Below, in pieces: positions 1 through 64,000 of a stretch of 64,000 nt of DNA (positions are counted from its first letter, which is position 1; the number at the start of each line of letters is the position of its first letter). Both the position numbers and the translations under genes were made by a program. A model generated the notes under the pieces. That model was not told where the DNA came from and ran no database searches. It worked only from the letters and a program-made list of their open reading frames with translations. The stretch covers positions 1 through 64,000 of the forward strand of contig MFPR01000012.1 of the NCBI GenBank assembly GCA_001784175.1. Direction: 5' to 3'. This stretch comes from Candidatus Lindowbacteria bacterium RIFCSPLOWO2_12_FULL_62_27. GTDB lineage: Bacteria > Lindowbacteria > 2-12-FULL-62-27.

Positions 1-2247
1 CGCCCCCTGGCCGCTGTTTCGAATCACGAGTCCCACTTTGATCCCTGTCTGGCCCCGGCTGACCGAATCCGATGCGGATACAACGCCCGCGACCGTCAAT
101 ACTCCAGCGCCCTCGACGACCCAGGAATCCACGCCAGGATACGCCGTGCCGTCCGTGTCGCCGACGGAGAGCGACGCGCGGTTGCCGTCCGTGCCCGTGC
201 AGGACGTGACGTCGATGGTGTCCGACGTCACGCCCGACGTGGTGTCCGCCTGACCGCCGACCGCAACGGTAAACGTGTACGTGTCGCCGCTTCCCCCCGA
301 CACGCCCGTGGGTCCGCTGCTCATCGTGGCCGTAAATCCGTCGGTGTCCGCCTGGTCGTTGTCCCGGCGTTTGAACGAGAATGTGATCCCCGCGGAATCC
401 AAAACGAGCCTTGCCTCGCCGATGTTCAGGACATGGATATCCACCGTGTAGGATTTCCCCTGATACACGGTGTCGGTCGATGAAGTCACATAGCCGATGT
501 ACGGCCGGGCCGGCGTCTGAACGACGACCGTATCCGGATTTACGGCCCGCGAATCATGCGTGGCCGCGCCGATCCGGATGTCCAGCCCGCTGACGGTGTC
601 ATGCACCGCCAGCCGGCCGAGGGGCGCCGTGTCCGTGACGGAAAACCGGTACGTGAACGTCTCCGTCGCCCCGCCTGCGATCGTTGTCGATGTCGCCGAC
701 CGCGTGCCCACAAAGAAACTGTCCGACGCGGTGTCACTGCCGCTGCCGTCATACACAAACACCAGCGTATCCGCCGTCACCGTGCAGGAATTCTCACCGA
801 CGTTGGCGACGGTCACGATGACCTGCACGCTGTCCGACCCGCTCTGCCCGCGCGTCACGGAATCGGGCGTGATGGAGACCGCCAGTACGGTAAGCTCCGC
901 CGCCGCGTACACGCGCCACACAAACGAATCGTTGTCCCCGGCATCGCTGTCACTGCCGTCGGCCATGAACGTGTTGAACTTCGTGTCGACGCCCTCGAAA
1001 TACGCCGTGATCGTGTCGAATCCGGTGTCGGCGCCGGTCTTGATGATGACGTAATAACTGAACGTATCCTCAACTGACCCCGCCGGAATGATCGTATCAT
1101 TGGTGACGCCGGTGTCTCGAAACCGGAGGACGGTGAAACTGTCGCTGACGTTGGCCCCATCCCGCGCGCGTCTGAACACAAGCGTGTCGCCTCCGGACAG
1201 CCCGGCCGAATCGACCGCCGCCGTGTTTTTGATCACCACCTGCACGACAATGCTGTCCCCAGCCGTCTGCCCCTGCCCCCGTGTCACGGCCGCCCCGCTC
1301 GACACCACGATGCGCACAACGTCCAGCGTGGCGGGTTTGCGGACCTTAAGCACGCGGCTGTCGGCCCATCCGCTGACGACGCCATCATTCATCCGCGCAC
1401 GCACGCGCCAGTAGTACAAGTTATCAGCGGCCAGATCAGATGACCGGACATATGTTTCCGTGTCAACGGCGTTGGCTTCGGAAGGCGAGTCGAAGTAATA
1501 CCCGTTGAACGCCGCTGGAAACGACGACGCCGTGTCGATCTGGATTTCGTAGCTGTCGGGCAACATCGTGTCAGGAAACGTAAACACAAATACAGGCCGG
1601 ACAGCGTTGGTTTCGGCGCCGGTATCCGGCGAACTCAATTTCGGCGTGTCGTTAAACTGGATATTGACAACTCCGCTTTCCACACTATTTAGAACCGACA
1701 CCCCACTTTTAACAAGGGCCGTCGGGAAACTGCCGGATATTGTTTGGCCCACCGAAAAAACCTTTGTAAATCCAATCGTCAGTATTCCCGGTTTAATGGC
1801 TCGAAACGTAATATCAGCCATCTTCTTATCGGTAATCGAGCCCATCGACGAACTTGTAACCAACCCAAACACAGTTGTCCCGGTCGTATTATCGAGAAAC
1901 GGATAAACTTGATCATTGGGATTGTTCGTTGTCCTCGTATCCCAGAAAGTACCGCTGCCGCCGGTAGCCAGTAGTGAATCAATAACCTGAACAATACTTG
2001 CCGAAAACGATATATTTGCATACGCCTCCGCCGCATGGGTATCCGTCCTCACATAAACTTTGATGGGTATCGTTTCTCCGACATAGGCAATAAGCGGCGA
2101 ATCGGCAGGAATGGTGTCTCCGGAGGATTCGGTGATCGAGATGGAGCCGGGCAGATAGACCGCCTGCGACGAACCCGCAAAGCAGACCAAAAGGGCCGCG
2201 CCGATAATGATGGAAGCCAGTAGACGAAATATCGGTTTACCACCCAT
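1..2247 (-). CDS. Secreted cohesin-like + Fn3 + Ig-like repeat scaffold protein (partial, runs off left edge, >749 aa)
   Basis: Absent from the ORF track because it has no stop in the window; translated manually from ATG at 2247. MGGKPIFRLLASIIIGAALLVCFAGSSQA signal peptide; cohesin-like domain (GETIPIKVYVRTDTHAAEAYANISFSASIVQV...DNTTGTTVFG...KKMADITFRAIKPG); Fn3-like (PKLSSP...YEIQID...YYWRVRA); repeated V(T/S)RGQ...V.V.v.N.G beta-sandwich units. No in-frame stop down to position 1. Confidence 0.8.
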   Translation of the reverse strand, partial: MGGKPIFRLLASIIIGAALLVCFAGSSQAVYLPGSISITESSGDTIPADSPLIAYVGETIPIKVYVRTDTHAAEAYANISFSASIVQVIDSLLATGGSGTFWDTRTTNNPNDQVYPFLDNTTGTTVFGLVTSSSMGSITDKKMADITFRAIKPGILTIGFTKVFSVGQTISGSFPTALVKSGVSVLNSVESGVVNIQFNDTPKLSSPDTGAETNAVRPVFVFTFPDTMLPDSYEIQIDTASSFPAAFNGYYFDSPSEANAVDTETYVRSSDLAADNLYYWRVRARMNDGVVSGWADSRVLKVRKPATLDVVRIVVSSGAAVTRGQGQTAGDSIVVQVVIKNTAAVDSAGLSGGDTLVFRRARDGANVSDSFTVLRFRDTGVTNDTIIPAGSVEDTFSYYVIIKTGADTGFDTITAYFEGVDTKFNTFMADGSDSDAGDNDSFVWRVYAAAELTVLAVSITPDSVTRGQSGSDSVQVIVTVANVGENSCTVTADTLVFVYDGSGSDTASDSFFVGTRSATSTTIAGGATETFTYRFSVTDTAPLGRLAVHDTVSGLDIRIGAATHDSRAVNPDTVVVQTPARPYIGYVTSSTDTVYQGKSYTVDIHVLNIGEARLVLDSAGITFSFKRRDNDQADTDGFTATMSSGPTGVSGGSGDTYTFTVAVGGQADTTSGVTSDTIDVTSCTGTDGNRASLSVGDTDGTAYPGVDSWVVEGAGVLTVAGVVSASDSVSRGQTGIKVGLVIRNSGQGA

Positions 2248-2296
2248 CGTCTTTTGGCCCCCAGTTATCGACGATGGCCGGTCCACTTCCTGTCAT
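2237..2296 (-). other. 19-codon mini-ORF MTGSGPAIVDNWGPKDDGW*, a relic of the dockerin C-terminal tail, overlapping the scaffold start
   Basis: IVDNWG..DDGW* matches the C-termini of both dockerin proteins (IVDNWGQTEDGW, IVDNWGQTDDGW). GATGGGTGGTAA overlaps the next ATG exactly as at 4045-4055. Confidence 0.6.
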
Positions 2297-2357
2297 CCTA
2301 AACCCCCTTGAAACCTCACTGTGAGCATTAACCCAAAAGGACATATCGCTGTCAAGC
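2281..2357 (-). promoter_or_regulatory. sigma70-like promoter/leader block, copy B (TTGACA-17-GTTAAT), duplicated at 3047-3122
   Basis: Minus strand gcTTGACAgcgatatgtccttttggGTTAATgctcac...aggATGACAGGAAGTGGA aligns with 3047-3122. Confidence 0.55.
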
Positions 2358-2444
2358 ATTCAAATCCCCTCCGGCGGCTGTGACGCTTCCATGCGTCCCA
2401 GACTACCCGACTCTGGGTACGGCGGCATCCCTGCCGCCGCCTTC

Positions 2445-2479
2445 TTGACTCGCCCGTTCCGATTTCGGATACTTCGGGC
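2445..2479 (+). promoter_or_regulatory. Leaderless-type promoter of antitoxin copy 1
   Basis: TTGACT-17-GATACT-tcgggc-ATG with no SD; same layout at 21940-21974. Confidence 0.6.
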
Positions 2480-2689
2480 ATGAGAACAGTTGCCGGTCGA
2501 AATTCGGGAATCAGCATGCGGAGCGGGCATATGGACCCGGAAGGCGCAAAAAAGGCCGTGCTGGCGGCGCGGGCCAACAAGCGAAAAAACGGAGGCCGGT
2601 TTAAGGGCCTGAGCCGGGAACAGATTTTGGTGCAAATTAAAAAATCCAGGTATGAGATTTTCGAGGAACGATTTGGGGTGTGTAACTGA
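2480..2689 (+). CDS. Small putative antitoxin (copy 1) upstream of a PIN fragment
   Basis: GGRFKGLSREQILVQIKKSRYEIFEE is homologous to GGPTKGKTEEEILRAMKKTREELWDK of 21975-22157; same promoter motif; overlaps a PIN remnant. Confidence 0.6.
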   Translation: MRTVAGRNSGISMRSGHMDPEGAKKAVLAARANKRKNGGRFKGLSREQILVQIKKSRYEIFEERFGVCN

Positions 2690-2894
2690 AAACGACGATC
2701 TGGTTCCGATGGCCTTGTATGCCAAATATGTCAGCCGGAACTTGAAGTCCGCCGACGCCTTGATTGCCGCATATTCCGAGTGGGTCAAGGCCGAATTGTT
2801 GGTCAGCGAAAACCGTGATTTCTTGGCGCTGTCAACCCCCCTGCCGTTTCGAGTCGTGAAAGCGGCCGCATTCCTGCGAGAATTCGCCGTCTGA
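2673..2894 (+). pseudogene. PIN-domain (VapC-like) toxin, C-terminal half only
   Basis: ADALIAAYSEWVKAELLVSENRDFL...PFRVVKAAAFL is a PIN C-terminal pattern; the N-terminal hhhD(T/A)N motif is missing. Confidence 0.65.
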
Positions 2895-3046
2895 TTCATC
2901 CCGCGCCCCTTCTATAGCCCGACGCCGAATTAGGCGTCAGAACCCCACTATATAATATGGAGAGGGGAACGACCACGGTGCGCTTCATGGCACGCTCCGC
3001 ACGCCCGGCGGCGATGGCCGGGGCCTACCGCATTGTGAATCTCCCA

Positions 3047-3122
3047 GTCCGCTCCCTGTCATCCTATACCCCCTCAAAGCTCATTGTGAACATTAACCCC
3101 AAAAAGCGTATTGCCGTCAAGC
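3047..3122 (-). repeat. Promoter/leader block, copy A (TTGACG-17-GTTAAT), direct repeat of 2281-2357
   Basis: gtccgctccctgtcatcctatacccc...cattaacccc...gtcaagc vs gtccacttcctgtcatcctaaacccc...cattaaccca...gtcaagc. Confidence 0.75.
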
Positions 3123-3125
3123 GAA

Positions 3126-4055
3126 TCACCGCTTCGGGCGTGGCCGAACCACGGCCAGCGCGCGGGAATCCGACCACCCACTCACTACCCCGTCGTTCGT
3201 CCACGCGCGTGCGCGCCAGTAGTACATGGCCGGCGGCAGATCGGACGAGAGCACATGCGTCTCCGTGTCGATGGGGTTCGCCTCCGAAGCCGTATCCACG
3301 AAATACCCATTCGCAAACGCCGGCGATGTATCGATCTGGATTTCGTAGCCGTCCGCCGGCATCGTGTCAGGAAACGTGAACACAAACGCCGGTCGCGCCG
3401 AACTACTCTCGCTATTGTTCGCAGGCGAACTCAATTTCGGGGTGTCGTTGAATAGTACATTGATAACGCCGCCTTCCACACGATTTAAAACCGACACCCC
3501 GCGTTTGACAATGGCCGTCGGGAAACTGCCGCATATTGTTTCACCCGGCGCAAAAATATTTGCGAAGCCCATCGTGGAAATTCCCGGCTTAATGGCTCGA
3601 AACACAAGGTCGGCCATCTTCTTGTCGGTGATCGCGCCCGGAGACGAACTTGCCAGCAACCCCAACACGATTGTTCCGGTCGCATTATCGAGAAACGGAT
3701 ACAGGCTGGAAATTTTTGCCGCGACCAAACTTCTCGAACCTCTCGTATCCCAAAATGCCCCCCCGCCTCCTCCGGCAACTTGCGAATCTATTACCCGCAG
3801 TATGCTTGGCGAAAATGTTACATTCGCATATACCTCCGCCGCATGGGTGTCCGTCCTCACATAAACTTTGATCGGTATCGTATTTCCGACGTAGGCAGTA
3901 AGCGGGGACGCGGCAGGAATGGTGTCTCCTGAGGAATTTGTGATCGAGATGGAGCCGGCCGGATAGGCCGCCTGCGATGAACCCTCAGAGCAGACTGAGA
4001 GGGACGCGCCGAGAATAATGGATAGCAATATACGAAATATCGGTTTACCACCCAT
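3126..4055 (-). CDS. Secreted cohesin-like + Fn3 protein (309 aa), short paralog of 1-2247
   Basis: Start at MGGKPIFRILLSIILGA (signal peptide). Cohesin pattern VGNTIPIKVYV...VTFSPSILRVID...DNATGTIVLG...MADLVFRAIKPG. Colinear with the N-terminus of 1-2247 and ends RPRPKR. Confidence 0.8.
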   Translation of the reverse strand: MGGKPIFRILLSIILGASLSVCSEGSSQAAYPAGSISITNSSGDTIPAASPLTAYVGNTIPIKVYVRTDTHAAEVYANVTFSPSILRVIDSQVAGGGGGAFWDTRGSRSLVAAKISSLYPFLDNATGTIVLGLLASSSPGAITDKKMADLVFRAIKPGISTMGFANIFAPGETICGSFPTAIVKRGVSVLNRVEGGVINVLFNDTPKLSSPANNSESSSARPAFVFTFPDTMPADGYEIQIDTSPAFANGYFVDTASEANPIDTETHVLSSDLPPAMYYWRARAWTNDGVVSGWSDSRALAVVRPRPKR

Positions 4056-4325
4056 CTTCGGTTTGCCCCCAATTATCGACGATGACGGACCAATCGCCGG
4101 GGCCGACATCGCCGCTGTTGTTGGAATCCGCGGTCGGATCGGTGGACCCCCAATTATCGACGACCACCGACCAATCGCCGGGGCCGATGTCGCCGCTGCC
4201 GTTCGCGTCGCCCTTGACCAAAGATGGTATCGTAATACCGGCGCCTCCGTTAATGACGCCATTTGCGATGGTAACGCTGACCCTGCGGGTCAAAGCGCCC
4301 GGCGCCTTGATTTCAATCCTATAGT
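4045..4325 (-). repeat. X-module/dockerin-coding direct repeat, copy 2 (other copy ~10301-10580)
   Basis: Near-identical DNA, e.g. gcccccaattatcgacgatgac...gacatcgccgctgttgttggaatccgc...gatgtcgccgctgccgttcgcgtcgcc. Confidence 0.85.
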
Positions 4326-7300
4326 CGCCATCGAGGCCGTTGCCCAAGCTCATGATTCCGGTCGCGCCCGTTGTGTCTTGAGAAAGCGCTGTGGCCGAAT
4401 CCGAAGCATTTTTCAGGGACACCGAAATGCCGGACGAATCCCTGCTGCCCGGCACGCTGAAAGATATGGAAAATTGCGTACCCCCGGAACCGGCCCACAT
4501 CGCCGGACTGTTCAGATAAACCGAAGCGGTCCGCCCGCCGCTGTCGGTCAAGGTGAGCAGGCGATACCCGCCGACGGTGATGGAGACGGTGCATTGACTG
4601 ACGCCGCTGACGAACGACGCGGAGGCACTCGGCGTCACGGCGCCGGAGTCGATGGAAAGTATGACGGGATTGACGGCAACCATATATGTCTCGCCGAACT
4701 GGCCGCGCGCCACGATCCGCAGGGCGAACGATACTCCCGCCGCGACGGTATCCGGAGGGATGAGTCGATAAGACGTGAGCTGCCATTGTCGGACGGAATA
4801 CGAGTAGAAACTCTCGTTCTCGTACGGCGCCGTATCCACCGCCGTCACGCAGTAGTAGTAGTCCGTTCCCGGGCCTGCGCCCGTGTCCTGAAATCGCCGG
4901 ATCCCCGTCGCCGCGCTTACCTGGCCGACCTTATTCCATGACGACGTGTCCGCCACCGCGCTGCGGTAGATGCGATATAGGCCGACCCCCACCGCGCCGC
5001 CGGTCGTCTCCTCGTTCGTCGAAACCGCCGCCCACTCCAGGATCACGCTCGTGTCGTTGCCGACCACCGCAACCGTGTCCGGCGCCCGCGGCGCGGTCGT
5101 ATCGGCGCCGGCGGTGGTGTCGACCTCGGCCAGACGCCACGGCGTGTAAAGGACTGAATCCGCGTTTACGTTTTGGAATATCCTATTTCGAATCGTCAGG
5201 GAATCCGTCGTGTACCAGTAATTGCGGTCGAAGGTGAATGGACCCGGGGAGGAGGTGGGGGCATTGTAGACGGCACGGTCCGGATAGGTCGATGAGGGTT
5301 TGATGTTGTTTTTCTCGAATGTATTGGATACGGACGAGTAGGCGACATAGACCTGATAATCACGATTATCTCTGATGGTGTTCTGAACAAACACGTTGTA
5401 CGAGCCGTAACCAATGTTGACCCCGTAGTAGTTGGTGGTGGACGCCAGAAGATTGTTCCTGAAAATGTTGCTGTCTGCGCCATTATATATGTCAACCGCA
5501 TAATTGTAACTGGACGTCACGGCATTTCCGAGGATCCAGTTCCCCTTCGCGATGGAGAGTTGAAGTCCGGACGTTGCCCCGCTGATCGTATTGGCGGTGA
5601 CGGTGTTACCGCTTACGGTACCCAGCGAGATAGCTGTTCCACCGGACGTGATGGTGTTGCTCCCGATCGTGTTCGTGTCCGATCCGCTCGCCAGGCCGAC
5701 CGCCTCGCCAGACTGGACGTTCAACGTGTTGTTCGAGATCGTGTTGCCGGAACTGGCGGTCAAGGACGCGCCGTATGTGTTGTTGGAGAAATAATTGTTG
5801 TCGATGGTATTGCCGGAGGAACCTGAAAGTGCAATGCCGCTTTGCCCCATGTAGGTGAACACGCTGGCCGAAATCGAGTTGGTGTCGGAACCGCTGGAAA
5901 GCAGGATTCCGTACTGGCATCCCGAGACGGTGGCGGCTTTGAGGGTCGAGCGATCGACGTTGATGAATTTGACGCCTCGGTACGCATTGTAGACCGCCAG
6001 ATTTCGGATCAGGAGATTCACCCGGTTGTCGGCATAAATCCCGTATTGATTGAAATCGGAATACAAGCCGGGAGGATTGAGAATCGTCGAGGACGAGTCC
6101 TTGCCGATCAGGCTGATGCTGTCGGCGGTAATGTTGATGACGGCCGACTCCGAAGCGGTGCTCGCCACCCTCGTCGTATAAACGCCGGAATCGAGCCAGA
6201 TCGTGTCCCCCGCCGTGGCCACGCTCATCGCCTTCGACGGACTCAAAAACGGCCTTTGAATCGTACCGTCGCCCATCAGGTCCGATCCGGCGGCATAGGT
6301 GAAGGAATCGCCCGACGTCGTCGTGTCGTTCACGTACCAGTTCACGACCGGTTGCGCGGCCGCCGAATCGTAGGAGGGCTGCGAATCCGAATAGAAACTT
6401 TCATTCACAAACGGCAAGGCCCCGTCAATGGCCGTGACCCGATAAAAGTAATTGTCCGTCAGCAAAGACACGTTCGTGTCCTGGTGCCGGATCACGCCCG
6501 AACCGACCTGAGCCACCTGCACCCACGACGACGTGTCCTTCACTTTGCTGCGGTACACCCGGTACCCCGACAACCCCGCCCCGCCCGCATTTCCGTCCTC
6601 ATTTGCCGTTACCGCCGACCACTCGAGAACCACCAGCGTGTCGCTCGGCCGGCCGAGGATCGCCACCGTGTCCGGGGCTTCGGGCGCGACGATATCGGCG
6701 CCCGATGCCGTGTCGACCCCGCCTGTTCGATAGGGGGAGAATGCCGACGCGGTGTCGGCGAATTTCGCCTTGATCGTCACCGAATCTATCGACCCAAACC
6801 AGTTGCGGGTGATGGTCTGAGTGAGACCGCCTTGGTTGTACACGTTGTTGACGGCGTTGCCGGTGATGTTGTTTCTCCGGATGACGTTGGCGCCGGACGA
6901 TCCGGCGATCCACACGCCCGTGTCGTTGGACTGGATGTCGTTTTGGACGACGGCGGTCGAATCCGAACTTGAAATATAAACGCCGGCCTGCGCGTTCGAA
7001 CCGGCCGCGTTGTTCGTCACCGTGTTGTTGTTCGAATTCGACTCCACCATAACGCCGACGGAATTCGAATGGGCGATGTTGTTGCTCACCGTGTTGTTCG
7101 AACTCCGATTGAGAATGACGCCCCAGAAATTCGAATGGGCCGTGTTGTTCGTCACCGCGTTGGTGTCGGAACCATCGAGGAGATGAATCCCAATGCCGCC
7201 GCAGGACGACGCGCTGTCGCCGAGAATCGTCGACAGGTCCACGTTGTCGAAATGAATTCCGTCGTACGCCCCTGTCACGCCGATGTTCTTGACCAGGAGG

Positions 7301-10300
7301 TTGACCTGCGTGTCGGCGTAGATGCCGTAGAGGCCGCTTTGCGTGTTCGCGCCCGGCGGATCGATCACCGTCGCGTTCGAATCCTTGCCGATGATCGTGA
7401 TCCCGTCCGTGTCGATCTTGAATGCCGCGGTCTCCGTGGACGAAACCGTCACATAGGTATCCGCGTACAATCCGGCGTCGATGTAAATCACATCGCCGGA
7501 CTTGGCCGATTGCATCACGCGCGCCACTGAACGGAACGGTTTCGACCGTGAACCGTCGCCGTACGCCGTGTCGGTTCCCCCGGCGTAGGTGAACGAGTCG
7601 GCCGACGCCGCCGTGTCGTTCACGAACCAGGTCTTCTGCGACGAATTCTGCGCGGCGTCGGAAGGCTGGGAGTCGCTGTAAAAGCTCTCGTTGGCAAAGG
7701 GACTGGCCGCGTCGAAGGCCGTGACCCGGTAATAATACGGCTGCCACTGCAATACGGCCGTATCCTGGTACCGGATCGCGCCCGACCCGACCTGCCCGAC
7801 CTGCATCCACCACGATGTATCCTTGACCGTGCTGCGGTATACGCGGTAACCCGCCAGCGTGACGTTGCCGCCGTTGGCTTCCTCCAGCGTCGTCACGTTC
7901 GACCACTCGAGGATGATCGACGTGTCGCTGGCGCCCTGCCCGACGATCGCCACCGTGTCCGGAGCTTTCGGCGCCGTCGTGTCGGCGCCGGCGGTGGTGT
8001 CGACCGTACCGAGGCGGAACGGCTGCCATGCGCTCGCCGTGTCGCCAACCCTGGCTTTGATCGTCACCGAGTCGGTCGAGCCGAACCAGTTGCGCGTCAG
8101 GGTCTGGATGAGACCGCCGGCGTTCCACACGTGGTAGGCGTTGTTGCCGATGATGTTGTTTTTCGTGATGATGTTATTTCTGGACGCAGCGAAAATCCCC
8201 ACGCCCGTGTCGTTGAACGTCACTTCGTTTTGGGTGATGACATTTGTATCCGAACTTGACAGATAAATACCGGTCATCGTATTCGAACGGGCCGTGTTAT
8301 GGCTCACCGCGTTCTTCGAAGACGCAGTGAGATGGATGCCGTCCAACGAATTCGAACCGGCCGTGTTGTGGCTCAACGTGCAGGTGTCGGAACCGTTCAA
8401 TAGATGGATTCCGTGACCGCCGTTCGAGGATGCGCTGACGCCCGTGAGGGTCGACTGATCCACATTCACAAACTTGATTCCATCGTACGCCCCCGTCACC
8501 CCGAGATTCTGTATGCGAAGCCCGACTTGCGTGTCGGCGTAGATGCCGTAGAGGTTGGCGTCGGTATTCGCCCCCGGCGGGTCGATCACCGTCGCGGCTG
8601 AGTCCTTGCCGATAATCGTCAGGTTGTTCGTGTCGATTTTGATGCCGGCATTCTCGGTCGATGAAACCTTGACGTAGGAGTCGTACATCCCCGCGTCGAC
8701 ATGGAGGGTGTCGCCGGATTTGGCCTTGTTGAGAGCCCGGATGATCGTGCGAAACGGGGCGGAGGGGGAACCGACCCCTGTCGTGTCTGAGCCGGAGGCG
8801 TAGGTGAAGGAGTCGGTGGCACCGTTCACCCACGTGTCGTTCACGTACCATGTTTGGGCCCGGGTATCGCGGATGAACGCGGTGAAGAGCGCCCGGCCGC
8901 CCACCAGCGTGATGTTGTCAATCTCCACGCGCGCGGGATTGCCGGTATAAGGTTGGGAATTGGGCGACGAGGTCGCGTCAAACCGCGTTTTGTTTCCGGT
9001 GCCCGGCCACGGGTTGGCGGCCGTTGCCGCGGTCACATCGACGTCCGAGCTGTCCGCCTCCACCAGATCCACCCGGCGGTGCGGTACGGCGGAACTGACG
9101 TTGTTGATGTTGTTCATGGCGAGTGTGCCCATGCTGTTGTCGATATGCCAGATGAGCAGGCCGGAACCGGGGGCGGAATCGATGCCGTAGGGGGAGCTCG
9201 GCGCGCGGTATTCGATGAGGAAATATTCCGTTTCGTTGCCGGCGTTGGCGTAAATTTTACAGACCTTGGAATCCGTTTCGGAACGCGACAGATCAACAGC
9301 CGTGTCCGCCGATACCACGACGGCGCCGAGCCAGCCCAACAATTCGCGGTGCCACGGGTCGATCATCGCCGGCGAATCGCCTTCGGGCCGGCCGATATAA
9401 TTCCCGCTGGCCATGAGCGACCAGTCCGACACGCCGGCTGATTGCGTGACGGTGTTGTAGATGTCGGCCAGCCCCAAAACGTGGCCCATCTCATGGCAGA
9501 ACGTCCCCATCGGCGCCACACGGTCGTATGGGCCAAACGGCCCCGGGCCGGCCGTCCCCGGCATCATGATGGCGAGGGTGACGGTGTCCTGCGTCTGCCG
9601 GTCCGTATAACTGTCGTTCAAACCATCGAACATGCTGGCGCTCAAATCTCCGCCGAGCCCGCTGACCTGTTTGCTCATCCCGGCGTAGAATACGGCAACG
9701 AAATCGTAGTAGCCGAAGTTGACCCACGTGTCGACGCGCTCGCAGACTTCGCGGATGAGGTCCGCCTGCCGCATGCCGGTGGCGTAGTAGCCCATCGTCT
9801 CGGAGGCCGTGACCATGAGCGTGTCAAAAACGGTGGAGGACATCTGAAGCTGATTGTAGGAGACCATGCGGTAGTAGTTATCGGCGCGGCTCAAGATTAT
9901 CCGGATGGTGTCGCCGACGGAATTGGTGTCGCCGAGCAGGTCGGGCGCGAACTGGCCGCTGCCGCTGGTGACAGCGTCGTTGTCGGCTTGGAACTGCACG
10001 ATGAACGCCGCAACCTTGAGATTGCCGGTCGGGGCGGGCGTTCTGTTCGGCGCCATTCTGCCGCCGCCACCCGCCGGCGCCGAAAGCGTCCGTTTGGAAA
10101 TCTTGCTCCAGAGATGGCCCACCCTGTCCGGGCACAACACGGGAACGGTTTCGCCGCGCGCGCGCATCTCGGCGATGATTTTCGGATGGTACGGCGCCGC
10201 CTGCGCGGGGCAAAGTGAAAAGTGCAAAGTGAAAAGCGCAAAGCAAGCGGCCAAGAGCAGCGGGATAGGCGCACAGCCCGATCCGGGCATATTAATCGGT

Positions 10301-10311
10301 CTACCACCCAT
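4045..10311 (-). CDS. Giant secreted M6-family (immune inhibitor A-like) metalloprotease with three [beta-helix + Fn3] modules and C-terminal X-module-dockerin
   Basis: Signal peptide ...CPAQA; HEMGHVLGLADIY zincin; WSLMASG, PWHRELLGW, EYFLIEYR and GLLIWHID M6 motifs; 3x W(Y/F)VNDT...PF...A..GD....D.G.Y plus NosD-like Asn-rich repeats; C-terminal GDANGSGDIGPGDW...DSNNSGDVGPGDW. Start 10311 (alternative 10290). Confidence 0.88.
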   Translation of the reverse strand: MGGRPINMPGSGCAPIPLLLAACFALFTLHFSLCPAQAAPYHPKIIAEMRARGETVPVLCPDRVGHLWSKISKRTLSAPAGGGGRMAPNRTPAPTGNLKVAAFIVQFQADNDAVTSGSGQFAPDLLGDTNSVGDTIRIILSRADNYYRMVSYNQLQMSSTVFDTLMVTASETMGYYATGMRQADLIREVCERVDTWVNFGYYDFVAVFYAGMSKQVSGLGGDLSASMFDGLNDSYTDRQTQDTVTLAIMMPGTAGPGPFGPYDRVAPMGTFCHEMGHVLGLADIYNTVTQSAGVSDWSLMASGNYIGRPEGDSPAMIDPWHRELLGWLGAVVVSADTAVDLSRSETDSKVCKIYANAGNETEYFLIEYRAPSSPYGIDSAPGSGLLIWHIDNSMGTLAMNNINNVSSAVPHRRVDLVEADSSDVDVTAATAANPWPGTGNKTRFDATSSPNSQPYTGNPARVEIDNITLVGGRALFTAFIRDTRAQTWYVNDTWVNGATDSFTYASGSDTTGVGSPSAPFRTIIRALNKAKSGDTLHVDAGMYDSYVKVSSTENAGIKIDTNNLTIIGKDSAATVIDPPGANTDANLYGIYADTQVGLRIQNLGVTGAYDGIKFVNVDQSTLTGVSASSNGGHGIHLLNGSDTCTLSHNTAGSNSLDGIHLTASSKNAVSHNTARSNTMTGIYLSSSDTNVITQNEVTFNDTGVGIFAASRNNIITKNNIIGNNAYHVWNAGGLIQTLTRNWFGSTDSVTIKARVGDTASAWQPFRLGTVDTTAGADTTAPKAPDTVAIVGQGASDTSIILEWSNVTTLEEANGGNVTLAGYRVYRSTVKDTSWWMQVGQVGSGAIRYQDTAVLQWQPYYYRVTAFDAASPFANESFYSDSQPSDAAQNSSQKTWFVNDTAASADSFTYAGGTDTAYGDGSRSKPFRSVARVMQSAKSGDVIYIDAGLYADTYVTVSSTETAAFKIDTDGITIIGKDSNATVIDPPGANTQSGLYGIYADTQVNLLVKNIGVTGAYDGIHFDNVDLSTILGDSASSCGGIGIHLLDGSDTNAVTNNTAHSNFWGVILNRSSNNTVSNNIAHSNSVGVMVESNSNNNTVTNNAAGSNAQAGVYISSSDSTAVVQNDIQSNDTGVWIAGSSGANVIRRNNITGNAVNNVYNQGGLTQTITRNWFGSIDSVTIKAKFADTASAFSPYRTGGVDTASGADIVAPEAPDTVAILGRPSDTLVVLEWSAVTANEDGNAGGAGLSGYRVYRSKVKDTSSWVQVAQVGSGVIRHQDTNVSLLTDNYFYRVTAIDGALPFVNESFYSDSQPSYDSAAAQPVVNWYVNDTTTSGDSFTYAAGSDLMGDGTIQRPFLSPSKAMSVATAGDTIWLDSGVYTTRVASTASESAVINITADSISLIGKDSSSTILNPPGLYSDFNQYGIYADNRVNLLIRNLAVYNAYRGVKFINVDRSTLKAATVSGCQYGILLSSGSDTNSISASVFTYMGQSGIALSGSSGNTIDNNYFSNNTYGASLTASSGNTISNNTLNVQSGEAVGLASGSDTNTIGSNTITSGGTAISLGTVSGNTVTANTISGATSGLQLSIAKGNWILGNAVTSSYNYAVDIYNGADSNIFRNNLLASTTNYYGVNIGYGSYNVFVQNTIRDNRDYQVYVAYSSVSNTFEKNNIKPSSTYPDRAVYNAPTSSPGPFTFDRNYWYTTDSLTIRNRIFQNVNADSVLYTPWRLAEVDTTAGADTTAPRAPDTVAVVGNDTSVILEWAAVSTNEETTGGAVGVGLYRIYRSAVADTSSWNKVGQVSAATGIRRFQDTGAGPGTDYYYCVTAVDTAPYENESFYSYSVRQWQLTSYRLIPPDTVAAGVSFALRIVARGQFGETYMVAVNPVILSIDSGAVTPSASASFVSGVSQCTVSITVGGYRLLTLTDSGGRTASVYLNSPAMWAGSGGTQFSISFSVPGSRDSSGISVSLKNASDSATALSQDTTGATGIMSLGNGLDGDYRIEIKAPGALTRRVSVTIANGVINGGAGITIPSLVKGDANGSGDIGPGDWSVVVDNWGSTDPTADSNNSGDVGPGDWSVIVDNWGQTEDGW
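10212..10246. repeat. Five imperfect 7-bp tandem units (AAAGTGA AAAGTGC AAAGTGA AAAGCGC AAAGCAA) in the protease signal peptide
   Basis: Read directly; encodes the ACFALFTLHFSL stretch on the minus strand. Confidence 0.7.
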
Positions 10312-10580
10312 CATCCGTTTGCCCCCAATTATCGACGATGACCGACCAATCGCCGGGACCGACATCGCCGCTGTTGTTGGAATCCGCATCCGGAGAGGTG
10401 GCCCCCCAATTGTCGACGACCACCGACCAATCGCCCGGGCCGATGTCGCCGCTGCCGTTCGCGTCGCCTTTGATTAAAGGCGGGATGGTTATACCGGCGC
10501 CGCCATTAATGACGCCATTGAGCACGGTAAAGCTGACTCTCCGCGTAAGCGATCCGGACGCTTTAAGTTCTATTTTGTAT
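10301..10580 (-). repeat. X-module/dockerin-coding direct repeat, copy 1
   Basis: Homologous to 4045-4325 at DNA and protein level. Confidence 0.85.
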
Positions 10581-13500
10581 TCACCATCGGGAATTGATTC
10601 TAAATCGATTCCCCCATTCGTATCGGTCGTTCCGCTGGCGGTGGCAAGACTTGAGTCATAACTGGGCCTTATATAAACACGAATTCCGGAGAAGTTATTG
10701 TTTCCAGTAGTTGCGAATGCGATGGTGTCTATACCGTTCCCCGTTCTTGAATTGATTGAAGGTGTAAATTGGAACCGTTCTCGAAACAGGATTCCCGGAT
10801 GATCATCCTCAAATTTGATCAGGCCCACACCCGGCGCGTAATAGACGGTATCCGCATGATACCAATCCGTGCCGGTTTCAGACATGACCAGACAATTGGT
10901 AAAAGTAAGACCACTCGGCAGCGTCACGGTGGCGGTCTTCGAAAGTATTTTTGTTTTTTCCACCGCGCCGTGCCGCCGCGTCCGCGTGTATGTGGTTCCG
11001 ACAACTGGGGTGGCGGGTATCATGATAAAGCCGGTACTGTTCAGCGACTCGGCGGCCGTATAGAAATCGTGCCCGCCGTCGTCCCAGACCTCCAGCGTTC
11101 GGATATTTCCTTCATTGTCCTGCGCGACGGAGTAATGCTCATAGTACGGTGAATCAGACGGGGAATTTTCGACGCTGACGTACCGGAAATCGGTCACCCC
11201 GTCAATTTGCAGAGACTGCAACTGCGAGATCGTGAGCGTGACGGTCTCGCCCCCTACCAGGCCGCTGAGTGTCCAGCCCGATGCGCCCAGCCCATCCGGG
11301 CCGAGATAAGGGTTCACTCGATCTGCGTTCAGAGCGTTGTTCGTCACATAATACCTGCTGGATCCTCCGATGATGTTTCCCTGCGCGCTAAGAATGGTGG
11401 GCGTATTGTTTTTCAAAAAAATCAGTCGGCGGTTCGTTCCGTCATAGCCCGACACGGCCAGATCCAGATCGGCGTCATTGTCATAATTTCCCCAGCGCGC
11501 GGCGCCGCCATTTATACCAGCATTCGTCCCCAGCGGCTCGGCGATTTTGCTCAACACGCCATTGCCCTCGTTCCGATAGACGATCAGCCGATTGTTAAGA
11601 CCGTCTGTTGTTCCCGCGATGACAAGGTCGAGTTTACCGTCATTGTCGTAATCGCCCCAGTTCACGGACGACCAGAACACGCCCGCATTCGCGCCCATCG
11701 GATCGAGGGCCTTGGCAAAACTGTCATTGCCGATATTTTTGAAGACGACCAGATATTCATCTGCGCCGCTCGCTCCGGATACAACCAGATCCAGGTCGCC
11801 GTCATTGTCGTAATCTCCCCAGTCCAGCGATCCGTCATAGAAACCGCTATTGGCGCCCATCGGTTCGACACTCTTGATAAAACTGTCGCCGCCGATGTTT
11901 TTAAACACGATAAAGCGGGGGGCGTCAGGCGAGCCGTCGGCCGTGCCGGCGGCGGCGAAATCCAAGTCACCGTCCCGATCGTAGTCGCCCCATTGTACCG
12001 CGCAGTTCGACAACCCGGCGGTTGCGCCTAGAGGCTGAACGATGATTGAAAAATTGTTGCCGCCATTGTTGCGGATCACCATCAGTCTCGTGTTCGTCCC
12101 GTCAAACCCGCAGGCCGCAAGGTCCAAATCTCCATCTCCGTCATAATCCCCCCATTGGATGGAACTGTATGTGAGACCCGTATTCGAGCCCATCGGCTGG
12201 GAGGCGGCCGTAAACCCGCTGTTGCCGGCGTTTTGATAGATGATCAATCGTTTGTTCGTTCCGTCATCGCCGATGACCGCCAGATCCAGGTCGGCGTCAC
12301 CGTCATAATCCCCCCAATCGACAGATCCGTATTTCACTCCTTTGTAGTTGCCCATGGGTTCAGATGCGACGGTGAAAATGCCGCCGTCATTTCTGTACAC
12401 GATCAACCTGTAGTTCCCTACCGTATTGAGTCCGGCAATGACAATGTCCTGATCGCCGTCGTTGTCGTAGTCTCCCCAATCGATCGAACTCCAGAGTACC
12501 GGCACGTCCAAAGGCTCCTGGCCCGCGGTGAAGGTCGGGGTGTCCGTGCCGATCACAAATGGGCCGACATGGAAAACCCCCGGCGAAACAAGGCCGACCC
12601 TGTCGACCGTTCTAACATGGACATACCAATTGCCTTTTGATGAAATCATGTAGCTGGAAGTTGGCGTATCCACATCCTTTATAAGGTCAGGTGTATCACT
12701 CTGATTTTTCGACCACAAAACCGAATAGCCGGCCACGCCGGCGCCGCTGTCCGACGCCCCGCTCCAATTGACGGTGATGGTTCCGAGAGAACTCGGAGCG
12801 TTTGGCGGTGGTGTCGCGGAAATCACGGACGAGGGCGCCTGTGGGGCGATTTTGTCGATGCCGAACTCGGACGTATAATGCCATGATGTGGCAAATCCGT
12901 CGGAATCCCCCGCGCGGACTCGGACCCTATATCCAAACCCGTGGGATAAATTTCTGGCGTCGAATTTTAAAGACCATCCGTTGGTATCGGAAGAATAATC
13001 GCGCGCCGGAGCGACGGTGTCTTCGGATGAGGGCATGGCGGAATAACTGTCGGCGAGATTTTCGAGCTCAAATTCAATGTAGCTGATTGCGCCGGAAATG
13101 GTGTCAGGGGGAACAACTTGAACTGTAAACACATTATTGATTGCCCGATACCATGCATTGGTCGTCGGACCTCGAATGGAATAAGCCGAAACGGGATCCG
13201 AGTCGGTCGAAAATTGCCACACATCGCCGCGTGTGAGACCGTACGCGTTTCTGGCGTCAATACGCCAGTAATAGGTTTTACCCATCGCCAACTGCGGCTG
13301 GTAACTTGTAACGCTTCTGCTCGCCCGGCTATCGCTCGCCTGATGGATAGGCGAGGTTCCGAAATAAACGTCATAGCTCGTCGCGCCGCCGCCGTCCGCC
13401 CACGACAAAAATGCGTTCAGTGACTGGTTGGTCGCCCCGTTCGACGGAAACGGGCTTGCCGCCTTGATGGGAGGACTGTTCACCGGCCTCGGATAAATCC

Positions 13501-16500
13501 GCAGAGCCTGCTGGTTGGAAATCGTGCTGATGGGGAAGGAACTGGATCCCACCGTACCCGTTTCGTTCTCGATTCCCCATGTCGCGCTGTTGCCGTTGGC
13601 GTAAATGCCGGTCATGTTCTTGTACTGAAATACGATCTCGTTGAGGGTTTCATACAAAATCATCTGGAATGTGTGCGACCCTTCGTTCGGGGAATGCGGG
13701 ACTGCCTCCCATTGGACGATGAACTGCCGCGTGGGATAGCTTCCCGATGTTCTATAATATATGTTCCCTCCCGCCTCCGGGTTCAGATCGTCCCAGAACG
13801 GCGCAATCGTGTTGTTCGGCTGGGCGCCGCCCGGTATTGATTGGTTGACAGGGTATCCGCCGATGAGCGTCGTATCGAACGTCACAAACCCGTTGGATGA
13901 AATCATCAGCCGGCTGTAATTTTTTCCGAAATAGTTGAAATTAAAACCGATGTTTGTCGGCAGCAGTGTGTCGTTGGTCGTGTCTGAAAGACGATTGCCC
14001 GTGGCGGAAATGTCCAGCCAGTTATATGCAACAATCTCGGACTGGTATAATCCGCTTGAGATTGTCGCCGTGACGGCCGGCGGATCCTTTATGGTGATTG
14101 TCTGATTCGCGGCCACGCCGCGCCGTACCGCCACGTCGCCGTCTGGAAATGTGACACGAATGTCAACGGCCGCCGCAGTCCTTATCCCGACGACCAAGGG
14201 CGATGCGGCGTCGACAATACGCATCGCATAGTCCGCCCCCGGCACAAAATCGCCACCCCCGTTCAGGTCCACTTCCACCTTGGCCCCAATCGCCGTGCGG
14301 TCCGGCTGCGCGTCGGATTCTTCCGCGTTGCCATTTGAGTCTGTTACTATTTGAAATTTTACAAAGTTTTTCCCGGGAAGATTATTTTTAAAAACAATCA
14401 ATCGACGATTTGCTCCATCATACCCTGAAACAGTCAGATCCAAATCTCCATCTTCATCACGATCTACCCACGCAATTGATCCTTCATCCACACCCACATT
14501 TGGACCCATAGGCTCTGCCATATTCGTAAAACGTCCATCTCCACTATTTCGGTATATGATCAATCTCCTGTCAGTTCCACTTTGTAATCCAGCAACGGCC
14601 AAGTCCAAATAACCGTCTGCGTCATAATCACCCCAGGCGATCGACGATTTGTATACTCCGCTGTCAATGGCCATTGGTTCTATGGCTCTTGTAAAAGCTC
14701 CATCTCCGTCGTTGCGGAATATGATTATATTTTTTGTTCCTGCTCCAAGAGATGAACTGAGTCCTGTAATAGCAAGATCCGGATCTCCATCATTGTCATA
14801 ATCAGCCCATGAGAGTGACGAATAATTCACTCCTGCATTTGTACCCATTGGCTCTGCCACATTCGTAAAAATGCCGTTCCCATCGTTGCGAAAAATAATC
14901 AACCGTCTCGATGTTCCGCTCCAGCCAGACACGGCCAAATCCATATCCAAATCTCCATCGTAATCGGCCCAACCAATTGATGAATTACTTACACCAGCAT
15001 TCATGCCCATTGGTTCAGCCGCATTGGAAAAGGTACCACTTCCGTTATTCTGAAAAATGACCAGTCTTTTGTTGTTTGAAAAATCCACACCTGAAACTGC
15101 GATGTCTAAATCATTATCTCTGTCGTAGTCGGCCCATGCTATCGCGGGGTCGCTCAGTCCTGCATTAAAACCCATAGGTTCAGCAGCATTTATAAAACTG
15201 TCGTTACCAGCGTTTCTGAAAATAATGAATCTATTGAGACCGGCAACAGCTATATCTAATTTTCCATCGTTATCATAATCTCCCCACGCTATTGACGCAT
15301 AATATATACCGTAATTGGCACCCATGGGTTCTGGCCCAGATGAGAAGAACTCGCTGTCAGAATTATTCAGTATATAAAACCTCAGATAACCCCAATAATC
15401 TATGCCAGATACAGCTAAATCCACGTCAAAATCTGCATCATAATCACCCCACGCAATAGAAGACCGATATACGCCATCGCCAAAATCAGACCAAACAGGA
15501 TTTACAAAAATCCCCAGTGTAGTATCCATAACAATTATCGTCTGATTGACCGCGACGGCCTCTTGCATGATCACATCGCCGTCGGGGAAAGTCACTCTCA
15601 CATCGACAGATGTGGCGCTGCCCACTCCCAGGTGACCCGGTCCTTGATAGTAATCCCATCCGTCACCCGCGCCAATCAGCGCCTCAGCGTATCTCCCAAA
15701 CCCCGGCGCGAAATCGGCTGCGCCGTCCAAATCGACTTCCACTTTTGCCCCGATGGCAAGCCGGTCCGGCTGGGCATCCGATTCCGAGGCGTTGCCGTTG
15801 GTGTCTGTCAACGCGATAACCTTGATGTAATTTCTGCCGCCGGAACCGTTCTCGACGAGATTGTTTTTGTACAGGATGTCCTGACCGGGGCCGCCAAGAT
15901 ACAGGTCGAGGTCGCCGTCATTATCGTAGTCTGCGAATGCGGCAACTTCATCCCAGCCCGTCGTATAATCCGTCACGCCCGCACTTGTTGTGGCATTTGA
16001 AAATGTGCCGTTGCCGTTGTTCCGGTACAGGATTTGCTGATAATAATTGTTGATAATCACGTCCATGTCTCCGTCGTTGTCATAATCTCCAGCGGCTATT
16101 GTGCCGTTGCAATACGACGAGTCCGTCACTCCGGAGCTTGACGAAACATCCGTGAACGTGCCATTGCCGTTATTCTTATAAACACGCGGCGCCTGCGCCC
16201 AATTGGCTATAAACAGATCAAAGTCACCGTCATTGTCGTAGTCCAGCCACAAAGGAGCGTCGGCCGCGAAGACGCCGTTGATACCCGCGCTCGCGGCGAC
16301 TTCCGTGAATGTCCCATTGCCGTTGTTCCTATAAAGATAGGAGGGATTTCCCCACTCGTTCGCGACAAAAATGTCCAGGTCACCGTCGTTGTCATAATCC
16401 GCCCACGACACACCTTCACCATTGGCCGTCTCCGTCAATATCCCGGCACTCGATGTAGAATCCACAAAATCGCCTGCGCCGGTATTATTGTATAAACGGT

Positions 16501-19500
16501 CCTGACCGCCCGCCGAAGTTACGAACAAGTCGAGGTCTCCGTCCCTATCATAATCTAAAACTGCCACCGCCTCAGCATCTGCATCCACGTTGGTTATCGA
16601 TCCGGTTATTTTACTGAATGACGAACCGGTACCGTTGTTCTTGTATAGATAGGATTGGCCACTGGTGTTGGAGGCCAATAAATCCAGCCCGCCATTATTG
16701 TCGAAATCGCCCCATACAGGCGCGACCAATTCCGTCGCACTGCCTGTAATTCCGAGCGACCCGGCTACATTCGTGAATGTCTGGTTGCCGTTATTTTTGT
16801 AAAGAAAGGGATTGGCGCCGTCCACCAAAACAAAAATGTCAACATAACTGTCATTGTTATAGTCGCCCCAAGCCAGACCGTCTCCGCCGAGGCTTTCACT
16901 CAGACCCGCCGCCGCGTCTGCACGAGTGAATGTGGCATTGGCCTGAGTAGCTTGAGTCTGGGTATCAGAATAAATCCGCAATGCCAGATTGTTGTATATT
17001 CCGCTTACCGGAAACATGCTCCGGCCTGCCATCCCGTCTTGATTTTCCGTCCCCCACGTGGCGCTGTTTCCGTTGGCGTACTGGCCGGACATGGTGTTGT
17101 ATTGGAACAGGATTTCGCCGTTTTCCTGCAAGATCAATTGAAATGTATACGAACCCTCGCTCGGATAATGCGGCACACCATTCCATTGGACGATGAATTT
17201 TTGGTTGGGCGACGAACCGGTTGTCTTGTAGTAAATAGCCCCGCCAGAAGCCGGATTGAGATCGTCCCAAAACGGCGCAATAAAATTGTTCGGCTGGTTT
17301 GTATTCGGAATGGCCACATTATTGTATTCGGTCGCCGACGAGGAGCCAAAAACAACGTGGCCGTTGGATGAGATTTTAAGTTGCGAATAGCTTGTGCCGT
17401 AGAAACTGAAATTAAATCCTATATTGACCAGTTTTGATCCGTCATCCGTATTGCCCGCATCCGGTGACCACAATGTTCCGTCCGTGGCGGTGACCCAATT
17501 GTACGTCACAACGCTTGCCGACACCGTATCGCCCGCCGGCGCGACCGGCGTCGCCAGTCCCGATACGCCGTAGGCGTAATTTCTTGCCGCATCGAAACTG
17601 TATGCGGTGTAGTAATAGGTCGTGCCGTTTGTGCGCCCTGCATCCGTAAAGCTTGTTCCTGTGGAATTATAAATGACAGTGCCATTGCCAATCGCCGATC
17701 CGGCAGGATACGACTGCCCGGCCAAGGGAAATCCCGCTAGAGAGGAGACGGCCGACCTGACCATGACCACGCCGGCAAAATCGGCGCCCGGGTTTGTCCA
17801 AGTCAAACCAGCCTGCGCGTTGCCGACCGAGGCGCTGAAGTTCGTAACATCCGACGGTGGCGTCACGTCTGCGGCCGACACGGGCGTCGCATTGATGGTC
17901 GCGCCGCCTGAGTAATCGTTGGCCGAATTGTAACTACACACTTTGTAGTAGTACGTTGTTCCGTTACTCACGCCGGTCCGTGTATCCGCCGTTCCAGTCG
18001 ATTTATAGACGACCGTATCCCCACCAATGACGCTCCCGACCGAATAACTCGTGCCGTTTGAAGGAATCCCCGCCACTGGTTCGCCGACGCGATACAGAAT
18101 AATATTGCCGGAAAAATTGGCGCTCGGATTATTCCAGGTCAGGCTGACCTGACCATTGCCGGGCGACGCTGTCAGACCAAAAACATTGCTGGGAATAGAA
18201 CTGCTTGCAGTCGCCGGTACCGCGCTGACGGCGACGCCGCCGGCATAATTTCTAGAGGAATCGTGGCTGAAGACTTTGTAATAGTAGGTCGTGCCGTTAG
18301 TCAGATTTTGATTATCGGCGAGCGAAGAACTTGCGCCGGCATACACAACGATCGAGCTTCCGATCGTATTGCCCGCCAGGTAGGACGTTCTATTTATGGG
18401 AGCGTCATTGACGGAACTGGTACTGCGTAAAATCACAACCCCTGAAAAATCGGATCCGGGATTTGTCCAGTTCAGGCTCAGCGTGCCGTCCCCGCCGGAT
18501 GCAGCAAGACCGGTGACGTCGGCCGGCGGTGTTTGATCGAACGGCGTGGCCGACTGTGTAACTCCAGAAGAATAATTCCTGGTCGCATCGTAGCTGAACG
18601 CTTTATAATAGTAGGTTGTCCCATTCGTCAAACTCGTGTGAGTAGTAGATATACCACTGGAACTGTAAAGGACAGTCCCATCTCCGAGTGGATTTCCTGC
18701 GGTATAGGATGTTGTTTGTGTCGGCACACCAGTCGGATAACCCCCAGTGCGTTGCACAATCAACACGCCGGCAAAATCCGAAGCCGACGGATTCGACCAC
18801 GTTAAATTATTCTGCCCATCTCCGGGGGCGGCGGAAAATGCCGATATGTCTGCGGGCGCCGTGGCATCCACGCCGGCTGGCGTGGCGCTTGTCGAAACGC
18901 CTGTCGCATAATTTCTCGCTGAATCATAGCTGTAGATTCTGTAATAATAGGTGGTGCCGTTCGTTAAATATTGATCGGGAAAACTTGAGTTGCTCGTGCT
19001 GAGCGTAACCAAAATCACCTGTGCATTGCCGATGGTATTACCGTACCAGTATGTCTGATTTGGTGTAGGATTGGTATTCGGGGCGCTCCCCGTGCTGCGA
19101 AGAATCAGCACCCCCGCGAAATCGGATGCCGGTTCGGTCCAATATAGAGTAACTTGTTGATTGCCCGCCGAGGATGAAACCCCCGTCACAGATGCGGGAG
19201 CAGCTACATCCGGGGCGGTAGGCGTGGCACGCGTCCAAACGCTGCGTGTATAATTGCGCGCGGAGTCGTAACTAAAAGCCCGGTACACATATTCCACGCC
19301 AGTTGTGACATCGGCGTCGGTAATAGTCACGCTTCCGCTGGGGGATAAAGAGGCATTGTTATAAATAATTTTCCCTTCTCCGATAAATGAATTCGCAGTG
19401 TACGAACTTCCATTCGCCGGCTCGCTCAGCGTATTACTGCTGGACGAGAGAAATCGCAGAATCAACACACCCGTAAAATCCGAGGTGGCCGGGTTTGTCC

Positions 19501-21160
19501 AACTCACGCGAACTTGATTGTTGAGATTATAGACATCGGTCGCAAAACTTGAAACAGCATCCGGCGCCTGATTGTCGACTTTGAACTGCACGCTTTCGAC
19601 CCACGAAGAGAAGACACCGGCCTCGTCCATCGCCCTCGCCCTGATCTTAACTGACAAATTGATCCCCGATATGACTTGGATGCTATCCCAAACTTTACTC
19701 TCATTTACTGAAGCGGACGGGGCTGGATATACAAACCCCAAACTTATCCAGCCAGACCCCAAATTATACTGGAACTCAATCTGGGAAATTTTGACGATAT
19801 TCTGATAACCGGTCGCTGTTGCGGATACGGTGATGTTTCCTCTATACCACTGTGTTGTCGAGTTGGGCGCCGTGATAGTCAAATTCGCTTTGACCGTGTT
19901 GATAAATTCATCCATGAACCCGGCGGAATAACTTATCGCATCTGGCAGCAGGGTTTCTGTTGCCCAGTATTGAGCCAGAGATTTACCATTTGCAACTTTA
20001 GGTTTAGCATAATTAGTGATATGATTCTCAAAGTAGTAGTAACCATAACCATTACCCAAATCACTTTCGCGCCATAACGCGTCGTTCACCAGTGGCTTGT
20101 TAAATGATGGCACGGTGAGATCCTGAGGAAGAGGCGGTGGCGGGACATTTCCATTCGATAATCGGTTGTAGATATGCCAGTAGTTATTCGTAGCATGATC
20201 TATAAAATATACGGCAAACTGTTCATTGAGTGATCCGGATGAAACAACGATCTCGTCCCACTGGGAATTGTCGCTATAATTATTATCGTAGTTCGTGAGT
20301 TTACCATAGTAACTATTTGCATTATATCCGGTAGTTGCCATATTCCTGAGATAATCTTGAATCGAACCTGTCTTATAAACACCAAGACGAGTTGCAGACT
20401 TCGCGTAGGTGGCCAAGGCATTGTAATTGTTCGTACACCACTGCTCGTAGCCATTCCCCGTGTGAGCCACATTCTCAACGCCGTGTTTATCGTCATGAAC
20501 ATGCGCCGGAACTGACATGTCTTGGATTAAGTGTACAACATGCCCCAACGCAAAAAAGGCTTTATTGAAGTTTCTCTCTCTATAATACCGCAATGCATCT
20601 TGATAGTCGTATGAATTCGTGCTGTTCGCGGCTACTATGCCGGACCATGTCAGTGCATCCACGTGAGTATTGGTTGTAAGAGCGTAGGCACCGCTTAAAC
20701 GGGCACCATCGGTTGCACGATAAAAGTGATTATAAAATCGACCATTGTTATAATCATAGCTTCTATCTTCTCCCCATACACCATCAATAATGTCGTTCCC
20801 TGCGCCTGGATCATTATTTGATCTAGAACCATTATCGAGGTGACTCCAGAGCGATTCATACGTGGAGTAATATTGCGATTGAGATTGGAGAAGCGCCAAT
20901 GCCTCCCGCGTAATATGTTCATGGACATTCTCGGTGTATGCATATGATCGACGGACTGGGATCAGAACGAAATAAAGGATCGAAAAAAGAGACAGTGTCA
21001 GACAGAGCTTTATAGGTTTACGAATTCTCGGTGAAAAAGTCGATCCCTCTGGATGTGCGCCGGTGGCCGAATGACCGTTGGACAGGCGGCGGTTCATGTT
21101 GCTGGGAACAGACTGCGACAAACGTCGAATGTCCCGGCCATCCATAAAGAGGCCGTGCAA
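10301..21160 (-). CDS. Giant secreted protein (3619 aa): Zn-dependent PLC/S1-P1 nuclease-fold domain, Fn3 repeats, two NIDO-like domains, three FG-GAP/VCBS propellers with ASPIC-like domains, C-terminal X-module-dockerin
   Basis: After the signal peptide (...RRSYA): YTENVHEHIT...ED...NHFY...AFFALGHVVHLIQDMSVPAH...YE (tri-zinc PLC/P1 pattern). W.NP..DF.GV...YYY..FSYD Fn3 units; IGFNF.(F/Y).G..YS.L.ISSNG...IAPFWDDL twice; many WGDYDNDGDLDL repeats; terminal dockerin. Start may be 21097. Confidence 0.85.
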   Translation of the reverse strand: MHGLFMDGRDIRRLSQSVPSNMNRRLSNGHSATGAHPEGSTFSPRIRKPIKLCLTLSLFSILYFVLIPVRRSYAYTENVHEHITREALALLQSQSQYYSTYESLWSHLDNGSRSNNDPGAGNDIIDGVWGEDRSYDYNNGRFYNHFYRATDGARLSGAYALTTNTHVDALTWSGIVAANSTNSYDYQDALRYYRERNFNKAFFALGHVVHLIQDMSVPAHVHDDKHGVENVAHTGNGYEQWCTNNYNALATYAKSATRLGVYKTGSIQDYLRNMATTGYNANSYYGKLTNYDNNYSDNSQWDEIVVSSGSLNEQFAVYFIDHATNNYWHIYNRLSNGNVPPPPLPQDLTVPSFNKPLVNDALWRESDLGNGYGYYYFENHITNYAKPKVANGKSLAQYWATETLLPDAISYSAGFMDEFINTVKANLTITAPNSTTQWYRGNITVSATATGYQNIVKISQIEFQYNLGSGWISLGFVYPAPSASVNESKVWDSIQVISGINLSVKIRARAMDEAGVFSSWVESVQFKVDNQAPDAVSSFATDVYNLNNQVRVSWTNPATSDFTGVLILRFLSSSSNTLSEPANGSSYTANSFIGEGKIIYNNASLSPSGSVTITDADVTTGVEYVYRAFSYDSARNYTRSVWTRATPTAPDVAAPASVTGVSSSAGNQQVTLYWTEPASDFAGVLILRSTGSAPNTNPTPNQTYWYGNTIGNAQVILVTLSTSNSSFPDQYLTNGTTYYYRIYSYDSARNYATGVSTSATPAGVDATAPADISAFSAAPGDGQNNLTWSNPSASDFAGVLIVQRTGGYPTGVPTQTTSYTAGNPLGDGTVLYSSSGISTTHTSLTNGTTYYYKAFSYDATRNYSSGVTQSATPFDQTPPADVTGLAASGGDGTLSLNWTNPGSDFSGVVILRSTSSVNDAPINRTSYLAGNTIGSSIVVYAGASSSLADNQNLTNGTTYYYKVFSHDSSRNYAGGVAVSAVPATASSSIPSNVFGLTASPGNGQVSLTWNNPSANFSGNIILYRVGEPVAGIPSNGTSYSVGSVIGGDTVVYKSTGTADTRTGVSNGTTYYYKVCSYNSANDYSGGATINATPVSAADVTPPSDVTNFSASVGNAQAGLTWTNPGADFAGVVMVRSAVSSLAGFPLAGQSYPAGSAIGNGTVIYNSTGTSFTDAGRTNGTTYYYTAYSFDAARNYAYGVSGLATPVAPAGDTVSASVVTYNWVTATDGTLWSPDAGNTDDGSKLVNIGFNFSFYGTSYSQLKISSNGHVVFGSSSATEYNNVAIPNTNQPNNFIAPFWDDLNPASGGAIYYKTTGSSPNQKFIVQWNGVPHYPSEGSYTFQLILQENGEILFQYNTMSGQYANGNSATWGTENQDGMAGRSMFPVSGIYNNLALRIYSDTQTQATQANATFTRADAAAGLSESLGGDGLAWGDYNNDSYVDIFVLVDGANPFLYKNNGNQTFTNVAGSLGITGSATELVAPVWGDFDNNGGLDLLASNTSGQSYLYKNNGTGSSFSKITGSITNVDADAEAVAVLDYDRDGDLDLFVTSAGGQDRLYNNTGAGDFVDSTSSAGILTETANGEGVSWADYDNDGDLDIFVANEWGNPSYLYRNNGNGTFTEVAASAGINGVFAADAPLWLDYDNDGDFDLFIANWAQAPRVYKNNGNGTFTDVSSSSGVTDSSYCNGTIAAGDYDNDGDMDVIINNYYQQILYRNNGNGTFSNATTSAGVTDYTTGWDEVAAFADYDNDGDLDLYLGGPGQDILYKNNLVENGSGGRNYIKVIALTDTNGNASESDAQPDRLAIGAKVEVDLDGAADFAPGFGRYAEALIGAGDGWDYYQGPGHLGVGSATSVDVRVTFPDGDVIMQEAVAVNQTIIVMDTTLGIFVNPVWSDFGDGVYRSSIAWGDYDADFDVDLAVSGIDYWGYLRFYILNNSDSEFFSSGPEPMGANYGIYYASIAWGDYDNDGKLDIAVAGLNRFIIFRNAGNDSFINAAEPMGFNAGLSDPAIAWADYDRDNDLDIAVSGVDFSNNKRLVIFQNNGSGTFSNAAEPMGMNAGVSNSSIGWADYDGDLDMDLAVSGWSGTSRRLIIFRNDGNGIFTNVAEPMGTNAGVNYSSLSWADYDNDGDPDLAITGLSSSLGAGTKNIIIFRNDGDGAFTRAIEPMAIDSGVYKSSIAWGDYDADGYLDLAVAGLQSGTDRRLIIYRNSGDGRFTNMAEPMGPNVGVDEGSIAWVDRDEDGDLDLTVSGYDGANRRLIVFKNNLPGKNFVKFQIVTDSNGNAEESDAQPDRTAIGAKVEVDLNGGGDFVPGADYAMRIVDAASPLVVGIRTAAAVDIRVTFPDGDVAVRRGVAANQTITIKDPPAVTATISSGLYQSEIVAYNWLDISATGNRLSDTTNDTLLPTNIGFNFNYFGKNYSRLMISSNGFVTFDTTLIGGYPVNQSIPGGAQPNNTIAPFWDDLNPEAGGNIYYRTSGSYPTRQFIVQWEAVPHSPNEGSHTFQMILYETLNEIVFQYKNMTGIYANGNSATWGIENETGTVGSSSFPISTISNQQALRIYPRPVNSPPIKAASPFPSNGATNQSLNAFLSWADGGGATSYDVYFGTSPIHQASDSRASRSVTSYQPQLAMGKTYYWRIDARNAYGLTRGDVWQFSTDSDPVSAYSIRGPTTNAWYRAINNVFTVQVVPPDTISGAISYIEFELENLADSYSAMPSSEDTVAPARDYSSDTNGWSLKFDARNLSHGFGYRVRVRAGDSDGFATSWHYTSEFGIDKIAPQAPSSVISATPPPNAPSSLGTITVNWSGASDSGAGVAGYSVLWSKNQSDTPDLIKDVDTPTSSYMISSKGNWYVHVRTVDRVGLVSPGVFHVGPFVIGTDTPTFTAGQEPLDVPVLWSSIDWGDYDNDGDQDIVIAGLNTVGNYRLIVYRNDGGIFTVASEPMGNYKGVKYGSVDWGDYDGDADLDLAVIGDDGTNKRLIIYQNAGNSGFTAASQPMGSNTGLTYSSIQWGDYDGDGDLDLAACGFDGTNTRLMVIRNNGGNNFSIIVQPLGATAGLSNCAVQWGDYDRDGDLDFAAAGTADGSPDAPRFIVFKNIGGDSFIKSVEPMGANSGFYDGSLDWGDYDNDGDLDLVVSGASGADEYLVVFKNIGNDSFAKALDPMGANAGVFWSSVNWGDYDNDGKLDLVIAGTTDGLNNRLIVYRNEGNGVLSKIAEPLGTNAGINGGAARWGNYDNDADLDLAVSGYDGTNRRLIFLKNNTPTILSAQGNIIGGSSRYYVTNNALNADRVNPYLGPDGLGASGWTLSGLVGGETVTLTISQLQSLQIDGVTDFRYVSVENSPSDSPYYEHYSVAQDNEGNIRTLEVWDDGGHDFYTAAESLNSTGFIMIPATPVVGTTYTRTRRHGAVEKTKILSKTATVTLPSGLTFTNCLVMSETGTDWYHADTVYYAPGVGLIKFEDDHPGILFRERFQFTPSINSRTGNGIDTIAFATTGNNNFSGIRVYIRPSYDSSLATASGTTDTNGGIDLESIPDGEYKIELKASGSLTRRVSFTVLNGVINGGAGITIPPLIKGDANGSGDIGPGDWSVVVDNWGATSPDADSNNSGDVGPGDWSVIVDNWGQTDDGW

Positions 21161-21382
21161 CGCCGGGTCACCGGCGCGTCACTGGGGGTCACCGGGGTCA
21201 GGCGTAGGTTTATAGGTTTATACTCAGATCGACTTTGACTCAATTGAAGCCCCAAAGCTGACAGCGCCATCGGAGGGACGCCATTCCCGCACTACCCGTC
21301 AAGCAGTACGCGGCATCGCGCCGGGTACAACGCACGCGGCGCGTGTTCCATGAGTCCCGGCGCGATTTCGGATACTTCGGGC

Positions 21383-21655
21383 ATGAAAGCGAGAGTGAAT
21401 GATGGTGAGAGGAAAGCGCTGGCTCTCATCCGGAAAATCCAGGCGATGTCGGACAAGTACGGGGGGCATCCCGATCGATACCGGTTGAGACACCCCGCCA
21501 TCCGCCGCACGGCTGTCATTCCGACGCCATGGACGGCATTATACCCGGAGCGATACGAGTCGTGCCGAATTCCGGAGGGTATGCCGGCATCCGCCATCAT
21601 TTCATCGGTCGAATCCATCCTTCGCCTCCGCATCCCAAGAAATATCTCATCATAA
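21383..21655 (+). pseudogene. Antitoxin copy 2, homology truncated after ...SDKYGG (21466), no toxin
   Basis: ALIRKIQAMSDKYGG is identical to copy 3; same GATTTCGGATACTTCGGGCATG start motif; -35 degraded. Confidence 0.6.
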
Positions 21656-21731
21656 AGCCGGATCGAACCGCCGGAGGCCAAGCCGGCGTCGGGGGAGGCT
21701 GTTCACATTACTACTTATAGTATAGAGAAAA

Positions 21732-21761
21732 ATTATGCTTCTTATAGTATTACCATGTCAA
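21732..21761 (-). promoter_or_regulatory. Candidate sigma70 promoter (TTGACA-18-CATAAT) facing the giant-protein cluster
   Basis: Minus strand TTGACAtggtaatactataagaagCATAAT in an AT-rich patch. Confidence 0.45.
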
Positions 21762-21939
21762 GAACCCGGCCGAAAATAACGTGGGAAAGCACAGTCACAT
21801 CGTGATACAGCCCGCGGGCATGGTAACAGGCCCCCCCCCATTTTGACATTGTCCGATACCAGGCTGGAGAGGCGATTCGGGCACGTTTACGGGAAAACGG
21901 CGCCATGCATTGAGACCCTGAAACATCACCGCCGGTTCC

Positions 21940-21974
21940 TTGACTCGTCCGGCGGGATTTCGGATACTTCGGGC
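21940..21974 (+). promoter_or_regulatory. Leaderless-type promoter of antitoxin copy 3
   Basis: TTGACT-17-GATACT-tcgggc-ATG. Confidence 0.6.
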
Positions 21975-22157
21975 ATGAAAACGAAAAGCAAGAACGCCGC
22001 GCGCGGCCGAAGAGCCATGGCGCTGATCCGGAAAATCCAGGCGATGTCGGACAAGTACGGGGGGCCGACGAAAGGCAAGACGGAGGAGGAAATCCTTCGC
22101 GCGATGAAGAAAACCCGCGAAGAACTCTGGGACAAATATCTTGCATCTCGTCCTTGA
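21975..22157 (+). CDS. Small putative antitoxin (copy 3, 60 aa)
   Basis: MKTKSKNAARGRRAMALIRKIQAMSDKYGGPTKGKTEEEILRAMKKTREELWDKYLASRP; overlaps the TTG start of a PIN remnant. Confidence 0.65.
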   Translation: MKTKSKNAARGRRAMALIRKIQAMSDKYGGPTKGKTEEEILRAMKKTREELWDKYLASRP

Positions 22158-22243
22158 TGCCAACGAGTTTATCTTCGCCTTAGGCAATTTTAGAAAACCT
22201 TCCTGTCTGCACGGCGGAGGAGTTTCTCGCGAAATACTCGTAA
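22141..22243 (+). pseudogene. PIN toxin with large internal deletion and frameshift
   Basis: PIN N-terminus MHLVLDANEFIFALG joined out of frame to a PIN-like C-terminus TAEEFLAKYS* (cf. KAAAFLREFAV* in copy 1). Confidence 0.65.
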
Positions 22244-22397
22244 GTTGCCCGCCGCCGGATCCGGTGTCAGGAGGGCGCCGTATAATATGGAGAGGACGAC
22301 CAGAATCCGTTTCAGGAGCGGGGAGAGAGACAGCCAAGAAGGGACGGCGGCGGACCGACAAAGTCAGGGGGGATGACGGGGGGTCTCCATCCGCCGT

Positions 22398-22718
22398 TCA
22401 CCCCGCGTCCGCGGCCCCCGTTCGGATCGTTTCGCTTTCCGTCAGCGGCGAGACGAAGATTTTCCCGTCGCCCGGGTTGCCGGTGCGGGCGGCGATTTTG
22501 ATGGAGTCGATGGCGAGGTCCACGGCGCTGTCCTTGACGACGGCCAGGATGAGAACCTTGGGGAGTTCCTCGTAGCGGACGGTGCCGGCGACGAGGCCCT
22601 TCTGGCGGCCGCGGCCGAAGACGTCGATTTTCGTGTAGGCGTTCACCCCGCTTTTGGCGAGATGGTCGATCACGTCCTTTTCCTTTTCCCTGCGAACGAT
22701 TGCTTGAATCATTTTCAT
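22398..22718 (-). CDS. PII-family nitrogen regulatory protein, NifI1-like
   Basis: MKMIQAIVRREK...GRGRQKG...YEELPK...ARTGNPGDGKIFVSP; short T-loop; ATGA overlap with the nitrite reductase stop. Confidence 0.9.
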   Translation of the reverse strand: MKMIQAIVRREKEKDVIDHLAKSGVNAYTKIDVFGRGRQKGLVAGTVRYEELPKVLILAVVKDSAVDLAIDSIKIAARTGNPGDGKIFVSPLTESETIRTGAADAG

Positions 22719-25700
22719 GATGCCTCCACCACCTCCGGGACCAAGCCCACGCGTTTTTCGGATTTGGGCATTTTGTCGATCAGCCGCTGCTCGATCATTT
22801 TTTCGACCGCCGCGAATCCCAGGCGGCCGATGGTGTCGCGCACGGTTTCGCCCGACGTGCGATTGAGGAGGATCACGTCGAGAAGCGAGTCGAGGGTCGG
22901 CACGACCATGTCCTCCGTGACTTTGCGCGCCACCGGCTGGGCGAGCTCCACTTTCGCGTCGCCCTGCCCCCCCTGGCCGATCCGGCCGCAGGCGACCATC
23001 GTATAGGAATAGCGTTTCTCCTCGCCCACGGCCGACATGGACCCGACAAGCCCGATGTCCGCGAGCTGCTGTTTGGTGCAACTGTTCGGACATCCCGAGA
23101 TGCTGATGAGGAGTCCCTCGAGGAGCGCAGCCTTGGCGGGGTCGATGGGACTGAATTTTTTGATAATGTCGCGTGCGGCGCCCTGGGAATTGGTCACGGC
23201 GAGGACGCAGAACTCGGTGCCGACGCAGGCGGTGACGCGCAGATTCTTGGATCTGTCTTTGAGCTTGAGCCTCGCGCGTTTCAGGTGCTCGATCAAGAGC
23301 GGGAGTTTTGCGGCCCGGACATAGTGAAATTCGATGTCCTGGTCCTTCGTGAAACACGCCTCGCCGTTTCCATATCGCCGGCAAATTTCGGCGGCCTCCC
23401 GGATCTGCCAGCCCTCGATTTCGCCGAGCGTGACGTCGAGTTCGACGCGGACGTATCCCGGCTCGGATTGGGGATGGCAACCGGGGGGAAAGGACTGGGA
23501 CCCCCTCACCCTGACCCTCTCCCCCATTCGGGGGAGAGGGGAAAAAGCGTACAAGATTCGTTCGAAGAAAGAAGGCAGCGCAGGCTTTTTCGGAGTGATC
23601 GCCAGCGGGATCTGAAAAGCGCGGTTTTCGGGCATGGCCTTTTTTTCGGCGAAGACTTTTTCGAACTCCGCCGTGAATTTTTCGCGGCCCCAATCCTCGA
23701 TCAGATGTTTGAGCCTTGATTTTTCCTTTGTGCGGATGCCGTGTTTCATGTGGATTTCGAAAATCGTCTGGCAGACAGCGAGAACCTCCGACGGGGTCAC
23801 AAAGTCGCGGATTTTGAATCCGAGCATTGCGCGCTTGCCCAGACTGCCGCCGACCCAGGCTTCGAAACCGGGTTCAGCCTCCTTACGCACCGGCACGAAC
23901 GCGATGTCGTTGATCTGCGCTTCGCCGCCGCAGTCAGGACCGCCGGCGAAATAGATGTTGAGGCGGTTGGGCATTTTGGAATTGATGTAGTCCGAGCGCT
24001 GGACAAAATGGTCGGAGATCGCCTTGGCCCAGGCATGCGCGTCGACCTTCGCGCACGGGCAGATGTGCGAATGCGGGCAGGCGGCGACATTGCGCATGGT
24101 GTGGCCGCAACTGGACCGGGTCGTGATCCCGACCCGTTCGAGCCGGTCCCAGATGGCGGGGACTTCGTCGACTTTGACCCAGTGAAGCTCGATGTCCTGC
24201 CGCGTGGTCAGGTGTCCCCAGCCGCGACCATGGAGATCGGCGACTTCGGCCAGCGCCATGAGCTGCTTGGCGGTGACTTTGCCGCCGGGGATGCGGATCC
24301 GCATCATGAAAAAGCCGGCGTGCTTCTGGCTGCAGACGCCGTATGTTTTCAGGCGGTAATAATCGTCTTCCGACAGCGCGAACGCGCCCTGTTGGCGGAT
24401 TTTTTCCCAGTCGAGCGACAGCCCCTCCTGCTTGATTTTTTCGACCGGAAGGACCCGCGGATATTCGCGCGGAACGTCAAATCGCTGAGGCGCGGGCGGC
24501 GCCGGCCTGCCGCCGAGCGTTTCTTTGATTATCGTGTCGACAAGCGACGCGCAGGACCCGCATCCTGTCGATGCTTTGGTGCAGCGCGCCACGTCCGCCA
24601 CCGTCTTGCAGTCCTTCTCGCGGATCGCCTTGACGATGGTTCCCTTGGACACGGAATTGCAGTTGCAGACCTGGTCGGTGTCGGCCATCGCCGTCCCGCT
24701 GATCACGATGCGATCCTTGGCCGCGACCTGTTCGTTGACCATCGACTGAATCTCGGCCATGCGGTCGGTGACCTCGCGGCCGGATTTGATGAGATTGAAC
24801 AATTCCTGTCCGTTCTTCTTGGTGCCCAGGAGGATCATGCCGACCAGCCGGCCGCGCTGAAGAACGACTTTTTTATAGACGCCCTTGGTGGAATCGATGA
24901 AGACGAGTTTCTCGTATCCCGGGCCGCCCAGAAATTGCCCGGCCGACATGAGTTCCACGCCGGCCACTTTCAGCACCGTCGCGCACACCGAGCCTTCATA
25001 CCGCAGCGCGCCGGGGCCGACCATCGCGTCGGCCGCGACCCGGACCTGCTCACGGATCGGATCGATGAAGCCGTACACTTTTCCGCGATGCTCGACGACG
25101 TCACCGACCGCAAAGATGTCAGGGTGCGAGGTCTGCAGGCGGTCGTTAACGATCAGACCGCGGTGGGCGGCCAGGCCGGCCGCGCGGGCCAGCTCCAGAT
25201 TGGGCCGGACACCGGTGCAGACGAGGACGAGATCCGCCGGCATGTCCTCTCCGGACTTGAGGCGGATGCCTTCGACTTTTCCGTTCCCCAGAATTTCGGT
25301 TGCCGTGGTGTTTAGAAGGAATTCGATTCCCATGCGCTCCATTTCGCGTTTCAGAAGCGCCGCGCCGAGATCGTCGAGCTGCAGTTCCATCAGGCGGTCC
25401 ATCAGATGGACGACCGTGACCGACAATCCGTGATTGATCAGGCCACGCGCCGCTTCAAGGCCCAGGAGGCCGCCGCCGATGACCACGGCACGGCGAGATT
25501 TTTGTGCCAGATCCAGAATGCGCTCGCAGTCTTCGAGCGTCCGAAAACACAGGACGCCCGCCTTGTCCGCCCCCTGCATCGGCGGGATGAAGGGACTGCC
25601 GCCGACCGCGATGAGGAGCCGGTCGAACGGCGTGACAGCGCCCGACGCGTCCGTGACGGTTTTGCCCTCCGGATCGATCGACGCCACGCGCGCGCCGGCG

Positions 25701-25939
25701 CGCAGGTCAATCCGGTTTTGTTCGTACCATTCCCTCGGATTGAGGACGATGTCCTTCGCTGCGCGTTTGCCGGCGACGACGTCGGACAGAAGAATCCGGT
25801 TGTAATTGACATGCGGCTCGTCCCCGAAGATCGTCACGGCGACGGTGGGATCGAGTTTCAGGACTTCCTCCACGGCGGCCACGCCGGCCATGCCGTTGCC
25901 GATCACAACCAGGCGTTTCGGCTTCGGATCAGAACTCAT
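22715..25939 (-). CDS. nirB: Assimilatory nitrite reductase: NirB-type FAD/NAD(P)H domain + single BFD [2Fe-2S] fused to a two-repeat NirA/SirA-type siroheme domain
   Basis: LVVIGNGMAG, YNRILLS, VIGGGLLGLEAA; CNCN...CGSC; MRIRIPGG, TTRQDIELH; C-x5-C (CVGTEFC) and GCPNSC siroheme/4Fe-4S ligands. Confidence 0.85.
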   Translation of the reverse strand: MSSDPKPKRLVVIGNGMAGVAAVEEVLKLDPTVAVTIFGDEPHVNYNRILLSDVVAGKRAAKDIVLNPREWYEQNRIDLRAGARVASIDPEGKTVTDASGAVTPFDRLLIAVGGSPFIPPMQGADKAGVLCFRTLEDCERILDLAQKSRRAVVIGGGLLGLEAARGLINHGLSVTVVHLMDRLMELQLDDLGAALLKREMERMGIEFLLNTTATEILGNGKVEGIRLKSGEDMPADLVLVCTGVRPNLELARAAGLAAHRGLIVNDRLQTSHPDIFAVGDVVEHRGKVYGFIDPIREQVRVAADAMVGPGALRYEGSVCATVLKVAGVELMSAGQFLGGPGYEKLVFIDSTKGVYKKVVLQRGRLVGMILLGTKKNGQELFNLIKSGREVTDRMAEIQSMVNEQVAAKDRIVISGTAMADTDQVCNCNSVSKGTIVKAIREKDCKTVADVARCTKASTGCGSCASLVDTIIKETLGGRPAPPAPQRFDVPREYPRVLPVEKIKQEGLSLDWEKIRQQGAFALSEDDYYRLKTYGVCSQKHAGFFMMRIRIPGGKVTAKQLMALAEVADLHGRGWGHLTTRQDIELHWVKVDEVPAIWDRLERVGITTRSSCGHTMRNVAACPHSHICPCAKVDAHAWAKAISDHFVQRSDYINSKMPNRLNIYFAGGPDCGGEAQINDIAFVPVRKEAEPGFEAWVGGSLGKRAMLGFKIRDFVTPSEVLAVCQTIFEIHMKHGIRTKEKSRLKHLIEDWGREKFTAEFEKVFAEKKAMPENRAFQIPLAITPKKPALPSFFERILYAFSPLPRMGERVRVRGSQSFPPGCHPQSEPGYVRVELDVTLGEIEGWQIREAAEICRRYGNGEACFTKDQDIEFHYVRAAKLPLLIEHLKRARLKLKDRSKNLRVTACVGTEFCVLAVTNSQGAARDIIKKFSPIDPAKAALLEGLLISISGCPNSCTKQQLADIGLVGSMSAVGEEKRYSYTMVACGRIGQGGQGDAKVELAQPVARKVTEDMVVPTLDSLLDVILLNRTSGETVRDTIGRLGFAAVEKMIEQRLIDKMPKSEKRVGLVPEVVEAS
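23501..23541 (+). repeat. CCCTCACC-CCCTCTCCC hairpin REP-like element, in-frame inside nirB
   Basis: ccccctcaccctgaccctctcccccattcgggggagagggg encodes SPLPRMGERVRVRG. Confidence 0.8.
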
Positions 25940-27221
25940 GATAGGCCACCTGCATCTGCACCCGGCCGCCAAACGGCCAGAGGTCCGGCGCCACGCGGAC
26001 CTTCGCCCGCCCGCCGTCGTCGACCCATGTCCGGGTCCAGTCCGACTGCGCCCGGCGAAACACGTAGAGCGCGATCGTCGCCATCGCCATGAAGGCGATG
26101 AAACCCCAAGCGAAGGAATCGCTGTATTGTTTGGACAGCCCCATGGCGTTCGGGACGAGCCCGCCGCCCAGGCCCCCGATTTCGCCGATCATGCTGCCGG
26201 CCACGGCCGTCGTGACGGGCCAGCGAAGCGGCACGAGTTGAAAGAGCGCGCCGTTGCCCGCGCCGAAGGCGGCGAAGCAGACCATGAAGAGGGCCGTCGT
26301 CGCCACAAGGCCAAGATCGAAACTGGCCGTGAACATGCAGGCGATGATGACGCAGAACATCAGCGTCAGCGTGTTGATCCCGCCCCATCGGTCGCTCAGC
26401 CACCCGCCGAAAACGCGGATGCAACTGCCCATGAGCGCGGCCAGCATGGTGAGCTGTCCGGCCTCGACTTTCGACACGCCGAACTGGTCGTGGTAATAGG
26501 TCGGAAGAAAATTGGAAAGCCCGATGAATCCCCCGAAGGTGACGATGTACATCAGATTGAATACCCAGCCGTCCTTTTCCCACAAACACTCGAGGTGCTT
26601 CATCAACGACAAATGCTCGGTGTCCGGCGGTTCCTTGGCGAAGACGATCATGACGACGATGGGAAGCAGCATGAAGAGGGCGCCGAAGCCGTAGACAGCG
26701 CTCCAACCGTACTGCGCCGCCAGCGGCGGCGCGCAGAGGACCGCGAGAACGGTGCCGCTGTTGCCGGCGCCGGCGATGCCCATGGCCAGGCCCTTGTGCC
26801 GGGCCGGAAACCAGCCGGAGCCCAGCGACAGCGCCACGCCGAAACTCGCGCCGGCGATTCCGAGGAGCACGCCCATCCGGATGACTTCGGAGAACGTGTC
26901 GACCATGAAATAGCCGTAGAGCAGCGCGAAGAAAATGACGCTCATTTCCAGGAGCGCCGCGTTTTTCCGGCCGATGTACTGGGCCAGAATGCCGAGCGGA
27001 AACCGCATGAGCGCGCCGGACAGAATGGGAATGGAGATCATGAACCCCTTTTGCGCGGGCGACAAATGAAAGGTTTCGCTGATGAAGGGCGCCATCGCGC
27101 CGTTCAGGACCCAGATGGCGAAACAGAAATCGAAATACAGAAACGACGACCACAACGTCGGCGCATGGCCGGAGTTGAGGAACGCCCGGAAGTTGGTCGC
27201 GGACCTCTGAAGGAATCTCAT
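25929..27221 (-). CDS. narK: NarK/NasA-family MFS nitrate/nitrite transporter
   Basis: SGHAPTLWSSFLYFDFCFAIW; nitrate signature GIAGASFGVA...WFP...GLAMGIAGAGNSG; GAGNGALFQLVP; multiple TM helices. Confidence 0.9.
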   Translation of the reverse strand: MRFLQRSATNFRAFLNSGHAPTLWSSFLYFDFCFAIWVLNGAMAPFISETFHLSPAQKGFMISIPILSGALMRFPLGILAQYIGRKNAALLEMSVIFFALLYGYFMVDTFSEVIRMGVLLGIAGASFGVALSLGSGWFPARHKGLAMGIAGAGNSGTVLAVLCAPPLAAQYGWSAVYGFGALFMLLPIVVMIVFAKEPPDTEHLSLMKHLECLWEKDGWVFNLMYIVTFGGFIGLSNFLPTYYHDQFGVSKVEAGQLTMLAALMGSCIRVFGGWLSDRWGGINTLTLMFCVIIACMFTASFDLGLVATTALFMVCFAAFGAGNGALFQLVPLRWPVTTAVAGSMIGEIGGLGGGLVPNAMGLSKQYSDSFAWGFIAFMAMATIALYVFRRAQSDWTRTWVDDGGRAKVRVAPDLWPFGGRVQMQVAYHEF

Positions 27222-27222
27222 C

Positions 27223-27537
27223 TCAGGATTTCCCCCCGGTCCGGACGGTGTATGCCTCCCGCACGCTCTGGACAAAGACCTTGCCGTCGCCCGGCCGGCC
27301 CGTCCGGGCCTCCTCTTCGATCGCGCGCTTCGCGCGAGGGAAATCCTCGTCGGACACGGCCAGGAACAGCATGAGCTTGGACAGCTCATCGTAGTTGACC
27401 GAGCCGACCTGCACGCCGCGCTCCACGCCGTGGCCGAGCACCGGCAGCTTGGTCATGGCAAAAATTCCCTCCTTTTCGAGGCGGCCGATCACCTCGGCCT
27501 CCTTTTCCGGACGGATCACGGCTCTGATCAGTTTCAT
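27223..27537 (-). CDS. PII-family protein, NifI1-like with divergent effector loop
   Basis: MKLIRAVIRPEK...GHGVERG...YDELSK...ARTGRPGDGKVFV...YTVRTG. Confidence 0.9.
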   Translation of the reverse strand: MKLIRAVIRPEKEAEVIGRLEKEGIFAMTKLPVLGHGVERGVQVGSVNYDELSKLMLFLAVSDEDFPRAKRAIEEEARTGRPGDGKVFVQSVREAYTVRTGGKS

Positions 27538-28721
27538 ATCGCCACCACGCCCCGTTCGCTTGTGCTGACCCGCACGGCGTCTTCGGCGTCAAGGACAAAA
27601 ATCTTGCCGTCCCCGTATTCGCCTTTGCCGGTGCGGTTGGCCTTGATGAGGCTGCGGATCACACGCGGGACCTGGTTTTCCTCGACGAAGATATGAAACA
27701 ACTGTTTCGGCAAAAACTTGATGGCCGCATCGCCATCCTCCGGCGAGGGAAACTTGAGCCCGCGTTGCCGGCCTCGGCCCAGGACGGGGTAGGTGGTGAA
27801 CTGGTAGACGCCGTTTTCCTCAAGGGCCTTTTCCGTCTCCATTCGCCGGGTGGACCGGACGATGGCAACGATTTCCCGGAGAACGCCCGTTTGAGTTTTG
27901 ACCTCCGGATTCTGCGCCCGGACCGGACTGCCTGCTCGGGCGGTGATGGCGGGAGCCAGCGCGACGGGGACCGACTGCTTCAGCCCGTCCCCGGCCACGC
28001 CGACCCGGTCGGCGTCGGAGACGCCGGCACTTGGGGCGCCGGAGGCGCTGACCCGGCCGTTTCCCGCGTCTTCCGCCGGCGGCGGCGGATCGCCGGCCCG
28101 CCCGGGCGGAAGATCAATGTTGTATTTCTGTGTCCATGTGGAATTAAGTTTTGCGCTGGGGCTCTGGCCCAAAAGGCGCTTGATGCCGCACGGATCGTAT
28201 CGAAACGCGCGGACGGACCCGACCCATTTGACGCTCTTGTACCCTTGGAGAAACGGCACCACGAGCCGGAGGGGACCGCCGTGCTGAATCGGCAGCGGCG
28301 CGCCGTTCATGCCGTATGCGAGGAGGACCCGGGGATCGCGGGCTTCGCCGCGGGACAGCGTTTCAAAATAGACGCCATCCCGGGAATAGAATGCATAGTA
28401 GCCGTCGGGGCTGGTTTCGATTTTGAGAAAGTCGAGCACGTCCGCCAGCCGGACGCCCTCCCACTCCACCTCCTGGGACCAGTTGAATATCTGGCAGATG
28501 AGCGGCAGCTTGAGCTTGACGCGCGGCAGGTCCGCAACGGTCTTCCAGGAAATGGACCGCGGCTGCTCCTCAAGGCCGCACACGAACAGCCGGAGGTCAT
28601 TCAGTTCCTGCGGCGCCGGAATCGGATACAGGCACAACACCGGCAGCGGATCGGCTTCAAAGTCGATCTTGAAGAACTTGTCCGCAAACTTCGGATATAA
28701 AACCCCTTCCCGTACGCTCAT
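27534..28721 (-). CDS. Sulfite-oxidase-family molybdopterin oxidoreductase domain fused to a C-terminal NifI2-like PII domain
   Basis: LICQIFNWS (Mo-ligating Cys), WEGVRLADVL, LLAYGMNGAPLPIQHGGPLRLVVP..GYKSVKW; Pro/Ala linker; LREIVAIVR...GRGRQRG...FLPK...NRTG..YGDGKIFV. No Tat or Sec signal. Confidence 0.88.
   Translation of the reverse strand: MSVREGVLYPKFADKFFKIDFEADPLPVLCLYPIPAPQELNDLRLFVCGLEEQPRSISWKTVADLPRVKLKLPLICQIFNWSQEVEWEGVRLADVLDFLKIETSPDGYYAFYSRDGVYFETLSRGEARDPRVLLAYGMNGAPLPIQHGGPLRLVVPFLQGYKSVKWVGSVRAFRYDPCGIKRLLGQSPSAKLNSTWTQKYNIDLPPGRAGDPPPPAEDAGNGRVSASGAPSAGVSDADRVGVAGDGLKQSVPVALAPAITARAGSPVRAQNPEVKTQTGVLREIVAIVRSTRRMETEKALEENGVYQFTTYPVLGRGRQRGLKFPSPEDGDAAIKFLPKQLFHIFVEENQVPRVIRSLIKANRTGKGEYGDGKIFVLDAEDAVRVSTSERGVVAI
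28011..28059 (+). repeat. 49-bp double-hairpin repeat, copy 1 (in-frame in the Mo-PII linker)
   Basis: GGCGTCGGAGACGCCGGCACTTGGGGCGCCGGAGGCGCTGACCCGGCCG. Confidence 0.9.
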
Positions 28722-28789
28722 GCTTCTCCCTCAACTCCCGTAGTGTCGCCGGACCGCGCAGGGCGGCCGGGTTTCAAAAAACAGATCAA

Positions 28790-28880
28790 TTTGTATCCAA
28801 AATAGAGCCGATTGTCAAGCAAAATATTAAAAAAATTATTATATGTACAAACGCCATCATATAACTAAACGTTTGTTTAG
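28790..28880 (-). promoter_or_regulatory. AT-rich promoter region of the nitrogen operon; TTGACA-17-TACAAA and upstream palindrome CTAAAC-N4-GTTTAG
   Basis: Read directly; the -10 box is imperfect. Confidence 0.4.
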
Positions 28881-28991
28881 AAAACTATTAATTTTTTAAA
28901 TAATTGTTTATTTCCGGTTGGGGATGACGGGGGTGAATGTAGCAATGTAGAAGAATGACACCTCGTCCTCGTCTCCTGGTCCTGGTCCGCA

Positions 28992-30245
28992 CTACCATAT
29001 CGGCCGGACGGCCAGGGTTTGATCCCGGTGCGCGCCCACGGACACGGCGGCCAGCGGTGTTCCGGACAGGGCGGCGACCAGGTCCAGGTACCGCCGGGCG
29101 GCCGGCGGGAGATTTTCGAATCGCCGGACGCCGGAAAGGTCTTCCTGCCAGCCTTCCGCCGTCGTGTACGTCACCGTGACCCGCGACAGGGCTTCGTGAT
29201 CCGCCGGAAATGCCGCAATCCTGGCGCCGTCGATTCGGTATTCGGTGGCGATGTGGAGCGGATGGATGCCCGTGAGGACGTCGAGTTTGGTGAGGACCAG
29301 CCCTGAAAACCCGTTCAGATCGCACGCGTACCGCAAGGCGACGGCGTCGAGCCACCCGCAGCGCCGGGGGCGGCCGGTCGTCGTGCCGTATTCGTTGCCG
29401 GCGGCGCGGACCCGGTCGCCGAGCTCGTTTTGAAGTTCGGTCGGAAACGGTCCCTGACCCACGCGGGTGGTGTAGGCTTTGCTCACGCCGAAAACGTTGC
29501 CGATCAAATTTGGCGGAATCCCCGCGCCGACCGCGACGCCGGCCGCGGTCGTGTAGGAGGAAGTGACGTACGGATAGGTTCCGGCGGAAAGATCGAGAAG
29601 CACCCCCTGCGCGCCTTCGAAAAGAACTCGCGAGCCTTCCTTAAGAGCCCCTCGAATCAAACGGCCCGTATCGGCGAGATAAGGCGCGAACCGGGCGCGC
29701 CAGGTTTGGAACACGTCCGGAATCGCCGATGCGTCCCAACCGACGTCGCGCACCTGATCCGGATGGGCGTTCCACAGAGCCGCGATGCGATCGAGGATCG
29801 CCGTGTCGCTGCGAAGATCGCCCGCCCTGATTCCGATGCGCGCCGAGCGGTCCGCATAGGCCGGGCCGATGCCCCGGGCCGTCGTTCCGATCATTCCACC
29901 GCCGGCATCGAGTTTTTTGTGATGCGGAAGCACCAGATGGGCGCGGTCGCTGATTTTGAGCCGGCCCGTGGGGTCGAGACCCGCCGACCGGAGCGTCTGA
30001 ATTTCCTCCCAGAGCGTGTCGAGATCGATCACCATGCCCTCGGCCAGGACGGAGGTGGCGCCGCGAATGACGCCGCTGGGCATGAGATGCAGTTTGAACG
30101 TGCGCGTTCCTGCGACGACGGTGTGGCCGGCGTTGGCCCCGCCCTGAAACCGCACGACCACGTCGGCATTCTCGCAGAGATAGTCCGTCACCTTGCCTTT
30201 CCCTTCGTCCCCCCACTGCGCGCCGATGATCGCGATGGACGGCAT
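28992..30245 (-). CDS. purA: Adenylosuccinate synthetase
   Basis: GAQWGDEGKGK, QGGANAGHT, EGAQG, GTYPYVTSS, EYGTTTGRPRRCGW. Confidence 0.97.
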   Translation of the reverse strand: MPSIAIIGAQWGDEGKGKVTDYLCENADVVVRFQGGANAGHTVVAGTRTFKLHLMPSGVIRGATSVLAEGMVIDLDTLWEEIQTLRSAGLDPTGRLKISDRAHLVLPHHKKLDAGGGMIGTTARGIGPAYADRSARIGIRAGDLRSDTAILDRIAALWNAHPDQVRDVGWDASAIPDVFQTWRARFAPYLADTGRLIRGALKEGSRVLFEGAQGVLLDLSAGTYPYVTSSYTTAAGVAVGAGIPPNLIGNVFGVSKAYTTRVGQGPFPTELQNELGDRVRAAGNEYGTTTGRPRRCGWLDAVALRYACDLNGFSGLVLTKLDVLTGIHPLHIATEYRIDGARIAAFPADHEALSRVTVTYTTAEGWQEDLSGVRRFENLPPAARRYLDLVAALSGTPLAAVSVGAHRDQTLAVRPIW

Positions 30246-30247
30246 CG

Positions 30248-33200
30248 TTATATTTTGACGGCATGCGGCCGTGAGATGTCCTGCAAGGCCTCCAGATCGA
30301 GCGTGCGGGTCTGGAGAGAGCGGATTCCGTCCACGGCGCGCCGGGCGGCGGCGACGGTGGTCATGACCGGGATCGAGGCGGCGATGACGGCGCGCCGGAT
30401 GAGCCGCGAATCCGATTGCGCGGCGGTGGACCGGAAGGTGTTGAACAGCATTTGAATTTTTCCGGCCCGAATCCATTCGATAATCCCGTCCGGTTTCATG
30501 CGTTTCGGCAGGACCCGGAGCGGCACGCCCCGCGCAGCGAGGTACGCGCCCGTTCCCTCCGTTGCGGCGAGCCTGAATCCCAGCCGGACGAGATCGCGGG
30601 CGATCGGTACAAACGCCTCTTTGTCCGGGTCCTTGACGCTGATCAGCACAAGGCCACGCGTGGGCAGGGGGAACCCGGACGATTCCTGGGATTTGGCGAA
30701 TGCCAATCCCGGATCCCGGCTGATGCCCATGACCTCCCCGGTCGACCGCATCTCCGGCCCCAGGCCGATATCGGTGTTGCTGAACTTGAGAAACGGCAGC
30801 ACGGCCTCCTTGACGCAACAGCGTGCCGGAAAATAGAGGCGTCGCGGGTCCAGAAGTTTTCCAAGCCGTTCGCCCATGATCACCCGCGTGGCGATGTCGA
30901 TCAGCGGAATGCCGGAGGCCTTGGACACGAACGGCACCGTGCGGGACGCGCGTGGATTCACTTCCAGGACATACAGCGAGCCGTTCTGCAGGGCGAACTG
31001 AACGTTCAAAAGGCCGCGCACGCGGAGCTTGCGGGCCAACGTGACCGTTGCGCGCTGAATGTTCCGGAGATGTTCGCGGGTCAGGGTGAGGGGCGGATAA
31101 AAAGAGGCCGAATCGCCGGAATGCACGCCGGCTTCTTCGACATGCTCCTCGATCCCGACCACCGCGCAGTCCCGGCCGTCGCTGACGGCATCGACGTCAA
31201 TTTCGATCGCGTCCCGGAGGTAGCGGTCGATCAGGATCGGCCGGCCCTCTGAAGTCTTGAGGGCCTCCGCGAGCGCCCCGTCAAGCCCCTCCGCGTCGAG
31301 GACAATCTCCATCGCGCGCCCGCCCAGCACATAGGAAGGCCGGACGAGAAGCGGGAATCCCATGCGCCGCGCAACCCGCCGGCCCTCCTCGATGGTTTTC
31401 ACCGACGCGTTTTCCGGCCGGATCAGTCCGGCGGCGTGGAGGACCGCATCGAATTTCTGCCGGTCTTCCGCGCGATCGATGTCTTCCTGCGCCGTGCCGA
31501 GGATCCGGACGCCCGCGCGGGCCAGGTCGTGGCTGAGGTTGAGCGGTGTCTGGCCGCCGAGCTGAATGATCACGCCGAGGGGGCGCTCGCGGTCCACGAT
31601 ATTGAGCACGTCCTCGGACGTGAGCGGCTCGAAATACAGCCGGTCGGACACGTACGGGTCCGTGCTGACCGTTTCCGGATTGCAATTCACGAGGACCGCG
31701 CGGTATCCCATGCGTTTCAGCGTAAGGACTGCGCGGACACAGCAGTAATCGAATTCGATTCCCTGGCCGATCCGGTTGGGCCCGCCGCCGAGGATCACCA
31801 CCGTCCTCCGGCCATGCCCCTCCGGGCGAGCCGGGACACCCTCATACGTCGAATAATAATATGGAGTGACAGAACGGAATTCGGCCGCGCAGGTGTCGAC
31901 GAGAGAATAGGCGGGCAGGACCCGATGCCGCTTCCGCTCCGCCCGGACACTCGCGGGTGTTCGGCCGGTGAGAAACGCGATCTGCGCGTCCGCGTATCCC
32001 CAGGACTTCGCCGTCCGGAACAGTTCGGGCGAAAACGCGCGGCGTCGGCCGGCGCGCAGACCCGACTCGAATTTCACCATCCGCCGAATATTATCGATAA
32101 ACCACGGGTCGATGCCGGAGGTGCGCGCGAGATGTTCCGGCCGGGCGCCCATCATCAGCGCATATTTGATCGCGAACAGGCGGTCGCAGTTGGGCGAAGA
32201 CACCTTGTAGAGCAAAATCTTGTACAGCCGGCGGAACGCCGCCGATGTCCGGCCCGACCGAATGGCCTTCATCACGTCGGGTTCCATCCCGCGGCCGTCG
32301 GCGCCCAGTCCCCACCGGCCGATCTCGAGTCCGCGAATGCCCTTCTGGAGGGACTCGCGGAAATTCCGGCCGATCGCCATCACTTCGCCCACCGATTTCA
32401 TCTGCGCGTTGAGCGTATCGTCGGCCGAAAGGAATTTTTCGAACGCGAACCGCGGGATTTTGGTGACGACATAATCGAGGGTAGGCTCGAAGGACGCGGG
32501 CGTAACGCGCGTGACGTCGTTCTGGATTTCGTCGAGCGTGTATCCGAGCGCGAGTTTGGTCGCGACCTTGGCGATCGGATACCCGGTGGCCTTGGAGGCG
32601 AGGGCGCTGGAGCGGGACACGCGCGGGTTCATTTCAATGACGAGACACCGGTACGTCCGCGGATGCAACGCGAACTGGATGTTGCACCCGCCGGTGTCGA
32701 CGCCGATTTCGCGGACAATTTTTTTCGCCGCGTCCCGCATCCGCTGAAAAACCGCGTCCGGCAGCGTCTGGGCCGGCGCGACGCAGACGCTGTCGCCGGT
32801 GTGAACGCCCATCGGATCGATGTTCTCGATCGAACACACGACGATGAAGTTGTCGGCGCAGTCCCGGATGACTTCCAGCTCGAACTCCTTCCAGCCCAGC
32901 ACCGACTCCTCCACCAGGACCTGGTGGACGGGACTCAGCCCAAGAGCGCGCGAGGCGAGGTCGACGAGTTCCCGAGGATTATGCGCGATGCCGGCGCCGG
33001 TGCCGCCGAGGGTGAAGGACGGGCGCAAGATCACGGGAAACCCGAGGCGGCGCGCGATCGATTGAACATCCCGCACGGACGACGCAACGCCGCTGGCCGG
33101 GACCTCGAGCCCGATTCGGATCATCGCCTGCTTGAACCGCTGCCGATCCTCCGCCTTTCGGATCGCTTCCACGCTCGCGCCGATGACCCGGACGCGGCGC

Positions 33201-33529
33201 CGCCGGAAAAATCCGGCGTCGGCCAGTTGCGTCACGAGGTTCAGCGCCGTCTGGCCGCCCATGGTCGGCAAAATTGCGTCGACCCGCTCCCGCGACACGA
33301 TGTGTTCCACCACCGCCGGATTCATCGGCTCGATGTACGTCCGGTCGGCGGTCTCGACGTCCGTCATGATGGTGGCGGGGTTGTTGTTGAGCAACACGAC
33401 CTTCAGCCCTTCCTCACGGAGCGCCCGGCACGCCTGGGAGCCGGAATAATCGAACTCGCACGCCTGGCCGATGACGATCGGCCCGGAGCCGATCAGGAGC
33501 ACGGTGTGAATGTCCGGTCGGCGGGGCAT
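30248..33529 (-). CDS. carB: Carbamoyl-phosphate synthase large subunit
   Basis: [58 protein letters not shown]. Confidence 0.97.
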
Positions 33530-33530
33530 G

Positions 33531-34682
33531 TCAGCGTTTCTTGCACATCGTAAGAAAGCGGTCGAAAAGGTCCAGACTGTCTCTCGGCCCGGGTGACGAC
33601 TCGGGGTGAAACTGGACGCCAAACGCCGCTTTCCCGGGAAACTCCAGGCCCTCCACCGTCCCGTCGTACAAACTCTCGTGGGTGATCCGGCATCCGCGCG
33701 AGGGCGGTCGGGGCATTCGCACGGAGAATCCGTGATTCTGGGTCGTGATGGCCACGCGGCCGTTCCCGGACGCGCGCACAGGATGATTGGCGCCGCGGTG
33801 GCCGAATTTGAGCTTGAACGTTTTCAATCCGCCGGCCAGCCCGAGGAGCTGGTGGCCGAGACAGATGCCGAACATCGGCGTTTTGCCGAGAAGGGCCCGG
33901 ATATGCCCGATGGGCTGACGCATGGCGGCCGGATCGCCCGGGCCGTTCGAAAGGAGCACGCCGTCGAGTCTCGCCGACAGGATGTCTACCGCCCGCGTCG
34001 ACGCGGGAACGCGCCAGACCGAGACGCCGCGCCGGAGCAGCTCGTTCACGATGCTCTGCTTGACGCCGTAATCGACGAGGGCGATCTTCAGTCCGGATTT
34101 TTTCTTCGGCAGATGCCAGCGCGGCCGTTTCAAGGTGACGCGCGGCGACAGATCCATGCCCGCCATGTCGGGCACGGCGGCCAACAACGCCCGCGCGCGG
34201 GCCGGCGGCGTTTCGATCGGCGCGAGGACGCCGTTTTGCGATCCCCCGTCACGCAGAAGTTCCGTGAGACGCCGCGTATCGACGCCGGTCAGACCCGGCA
34301 CGCCGGCCGAGCGCAGCGCCGCGTCGAGCGACAGGCGCGTTTGCGGATTGGAAAAAACGGGAGAGAGTTCCGAAACGATCAGCCCGACCACCTGGATTTT
34401 CCCGGACTCCATCCGGCGCCGTTCGAAACCGTAGTTGCCGATCAGGGGATTCGTCAGTACCAGGATCTGCCCGGCAAAGGATGGGTCCGTCAACGATTCC
34501 GTGTATCCGGTCATCGAAGTCGTGAACACCACTTCTCCTCCGGCCGGCGTCGGAGACGCCGGCACTTGGAGCGCCGGAGGCGCTGACCCGGCCGGCAGCC
34601 GGCGGCGGGCGCCAAAGACCACGCCCGGAAAAATCTCACCGGATTTCAGGACAAGCTTTGCCCGTCTTACGTCGAATTTCAA
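33531..34682 (-). CDS. carA: Carbamoyl-phosphate synthase small subunit (probable TTG start)
   Basis: [38 protein letters not shown]; carries a repeat-derived insertion near the N-terminus. Confidence 0.95.
34546..34594 (+). repeat. 49-bp double-hairpin repeat, copy 2 (in carA, different reading frame)
   Basis: One substitution vs copy 1 (TTGGAG vs TTGGGG); encodes [17 protein letters not shown]. Confidence 0.9.
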
Positions 34683-34706
34683 TTGGCCTCCCACCGGATC
34701 TCCCTG

Positions 34707-34747
34707 CCCCCTCACCCCCACCCTCTCCCCCTGCGGGGGAGAGGGGG
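34707..34747 (+). repeat. CCCTCACC-CCCTCTCCC REP-like element, guaA-carA intergenic
   Basis: ccccctcacccccaccctctccccctgcgggggagaggggg. Confidence 0.8.
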
Positions 34748-34755
34748 CTGAACAG

Positions 34756-36273
34756 CTACTCCCACTCGATGCTGGCGGGAGGTTTGGTTGAGACGTCGTA
34801 CAATACTCTGTTGACGCCCTTCACGCCGTTCAGAATCGCGTTCGAAATCTCCCGGAGAATGCCGTGCGGGAGATCCGCCCAGTCCGCCGTCATGGCGTCC
34901 TGGCTGATTACGCACCGGACCGAGAGCGCATACTCGTACGAACGCTCGTCGCCCTTGATGCCGACCGTCCGGACCGGCAGGAGCACGCACAAGGCCTGCC
35001 ATATTTTAGAATACCAGCCCCACTGCTTTAAAATCCGGATGAGAATCACATCGGCCTCACGCAGGATATCCAGTTTCTCCCCCGTCACGCAACCCGGGAT
35101 GCGGACCGCCAAGCCCGGCCCCGGAAAGGGATGCCGGCCAAGAATGTCGGGCGGGACGCCCAGGACTTTCCCAAGCTCGCGGACTTCGTCCTTGAACAAG
35201 TCGGAGAGCGGCTCGATGATTTTGCCCTCGCGTTTAAGCTCGAGAATTTTTCCGACGCGGTTGTGGTGCGTTTTGATCCTGGACGCAATCTCCGATCCGC
35301 TCGTGCCGCTCTCGATCACGTCCGGGTAGAGTGTGCCCTGGGCCAGAAGCTCAATGTGGCCGGCGGCCGCATGAAACTCGCGAACGAAGAGGTCGCCGAT
35401 GATCTCCCGCTTTTGTTCCGGATCGGCCACGCCGTCGAGCGCGGCCAGAAACCGCGCGCCCGCATCGATTTTCTCCACGCGGAGGCCAAGCGCCTCAAAG
35501 TTGCGGACGACCTCGCCGGCCTCGTTTTTCCGCAGAAGGCCCGTGTCGACGAGGATCGGCCGCATCCGGACGCCGGATTCGCGAAGCAGGACCGCGAGGA
35601 CCGTCGAATCGACCCCGCCCGAGACGGCGCAGACGACCTCGCGGCCCTTCACGACCTCGGGAATCGTCCGGAGGAGTTCGTTTTTGTAGGACGCGATGGA
35701 ATAATCGGGACTGAGGCGGCACAAGGAGAGAAAATTTCGCAGTATTTTTGTTCCTTCCTCCGTGTGGCTGACTTCGGGATGAAACTGAATCCCGTAGAAC
35801 CGCTCGTTCCACCGGATCGCCACCGGATGCTCGGTCGAGTTGCGCGCGAGGATGCGGCCATCGGCCGGCCACTCGGTGACGGTGTCGGAGTGGCTCATCC
35901 AGACGCGGAGGGTGCGGCCGAGGCCGTTGAAGAGGGTGTTGTTTTCGTCCACGTGAATCTGGGCCGGCCCGTATTCCCGGACGGCGCCGGCCGTCACCCG
36001 ACCCCCGAACCGGACGTTCAGCATCTGCATGCCGTAACAGATGCCGAGCACGGGCGCCTGGAGACTCTTGAGATACTCGAGATCCACGTCCGGCGCGTTC
36101 GGCTCGACGACGCTTCTCGGGCCGCCGGACAGAATCACGGCCGCCACCGGCCCGAGGCTCCGAATCTCCGAGGGCGGATACAGCCGCGCGAAGAATCCGA
36201 GTTCGCGGATCCGGCGGACGATCAGTTGAGAATACTGCGAGCCGTAATCGAGAACCGCGACCTGTGTTTTCAT
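34756..36273 (-). CDS. guaA: GMP synthase
   Basis: LDYGSQYSQLI, GICYGMQ, SGGVDS, QGTLYPDVIES, HPFPGPGL, KPPASIEWE. Confidence 0.97.
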   Translation of the reverse strand: MKTQVAVLDYGSQYSQLIVRRIRELGFFARLYPPSEIRSLGPVAAVILSGGPRSVVEPNAPDVDLEYLKSLQAPVLGICYGMQMLNVRFGGRVTAGAVREYGPAQIHVDENNTLFNGLGRTLRVWMSHSDTVTEWPADGRILARNSTEHPVAIRWNERFYGIQFHPEVSHTEEGTKILRNFLSLCRLSPDYSIASYKNELLRTIPEVVKGREVVCAVSGGVDSTVLAVLLRESGVRMRPILVDTGLLRKNEAGEVVRNFEALGLRVEKIDAGARFLAALDGVADPEQKREIIGDLFVREFHAAAGHIELLAQGTLYPDVIESGTSGSEIASRIKTHHNRVGKILELKREGKIIEPLSDLFKDEVRELGKVLGVPPDILGRHPFPGPGLAVRIPGCVTGEKLDILREADVILIRILKQWGWYSKIWQALCVLLPVRTVGIKGDERSYEYALSVRCVISQDAMTADWADLPHGILREISNAILNGVKGVNRVLYDVSTKPPASIEWE

Positions 36274-37727
36274 TTTTGATTCGCCGTGACCGGCTCTTCG
36301 GACACGATGACGTCGTGGGTTTTGCTTTCCTGCAAGCCGCCCGGCGTGATGCGGACGAACTGCGCCTTCGCGCGAAGCTCCTCGAGATTTTGCGCCCCGA
36401 TGTATCCCATACCGGAGCGGACGCCGCCGACAAGTTGAAAGACCGTCATGTCGAGGCCGCCGCGATACGGGACGCGCGCCTCCACTCCCTCGGGCACCAG
36501 TTTCCCGGACCCGTTCTGGCCGTAGCGGTCGCTCGATCCTTTTCTCATCGCCTTGATCGATCCCATCCCCCAGTATTCCTTGAACGTTTTTCCCTGCCAG
36601 ATCACCGTCTGGCCGGGGCTTTCCTCGGTGCCCGCAAACAGGGATCCGATCATGACCGATGACGCGCCGGCCGCGAGCGCCTTGAGGATGTCGCCCGCAA
36701 ATCGGATGCCGCCATCGGCGATGACCGGGATTTTCTTTTTCCGGCAAACGCGGACAACGTTCAGAATGGCGGTAAACTGCGGAACGCCGACACCCGAAAT
36801 CATGCGCGTCGTGCAGATCGATCCGGGCCCGAGCCCCACCTTGACCGCCGACGCTCCCGCCCGAACCAGCGCTTCGGCGCCTTCCTCCGTGACGACGTTG
36901 CCGGCCACGACGGGGAAACCCTTCAGCTTTTTTCGAAGCTCGCGCAGAAGGCCGATCACACGCGTCGTATGGCCGGTGGCCGTGTCGATGAACAGGCAAT
37001 CGCAGCCGGCCTTCGCCAGCCGCGCAGCGCGTTCCACCGGATCGCCGCTCACGCCGATCGCGGCGCCCACGCGCAGCCGCCCGCTCGAATCCTTGCAGGC
37101 GTTCTGGTGCGTCGCGCGCTTTTCGATGTCCTTGCCGGTCATCAGCCCGCACAGCCGGCCCTGCGTGTCGACAAGGGGCAATTTTTCGATCCGATGTTTG
37201 TAAATGATCGATTTGGCCGCGGCGAGGCTTGTGTTCGGAGCCGCGGTCACCAGTTTCTCCCGCGGCGTCATCACCGTTCGGACCTGCGCGTTTTCGTTTT
37301 CGAGAAACCGGATGTCCCGCCGCGTGACCATCCCCTTCAATACGCCCGCCGCGTCGATCACGGGAAACCCGGATAGATGTTTTTCCTCCATGAGATGCAT
37401 GAGTTCCGCGACGGTCGCGTCCGGCCGCACGGTGAAGGGCCGGTCGACGACGATATGTTCGGACCGTTTTACTTTTTCCACGAGTTCACACTGTTTTTCG
37501 ACCGTGCAATTCCGGTGGATGACGCCCATGCCGCCTTCGCGGGCCAGCGCGATCGCAAGCTTGTCTTCGGTGACGGTGTCCATGGCCGCGGAGAGGAGGG
37601 GAATATTCAGCGTGATGCCGTCGGCGAGGACCGTTTTCACGTCAATCTCGCCGGGAAGGACGTCGCTCAGGCGCGGGACCAGAAGGACGTCGTCGAAGGT
37701 CAGACCGAACGGCAGTTGACCGTTCAT
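36270..37727 (-). CDS. guaB: IMP dehydrogenase (with CBS pair)
   Basis: [42 protein letters not shown]. Confidence 0.97.
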
Positions 37728-38311
37728 GCCGCCACCTTCTTCGTGCCCGGCCGGACGGGGAAACCGCCGGTGCGGCACATCGGGCACTCCGACTCGTCAT
37801 ACACGGGAAGCTTCATGGAAAGGATCGCCTCGATGGGACGGCCGTTCCAGTCCGCGCGGCCGGACCGGTTGACGACCGCGAACACACCCGCGATGGCCGC
37901 GCCCGCGTCCTCCACCAGCCGGTTCAATTCGTCGAGCGTGCCGCCTGTGGTGATGACGTCCTCCACCAGCAGAATTCTTTCCGCGGGCCGGATGGAGAAA
38001 CTGCGCCGGAGGACAAGGCGATCGTCCGGATGGCGTTCCGCGAAGATGGCGCGGCATCCGAGCGCAAGCGCCACCTGCTGGCCCACCGGCACGCCGCCGA
38101 TCGCGGCCGACAACACCGTATCGACCCCGGGGCTTGTTCGAAACGGATGCACGGCGCTTTCGATAAGCCGTGAAAGCAGTCGGGGATGCTGAGTGAGCAT
38201 CGCGACCTGAAAGTAGTGCCCGCTATGTTTCCCGCTGGCCAGCGCGAAATGCCCGACTTTGAGCGCCTGGCAGGTCTTGAAGACATCCAGAATTTCATCC
38301 GTGGATTGCAT
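37724..38311 (-). CDS. pyrE: Orotate phosphoribosyltransferase
   Basis: GHFALASGKHS, LLVEDVITTGGT. Confidence 0.93.
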   Translation of the reverse strand: MQSTDEILDVFKTCQALKVGHFALASGKHSGHYFQVAMLTQHPRLLSRLIESAVHPFRTSPGVDTVLSAAIGGVPVGQQVALALGCRAIFAERHPDDRLVLRRSFSIRPAERILLVEDVITTGGTLDELNRLVEDAGAAIAGVFAVVNRSGRADWNGRPIEAILSMKLPVYDESECPMCRTGGFPVRPGTKKVAA

Positions 38312-39062
38312 GGTTGATTTTGTCCCTCCAATCGATCGCCCGGCCGTGAAACCCGTTGTGGCCGGAGTCATAGAGCACGCCTCTCGAAACATTGACCACC
38401 ACCGACTCCGGCCGGCGGAGCGCCGAGAGGCGCCGCGCGTCCCCGTTTTGAGCGCCGAGTCCCGGAATCAAGAGCGGCGCGTCAGGGATGCGCGCCATCC
38501 GCTCGTCCGTCAGTTGCGTCAGGCCCAGCACGAACCCCAGCGTGGCTGGATAGGATTTGGACTGCTCGGCCATCCGAAGCACATGGTCGAAGACGAATCC
38601 GTCTTCTGTCTTTTTCAACTGCAACTCCTCCGCGCCCGCATTGGACGTGATCGCCAGGACATAGACGCCCTTGTCGCCGTAACTCAAAAACGGCTCGCAG
38701 GCATCGAACCCCAGATACGGGTTCACCGTCACGGCCGCGACGTTCCAGTGCTCGAAGTATGCCTTGGCATAATAGGCCTGTGTTTCCGGTATATCGCCGC
38801 GCTTGGCATCCAGAATGACCGGAACCGCCTCCGGGATGTAATGCAAAAGATCGTTGAGCATCTTGTATCCGTAGACGCCCATGGCCTCGAAGTACGCGAT
38901 GTTCGGCTTGAAGGCCGCAGCCGCATCCGACACGGCGTCGACGACCCGCCGCAGGAAATCGTATACATCACCCTGAATCAGATGCGGCCGGGGGTCGAGA
39001 CCAACGCAGAGATGCGACCCCGTTTTTTCGATCCGGGCGCGCAACCGCTCCGTATAAGTCAT
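38295..39062 (-). CDS. pyrF: Orotidine-5'-phosphate decarboxylase (LCVGLDP type)
   Basis: LCVGLDP, FKPNIAYFE, ILDAKRGDI, LIPGLGAQ, NVSRG. Confidence 0.95.
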   Translation of the reverse strand: MTYTERLRARIEKTGSHLCVGLDPRPHLIQGDVYDFLRRVVDAVSDAAAAFKPNIAYFEAMGVYGYKMLNDLLHYIPEAVPVILDAKRGDIPETQAYYAKAYFEHWNVAAVTVNPYLGFDACEPFLSYGDKGVYVLAITSNAGAEELQLKKTEDGFVFDHVLRMAEQSKSYPATLGFVLGLTQLTDERMARIPDAPLLIPGLGAQNGDARRLSALRRPESVVVNVSRGVLYDSGHNGFHGRAIDWRDKINHAIHG

Positions 39063-39892
39063 TTTTCTAAACTCCGCCATTCATGCAGGATCCGCCGGAT
39101 GGCGTCCGGATAGACGTACTGGATACTGCCGACTTGGACGGCCTTTGCGCCCACGCTCAGAAATTCCTGCACGTCGCGGCCCGACCGCACGCCGCCCGAG
39201 GCGATCACCGGAATGCGGACACGATCGGATGTATAAAACACATTGTAGAGCGACATCGGTTTGACCGCTGGGCCTGCCAGTCCCCCCTGGAGTCTCCGGC
39301 CGCCGGGCGTGAAGGCGATGGCCGGATAGGTGTTGCAGACCGTGACCGCGTCGGCGCCGTGTTCCTCGCACACCACCGCCGCCTCGACGCAGGAATACGG
39401 CGGGAGTTTCGCGCACATCCATTTCCGGCTCGACCGACGCGCGGCCCGGACCATGTCCCGCACGAACCGGAGGTCGACCGACGGCATCACCCGGCGCTGC
39501 CGGACGTTGGGGCAGGACAGGTTGAGTTCGTATCCAGAAATTTTCCGGCTCGATTCCATTTTCTCCAGCAGCGCCGTCATCTCCGCCGGCCGCTCGGCGT
39601 AAACGCTGGCGATGAACGCCGTCGGAAACCGGACGCCCCGCACCGATTCCAGAAACCGGTCGACGCCGGGGTTTTCGAGGCCGACAAAGTTGACCGTGCC
39701 GGACGGCGTTTCGACGAGGCGCGGCGGCGGATGGCCGGGCCGCGGCCTGGCCGTGATGGTCTTGCAAATGAACGCGCCCGCGTGACGATATAAAGATTGA
39801 TGCTTGTCTCCGAGCCCGAACGTCCCGCTGGCGGAGATCAGCGGATTTTTGAGAACGAGCTTACCGAGTCTGACGGCCATTGGAGTCTCCAA
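39059..39892 (-). CDS. pyrD: Dihydroorotate dehydrogenase class 1B catalytic subunit
   Basis: LKNPLISASGTFG, PRLVET, GLENPG, ELNLSCPN, GGLAGPAVKP; start 39892 (TTG) or 39880. Confidence 0.93.
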   Translation of the reverse strand: METPMAVRLGKLVLKNPLISASGTFGLGDKHQSLYRHAGAFICKTITARPRPGHPPPRLVETPSGTVNFVGLENPGVDRFLESVRGVRFPTAFIASVYAERPAEMTALLEKMESSRKISGYELNLSCPNVRQRRVMPSVDLRFVRDMVRAARRSSRKWMCAKLPPYSCVEAAVVCEEHGADAVTVCNTYPAIAFTPGGRRLQGGLAGPAVKPMSLYNVFYTSDRVRIPVIASGGVRSGRDVQEFLSVGAKAVQVGSIQYVYPDAIRRILHEWRSLEK

Positions 39893-40646
39893 GAGAAATC
39901 AGTTCTTCGCGAAACACAGGGCCTTCGTCGCACGCGCGGAAATATCCGTCGCCATGCCGTTTTTTGACGGGGCACGTGTAACAGATCCCGAATCCGCACC
40001 CCATCATCTCCTCCAGGGACACTTCGATCTCCGGAATCCGGCCCCGCGCCAGCTCCGCCACCGCCCGGATCATTCCGGTCGGGCCGCACACGAAGCACCG
40101 GCGGTAACGTTGCAGCGGAAGATTGGCAACGCGTTCCGTCACGAGGCCGTCGGTTTCTTCGACGACAATCTGCGCGCCCACGCGGAGATTCCGGAGGAGA
40201 CCGCCGGCCACATCCCTCGCGGACCGAACGCCGTACAAAACCGTCTGCCGGACATTCATTTCCTTCAGGCGGCGAATCAAATAATAGACGCCGCCCAATC
40301 CCGTGCCGCCCGCAACCACCAGCACGGAGTCCGCCGCATCCACATCGAGCGAGAATGTGTTTCCGCACGGGCCGAGGATCGATATCCGTTCGCCGGGACG
40401 AAACTGCGCCATCCGCACGGTTCCCGGGCCGATGACTTTGTAGAGAATGTCGATCCGGCGCCCGCGGACGTCCATGACGCTGAAGGGCCGGCGAAGAAAC
40501 GGTTCCGTGTCGTGGCCGTTGTGGCAGAGGACCTGCAAAAACTGACCGGGCCTGATTTCCGGGAAAACGCCCGCGTCCAGCGTCAGTACGTGATAGGCGC
40601 CGGAAACCTTTTTATTCCGAATAACACGGGACAGGACGTCTTTCAT
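39861..40646 (-). CDS. pyrK: Dihydroorotate dehydrogenase electron transfer subunit
   Basis: PGQF, LRRPFS, GGTG, CGP..M, SLEE.MGCGFGICYTC...C.EGPVF. Confidence 0.92.
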   Translation of the reverse strand: MKDVLSRVIRNKKVSGAYHVLTLDAGVFPEIRPGQFLQVLCHNGHDTEPFLRRPFSVMDVRGRRIDILYKVIGPGTVRMAQFRPGERISILGPCGNTFSLDVDAADSVLVVAGGTGLGGVYYLIRRLKEMNVRQTVLYGVRSARDVAGGLLRNLRVGAQIVVEETDGLVTERVANLPLQRYRRCFVCGPTGMIRAVAELARGRIPEIEVSLEEMMGCGFGICYTCPVKKRHGDGYFRACDEGPVFREELISLGDSNGRQTR

Positions 40647-41931
40647 CTGTCCTCCGATCCAGCGCCAGATCGCCGCCCACGACGACCTTCTCGACCGACC
40701 CCCAAAGCTCCCGGCCCAGAAAAGGCGTGTTGCAGCTTTTGGACTTGATGAAGTTCCGGTCCACGCGGGTCCGGGCCTCCGGATCAAAAACGACGAAGTC
40801 GGCCCGGTTGTTCCGGCGGATCGCTGCGTCCTCCAGCCCCAGAAGCTTTCTGGGCGCGGTCGAGAAGCACCGCGCGATCACATCCCACGTGAGCTTTTCG
40901 CTGCGAATGAAATGCGTATGGATCGAGATCAGGGCCGTATCGAGGCCGATGACGCCGAAGGGCGCGCCGCAGAAGTCCTGGTTTTTCTCAAAACTGTTGT
41001 GCGGCGCGTGGTCAGTCGCGAGACAATCGATCGTCCCGTCTTTGAGGCCCTCGAGGAGGCGCGAGCGGTCTTCGGCCCTGCGCAGCGGCGGATTCATTTT
41101 GAAATTGGTGTCGTACTCGGCGATGTCGGATTCGGAAAAGATCAGGTGCTGCGGCGTGACCTCGCAACTGGCCTGCACCCCGGCCTCCTTGAACCGCCGG
41201 ACGATTTCAAGTCCGCCGGCGGTCGAGAGATGCTGGATGTGAATCCGGGCCCGCGTCCACTGGGCGATCCGCAGGTCCCGCTCGATGCAGATTTCCTCGC
41301 TGACCGCCGGAATGCCCGGCAGGCCCAGCCGGTAGGAGATCGCGCCTTCGTTCACGGCGCCGGACTCCGAAAGTTCCCGGACCTCGCAGTGGCTGCCGAC
41401 GAGCAGGCGGAAATTCCGGGCGTATTCCATCGCGCGCCGGAGGAGCCGCGGGTCCGACACGGGATCGCCGTCGTCCGTGATCATGACGGCGCCTTTTTCG
41501 AACATGTCCCCGATCTCCGCCAGCTCCTTCCCCGCGCGGCCGCGCGAGATGCAGCCGGCTGTGTAGACCGCCACGCGCGATTTTTCGCGCGCAAGGTTGT
41601 ACACGAACCGCACCATGCCGCCGCTGTCGATCGCGGGGTCGGTGTTGGGCATGGCCAAAAGCCCGGTGACGCCGCCGTTCAGGGCCGCGTCGCTGCCGGT
41701 CTCGATCGTCTCCTTGTCCTCGCGGCCCGGTTCGCGCAAATGCACATGCATGTCGAACAGACCCGGCAAAAGCAGCCTGCCCCCGCAGTCGATCACCTGC
41801 ATCGAATGGTACGGCTCGAGGCGCGGCTCCACCGCGGCGATCCGGCCGTCCTCCACCAGCACGTCCGCCGGCTGCGGCGTTCGGTCCGAATCGGAAACGA
41901 CCCGGCCGCCCTGAAAGAGAATTTTTTTCAT
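40612..41931 (-). CDS. pyrC: Dihydroorotase
   Basis: PGLFDMHVHLREPG, MPNTDP, KMNPPLR, ATDHAPH. Confidence 0.96.
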   Translation of the reverse strand: MKKILFQGGRVVSDSDRTPQPADVLVEDGRIAAVEPRLEPYHSMQVIDCGGRLLLPGLFDMHVHLREPGREDKETIETGSDAALNGGVTGLLAMPNTDPAIDSGGMVRFVYNLAREKSRVAVYTAGCISRGRAGKELAEIGDMFEKGAVMITDDGDPVSDPRLLRRAMEYARNFRLLVGSHCEVRELSESGAVNEGAISYRLGLPGIPAVSEEICIERDLRIAQWTRARIHIQHLSTAGGLEIVRRFKEAGVQASCEVTPQHLIFSESDIAEYDTNFKMNPPLRRAEDRSRLLEGLKDGTIDCLATDHAPHNSFEKNQDFCGAPFGVIGLDTALISIHTHFIRSEKLTWDVIARCFSTAPRKLLGLEDAAIRRNNRADFVVFDPEARTRVDRNFIKSKSCNTPFLGRELWGSVEKVVVGGDLALDRRTDERRPVPCYSE

Positions 41932-42905
41932 ACGAGGGCCGGCGCCAGGTCCGGCGCCTTCTCCTGAACCGAAAGATTCAGCAGGTACAGGACCGCCATC
42001 CGGACGGCGATTCCGTTTTCGACCTGCTGATTGATCAGGCACCGCTCGTAGTCCATGACCTCGTCGATGAGTTCAACGCCGCGGTTGACGGGTCCCGGAT
42101 GCATGACATAGATGCCGCGGCTCACGATGTCCCGGTACCGTTCCCGCGTGACGCCGAAGGAGTGATGATACTCCCGCATGCTCGGAAAGAAATTGGCCTT
42201 CTGCCGTTCGAGTTGCAGCCGCAGCAGATACACGACGTCGGGCTCCCAGCGAAGCGCCTCCTCGAAGCAGGAGAACACCGACAGGTGCGGCGGCAGGGTC
42301 GATGGAATGAGGGTGCCGGCGCCGAAGACCGCGACGTTCATGCCCAGCCGGTGGAGGCACCGGCTGGTCGACCGGGCGACGCGGGAATGAAGGATGTCGC
42401 CGACGATCAGGACCTTTTTCCCGGCGAGGTCCGGGAAAATTTCCCTCAGCGTGTACGCGTCGAGGAGCGCCTGCGTCGGATGCGCGTGGAATCCGTCCCC
42501 GGCGTTGATCACGGAGGCCGTGGTGTTGCGCGCGATCAGTTCGGGCACGCCGGCCACCGAATGGCGGATCACGATGAAATCGGATTTCATCGACTGAAGC
42601 GTCGCCACCGTGTCCAGGATCGATTCGCCCTTGACCACGCTCGACTGCGCCACCGCGAAATTGGCGACGTCGGCCGACAGCCGTTTAGCCGCGATCTCAA
42701 AGGACGTCCGGGTGCGCGTGGACGGCTCGTAAAACAACTGCAGGACGGTTTTGCCCTTGAGCGGCGGCACCTTTTTGACGGAACGGGTGAAAAGCTCCTT
42801 GAAGGGCTTCGCCGTTTCCAGGATCAGATGAATTTCATCGAGCGAGAGCGTCTCGATGTCGAGGAGATCCTTTCGGGTCATCCTCGTCTTCCGGGGTTTT
42901 CTCAT
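41928..42905 (-). CDS. pyrB: Aspartate carbamoyltransferase catalytic subunit
   Basis: FYEPSTRTRTSFE, INAGDG.HAHPTQALLD, HPGPVNRG. Confidence 0.97.
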   Translation of the reverse strand: MRKPRKTRMTRKDLLDIETLSLDEIHLILETAKPFKELFTRSVKKVPPLKGKTVLQLFYEPSTRTRTSFEIAAKRLSADVANFAVAQSSVVKGESILDTVATLQSMKSDFIVIRHSVAGVPELIARNTTASVINAGDGFHAHPTQALLDAYTLREIFPDLAGKKVLIVGDILHSRVARSTSRCLHRLGMNVAVFGAGTLIPSTLPPHLSVFSCFEEALRWEPDVVYLLRLQLERQKANFFPSMREYHHSFGVTRERYRDIVSRGIYVMHPGPVNRGVELIDEVMDYERCLINQQVENGIAVRMAVLYLLNLSVQEKAPDLAPALV

Positions 42906-43459
42906 TCCTCCGCCCCCTCTCTCAGAAGATACACGGCGTCTTCCGAGTCGGTCTCACGGAACCGGACACGGACGCGCTCCCGCGCCTCGGTCCGGACATA
43001 ACGGCCCGTGTAGTTCGGACAGATCGGCAGCTCGCGGTTGCCGCGGTCGATCAGGACCGCAAGCTCGATTCGCGCCGGCCGGCCGTAATCGATCAGCTCG
43101 TCGATCGCCGCGCGGACGGTGCGGCCGGTATAGAGAACGTCGTCGAACAGGATGATGAAGGACCCCTGCACGTCAAACGGGATTGCGGAGCTTTTCACAG
43201 CCGCCGCCGCGCCCAGGTTGTCCTGGTCGTCGCGGTAGAGCGTAATGTCGAGCGTGCCTTTGGACAGGCATGAATTTTTTTCGGAGACAACCTGGTAGAC
43301 ACGGTCTGCGAAGACGACGCCGCGGGTATGAATGCCGACAAAGGCCATCGACCGGTCGCCGTATTTGTCCAGGATCTCGTACGCGATCCGCCGGACCGTG
43401 TGTTCCATCTCCTCCGAGTTCAAAACCCGGACCCGGTCGAGCGACTCGGCTGCACGCAC
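42902..43459 (-). CDS. pyrR: Bifunctional pyr regulator / uracil phosphoribosyltransferase
   Basis: GIHTRG, LDITLYRDD, DDVLYTGRTVRAA, DRGNRELPI. Confidence 0.93.
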   Translation of the reverse strand: MRAAESLDRVRVLNSEEMEHTVRRIAYEILDKYGDRSMAFVGIHTRGVVFADRVYQVVSEKNSCLSKGTLDITLYRDDQDNLGAAAAVKSSAIPFDVQGSFIILFDDVLYTGRTVRAAIDELIDYGRPARIELAVLIDRGNRELPICPNYTGRYVRTEARERVRVRFRETDSEDAVYLLREGAEE

Positions 43460-43461
43460 GG

Positions 43462-43875
43462 TCAGTCCCTCCCCTTCAGCTTCAAAATCCGGTGCGCCAG
43501 GATACAGGCGTTGAGCGGCGCCTTCGGATGCAAGCCCACGCTCGCCACCGGCACGTCGCCCGGCGACTGGACGATCGACAACAGCGCGTCCATCCCGCCG
43601 AGCGGGCCGGAAGGAACCGGCACGCCGATGACCGGAACGTCCAGCCGGACCGCCACGATGCCCGGCAGGGCCGCCGACAGGCCCGCCACGGCGAGAACGA
43701 CGCCGACCGCAGGATCGGATTTCAGCGAATCGAGATACGCGGTCAGTTCGTCGAAGTTCCGGTGCACCGAGAGCACGCGCTCCTCGTAGGCGACGCCGTT
43801 TTTGGCCAGATACGCCCGGCCCGGCTCAAGATACGCCTTGTCGTTTTCGCTGCCATACAGAATGACGATCTTCAT
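43462..43875 (-). CDS. purE: AIR carboxylase / N5-CAIR mutase (short form)
   Basis: GSEND, SVHR, AGLSAALPG, PVIGVP, GMDALLSIVQ.P. Confidence 0.92.
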   Translation of the reverse strand: MKIVILYGSENDKAYLEPGRAYLAKNGVAYEERVLSVHRNFDELTAYLDSLKSDPAVGVVLAVAGLSAALPGIVAVRLDVPVIGVPVPSGPLGGMDALLSIVQSPGDVPVASVGLHPKAPLNACILAHRILKLKGRD

Positions 43876-43892
43876 TTGAACTCCTTCCCGCC

Positions 43893-45188
43893 TCAGGCCG
43901 CGAACGCGCCGGCCACCGTCGCCTCTTCAAAATGAAGCCGGCCGATGTCCGAGCGGTAACACATGCCGTCAAACCGGATGCGCCGGACCGCCCGATAGGC
44001 CCGCCGAACGGCGCTGTCCCTGTCCCGGCCCGTCGCGGTCACGGCGATGACCCGGCCGCCGTCCACCGCAAATCCTCCGTCCGGCCGGCGCCGCGTCCCG
44101 GAATGATAAACGTTCGCGTTCTTCACTTCCGCCAATCCTTCGATCGGTTCGCCTGCACTCGGCCGGTACGGATAAAATCTTGATGCAAGAACAACGCATA
44201 CGCTGCACAGCGTGTTGAACCCGATCAAATTTTTGTCAAGCGGTCCGCGCGCCGCGCGGTCCAGATAGGTCGCGATGTCTCCGTACATCAAGGGGAGAAT
44301 CGCTTCGGCCTCCGGGTCTCCAAACCGGCAGTTGTACTCGAGGACCTTCGGGCCATCCGCTGTGAGCATGAGCCCGAAATAGAGAAACCCTCGATAGGAC
44401 ATATCCTCTGTCTGGATCCCGCGCAGGGTCGGCCGGATGACCGATTGTTCGATCTCGGCCATCGTGTCCTCCGGCACAAGATAGAGGGACGCGATCGCGC
44501 CCATCCCGCCGGTGTTGGGTCCCCGATCCTCGTCCATGAGCGGCTTGTAGTCCCGGGCCGGAACGAACACCTGATACGCGGCGCCGGACACGGCGCAGAT
44601 GACCGAGACTTCCTTTCCTTCCAAGCGCTCCTCGACCACGATACCCGTGGGCTGCCCATACTGCTTCTGCTGAAACACGCGATCTATAAACTCCTCGACA
44701 TCGGCTTCCGTTCGGCAGACCGATACGCCCTTTCCGGCCGCCAAGCCGTCAAATTTCAAAACGACCGGATGGGACCGAACCAGCGCCCGGACCTCCTGGG
44801 GCGATCGCGCGAACGAAAACGGCGCCGTGGGAATGTTGTTCCGCCGCATGAATTCCTTGGCAAACATTTTGCTTGTCTCAAGTCTGGCCGCGTTTCGCGT
44901 CGGTCCCCACACTGCGATCCCGACGTCCTTGCAGCGGTCGGCCAGGCCATCGGCCAGCCAGGATTCGTCACCGATGATGCACAAGTCGATCCCGAGGCGC
45001 GTCATCCCGGCCACAAGGTCCGCCGAAGCCCACACCGGAAGCGGCGCCGCGATGTCCCGCAGGGCGTCGCTGCCCGGGTAAACGAACAGGTCGGGGCGCG
45101 ACGGCGACTCGCGCAGCGCCTGAACCAGCGCGTGCTCCCGGCCGCCTTTGCCCACCACCAGGACTTTTTTTCTTTCAGATCCGGACAT
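43893..45188 (-). CDS. purD: Phosphoribosylamine-glycine ligase
   Basis: GGREHAL, DGLAAGKGV, GPNTGGMG, EYNCRFGDPE, GGRV. Confidence 0.96.
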   Translation of the reverse strand: MSGSERKKVLVVGKGGREHALVQALRESPSRPDLFVYPGSDALRDIAAPLPVWASADLVAGMTRLGIDLCIIGDESWLADGLADRCKDVGIAVWGPTRNAARLETSKMFAKEFMRRNNIPTAPFSFARSPQEVRALVRSHPVVLKFDGLAAGKGVSVCRTEADVEEFIDRVFQQKQYGQPTGIVVEERLEGKEVSVICAVSGAAYQVFVPARDYKPLMDEDRGPNTGGMGAIASLYLVPEDTMAEIEQSVIRPTLRGIQTEDMSYRGFLYFGLMLTADGPKVLEYNCRFGDPEAEAILPLMYGDIATYLDRAARGPLDKNLIGFNTLCSVCVVLASRFYPYRPSAGEPIEGLAEVKNANVYHSGTRRRPDGGFAVDGGRVIAVTATGRDRDSAVRRAYRAVRRIRFDGMCYRSDIGRLHFEEATVAGAFAA

Positions 45189-46581
45189 AGAGATGTTCCT
45201 CCCTCGATTTTGTGATGCAATTGAGATCGTTTGTCACGTCCACCGGATAATTTCCGGTAAAACAGGCCCGACAGGTTCTCTCTCCCACCACTTCACGGAG
45301 GGATTCAGGTGAAAGGAATTTGATCGAGTCGACGCCCAGATGCCGGGCCAGTTGGTCCGCCGGAAATTTATTCGCCAGAAAGTCGTTCCGGTCCGGCATG
45401 TCGATCCCGAAATAGCAGGGAAAGCGGACCATCGGAGACGCGATCCGCAGATGAATTTCCGACGCGCCGCGCTCGCGCAGGAGATGCACTATTTTTTTCG
45501 ACGTCGTGCCGCGAACCACCGAATCGTCCACCACGACAACGCGTTTACCCCGGACCGTGTCCGGAATCGTGTTGAACTTTTTCCTGACCGAGAGGTCGCG
45601 GTCGGCCTGGTAGGGCGCGATGAAACTTCGGCCGGTATAATGGCTTCGAATGAGGACGATGTCGTACGGGATGCCGGAAGCCATCGCGTATCCGAGCGCG
45701 GCCGAATTCGAGGAATCGGGGATGCCGGTGACGATGTCGGCGTCGACGGGATGCTCTTCATGAAGCCGCCGGCCCAGTTGAATGCGGTATGAATGAATCG
45801 ACCTGCCCTTGAAGAGGCTGTCCGGCCGCGAAAAGTAGATCATTTCGAACGAACAGATTTTTTCGTCCGGGGGCATCAGGAGCCGGAACGGCTCGACGCC
45901 TTTTTCGGAAACGTAAAAGCCGTCCCCCGGCGCGATCTCCGACACGTGGTCGGCGCCGAGGATGTCGAAGGCGCAGGTTTCCGACGCAAAATAGATCGCG
46001 GCGCCTTTCTTGCCGAGATACAGCGGCCGAAATCCCATCGGGTCCCGGACGGCGGCGATGCCGTCATTGAAGAGAAAGACGAGCGAATAGGCGCCTTCGA
46101 CGCCGAGAAGTCCCTTTTGAATTTTTTTGACCGGGGCCACATCGCCGGCGCGGACGATCCGATGAAGGATGACCTCGGTGTCGCTCGTGGTCCGGAACAC
46201 GGATCCTTTGAGTTCAAGATCCTCCTTGAGTCTCCGCGCATTGATGATGTTGCCGTTGTGCGCCACGGCGATGATCCGGTCCCGATGCACGACTTCGAGC
46301 GGCTGGATGTCCTTCTCCGCCTCGCTGCCCGCCGTCGAGTACCGCACGTGCCCGATGCCGAACGCGCCGGGGAGCCGGTTCAGAGTGTCCTCGGAAAACG
46401 CCTGCGTCACCAGGCCCAGGCTCCGGTGCAAACCATACCGGCCGCCGCCCGAACTCACCACCATACCCGCGCTTTCCTGTCCCCGGTGCTGCTGGGCATA
46501 GAGACCCAAGTACAGATCACGGGCCGCCGTCGGACTGCCGAACACGCCGAATACGCCACACTTCTCACGAAGGCCCATCAT
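45175..46581 (-). CDS. purF: Amidophosphoribosyltransferase
   Basis: EKCGVFG, QHRGQESAG, GHVRYST, HNGN, VVVDDSVVRGTT. Confidence 0.96.
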   Translation of the reverse strand: MMGLREKCGVFGVFGSPTAARDLYLGLYAQQHRGQESAGMVVSSGGGRYGLHRSLGLVTQAFSEDTLNRLPGAFGIGHVRYSTAGSEAEKDIQPLEVVHRDRIIAVAHNGNIINARRLKEDLELKGSVFRTTSDTEVILHRIVRAGDVAPVKKIQKGLLGVEGAYSLVFLFNDGIAAVRDPMGFRPLYLGKKGAAIYFASETCAFDILGADHVSEIAPGDGFYVSEKGVEPFRLLMPPDEKICSFEMIYFSRPDSLFKGRSIHSYRIQLGRRLHEEHPVDADIVTGIPDSSNSAALGYAMASGIPYDIVLIRSHYTGRSFIAPYQADRDLSVRKKFNTIPDTVRGKRVVVVDDSVVRGTTSKKIVHLLRERGASEIHLRIASPMVRFPCYFGIDMPDRNDFLANKFPADQLARHLGVDSIKFLSPESLREVVGERTCRACFTGNYPVDVTNDLNCITKSREEHLYVRI

Positions 46582-47393
46582 CGCGGATCGCCCGCCCCGA
46601 CAGATACATCGCGTCGCACCAGATGGTTGTATATGGATTTGAAAAAATAGTATCCCCATCCCCAGCGGGACTGCGCCGACGGCGGGCTGGCGTCGGAGAC
46701 GCCGGCACTTGGGGCGCCGGAGGCGCTGACCCGGCCGGAACCCCAGTCCGGATCGTAGTGATCTTCGCTGTACAGGAATCGCTCCGGATGCGGCATGAGG
46801 CCGAACACGCGACCCGAATCGTCCTGCAAACCCGCGATCGCGCAGGCCGAGCCGTTCACGTTGTCTTCATACACGAGCGGCGCCAGTCCCGAAGCGATGT
46901 AGGATTCCGCCAGCCCCGGCCGGGCGACAAACCGGCCCTCCCGATGGGCGATCGGCAGCTCGAAGACGTCCGGGAGGGCTGAGAGATAGGGATTGTCCGG
47001 GCACAGCGTCCGAAGCCGGACCCATCGGCAGAGGAAGGCATGGCTTGCGTTTTCGATCAGCCGGCCTTCCGGCAGAAGGCCGAGCTGAACGAGAATCTGA
47101 AACCCGTTGCAGATGCCCAGGATCAATCCGCCGGCCGACCGGTAGGCCAGGAGCGCATCGCCCAGTTTCCGCTGGATCTCCAGCCGCGCAAGCCGGCCCG
47201 CGCCGATGTAATCGCCGTAACTGAATCCGCCCGGAAGAACCAGGAGGTCCGAGCCGCAAATGAGTTCGCGGGTCGCATCCGAAAAGGGCACGATGTCGGC
47301 GGCAAATCCTGCCAGCCGCAGCGCCCGCGCCGTTTCCCCGTCACAGTTCGTGCCGGGAAATTTCAGAAGTGTCGCTTGAGGCCGTTTTTCCAT
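46578..47393 (-). CDS. purQ: FGAM synthase glutaminase subunit
   Basis: FPGTNCD, PGGFSYGDY, GICNGFQ, GLMPHPER; repeat-derived insertion near the C-terminus. Confidence 0.95.
   Translation of the reverse strand: MEKRPQATLLKFPGTNCDGETARALRLAGFAADIVPFSDATRELICGSDLLVLPGGFSYGDYIGAGRLARLEIQRKLGDALLAYRSAGGLILGICNGFQILVQLGLLPEGRLIENASHAFLCRWVRLRTLCPDNPYLSALPDVFELPIAHREGRFVARPGLAESYIASGLAPLVYEDNVNGSACAIAGLQDDSGRVFGLMPHPERFLYSEDHYDPDWGSGRVSASGAPSAGVSDASPPSAQSRWGWGYYFFKSIYNHLVRRDVSVGAGDPR
46689..46737 (+). repeat. 49-bp double-hairpin repeat, copy 3 (in-frame in purQ)
   Basis: Identical to 28011-28059; encodes [16 protein letters not shown]. Confidence 0.9.
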
Positions 47394-49807
47394 ATCTCTT
47401 TCAATTCCGTGATCGGTTCGGTCAGCCAGGGGTCGCGCGCAGCGTCCATGCGGATGATCAGGTTCCGATGCACGGGCGTGGCCTGGCCGAGGATGGAGAA
47501 CGGCGTTCCGGCAAACCGTTCGTAGACGTCGCCCAGATGCGCCTTGTCCACCTCGAACAGGATCCGGCCGTTCGACTCGGAAAACAAAAGATCCGCCGGA
47601 CCGAGGCCGCGTTCGCGGTCCATTCGAACGAGGTCGATCTCCACGCCGGCCCGCGTCGAAAACGCCAGCTCGCACAGAGCCACCGCGAGGCCCCCCTCCG
47701 AAACGTCATGCGCCGACAGGATCAATCCCGACTGCACGCATTCATGAAACCGCCGGTACGTCTCAAATACCCGGTCCGCTTCCAGCCCCGGCGCCGCGCC
47801 ATCCTCCACGCCCAGCATCCGATGAAACGCGCTGCCTCCCAGTTCCCCTTTCGTTTGGCCGGCCAGGCAGATCATGGTGTCCGACCGGCGCAGCGTTGCG
47901 CCCGTTACGTGGTCTTTGCGATCCACGACGCCGAGCGCGGTCACAAGAAGCGTGACGGGGATCGAGCGGGCCGTTCCGCCGGAAACGAAATAATTATGAA
48001 AGGAATCTTTTCCGGAAATGAACGGCGCGCCGTACGTTTCCGCCGCGTGCGACATCCCTTTGACGCATTCGACCAGCCGGCCCAGCTCGTCGGGACGATC
48101 CGGATCGCCCATGCAAAAATTGTCGAGAAGTGCGATCTTGTCGGGATGCGCGCCGGCCACGACCACCTGCCGCACCGCCTCATCCACGGCCGACTGGCCC
48201 ATCCGGTACGGATCGAGAATCCCGTACTGCGGCAAAAGTGACACGCCGATGGCGATGCACTTGGCGGTTCCTTCCGCCCGAACGACGACGCCGTCCTGGG
48301 CATTGTCGCCGCCGGCGCCGGCCAGAGGCTTGAGGACCGTGTTGCCCTGAACCTCAAAATCATATTCGCGGATGACGGGCTCCCGCGAGGCGATGTTCAT
48401 ATCCCCGAGCAGGGACCGGACCCACTGGCGCATATCCCGCCGCGCGGTGGCCGTCCGGTCGAGGGCGGGCGTGGCGGGCGCCACCCCAAGAGACCGGGAC
48501 GCCGGAGAATATTCGGACCGCAGAGATTTCTGCGGCGCCGAGTGGAGGAATTCCACATCAAGGCGGCACTGCCGCTGTCCGGCCGCGAAGACTTCGAGGG
48601 CGGGCGTGCCCGTGATCTCGCCGATTTCGACGCATTCGGTTTCATGCCGCACCGCCAGCCGGTCCAGCGCATCCAGGTCGGCCGGACGGACCGCCATCAC
48701 CATGCGCTCCTGGCTTTCGGAAAGAAAAATTTCCCACGGTTCGAGATTCTCTTCTTTGAGCGGGACGCGGTCCAGATCGACCCGCGCGCCGGCCGCCCGC
48801 GCCATCTCGCCGATGGCGCTTGAGAGGCCGCCGGCGCCGCAATCGGTGATCGCCTCGATGAGCCCCGCCTCGCGCGCTTCCAATATGAAGTCCGTCAGTT
48901 TTTTTTCCTCAATCGGGTTTCCGATCTGAACCGCCTGCCGGTCCGACTCGTGACTCTCGCCGGTCAGGGACGCTGACGAAAAGGTCGCGCCGTGCAGTCC
49001 GTCCCGGCCCGTCCGCGCGCCGGCCACGACAATTTTCAAGCCGGGATACACTGCCTTTGGAATGGCACGAGTCGGAATCAGGCCGGCGGCGCCGCAGAAA
49101 ACCAGCGGGTTGCAGGTGAACCGATCGTCAAAATGAATCGCGCCTGCGACCGTCGGAATGCCCATCCGGTTGCCGTAGTCGCGCACGCCCCTCACCACGC
49201 CGCGGAAAACGCCCAGCGGATGGATCACGCCGCCGGGCAGGGCATCCGGATCGGCGTCCGGCCGGCCGAAACAGAAAACGTCCAGGCTCGCAACCGGTTT
49301 GGCGGCCTGGCCCGCGCCCAGAATGTCCCGGATGACGCCGCCCAGGCCGGTGTTCGCGCCGGCGTAAGGCTCGATCGCGGACGGATGATTATGGGTTTCG
49401 ACTTTCAGGCACGCGGCCGTCGTGTCATCCAGCCGGATGAAGCCGGCGTTGTCGTCGAATGCGCCGAGGACAAATCCGGGCTTTTGCCGCCGGATCCGGT
49501 CGGTGACGCCTTGAATGAAGGTCGCGAAAATGCCGTCCACAATTTCGGTCTTCCGGCCGTTCCGGTGAATGATCCGAGCGTTGAATACGCGGTGCTTGCA
49601 GTGCTCGCTCCACGTCTGCGCCAGGACCTCGATCTCGAGCAGGGTCGGCCGGCGGCTCAGGCTCCGGAAATAATCCTGGATCGCAATGAGGTCGGGGACC
49701 GACAGCGGCAGTTTTCGTTGAGCGCTGAATGCCGCCATCTCGTCGATGGTCTCCACGTCGAGCTGCGGCGCGGCTTCAGGCGATTCCAGAAGCGTCGAAT
49801 CAAGCAT
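47363..49807 (-). CDS. purL: FGAM synthase synthetase subunit
   Basis: QTWSEHCKH, KVETHNHPS, DCGAGG, SESQERM, SGKDS, HDVSEGG. Confidence 0.96.
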   Translation of the reverse strand: MLDSTLLESPEAAPQLDVETIDEMAAFSAQRKLPLSVPDLIAIQDYFRSLSRRPTLLEIEVLAQTWSEHCKHRVFNARIIHRNGRKTEIVDGIFATFIQGVTDRIRRQKPGFVLGAFDDNAGFIRLDDTTAACLKVETHNHPSAIEPYAGANTGLGGVIRDILGAGQAAKPVASLDVFCFGRPDADPDALPGGVIHPLGVFRGVVRGVRDYGNRMGIPTVAGAIHFDDRFTCNPLVFCGAAGLIPTRAIPKAVYPGLKIVVAGARTGRDGLHGATFSSASLTGESHESDRQAVQIGNPIEEKKLTDFILEAREAGLIEAITDCGAGGLSSAIGEMARAAGARVDLDRVPLKEENLEPWEIFLSESQERMVMAVRPADLDALDRLAVRHETECVEIGEITGTPALEVFAAGQRQCRLDVEFLHSAPQKSLRSEYSPASRSLGVAPATPALDRTATARRDMRQWVRSLLGDMNIASREPVIREYDFEVQGNTVLKPLAGAGGDNAQDGVVVRAEGTAKCIAIGVSLLPQYGILDPYRMGQSAVDEAVRQVVVAGAHPDKIALLDNFCMGDPDRPDELGRLVECVKGMSHAAETYGAPFISGKDSFHNYFVSGGTARSIPVTLLVTALGVVDRKDHVTGATLRRSDTMICLAGQTKGELGGSAFHRMLGVEDGAAPGLEADRVFETYRRFHECVQSGLILSAHDVSEGGLAVALCELAFSTRAGVEIDLVRMDRERGLGPADLLFSESNGRILFEVDKAHLGDVYERFAGTPFSILGQATPVHRNLIIRMDAARDPWLTEPITELKEIWKNGLKRHF

Positions 49808-50249
49808 GGCTCACACACCACTCGTGAATAACCGGATTGGCCGCGTCCCGGCGGAACCGCTCCAAAAATTCAGCGGCTGCGGGCACGGCCCGCACATAAA
49901 ACCGGCGGGCGATCCGCAGATCGTTCAGCCGGAATTTTTCCGGGGCGGCGGCGCGGTAATAATTGAGGATCGATTCACGCTCAAGATCGAGCATATTCGG
50001 TTTCAACCGGATGTCGACCCTGGCGTCTCCCTCGAAGTACGGCCGGTCGGAAAAATGCGCGATTTCGCCGACCCCGTCGACCAACGCGTCCAGGAGAAAC
50101 GCCCGCAGCGACCGTTCATCCCCGGAGAAATCCAGCGTGTAGACCCGCGTCTCCCGGAACGTCGCGCCCGCCGGCGCCGGCGTGTGCGTCATCTCGCCCG
50201 CGGCCCGGCTTTCCAGGAAGCGGGACACGACCTCAAGCGTGGACCGCAC
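49800..50249 (-). CDS. purS: Tandem PurS-like FGAM synthase accessory subunit
   Basis: Lies between purC and purL; V.IRLKP..LD and terminal ANPVI pattern of PurS, preceded by a second degenerate repeat (LVDGVGE). Confidence 0.65.
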   Translation of the reverse strand: MRSTLEVVSRFLESRAAGEMTHTPAPAGATFRETRVYTLDFSGDERSLRAFLLDALVDGVGEIAHFSDRPYFEGDARVDIRLKPNMLDLERESILNYYRAAAPEKFRLNDLRIARRFYVRAVPAAAEFLERFRRDAANPVIHEWCVSHA

Positions 50250-50949
50250 CGGCCACCCGACCCAGAACTTCGCTGTAACTGCCCATCACGTCGCCCATGT
50301 CACGCCGGAACCGGTCCTTGTCCAGGATTTTCCCTGTCTCCGTGTCCCACAGTCGGCACGTGTCCGGCGTGATCTCATCCGCGAGGATGATATCCTTTTT
50401 CTGAGGGCACAGGCGGCCAAACTCGAGTTTAAAATCGACCAGCCGGATGCCGATCTTTTTGAAAAATCCGGTGAGGAGATCGTTGACCTGCGAAGCCAGA
50501 AACCGCACCGTGTTCAGTTCCCGGACGGTCGCCAGCCGCATCTCGCGGATGTGCTCCTGCGTGATCATCGGATCGCCCAGCTCGTCGCTTTTGTAATAGT
50601 ACTCAAAAATCGGCGAGGAGAGCAGGCGGCCCTCCTCCCAGCCGGTCCGTTTGGCCAGGCTTCCCGCCACCGTGTTGCGCACGACGACTTCGACGGGAAT
50701 GATCTCGACCCGGCGCACGATCAAGTGCGTGTCGTCCACGTCGCGCACCAGGTGCGTGGGGATGCCGTCCTGTTCGAGCAGGTTCAGGAAATAATAGGTG
50801 AGCCGCTTGTTGATCCGGCCCTTGTCCTTGAACTGCGTCTTCTTTAGCCCGTTGAAGGCCGTCGCATCGTCCTTGAACTCCATCAGAAGCTCGTCCGGCC
50901 GGTCGGTCAGATACAGCCGTTTGGCTTTTCCTTCGTATAGAAGTTGCAT
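50233..50949 (-). CDS. purC: SAICAR synthetase
   Basis: LYEGKAK, FKDDATAFNG, LVDFKLEFG, LADEITPDTCRLWD, DKDRFR. Confidence 0.97.
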   Translation of the reverse strand: MQLLYEGKAKRLYLTDRPDELLMEFKDDATAFNGLKKTQFKDKGRINKRLTYYFLNLLEQDGIPTHLVRDVDDTHLIVRRVEIIPVEVVVRNTVAGSLAKRTGWEEGRLLSSPIFEYYYKSDELGDPMITQEHIREMRLATVRELNTVRFLASQVNDLLTGFFKKIGIRLVDFKLEFGRLCPQKKDIILADEITPDTCRLWDTETGKILDKDRFRRDMGDVMGSYSEVLGRVAGAVHA

Positions 50950-50978
50950 GGTCCTTACCCCCTGTTTCCGCGTATCCT

Positions 50979-51017
50979 CCCTCTCCCGCCTGTGGCGGGA
51001 GAGGGTCGGGGTGAGGG
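50979..51017 (-). repeat. CCCTCACC-CCCTCTCCC REP-like element
   Basis: ccctctcccgcctgtggcgggagagggtcggggtgaggg (reverse orientation). Confidence 0.8.
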
Positions 51018-51042
51018 TGGCAGGTTTCGGTCGTCGCCATCT

Positions 51043-51098
51043 GCCCCCCTCACCTCAATCCTCTCCCCCCTGCGGGGGGAGAGGAGGTGAGTAGTTAC
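51043..51098 (+). repeat. REP-like element; 56-bp inverted repeat partner of 54811-54866
   Basis: 53/56 identity to the reverse complement of 54811-54866 by manual alignment. Confidence 0.85.
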
Positions 51099-51207
51099 GT
51101 TCGTTCTTTGTTCCGGGTAACGGGGGACAGGGCATCTGCCTTTAAGTGAGTGATCTCGCCAGGGCGGGCGGCCAGTGGCCGCGGGCGCGCAAACGGCGGG
51201 CTCAGTC

Positions 51208-51274
51208 ACTCGTAGTCAGGAGGTTCCGGCCTCCTGGTAGATACTCCCGGTCCCATTACCAGGATTATACGAGT
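51208..51274 (-). ncRNA. Purine riboswitch aptamer (guanine-type, C74) upstream of the purC operon
   Basis: ACTCGTA-TAAT-CCTGGT-AATGGG-ACCGGG-AGTATCTAC-CAGGAGG-CCGGAA-CCTCCTG-AC-TACGAGT: P1/P2/P3, GG/CC kissing loops, conserved junctions. Confidence 0.92.
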
Positions 51275-51344
51275 TCGTGATCCAACGTCTGAAATTCCGT
51301 GATCCTCTCCTAACTTGGGCTCGAAATCAAATTTTCGAGCGAGT

Positions 51345-54300
51345 TTATGAGCAACCCAATGTGTTGCCGCAGTTTGTACATTTGTAGCAGGTACCGCTCC
51401 GCACCGTGACGTGGCCGCAGGCGTTGCAGAACGGGGCGTCCGACATCAGCGACGAATGGAATTCGTTCACCACCGCCGTCACGCCCGATTTGCCGTTGCC
51501 GCCGTTCGATTTCTCATCAATGTCCTTATCGTCCGGCGGTTTCACCTGCGCGACGTCCGTGCGTTTGAGGTAATCGACCGCCAGGATTCGAAATATCATA
51601 TCGATGACCGAGGTGGAGTACTTCACGTACGGATGGCCTTCGACTGGACCATAGGGCTGAAACCGGCTGAACGTGAAAGAATCGACATATTCCTCCATCG
51701 GGACGCCATATTGTAATCCGAGGGATACGGCAATCGCGAAACAGTTCATCAGGCTCCGAAAGGCCGCGCCCTCCTTGTGCATGTCGATGAACAATTCCCC
51801 GAGCGTCCGGTCCTCGTATTCGCCCGTGCGCAGATACACCTTGTGACCGCCCACCCGCAGCTCATAGGTGATGCCGCCGCGTTTGCGGGGCAACCGACGG
51901 CGGCGCGGACCGGCCTCCTCCCGGGCCGGCGCGGCGCCGTCCTTCTCCTCATCCACCGGGCGGATCGACACGAGGGCCTGCACGGCTTTGGAGCCGTCCC
52001 GATAGATGGAAATGCATTTGCATCCAAGTTTCCACGCCATCCGGTAAGCCTCTTTCACGTCCTCCACGGTCGCGTCGGCGGGCATGTTGATGGTCTTGGA
52101 AATGGACCCGGAAATAAACGGCTGGGCCGCGGCGATCATCCGAATGTGCGACGGCCAGCCCAGCGCGCGCCGGCCATGGATGCCACAGCGGTTGGCGCAA
52201 TCAAAAATCGGGAGATGGTCCTCTTTGAGGTGCGGCGCAAATTCGATGGTCTGCCAGCCGCAAATGTACTTGTTCGCCGTCTCGATGTCTTCCTTTGAGT
52301 AACCCAGATGATCCAGCAGATTGAAATCGAACCGGGTGAGATCATCCTCCGGCACGCCCAGCCGCAGGAGGGCGGCGCGATCGAACGAGGCGGCAGAAAA
52401 TACCTGCGTCAGGTGCAGGGCGTTCGGCAGCATTTCTTCGATTCTTTTAACGCGGCCGGGGTCAAGACCCTTGCCGATCAGAGACTCCGCATGGATGGCC
52501 GGCGCGCCCTGAAACGTCCCTCGCCCGAGCACATGGTGCGTCACGTCGGCGATCTGGTCGTCCGCGTAGCCGAGCCGCCGGAGCGCCTCCGGAACCGCCT
52601 GGTTCACGATCTTGAAGTACCCGCCGCCGGCCAGTTTCTTGAATTTCACCAGCGAATAATCGGGCTCGATTCCGGTCGTGTCGCAATCCATCAGAAGGCC
52701 GATCGTGCCGGTCGGCGCCAGGACCGACGTCTGGGCGTTCCGGAATCCGAATTTCCGTCCCAGGGCCAGCGCATGGTCCCAGGATGCACAGGCCTCTTCG
52801 TAGAGATAATACGTGAGCAGGTCCTTGTCGATCCCATGGGCGGCGTCCCGATGCATTTCGATGACGTCCAGCATGGCCTCGCGGTTTTTCGAATATCCCG
52901 CAAACGGTCCGTTGACTTCCGCCAGCCGCGCGGACTGCGCGTAGGCGGCGCCGCACATGAGCGCCGTCACGGCCGAGCAGACGGCGCGGCCGCGGTCGGA
53001 ATCATAGGGGATGCCCATGAGCATGAGCAGCGTCCCGAGGTTCGCGTAGCCAAGTCCGAGCGGCCGGTAGTCATGAGAATTTTTGGCGATCTCGGCGGTC
53101 GGATAGGACGCGAAATCCACGATGATCTCCTGGGCCGTCGTCAGGAGTTCCACCGTATGCCGGAATGCGGCCACGTCGAAGGCGCCGTCGGGTTTCAAGA
53201 ATTTGGCCAGATTGATCGACGCGAGATTGCAGGCGCTGTCGTCAAGAAACATGTACTCCGAGCAGGGATTGCTCGCGTTGATCCGGCCGGTCTTCTTGCA
53301 CGTGTGCCACCGGTTGATCGTCGTGTCAAACTGCAGGCCGGGGTCGGCGCACTCCCAGGCGGCGTGGCAAATCCTGTCGAACAGGTCCGGCGCGCGGTAT
53401 TCCTTCGCGACCTTGCCCGACGTCACAAACCGCGTCTGCCAGGCGCCGCCCTCCTCGACCGCCCGCATGAATTCGTCCGGAACGCGCACGCTGTTGTTCG
53501 AGTTCTGGCCGCTCACGGTCTTGTAGGCCTCTCCGTCCATCTCGCCGGAAAATCCGGCGGCGATGATCGCGCGCGCCTTCGCCTCCTCCCGCGCCTTCCA
53601 GGACACGAAGGCCTCGATGTCCGGGTGGTCGGCGTTCAGGATCACCATCTTCGCCGCGCGGCGGGTCGTCCCGCCCGATTTGATGGCGCCGCCGACCTTG
53701 TCGTAAATCTCCAGAAACGACATGAGTCCGGAGGAATTCCCGCCGTTCGAGAGCGGCTCGCCCGCGCCCCGCACGGTCGAGTAGTTGCTGCCCGCGCCGG
53801 AGCCGAACTTGAAAATCTTCATCTCGCGTTTCACGTGCTCCGCCAGGTCCATGAGATCGTCCTTGATCGATACGATGAAACACGCGGAAAGCTGCGGCCG
53901 CGAATACGCGTCCTCGGCTTCGCGGGCGGCGTTCAACCTTTCGTCGTAGCAGAAATTCCCGATGGGACTGCCCTTGATTCCATATTCATGTAAAAGCCCG
54001 CAGTTGAACCAGACGGGCGAATTGAACGCGGAGATCTGGTGGATCAGGAGGTGGGTCAGTTCCATTTCGAAAATGTCCGCGTCCTCTTCCGTGCAGAAAA
54101 TCCGCTGCCGCTCGCCCTCCTGCCGGAGCGTCCGGGCCAGCCGCGTCACCACCTGGCGCGCGCCGGTTTCCATGTCGGTCCCGGGCACGCCGGCCTTCCG
54201 AATGTATTTGGACGCCAGTATGTCGGTCGCAAGCTGTGACCAGAACTCGGGCACCTCGATGTCCTTGAGTTCAAAGACCACCGTGCCGTCCGGATTCAGG

Positions 54301-54458
54301 ATGCGGGATGTCCGCTTCGTCCAGGTGATCTCATCGAACGGATGAATTCCTTTTTTAGTGAACACGCGCGTAAATCGCAGGCCTCTCGGCAAATCCCGCC
54401 TCTGCAGGGCCGGACGAACCCTCCGGCCGGCCACCGGCGTCTGAAGTTTCATGGTCAT
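51345..54458 (-). CDS. nrdJ: Class II (adenosylcobalamin-dependent) ribonucleotide reductase with TSCPD domain and C-terminal Zn ribbon
   Basis: [66 protein letters not shown]-terminal CNAC...CTNCG...GCS. Confidence 0.95.
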
Positions 54459-54601
54459 ATCAAGTCTTTTCGCCCCACCTTCCCCGTTTCTCGACTCTTC
54501 ACTCATTCGCATCCTGATTGGGACCTTCAAAGGAGGGACCACAAGTGAAAGACCTCGCGCGCCATGCATACACCGGCGAACCGCACGCCCGCGAACTCTT
54601 G

Positions 54602-54672
54602 TCACCCGTAGTAGGGAGGTTCCGGCCCCCCTGTAGAAACTCCCGGACCCATTACCAGGATTATACGAGTGA
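54602..54672 (-). ncRNA. Second purine riboswitch aptamer, upstream of nrdJ
   Basis: CACTCGTA-TAAT-CCTGGT-AATGGG-TCCGGG-AGTTTCTAC-AGGGGGG-CCGGAA-CCTCCCT-AC-TACGGGTG; paralog of 51208-51274 with a compensatory change in P3. Confidence 0.88.
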
Positions 54673-54699
54673 ATCTATTTCACATCGCAAACAGTCGGG

Positions 54700-54728
54700 C
54701 TTATACTTGGCTCAAATGCGAATGTCAA
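54700..54728 (-). promoter_or_regulatory. sigma70 promoter TTGACA-17-TATAAG upstream of the nrdJ riboswitch
   Basis: Minus strand TTGACAttcgcatttgagccaagTATAAG, ~27 nt before the aptamer. Confidence 0.7.
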
Positions 54729-54810
54729 GTCAAAAAAGAAACAATTCCGTATCCGGTCAGAAAATTTTTGTTCCAACAGTCAGCCGGCGCACGTAATGTG
54801 GCATCAGAGA

Positions 54811-54866
54811 GTATCTATTCACCTCCTCTCCCCCCGAAGGGGGGAGAGGATTGAGGTGAGGGGGGC
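54811..54866 (-). repeat. REP-like element; inverted partner of 51043-51098
   Basis: gtatctattcacctcctctccccccgaaggggggagaggattgaggtgaggggggc. Confidence 0.85.
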
Positions 54867-54989
54867 CGATGACGGCCGGGTCCATGGCGCCGCAACGAAT
54901 GGTTGTGTTTAGCCTCCTCGACAAATGCCAACCCGATCGCAAGCGCGCTGGCGGTGGGAAAGAATTTTACACAGTTGTTCCCAAAGGAG

Positions 54990-56078
54990 TTATCGTCCAT
55001 TCTCTTTACCTCGGTCCCGTCGCATGGTCTTGAATAACATATCATCATGCTGATAACGGCTTTCGTTTTTATTTCGATTTTGCTCGTGGATTTCCTTCGA
55101 ATACGTTGATTTCCGATTATTCTTTCCAGCAGAAAGATAGGAATAAAAAATGGATTCATCAAGAATGGGGAACAGCCCCATCAATCCCTCATCGAAGAAG
55201 GTGATGCCTATATGATTACGATGGAGTTTTACCAACCACTTTTTCGTCTCTGGCTTCAGAAGGAGATCCCGATGAGAAAGATATTGGCTCGGTTGGACGA
55301 CCGACCCTGTTACTGAGACCGATCCGCTGTTTTTTTCAGAAAATAATAACTGGGGGATGATGTCTTCTCCATACCTTCCGAATAATTCCAGTTTTGATTT
55401 CACAATGTCTTCGAATTCTGTTGCCTTTTCGTCTTCGGCAATGATCACCCTCTTGTAAAAGTACATGAAGTGGTCATAGTCCGTATCGTTGTTTTGTTTC
55501 TCATCGATGTCACGATTATGAAAATATGCAATCATGGCGCTTTCGATGGAATCGGCTTCAGTTGGAAGGGAGTCCAAAAATTTTTTATATTTGGTATGTC
55601 CTGGTGGTGGAGGCCAAATCCCGTGGGTAGTTAGGATATGGCGTGCTGTTTCAGATGGTGTTCCGTATCCATGCCGTGCCGTCTCGATCAGAAAGTCAAT
55701 CACAGAAGGAACCCTTCTGGCGGCATTCATCCCCCAGAAATCGTACAAGTCCGGGTATCGCCGTTCCATATCTTCAAACGATCTGGATGCCAGAAGCGCA
55801 TTTTGTGCTTGTTTGAATAAAGCATGCCCTTCACTTAATTTGGCCCGTTTGGCATCTCTTGTTCCATCGGGACGATATTTCCACATGATGAGTTCTGACA
55901 AATGCAGTGTGTCATCTGCCGGCGTATTCGAATGGGGGTTTGCGGCTATAGAGAATTCATGCGTAGGGGGGATCCATTCCTCATTCATCAGTAATCCTTT
56001 TCTAAAGAGGAACATAAACAAAATAAATAGGACGATTATCATGACTAAACAGAAGCTGAGCAATCGCAGTCTGAACAC
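54990..56078 (-). CDS. Membrane-anchored hypothetical protein, putative immunity protein of the Rhs toxin
   Basis: Start abuts/overlaps the Rhs stop; N-terminal hydrophobic helix LLSFCLVMIIVLFILFMFLF; lower GC like the toxin tip. Confidence 0.6.
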   Translation of the reverse strand: MFRLRLLSFCLVMIIVLFILFMFLFRKGLLMNEEWIPPTHEFSIAANPHSNTPADDTLHLSELIMWKYRPDGTRDAKRAKLSEGHALFKQAQNALLASRSFEDMERRYPDLYDFWGMNAARRVPSVIDFLIETARHGYGTPSETARHILTTHGIWPPPPGHTKYKKFLDSLPTEADSIESAMIAYFHNRDIDEKQNNDTDYDHFMYFYKRVIIAEDEKATEFEDIVKSKLELFGRYGEDIIPQLLFSEKNSGSVSVTGSVVQPSQYLSHRDLLLKPETKKWLVKLHRNHIGITFFDEGLMGLFPILDESIFYSYLSAGKNNRKSTYSKEIHEQNRNKNESRYQHDDMLFKTMRRDRGKENGR

Positions 56079-58324
56079 TACGGGAATAAAGGCGGGAGTG
56101 GGTAGGTGGCTGGAAAATAGTTATATGTCTTACCGATGGCATCAATGCTAAAGCGTGGATACATCCATGACGCCAATGGACCAAGCCCCACATGAATGTG
56201 CGGTTTCGGACCGCCGGGAATCTCAAATCCTACTTGATCAAATAATCCACTTGCCGACGCCAGCCGCGCCACACCCAATGGGTTTATGTCTTTGCCCTCG
56301 AACTTGTTTATTGCTCGAAAATCTGCGGCTCGACCTAAAACATGTAGATTTAACGGTAATTTTATGTCCAAAATGGATTGTTCTGCGGGAGTTTTACTGT
56401 AATAGCCGCTAATAATCTTTTGTTCTTCAAGTGTTCTATCACCACCTGTAACAATGAGATCAATCCCATGCTTGAAAGAAAAAAATCTTAGGCGGGCTAG
56501 TAGTAATTTGCTACTTATTTTGACTCCTTTGGAGAATTGTAGCGGCATAGACAATTTAGGGAATCCAACTGACCCGAATCCGAGAATATCGATTCCCGCC
56601 AATGCCCCTCCTAACGTCCCTGAACTTCCCAATGTGCTTGCCATGCCCGCCAGCAAATGCCAATTTGTTTCGAAATCAAAGGCATCCCATGCCGAGCCGT
56701 CTTCGGAACCGGCGTCGCCATCCAATAGACAATGCGCATATGCCCTGTATCTTGGATTTCCCCTTAATCTTCTACTCTCCTCTTTCCTGAGATTCTCATC
56801 CCTGTAACTTCTCCAGCCCAACATCTCTTTCCAAAATACATCGCATGTTACAATATCCTCCATTCGCTCGTCATTTCTGATCTCATGGCGCAGACCCATC
56901 GCGTCGGTGTTGGACACCGGGTTGTTCCCGAACGCCGCGTAGAGATTGATGCGCGACGGATCGGTCGCCTGCTTGGGTGTTGGGTCCTTTGACACGAACC
57001 TCCTTGCCTGCGCGTCATAAAAACGGTGTCGGAAGTAATACCAGCCAGTGACGGGGTCCTGCATCTTGCCTTGAAATCGCGTGTGATCGACGGAGTCGGC
57101 GGTCTGCATGGCGCCGTAGGGATCGATGGTTTCCAGGCTTTCGAGAAGGTTGCCGAATTCATCGCGGACAACTTTCGTAGGGAGATTCGCGGCAAAGTCC
57201 GAATAGATAGCCGTTTTCCGCGCGGCGAGATTTTCCTTCACGATCACATCGTCCTGCATCCGCGTGGGCGTGTATCGCGCCAGCACGTTGCCGCCGGCAT
57301 CCATCTCCGCCAGAATATTCTCGCTCGTTACGTCCCACACGAACCTTCGGTCGTCATTGACCAGACCCGCGTCTTTCTCGATACGCCGAACCAATCGGCC
57401 CTGCGGATCGTACGTGTAATCGACGCTGACGCGGCCCTTCACGGATTTGATCAGACGGTCGTTCCCATCCCACGTGAAAGTGATCTCCATGCCCTTGACC
57501 GACTTGCCGTTCTTTTTCACCTGTCGCATGGCAACGGCCCGGCCGTTGGCGTCATGCACGTATTCGAAGATTTTGCGCTTGCCATGTTTGCCCTTGACGA
57601 TTTCATCATCGTCCTCGCCATCGTCATCCGCGTCCGGCTTTGCGCCGTGTTTCCCCTTGCCCTTCCCTAGATTGTCCTCGTCGTCGTGGTCTTCGTTGTT
57701 GCCATGTCCCTTGTTTTTTCGTTTCTTGAACGTCACAACCTCGCGCCGCGCCAGACGGTCGGCCGCGTCAAAGGTCTGGGTGATTTCCTCGTCGTTGTCT
57801 GTGATTTTCGTAAGATTGCCGCGCGAGTCGTACGTGTATTGAAAATCGATCCCGTCAGGGCGCGTTGCGCGGATCAGCCTGTCGGAGTTGTCGTACGCGT
57901 AGGTGAATCGTCCCTCACCCCTGCCCTCTCCCCCAAGGGGAGAGGGGGATTCTACGTAGCCGATGGCTCGGCCGCGCGGATCGTATTCCCACGTCCGAAT
58001 GAATATCTGCGCGCCGAGGCGGTGCGTCTGCTTTAAGATCCAGCCGGCTGCGTTGTATTCCTTCTCTACAACCTCGCCGTTGGGAAGCGTCCTCTTTTTT
58101 TCGCGATCCTTGGAGTCGTATTCGATCGCGGTGACGCGGCCCGCTCCATCGACCACCTTAGTCACGTGCCCATGAGGGTCGTACTCGTATCGGACGGAAA
58201 TCCCGGCAAGACCGCTTAGTCCCGTAATCCGGTCTTTGGCATCCGACGTGTAGGCAAGCCCGCCAGCCACTGTACCGGAAAACAATACCACCCGACGCGA
58301 TTTCGAGGGCCGACTCGTCCGCAA
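56078..58324 (-). CDS. N-terminally truncated YD/Rhs-repeat protein with C-terminal M15-like (LAS) Zn peptidase toxin domain
   Basis: YD repeats (YEYDPHG, YTYDSRGN, YTYDPQG); core end YYFRHRFYD...RFVSKDP...NLYAAFGNNPVSNTDAMG; tip VTGGDRT...HVLGRAAD (Hx6D)...HIH. True start uncertain. Confidence 0.85.
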   Translation of the reverse strand: MRTSRPSKSRRVVLFSGTVAGGLAYTSDAKDRITGLSGLAGISVRYEYDPHGHVTKVVDGAGRVTAIEYDSKDREKKRTLPNGEVVEKEYNAAGWILKQTHRLGAQIFIRTWEYDPRGRAIGYVESPSPLGGEGRGEGRFTYAYDNSDRLIRATRPDGIDFQYTYDSRGNLTKITDNDEEITQTFDAADRLARREVVTFKKRKNKGHGNNEDHDDEDNLGKGKGKHGAKPDADDDGEDDDEIVKGKHGKRKIFEYVHDANGRAVAMRQVKKNGKSVKGMEITFTWDGNDRLIKSVKGRVSVDYTYDPQGRLVRRIEKDAGLVNDDRRFVWDVTSENILAEMDAGGNVLARYTPTRMQDDVIVKENLAARKTAIYSDFAANLPTKVVRDEFGNLLESLETIDPYGAMQTADSVDHTRFQGKMQDPVTGWYYFRHRFYDAQARRFVSKDPTPKQATDPSRINLYAAFGNNPVSNTDAMGLRHEIRNDERMEDIVTCDVFWKEMLGWRSYRDENLRKEESRRLRGNPRYRAYAHCLLDGDAGSEDGSAWDAFDFETNWHLLAGMASTLGSSGTLGGALAGIDILGFGSVGFPKLSMPLQFSKGVKISSKLLLARLRFFSFKHGIDLIVTGGDRTLEEQKIISGYYSKTPAEQSILDIKLPLNLHVLGRAADFRAINKFEGKDINPLGVARLASASGLFDQVGFEIPGGPKPHIHVGLGPLASWMYPRFSIDAIGKTYNYFPATYPLPPLFP
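57912..57948 (+). repeat. CCCTCACC-CCCTCTCCC REP-like element, in-frame inside the Rhs gene
   Basis: ccctcacccctgccctctcccccaaggggagaggggg encodes SPSPLGGEGRGEG. Confidence 0.8.
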
Positions 58325-58535
58325 CCTCTTGTGAAATCGCGGCTAAAGGGGGAAGGGATGATTCATAAGTGCCTGAAAAAAATTCCGAAATTTTGGGCGA
58401 CCCCCCTAAGCGAGTTTTGAAAATGCGGAGAACATTTTCGGCGTGGAGATCGGACAAGAGATGATCGGCGAGGAAATTCAAGCGTGGGTCCGTCGTGTGG
58501 GTGGGTTCGTCTAACACTTCCGCCGTGGCGATCAT
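58158..58535 (-). CDS. Hypothetical ORF with leaderless-type promoter, overlapping the Rhs 5' end (possibly a truncated gene at a junction)
   Basis: TTGATT-17-TAGACT-7-ATG at 58535; 3' part overlaps the Rhs ORF in another frame. Confidence 0.35.
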   Translation of the reverse strand: MIATAEVLDEPTHTTDPRLNFLADHLLSDLHAENVLRIFKTRLGGSPKISEFFSGTYESSLPPLAAISQEVADESALEIASGGIVFRYSGWRACLHVGCQRPDYGTKRSCRDFRPIRVRPSWARD

Positions 58536-58639
58536 CGAGGGAAGTCTATCGCATGGCGGTGGGAAAATCAATCGGCGCGTTATGCGGCGCGTCATGCCCA
58601 CGCGTTATGCGGCGACTTGGCGTTTTCCTTACAAATGAT

Positions 58640-58852
58640 TCAGGCGGCCTTCGAGAAATGGCGGCGGGCGTATTCCGTGATCTTGTGCATGTCGTCCAGC
58701 GAGTAGACCTGTTCTCCGCAGTCGCCGCACTCCCAATAGGTCGCGCGTGGAACGCGAATCTCCCGACGACGATGGTAATGCGTCAGCGCACCGGTCTTCC
58801 GACGGAAATTTTTTGAATCGCAGGTAGGACAGGTTTTAATTTTTAGTTCCAT
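58640..58852 (-). CDS. YgiT/MqsA-type zinc-ribbon antitoxin (no HTH)
   Basis: CPTC...VP...CGDCGEQVY; directly downstream of a small toxin-like gene. Confidence 0.8.
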   Translation of the reverse strand: MELKIKTCPTCDSKNFRRKTGALTHYHRRREIRVPRATYWECGDCGEQVYSLDDMHKITEYARRHFSKAA

Positions 58853-59180
58853 GCCGTTCTCCTTCCCAGTTTTCTCTCGATAGTTTCGCCGAAATCAGAA
58901 AGTAGAAAATTTCCTCGCCGGCTTTTTTCCGTATGGTGCCTTTGGAATATATCTCGATTCCCGAGTTTGTCGGGGCTACAATGATGTAAACCCGCTCGCG
59001 CGGATGTCGGCGGTGTTTGCTTCTCGACCGCTTGGCGCGAACTTCCGTGGCGTTGAGAATGGATTCCACCCCGTCGTCCTCCGTCAGATCGTCCAACGCC
59101 AACTCGATGCGGGCTTTTTTAGAGAACACCACTTTCCCCGTTGTTACCAATTCTTTGATCCGGGTCAGCACGTCATCCAC
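58836..59180 (-). CDS. MqsR/DUF4258-like (RelE-fold) toxin
   Basis: GTG start VDDVLTRIKELV..GKVVFSKKARIEL...IYSKG...FLISAK; TTGATT-17-TAATCT-7-GTG leaderless promoter; paired with a Zn-ribbon gene. Confidence 0.65.
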   Translation of the reverse strand: MDDVLTRIKELVTTGKVVFSKKARIELALDDLTEDDGVESILNATEVRAKRSRSKHRRHPRERVYIIVAPTNSGIEIYSKGTIRKKAGEEIFYFLISAKLSRENWEGERHGTKN

Positions 59181-59212
59181 TATCGAGAGATTACCCCGAT
59201 CCTCCGTCGAAA

Positions 59213-60196
59213 TCAATCGGGCGGTCTGGAGATCGCCGAGTCCGCCGGTCCGGCGGGTTTCATCTGCGCGGCGGGGTGCGTGGCGGCGTGGATTTTTTTG
59301 AGCTGATCGATGACGACGTGGGTATAGCGTTCGGTGGTGGCGAGTCCCTTGTGCCCGAGCATGGCCTGAATGAAACGGATGTCGGCGCCGTTTTGGTGCA
59401 TGTGAGTGGCGAAGGTGTGGCGGAAGATGTGGGAGGCGCCGCGTTTTTGGATGTCGGACTTGCGAAGGTATCCGCGGATCCATCCGTTGAGCCGGTTGCG
59501 CGGGATTTGTTTGCCGGTGTTGGATACGAATAACCAGCGCTCGTCCGGAGCGGCGACGAGCTTGTGGCGCGCGTCCTGGGTGTAGGCCGCGATCCACTGC
59601 AAGGCGCGCTCGCCGATGGGCACCACGCGATCCTTGCGGCCTTTGCCTTTTCGCACGATCACCACGCCCTGCTCGCGGACGGCGTCGTCGATCTTGAGGT
59701 TGCAAATCTCCATCCGCCTAATTCCCGTCGAGTAGAACGTCTCCATGATCGCGCGATCGCGCAGGCCCTGGGCGGTGGCGAGATTGGGCTGCGTCAAGAC
59801 GCGCTCGATTTCTTCGCGCGACAAAAAGTCCGTCGGCAGCGTGTTGTCCCGGCGCGGGATGTCGATGTCGGCGGCCGGATTATAGAGGACGAGATTTTGG
59901 CGGATGAGCCAGCGGAAAAACGATCGGATGTGGACGAGGATGGTTTGCTGATAGGCGAGACTGAGGGGGCGGTCGGTTCGCGGGTTGATCGTGTGGAACA
60001 GGTGGCGCTGATAGCGTTCGAGGATCGGGCGGGTGATGTCGGTCGGCCGGAAGATGCCGCGTTCTTCGCACCAGGCGAAAAATTTCCGCATGCTGTATTG
60101 CGAGCGGTTGATCGTGTCCTCGGAGTGGCCTTTGATGCGCGACGCCTCGGCGAACTGCTCGAAGCGCGCTTCGAATCCGGCCGGATCGCGGGGCAT
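59213..60196 (-). CDS. XerC/D-like tyrosine recombinase
   Basis: RDRAIMETFYSTGIRRME, KGKGRKDRVVP, HIFRHTFATHM..NGADIRFIQAMLGH..LATTERY. Confidence 0.95.
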   Translation of the reverse strand: MPRDPAGFEARFEQFAEASRIKGHSEDTINRSQYSMRKFFAWCEERGIFRPTDITRPILERYQRHLFHTINPRTDRPLSLAYQQTILVHIRSFFRWLIRQNLVLYNPAADIDIPRRDNTLPTDFLSREEIERVLTQPNLATAQGLRDRAIMETFYSTGIRRMEICNLKIDDAVREQGVVIVRKGKGRKDRVVPIGERALQWIAAYTQDARHKLVAAPDERWLFVSNTGKQIPRNRLNGWIRGYLRKSDIQKRGASHIFRHTFATHMHQNGADIRFIQAMLGHKGLATTERYTHVVIDQLKKIHAATHPAAQMKPAGPADSAISRPPD

Positions 60197-60222
60197 TCGC
60201 CGCTAAGGGAAGGGAAATTTTA

Positions 60223-63200
60223 CTACGACGACACCGTACTACGACGGCGGCCGTTTCCCAATATATGCGTTTTGGCCCAATTTTGCATCAGCGCGCGGGA
60301 AGCTTTCGAGGCTGTGAGGATTGCGCCGAAATTTGGCTTCCGCGAACCCGCCGCGAACCCACCGTTTTGAGGCCGTTTTGATACCGCGAGGTTGGGCTTT
60401 TCAGCCGCGAGGTGGCTGTTTTCCACCGCGAGGTTGGCGTCGTAGTTGAATGGCTCCGGCGTTTTCAGGGTCGTAACATCAATCAAACCCGGACAAAACT
60501 TGCGGCCGTCCTTGCCCTGGCCGTCGTAGAGCAGTTCATACTCGAACGAGATCCCGCGCGCGCCGCGATGGATCAGGACGTACTCCAGGTCATCCAGTTT
60601 TTTCATGTGGTCTTTCACCTGCGTGGGACTCATGCCCGCGTAGTCGCGCACGTCGCGGCGGGTGAATCGGACGTTTTCACGCGGGACGTTTTGTTCGGCG
60701 GCGCGGCGGGTCACGAGGTCGTCGAGGATCAAGAGAAGCCGACGCGTGGGCGCCGGCATTTCGTCCAGGGACCGGCCGAGGATTTCATCGGCCAGTTTAT
60801 TCGCCGCCGCGATGTCCTCCGGCGTCGATTCGATCACTTGGACGGTCTTGCCGCCGATTTTGACGGGTCGAAGCGGGCGTTGATACTGGTTGAGAAGCGT
60901 GATCGACAAAATGAGCGTGAGATATTTGGGATGGTCGCGGCGGGTTCGGATGCACGTGTCGTTAAACGTCAACTGGTCGGCGTAGGGGTTGATGACTGGC
61001 AACGGCCGCAAGAGGCGCTGGGCGTTTCGATGCCGGCGCAGGATCGCTTCGCGCTCCGCCAGCCGCACAAGTCCGGCGAGGGTGTGGCTCTGGCGCTGCA
61101 TGTCGTGGATTCGTTTCGTCTGGTCCCGATCCTCGTTGACCGTTTCGATCAGCATCCGGTTCATGAGTTCTTCCGCGATGTCCAGCTTCGTCGTCGTCAT
61201 AAACACGCTGGCGGGGCCGGGCCTTTCCTTCCGGCGCGCGATGAGGTTGCCGGTTTGCGGGTCTTTGATGGTCGCGGCGATGACGAGTTTGCCGTCGCTC
61301 ATGAAAAGTTTGATGGAGTAGCCGGCCTTGGCGGCGCCTTCTTCCTCCGCGATCGCCAGAATTTTGTGCCGGAGATCCACGTCGTCGAGATAAAAGAGGG
61401 CCTGACCCGTCATCGCGCTGAAGTCAACGACGTCCTCCGGCGGCATGAGGGACAGGATCGCGTTCATGACTGCCGTTTTGCCGGCGGCGGTCATGGATTG
61501 GACCAGCAGGTGGAGCGGCGCATCGAGTTTTCTGGACGTGGCGGCGATGTATCCGGCCAGGAGGTTCGTCGTCTCGCCCACCATGCCGATGGATTCGAAA
61601 TCGCGCGCGATTTGGGCGAGCAGGTCGGGCGATTTCAAGAACGCCAGCGCCTCATCGCGGTCCGCGTCGGTCATCGGCGGCGGCGCGTCTTTGGGCGCGA
61701 GTTTCTTTTGAATGAGCGCGTCCCGCATCACTTCGAGTTTGAGCAAGAGTTTCCGAAGGTCATCCTTGAGTACATTCTCCGGAAGGCTCATCTCCACGGC
61801 GGCGGCTTTGAGAAAGGCCGCGCGCAGATTGGCGTTGGCCAGGTCAAAGGTGTGCATATGGTAGCGATTGCCGCAGCTGACGCTGACGTTCAATTTCAAA
61901 ACGCTGTAGCTCGTGTTTTTCTCCAAGTCCCGGATCCGCCACGCGCGGCCGTCAAACGCCTCGTCCAGCAGATGGTCGTTGCCGGCCGGGATCGCCGCCG
62001 CCTCCGGCTCCGCAAGGGCCTCCGGCGGCCCACACGGGTGCATGTCCGACGCGGCCGGATCGGGCGGCGCCGGCGTCAGGGCTTCGATGGGCGCCGCCGC
62101 TTCGGGCGCGGCTAAAGGAATGGATTCATCTTTTTCCTTAGTTGCCGGCGCCGGCAGGACCGAAGGCGCAGAATCGGCGCGGGCCTGCGCCGGCGGCGCC
62201 GTCGCGCAATTTTTGCAGAGCCACGCCGCGCCGCGAAGGAGCGCCCCCAGCGCGTCGGCCGGATCGGAGACGGCGCGCGCGAAGTCGTTCGCGTCCTGGC
62301 CGTGCGGAAACTCGACGCGGAAACACTCAAAGCCCCGCGCGCACAAGATCGGCGCGAGCTTCGCCGCAGCGCGCTCGCCGGCGTCGTCGCGGTCGTAGGC
62401 GATCAACACTTTTTTGATTCCGTATTTTTTGAACGCGGCCAGATGATCCTGTGTGAATCCCTCGATCCCGTAGCTGGCCGTGACGTTGCGGTATCCCGCG
62501 CACCAGAACGTCAGCGCGTCGATCAACGCCTCGCACAAAATCACTTCGGTGGATGCGGCCAGGGCCGACACGTTCCAGACGCCTTTGTGCGGCCCGGGCA
62601 AATACAAATGTTCCGGGGCGTCCCGGCTGGTCTTTTGGATTCGACGGCCGTAGATTTCGGTCACGGCGCCGCTTTCGTCGAACACCGGAAACTCGACGCA
62701 GCCGCAAAAATGTTCCCGGAACGTTTCCCGATAAATGCCCAGACGCCGCAGCCGGTCCCGAAGGTCGCGGCCTTCCTTCACCGCCGAAAACGGCAGGCGA
62801 TAGCCGAGCGTGCGGTTGGCGTAGCCGAGTTTGAAATGGTCAAGGGCGCCGGCGTGGCCGATCCGCCGGCGTTCGAGGTAAGCCAGCGCGTCCGGCGAGT
62901 CTTTCAGGGTCTCGTGATAGAACTCGACGACCTGGCGCAGCGCCGTTTGATCGTCGGCGGTTCGTTCGATGGGCGGCGGAAGTTTTTTGACGGAGAGGGC
63001 GACCGGCGGGCGTTTGGGGTTGATCTGCGACAGCGCCACATCATGGCGGCGCAGAAGTTCGACGGCGTGCGTGAAGGACACGCCCTCCGCTTTCATCACC
63101 CACGCGATCACGTCGCCTCCGGCCTGGCACGCGCCGAGACAGTGCCAGAGATTTTTTTCCGGCGTAATCACGAGAGATGGTGAGTGATCCGAGTGGAAGG

Positions 63201-63330
63201 GACACAGGCCAATCAGGTCCTTTCCGTGGGGTTTCAATTCGACGCCGCGGCGTTGTGCCAGGTCCGCGACGCTCACGTCGCGTTTGATTCGGTCGAGTTC
63301 TTCTTGCGGGATTCGCCGGCGTGCTCCCAT
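60223..63330 (-). CDS. CHC2 zinc finger + Toprim primase fused to a P-loop ATPase/helicase-like domain
   Basis: CPFH.D..PSL...WHCLGAC; LCEALIDAL...AYDRDDAG (Toprim); QSMTAAGKT Walker A-like; AIAEEEG. Confidence 0.88.
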   Translation of the reverse strand: MGARRRIPQEELDRIKRDVSVADLAQRRGVELKPHGKDLIGLCPFHSDHSPSLVITPEKNLWHCLGACQAGGDVIAWVMKAEGVSFTHAVELLRRHDVALSQINPKRPPVALSVKKLPPPIERTADDQTALRQVVEFYHETLKDSPDALAYLERRRIGHAGALDHFKLGYANRTLGYRLPFSAVKEGRDLRDRLRRLGIYRETFREHFCGCVEFPVFDESGAVTEIYGRRIQKTSRDAPEHLYLPGPHKGVWNVSALAASTEVILCEALIDALTFWCAGYRNVTASYGIEGFTQDHLAAFKKYGIKKVLIAYDRDDAGERAAAKLAPILCARGFECFRVEFPHGQDANDFARAVSDPADALGALLRGAAWLCKNCATAPPAQARADSAPSVLPAPATKEKDESIPLAAPEAAAPIEALTPAPPDPAASDMHPCGPPEALAEPEAAAIPAGNDHLLDEAFDGRAWRIRDLEKNTSYSVLKLNVSVSCGNRYHMHTFDLANANLRAAFLKAAAVEMSLPENVLKDDLRKLLLKLEVMRDALIQKKLAPKDAPPPMTDADRDEALAFLKSPDLLAQIARDFESIGMVGETTNLLAGYIAATSRKLDAPLHLLVQSMTAAGKTAVMNAILSLMPPEDVVDFSAMTGQALFYLDDVDLRHKILAIAEEEGAAKAGYSIKLFMSDGKLVIAATIKDPQTGNLIARRKERPGPASVFMTTTKLDIAEELMNRMLIETVNEDRDQTKRIHDMQRQSHTLAGLVRLAEREAILRRHRNAQRLLRPLPVINPYADQLTFNDTCIRTRRDHPKYLTLILSITLLNQYQRPLRPVKIGGKTVQVIESTPEDIAAANKLADEILGRSLDEMPAPTRRLLLILDDLVTRRAAEQNVPRENVRFTRRDVRDYAGMSPTQVKDHMKKLDDLEYVLIHRGARGISFEYELLYDGQGKDGRKFCPGLIDVTTLKTPEPFNYDANLAVENSHLAAEKPNLAVSKRPQNGGFAAGSRKPNFGAILTASKASRALMQNWAKTHILGNGRRRSTVSS

Positions 63331-63433
63331 ATTTCCCTTAGCTGCCTCTCTGCCCGAAATCGGGCGGTTTTGGAAAACGTGTCAAGGGGGTCGCTTCAAA
63401 AATTCGCTCTTTTTACGACCATCTAAAAACGAC

Positions 63434-63466
63434 TTGACTTATAGACCATTTGGTCTATACTGTCAA
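63434..63466. promoter_or_regulatory. Fully overlapping divergent sigma70 promoters with palindromic operator TATAGACCA-TT-TGGTCTATA
   Basis: Plus strand TTGACT-16-TATACT toward XRE; minus strand TTGACA-17-TATAAG toward the primase; perfect 9-bp inverted repeat at 63440-63459. Confidence 0.75.
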
Positions 63467-63512
63467 GCGTTATTTTGGAGAGGGTCTATCTGCAACTAAA
63501 AGGAGGAATACA

Positions 63513-63929
63513 ATGGACGTGGAAAAAAATTGTGAAGGAGTGATGTCTATGCCACGTCCACCGTCCAAGGCGTCGCGGAGGGATGCGAAATATAATCAAG
63601 AATTGGCCGAACGAATCAAAGCAGTCCGTAAGTCCCGAGGTTTAACGCAGGCAGAACTGGCGGAGAGAATCGGAGAAACGCAAAGGGCTCTTAGCCACTA
63701 CGAAATGGCTCAGCGCAGGCTACCGGCGGAGACTCTCTTGAAAATTGCACAGACATTACGAGTTCCAATGACAGAGTTGACCAATGGAAAGTATGTATCA
63801 CCGCCCAAAAATGGCCGAAAGCTTCGCGCGATCGTGGAAAAAATAGAAACGCTACCACCCAAAAAGCAACAGCAAGTTGTCGATTACATCGCGTTCATTT
63901 CCCAGAATGGCCAGCGCGTAGCAGCCTAA
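63513..63929 (+). CDS. XRE-family HTH transcriptional regulator
   Basis: AGGAGG RBS; LAERIKAVRKSRGLTQAELAERIG...LSHYE...LLKIAQTL. Confidence 0.9.
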   Translation: MDVEKNCEGVMSMPRPPSKASRRDAKYNQELAERIKAVRKSRGLTQAELAERIGETQRALSHYEMAQRRLPAETLLKIAQTLRVPMTELTNGKYVSPPKNGRKLRAIVEKIETLPPKKQQQVVDYIAFISQNGQRVAA

Positions 63930-64000
63930 CCCGAAAAAGAAAAACCCCGAAGTCGTCGAGCCGCATCACGCGAATGTGATTGAAGTCGCGTCGCCTATGA

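Follow-up and report, generated by a model that had tools for sequence, protein, structure and literature searches.

A canonical guanine-type riboswitch, probably duplicated with the purC leader, upstream of a class II ribonucleotide reductase gene in Candidatus Lindowbacteria

Purine riboswitches are known from textbooks as regulators of genes that make, salvage or transport purines, and the guanine riboswitches among them, with B. subtilis xpt-pbuX as the type example of guanine-I (RF00167), usually control de novo purine synthesis. The locus described here has a purine aptamer in front of a ribonucleotide reductase (RNR) gene, which raises the question of whether the RNR is under rare guanine control or whether the aptamer is at an early stage of a specificity shift toward a (deoxy)nucleoside, the two possibilities put forward in an earlier, sequence-only reading of this DNA. 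A cmscan search of the whole 64-kb stretch that was analysed, the window, gave a match to the Purine family RF00167 at 54589-54688 on the minus strand (67.8 bits, E 9.2e-10, model positions 1-102, full length), with no non-canonical pairs flagged, and a second one at 51193-51292 on the same strand with 66.6 bits. The gathering score of RF00167 is 37, and these two aptamers are the sole Rfam matches at gathering score in the window; they are spaced by 3,396 nt, and the whole genome (4.39 Mb, 94% complete) contains no other purine riboswitch. The gene downstream of the first is nrdJ by NF005122 (1240 bits, cut-off 859) and TIGR02504 (588 bits, cut-off 400), which bears out the earlier description of a duplicated purine riboswitch upstream of a class II RNR. 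The coordinates then given, 54602-54672, are exactly the P1-to-P1 core, and the strand, left unstated, is minus. We consider it probable that the nrdJ copy is a functional canonical guanine-I riboswitch that arose by duplication with the purC leader and controls nrdJ, most likely as a translational OFF switch.

The assembly was checked against contigs of an independent public run (X4), which cover 53634-54760 and 51065-51791 with 0 differences. A contig of run X8 matches 54489-54800 at ~95% identity, differing in 15 of 312 letters, and the contigs of runs X8 and X9 represent relatives that are ~95-98% identical over both aptamer regions. Rfam searches of 50500-55500 at E ≤ 10 revealed no other plausible elements in the nrdJ leader; weak miRNA and scr5239 rows from these searches fall on REP-like hairpins and were rejected as chance matches.

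NrdJ displays the Pfam domains Ribonuc_red_2_N, the barrel domain and TSCPD, and no ATP-cone was reported by Pfam at E ≤ 1. Its start codon was picked by alignment with the homologue in the related genome G001, and the open reading frame begins ~145 nt 3' of the aptamer. The second aptamer precedes the purine synthesis genes that start with purC, and in the purC-purL interval an ORF at 49800-50060 (minus strand) gives a sub-threshold PurS match (PF02700, E 0.014, 16 bits vs 22.2) and is probably a divergent PurS. The features of both units are collected in Table 1.

Table 1. Positions of the two riboswitch units, their genes and the leader elements in the window (R1, own aptamer model).
Feature	Position	Strand	Basis
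nrdJ purine (guanine-type) aptamer	54601-54673	-	RF00167 67.8 bits; R1 90.1 bits
nrdJ aptamer P1	54672-54664/54610-54602	-	folding
nrdJ aptamer P2	54660-54654/54647-54641	-	folding
nrdJ aptamer P3	54632-54626/54619-54613	-	folding
Promoter-like site TTGACA-17 nt-TATAAG, ~27 nt 5' of P1	54700-54728	-	exact pattern match; 0 expected (100 shuffles)
Switching block CGCGAGGUCUUUCACUUGUGGUCCCUCCUUU	54529-54559	-	MFE and aptamer-enforced folds; best-conserved stretch of the otherwise poorly alignable leader between this genome and G001
Anti-aptamer strand, complementary to P2 5' strand, L2 and P1 5' strand	54498-54525	-	free-state MFE helices 36-43:179-186, 46-49:175-178, 24-32:191-199
Purine-rich Shine-Dalgarno-like stretch GGGGAAGGUGGGG (54473-54485) and spacer to start codon	54462-54485	-	folding
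nrdJ, class II B12-dependent ribonucleotide reductase, 1037 aa	51345-54458	-	NF005122, TIGR02504, PF02867, PF08471, PF12637
Paralogous purine aptamer 5' of purC	51205-51277	-	RF00167 66.6 bits; R1 87.6 bits
purC, first gene of purC-(purS-like)-purL-purQ-purF	50233-50949	-	TIGR00081 234 bits vs 190

The cmscan alignment gives the junctions of the nrdJ aptamer as UAA for J1/2, GUUUCUAC for J2/3 and AC for J3/1, and places U22, U47, U51, A52, C53, A73 and C74 all in the guanine-type state, in agreement with the earlier observation that U22, U47, U51 and C74 are kept. The junctions of the purC copy differ from these solely at variable position 48 (GUAUCUAC). The ligand pocket is made up of U22, U47, U51 and C74, where C74 denotes guanine or hypoxanthine and U74 adenine (PMC9295807); both copies have C74, and U74, the mark of the adenine riboswitches, is found in neither. 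Loops L2 (AAUGGG) and L3 (CCGGAA) of the nrdJ aptamer keep the GG and CC bases, each loop being 1 nt shorter than the Rfam consensus, and we assume that the L2-L3 loop-loop contact is made. With these bases, its three-way junction and its place in a 5' UTR, the nrdJ aptamer resembles guanine-I, as does the position of its sister copy on de novo purine synthesis genes. It is unlike guanine-I in that its target is a class II RNR, L2 and L3 are a base shorter than consensus, the stems are GC-rich and control is predicted at translation and not through an intrinsic terminator.

The two copies had been described as near-identical, with two changes in the nrdJ copy pointed out; the first statement is too strong, since the aptamer cores agree at only 61 of 71 aligned positions (86%). 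Each of the two aptamers is identical to the G001 purC aptamer at 62/72 positions, so that all three are equidistant at ~86% and the nrdJ copy is old. The two changes themselves are real (nrdJ copy vs purC copy: A-U vs C-G for the P3-closing pair 54-72, U.U vs U-A for the last P2 pair, at the top of P2), but both are common. We aligned 38 purine aptamers to our own model, of which the window, G001 and GC-rich metagenome loci contributed 7, G012 contributed 1 and the remaining 30 are the best-scoring from 151 genomes of the phylum of G012, so that high-scoring aptamers and a single phylum prevail in the sample, whose alignment is fitted to the model. In this sample pair 54-72 is C-G in 13 aptamers, A-U in 11, G-C in 7, G.U in 2 and other or gapped in 5, and the last P2 pair is A-U in 13, U.U in 9, U-A in 8, G-C in 4 and gapped in 4; the G001 purC aptamer also has U.U there. 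J2/3 reads GUUUCUAC in 26, GUCUCUAC in 11 and GUAUCUAC in 1, and the J3/1 state of the nrdJ copy (AC) is shared by 30/38. As judged from these sequences, A54-U72 and U.U are ordinary variation outside the ligand pocket. The stem changes specific to nrdJ against both purC aptamers are confined to two adjacent P3 pairs, C-G to A-U and A-U to G-C, and such a change on both sides of two pairs is what selection for structure produces.

How, then, does the nrdJ copy compare with the variants that sense other ligands? 2'-dG-I and 2'-dG-II have C at the U51 position, U51C alone moves a guanine aptamer toward 2'-dG (PMC12342879), 2'-dG-III, guanine-II and xanthine-II have insertions or changes in J2/3 and J3/1, and guanine is the ligand of variants in which U22, U51 and C74 are retained (PMC9295807, PMC12342879). 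The insertions of 2'-dG-III, guanine-II and xanthine-II are absent from the nrdJ aptamer, whose J2/3 is of canonical length (8 nt) and whose J3/1 has 2 nt. No 2'-dG model gave a match at gathering score by cmscan in the 64-kb window. In E-value mode, 2dG-II (RF03165) matched the purC copy only, at 51207-51275 on the minus strand (57.4 bits, gathering 60), 2dG-I (RF01510) gave 18.6 bits (gathering 51) at an unrelated site in the window, and Purine was still the best model for the nrdJ copy. The comparison of the Purine and 2'-dG models by Infernal, proposed with the sequence-only reading, thus speaks for Purine at nrdJ (67.8 bits) and finds the purC copy to be the one closer to 2dG-II, probably because 6-nt L2 and L3 loops and A48 are common to both. 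The purC aptamer comes near the 2dG-II score yet keeps U51; its 6-nt L2 and L3 scaffold, shared with that environmental class, may hint at the type of lineage in which 2'-dG-II arose.

It is accordingly very improbable that the nrdJ copy has shifted, or is shifting, to 2'-deoxyguanosine, guanosine or another guanine derivative in the manner of 2'-dG-I of Mesoplasma florum (RF01510). The gene context does match, as 2'-dG-I is likewise a purine-riboswitch fold before an RNR gene and an OFF switch, the polarity predicted here, but 2'-dG-I has C at the U51 position (PMC12342879), an altered J2/3 and an altered pocket ceiling, and none of those changes is seen here. Its ligand is 2'-dG, it works through transcription termination and its targets are class I RNR genes, which sets it apart from the switch proposed for nrdJ. 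The GC-rich scaffold and the 6-nt L2 and L3 loops are shared with 2'-dG-II, which is known from environmental sequences and whose model the purC sister approaches, whereas 2'-dG-II has C51 and a longer J3/1 in place of the U51 and 2-nt J3/1 of the nrdJ copy, which is better explained by Purine. The retention of U51, where C is the key change in both 2'-dG-I and 2'-dG-II (PMC12342879), the canonical J2/3 (PMC9295807), the guanine-consensus J1/2 and J3/1, the lack of a 2'-dG model at gathering score and the commonness of A54-U72 and U.U in ordinary purine riboswitches therefore leave the proposed (deoxy)nucleoside shift without support. The nrdJ riboswitch opens no new sensor class.

The identity of the nrdJ aptamer, its canonical pocket bases, its gene context, the conserved switching block and the restriction of the association to this lineage are observed; we infer the ligand of the switch, its polarity and the level at which it acts, with the OFF polarity resting on thermodynamic folding of one complete sequence. 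The TTGACA-17-TATAAG site 5' of P1 is a putative promoter; the consensus scanner did not report it because its second hexamer ends in G, and this organism may accept TATAAG as a -10 hexamer. A second exact TTGACA-17-TATAAG lies elsewhere in the window, at 63438-63466 on the minus strand. The leader is more stable than 200/200 shuffles (z -3.58), and no terminator-like hairpin with a U run was found in it. In the unconstrained MFE fold (-99.7 kcal/mol) P1 and P2 are lost and P3 is kept, J3/1 and the P1 3' strand (54612-54602) form an 11-bp helix with UCACUUGUGGU (54548-54538), which nearly repeats the P1 5' strand, 54525-54498 is paired with the first half of the aptamer, and GGGGAAGGUGGGG is largely open (unpaired probability 0.06-0.66). 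When the aptamer is enforced (-94.7 kcal/mol), the freed 54555-54529 pairs with GGGGAAGGUGGGG and the pre-AUG spacer through the helices AGGUCUUU:AAAGACUU, GUCCC:GGGGC and CCUUU:GAAGG, and the unpaired probability is ≤0.07 at 11/13 bases of the Shine-Dalgarno-like (SD) stretch, G212 (0.34) and U220 (1.0) being the others. The 5 kcal/mol gap between the two predicted folds is comfortably within reach of ligand binding together with the unmodelled loop-loop contact. Folding thus predicts for the nrdJ leader a platform structure that is mutually exclusive with P1, the same block alternatively pairing the SD, although the SD-like stretch, at 14-26 nt 5' of the first AUG, is rather distant from it.

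The mechanism that we propose on this basis starts with the duplication of ~135 nt of the purC leader, comprising the aptamer and the start of the platform, to nrdJ, or the reverse. In the ligand-free state the block UCUUUCACUUGUGGUCC... would mimic the P1 5' strand and pair with J3/1 and the P1 3' strand, a further strand would pair with the aptamer's 5' half, and the ribosome-binding site, which is rich in purines, would stay open. Binding of guanine or hypoxanthine would close P1 and free the block, which would then pair with the SD region and the pre-AUG spacer and turn translation off. In the same folding analysis of the purC leaders of this genome and of G001, a downstream mimic of the P1 5' strand invades J3/1 and P1, and the SD or the AUG is paired when the aptamer is enforced; the predicted switch of the purC leader in this genome spans two inserted palindromic repeats.

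The phylum is represented in GTDB by four species genomes of one family. NrdJ of G001 is 77% identical to the protein described here, and the order nrdJ - purine riboswitch - purC is the same. The G001 nrdJ leader keeps the switching sequence TCTTTCACTTGTAGTCC, and nothing else in the leader alignment is nearly as well conserved as the block around this sequence; the G001 leader also keeps the element CAUGAGUCGAG, which would pair with the P1 5' strand. The G001 contig ends ~230 nt 5' of the nrdJ start codon, about where the aptamer should begin, and a lenient search with our own model (E ≤ 10) found no truncated second purine aptamer in G001-G003; our guess is a repeat-induced assembly break before the nrdJ aptamer of G001. 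The G001 leader is ~100 nt longer, and when folded without an aptamer its SD is paired with a different segment, so the mechanism proposed here is not confirmed there. The G001 nrdJ gene itself (G001:C357:29586-32722, L006/L007) is read in two overlapping frames, covering query residues 8-692 and 684-1037, which reflects a frameshift or an assembly error. In the other two genomes, G002 and G003 (91% and 81% complete), neither nrdJ nor a purine riboswitch was found, and their purC homologues are distant (27-30% identity). A search of G002 and G003 for RNR of any class also came back blank (PF02867, NrdD).

Sensing of guanine could operate by some other route than sequestration of the ribosome-binding site, either by Rho-dependent or other transcriptional attenuation or by an ON switch that ties RNR to purine sufficiency, and to this we assign a low but appreciable probability. 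In favour of such a route, the physiology would be easier to account for with an ON polarity, the SD is far from the AUG, the G001 leader differs in length and predicted pairing, and the G001 purC leader has a terminator-like hairpin with a U run. Against it, the nrdJ leader contains no terminator-like site, its switching block shows complementarity both to the P1 3' strand and to the SD and spacer, and the start of the platform is homologous to that of purC, for which guanine repression is the expected polarity. It is improbable that nrdJ is expressed constitutively behind an aptamer without function, left over from a segmental duplication or from an insertion of nrdJ into the purC leader: the invariant junction bases are all intact, two P3 pairs have changed by compensated double substitutions, the equidistance at 86% indicates an old copy and the switching block is kept in G001 where the surrounding leader is not. 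Such an origin would fit the shortness of the duplicated segment and the apparent acquisition of nrdJ, which is not found in G002 and G003 and has its nearest homologues in many other phyla.

Guanine control of nrdJ through a riboswitch, as preferred here, appears to be rare. Our own model R1 found no purine aptamer at the 80 nearest nrdJ loci of other phyla (42-58% identity, many phyla; 69 with at least 340 nt upstream), the lone weak row of 18.4 bits being rejected as it lies inside a coding region, and none of the Rfam families reached gathering score in 20 of those loci. A pattern scan of metagenomes gave no further nrdJ-linked copy, its matches being the contig of the window itself and three unrelated loci whose targets are classical ones. 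The metagenome loci with very similar aptamers carry a xanthine/uracil-family permease (L011, L013, L015) and purE-purK (L013), and some of the aptamers at metagenome loci have G at position 73. One of these loci, L013, has two purine riboswitches, at 2119-2218 and 3956-4056 on the minus strand, before the xanthine/uracil-family permease and purE-purK. The arrangement is like the present one, with two same-strand aptamers on neighbouring operons, 1.8 kb apart there and 3.4 kb here, so that such a pair is nothing special; unlike in L013, where both targets are classical purine genes, the upstream target here is an RNR. The literature search brought up no publication on a canonical guanine riboswitch upstream of nrdJ, and only the Mesoplasma 2'-dG-I switch as a link between the purine-riboswitch fold and RNR, subscription papers and the Rfam gene-context tables lying outside that search. 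From the sequences compared, the nrdJ element is a canonical purine riboswitch with a new, lineage-restricted target. The suggestion of rare guanine control of nrdJ is upheld by the canonical aptamer on the same strand directly upstream, the promoter-like site, the predicted platform that would sequester the ribosome-binding site and the absence of an aptamer at the 80 nearest loci.

As for its physiological role, nrdJ is the only RNR found in this genome (sole PF02867 matches). No NrdD was found in the 4 genomes of the phylum and no NrdR either, whereas the control search for NrdR was positive in 9/14 reference genomes. Genes for HGPRT and the PNP family are present, and no match to the deoxynucleoside kinase family was found, which leaves unsupported the idea that guanine signals a deoxynucleoside salvage that replaces RNR. 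It is not obvious what physiological sense there would be in turning down the only RNR at high guanine, and no deoxynucleoside salvage kinase was found to compensate. A translational switch of this type would tune RNR output and not abolish it. We tentatively suggest, as a possibility that we hold less likely than the regulatory role itself, that in a lineage without NrdR, and for an NrdJ without ATP-cone, the duplicated guanine riboswitch took over as gene-level regulator of the only RNR, so that dNTP supply and de novo purine synthesis are throttled by the same purine-base signal, with the 86%-identical paralogs possibly tuned to different thresholds. If guanine control of nrdJ is true, the guanine regulon extends to DNA-precursor synthesis through a pocket-canonical aptamer on the sole, essential RNR, and RNA-based control stands in the usual place of NrdR. 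As old paralogs within a single genome, with the same expected ligand but different targets and platforms, the two aptamers offer a clean natural comparison of how changes in aptamer and platform set the response.

Neither a terminator-like site nor a convincing promoter was found between nrdJ and the purC aptamer in this genome; a promoter-like site at 51293-51264 was rejected, its TATAAT being the purC aptamer's own J1/2. Co-transcription of nrdJ and purC is possible on this sequence. In G001 the spacer between nrdJ and the purC aptamer contains a TTGACA-17-GACAAT site, and the G001 purC leader contains the hairpin mentioned above. Since both switches look translational, each would gate its own cistron, in parallel and not as the serial gates on one long transcript that the sequence-only reading had considered.

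Just upstream of the nrdJ promoter-like site lie a 362-aa ORF without family match (54990-56078) and, before it, an Rhs/YD-repeat protein with an RHS-associated core (56078-58324, minus strand), a region that may be the tip or immunity region of a polymorphic toxin. GC-rich palindromic repeats of the form CCTCTCCCCCC-GNNA-GGGGGGAGAGG occur at 54811-54871 (plus strand), 51035-51098 and 50975-51020 (both minus strand), flanking both riboswitch units, with two of them inside the purC leader. A variant of the palindrome with 7-N spacing has 17 sites on 12 contigs genome-wide, vs 0 for the reversed control, and the repeats look like a REP-like dispersed element.
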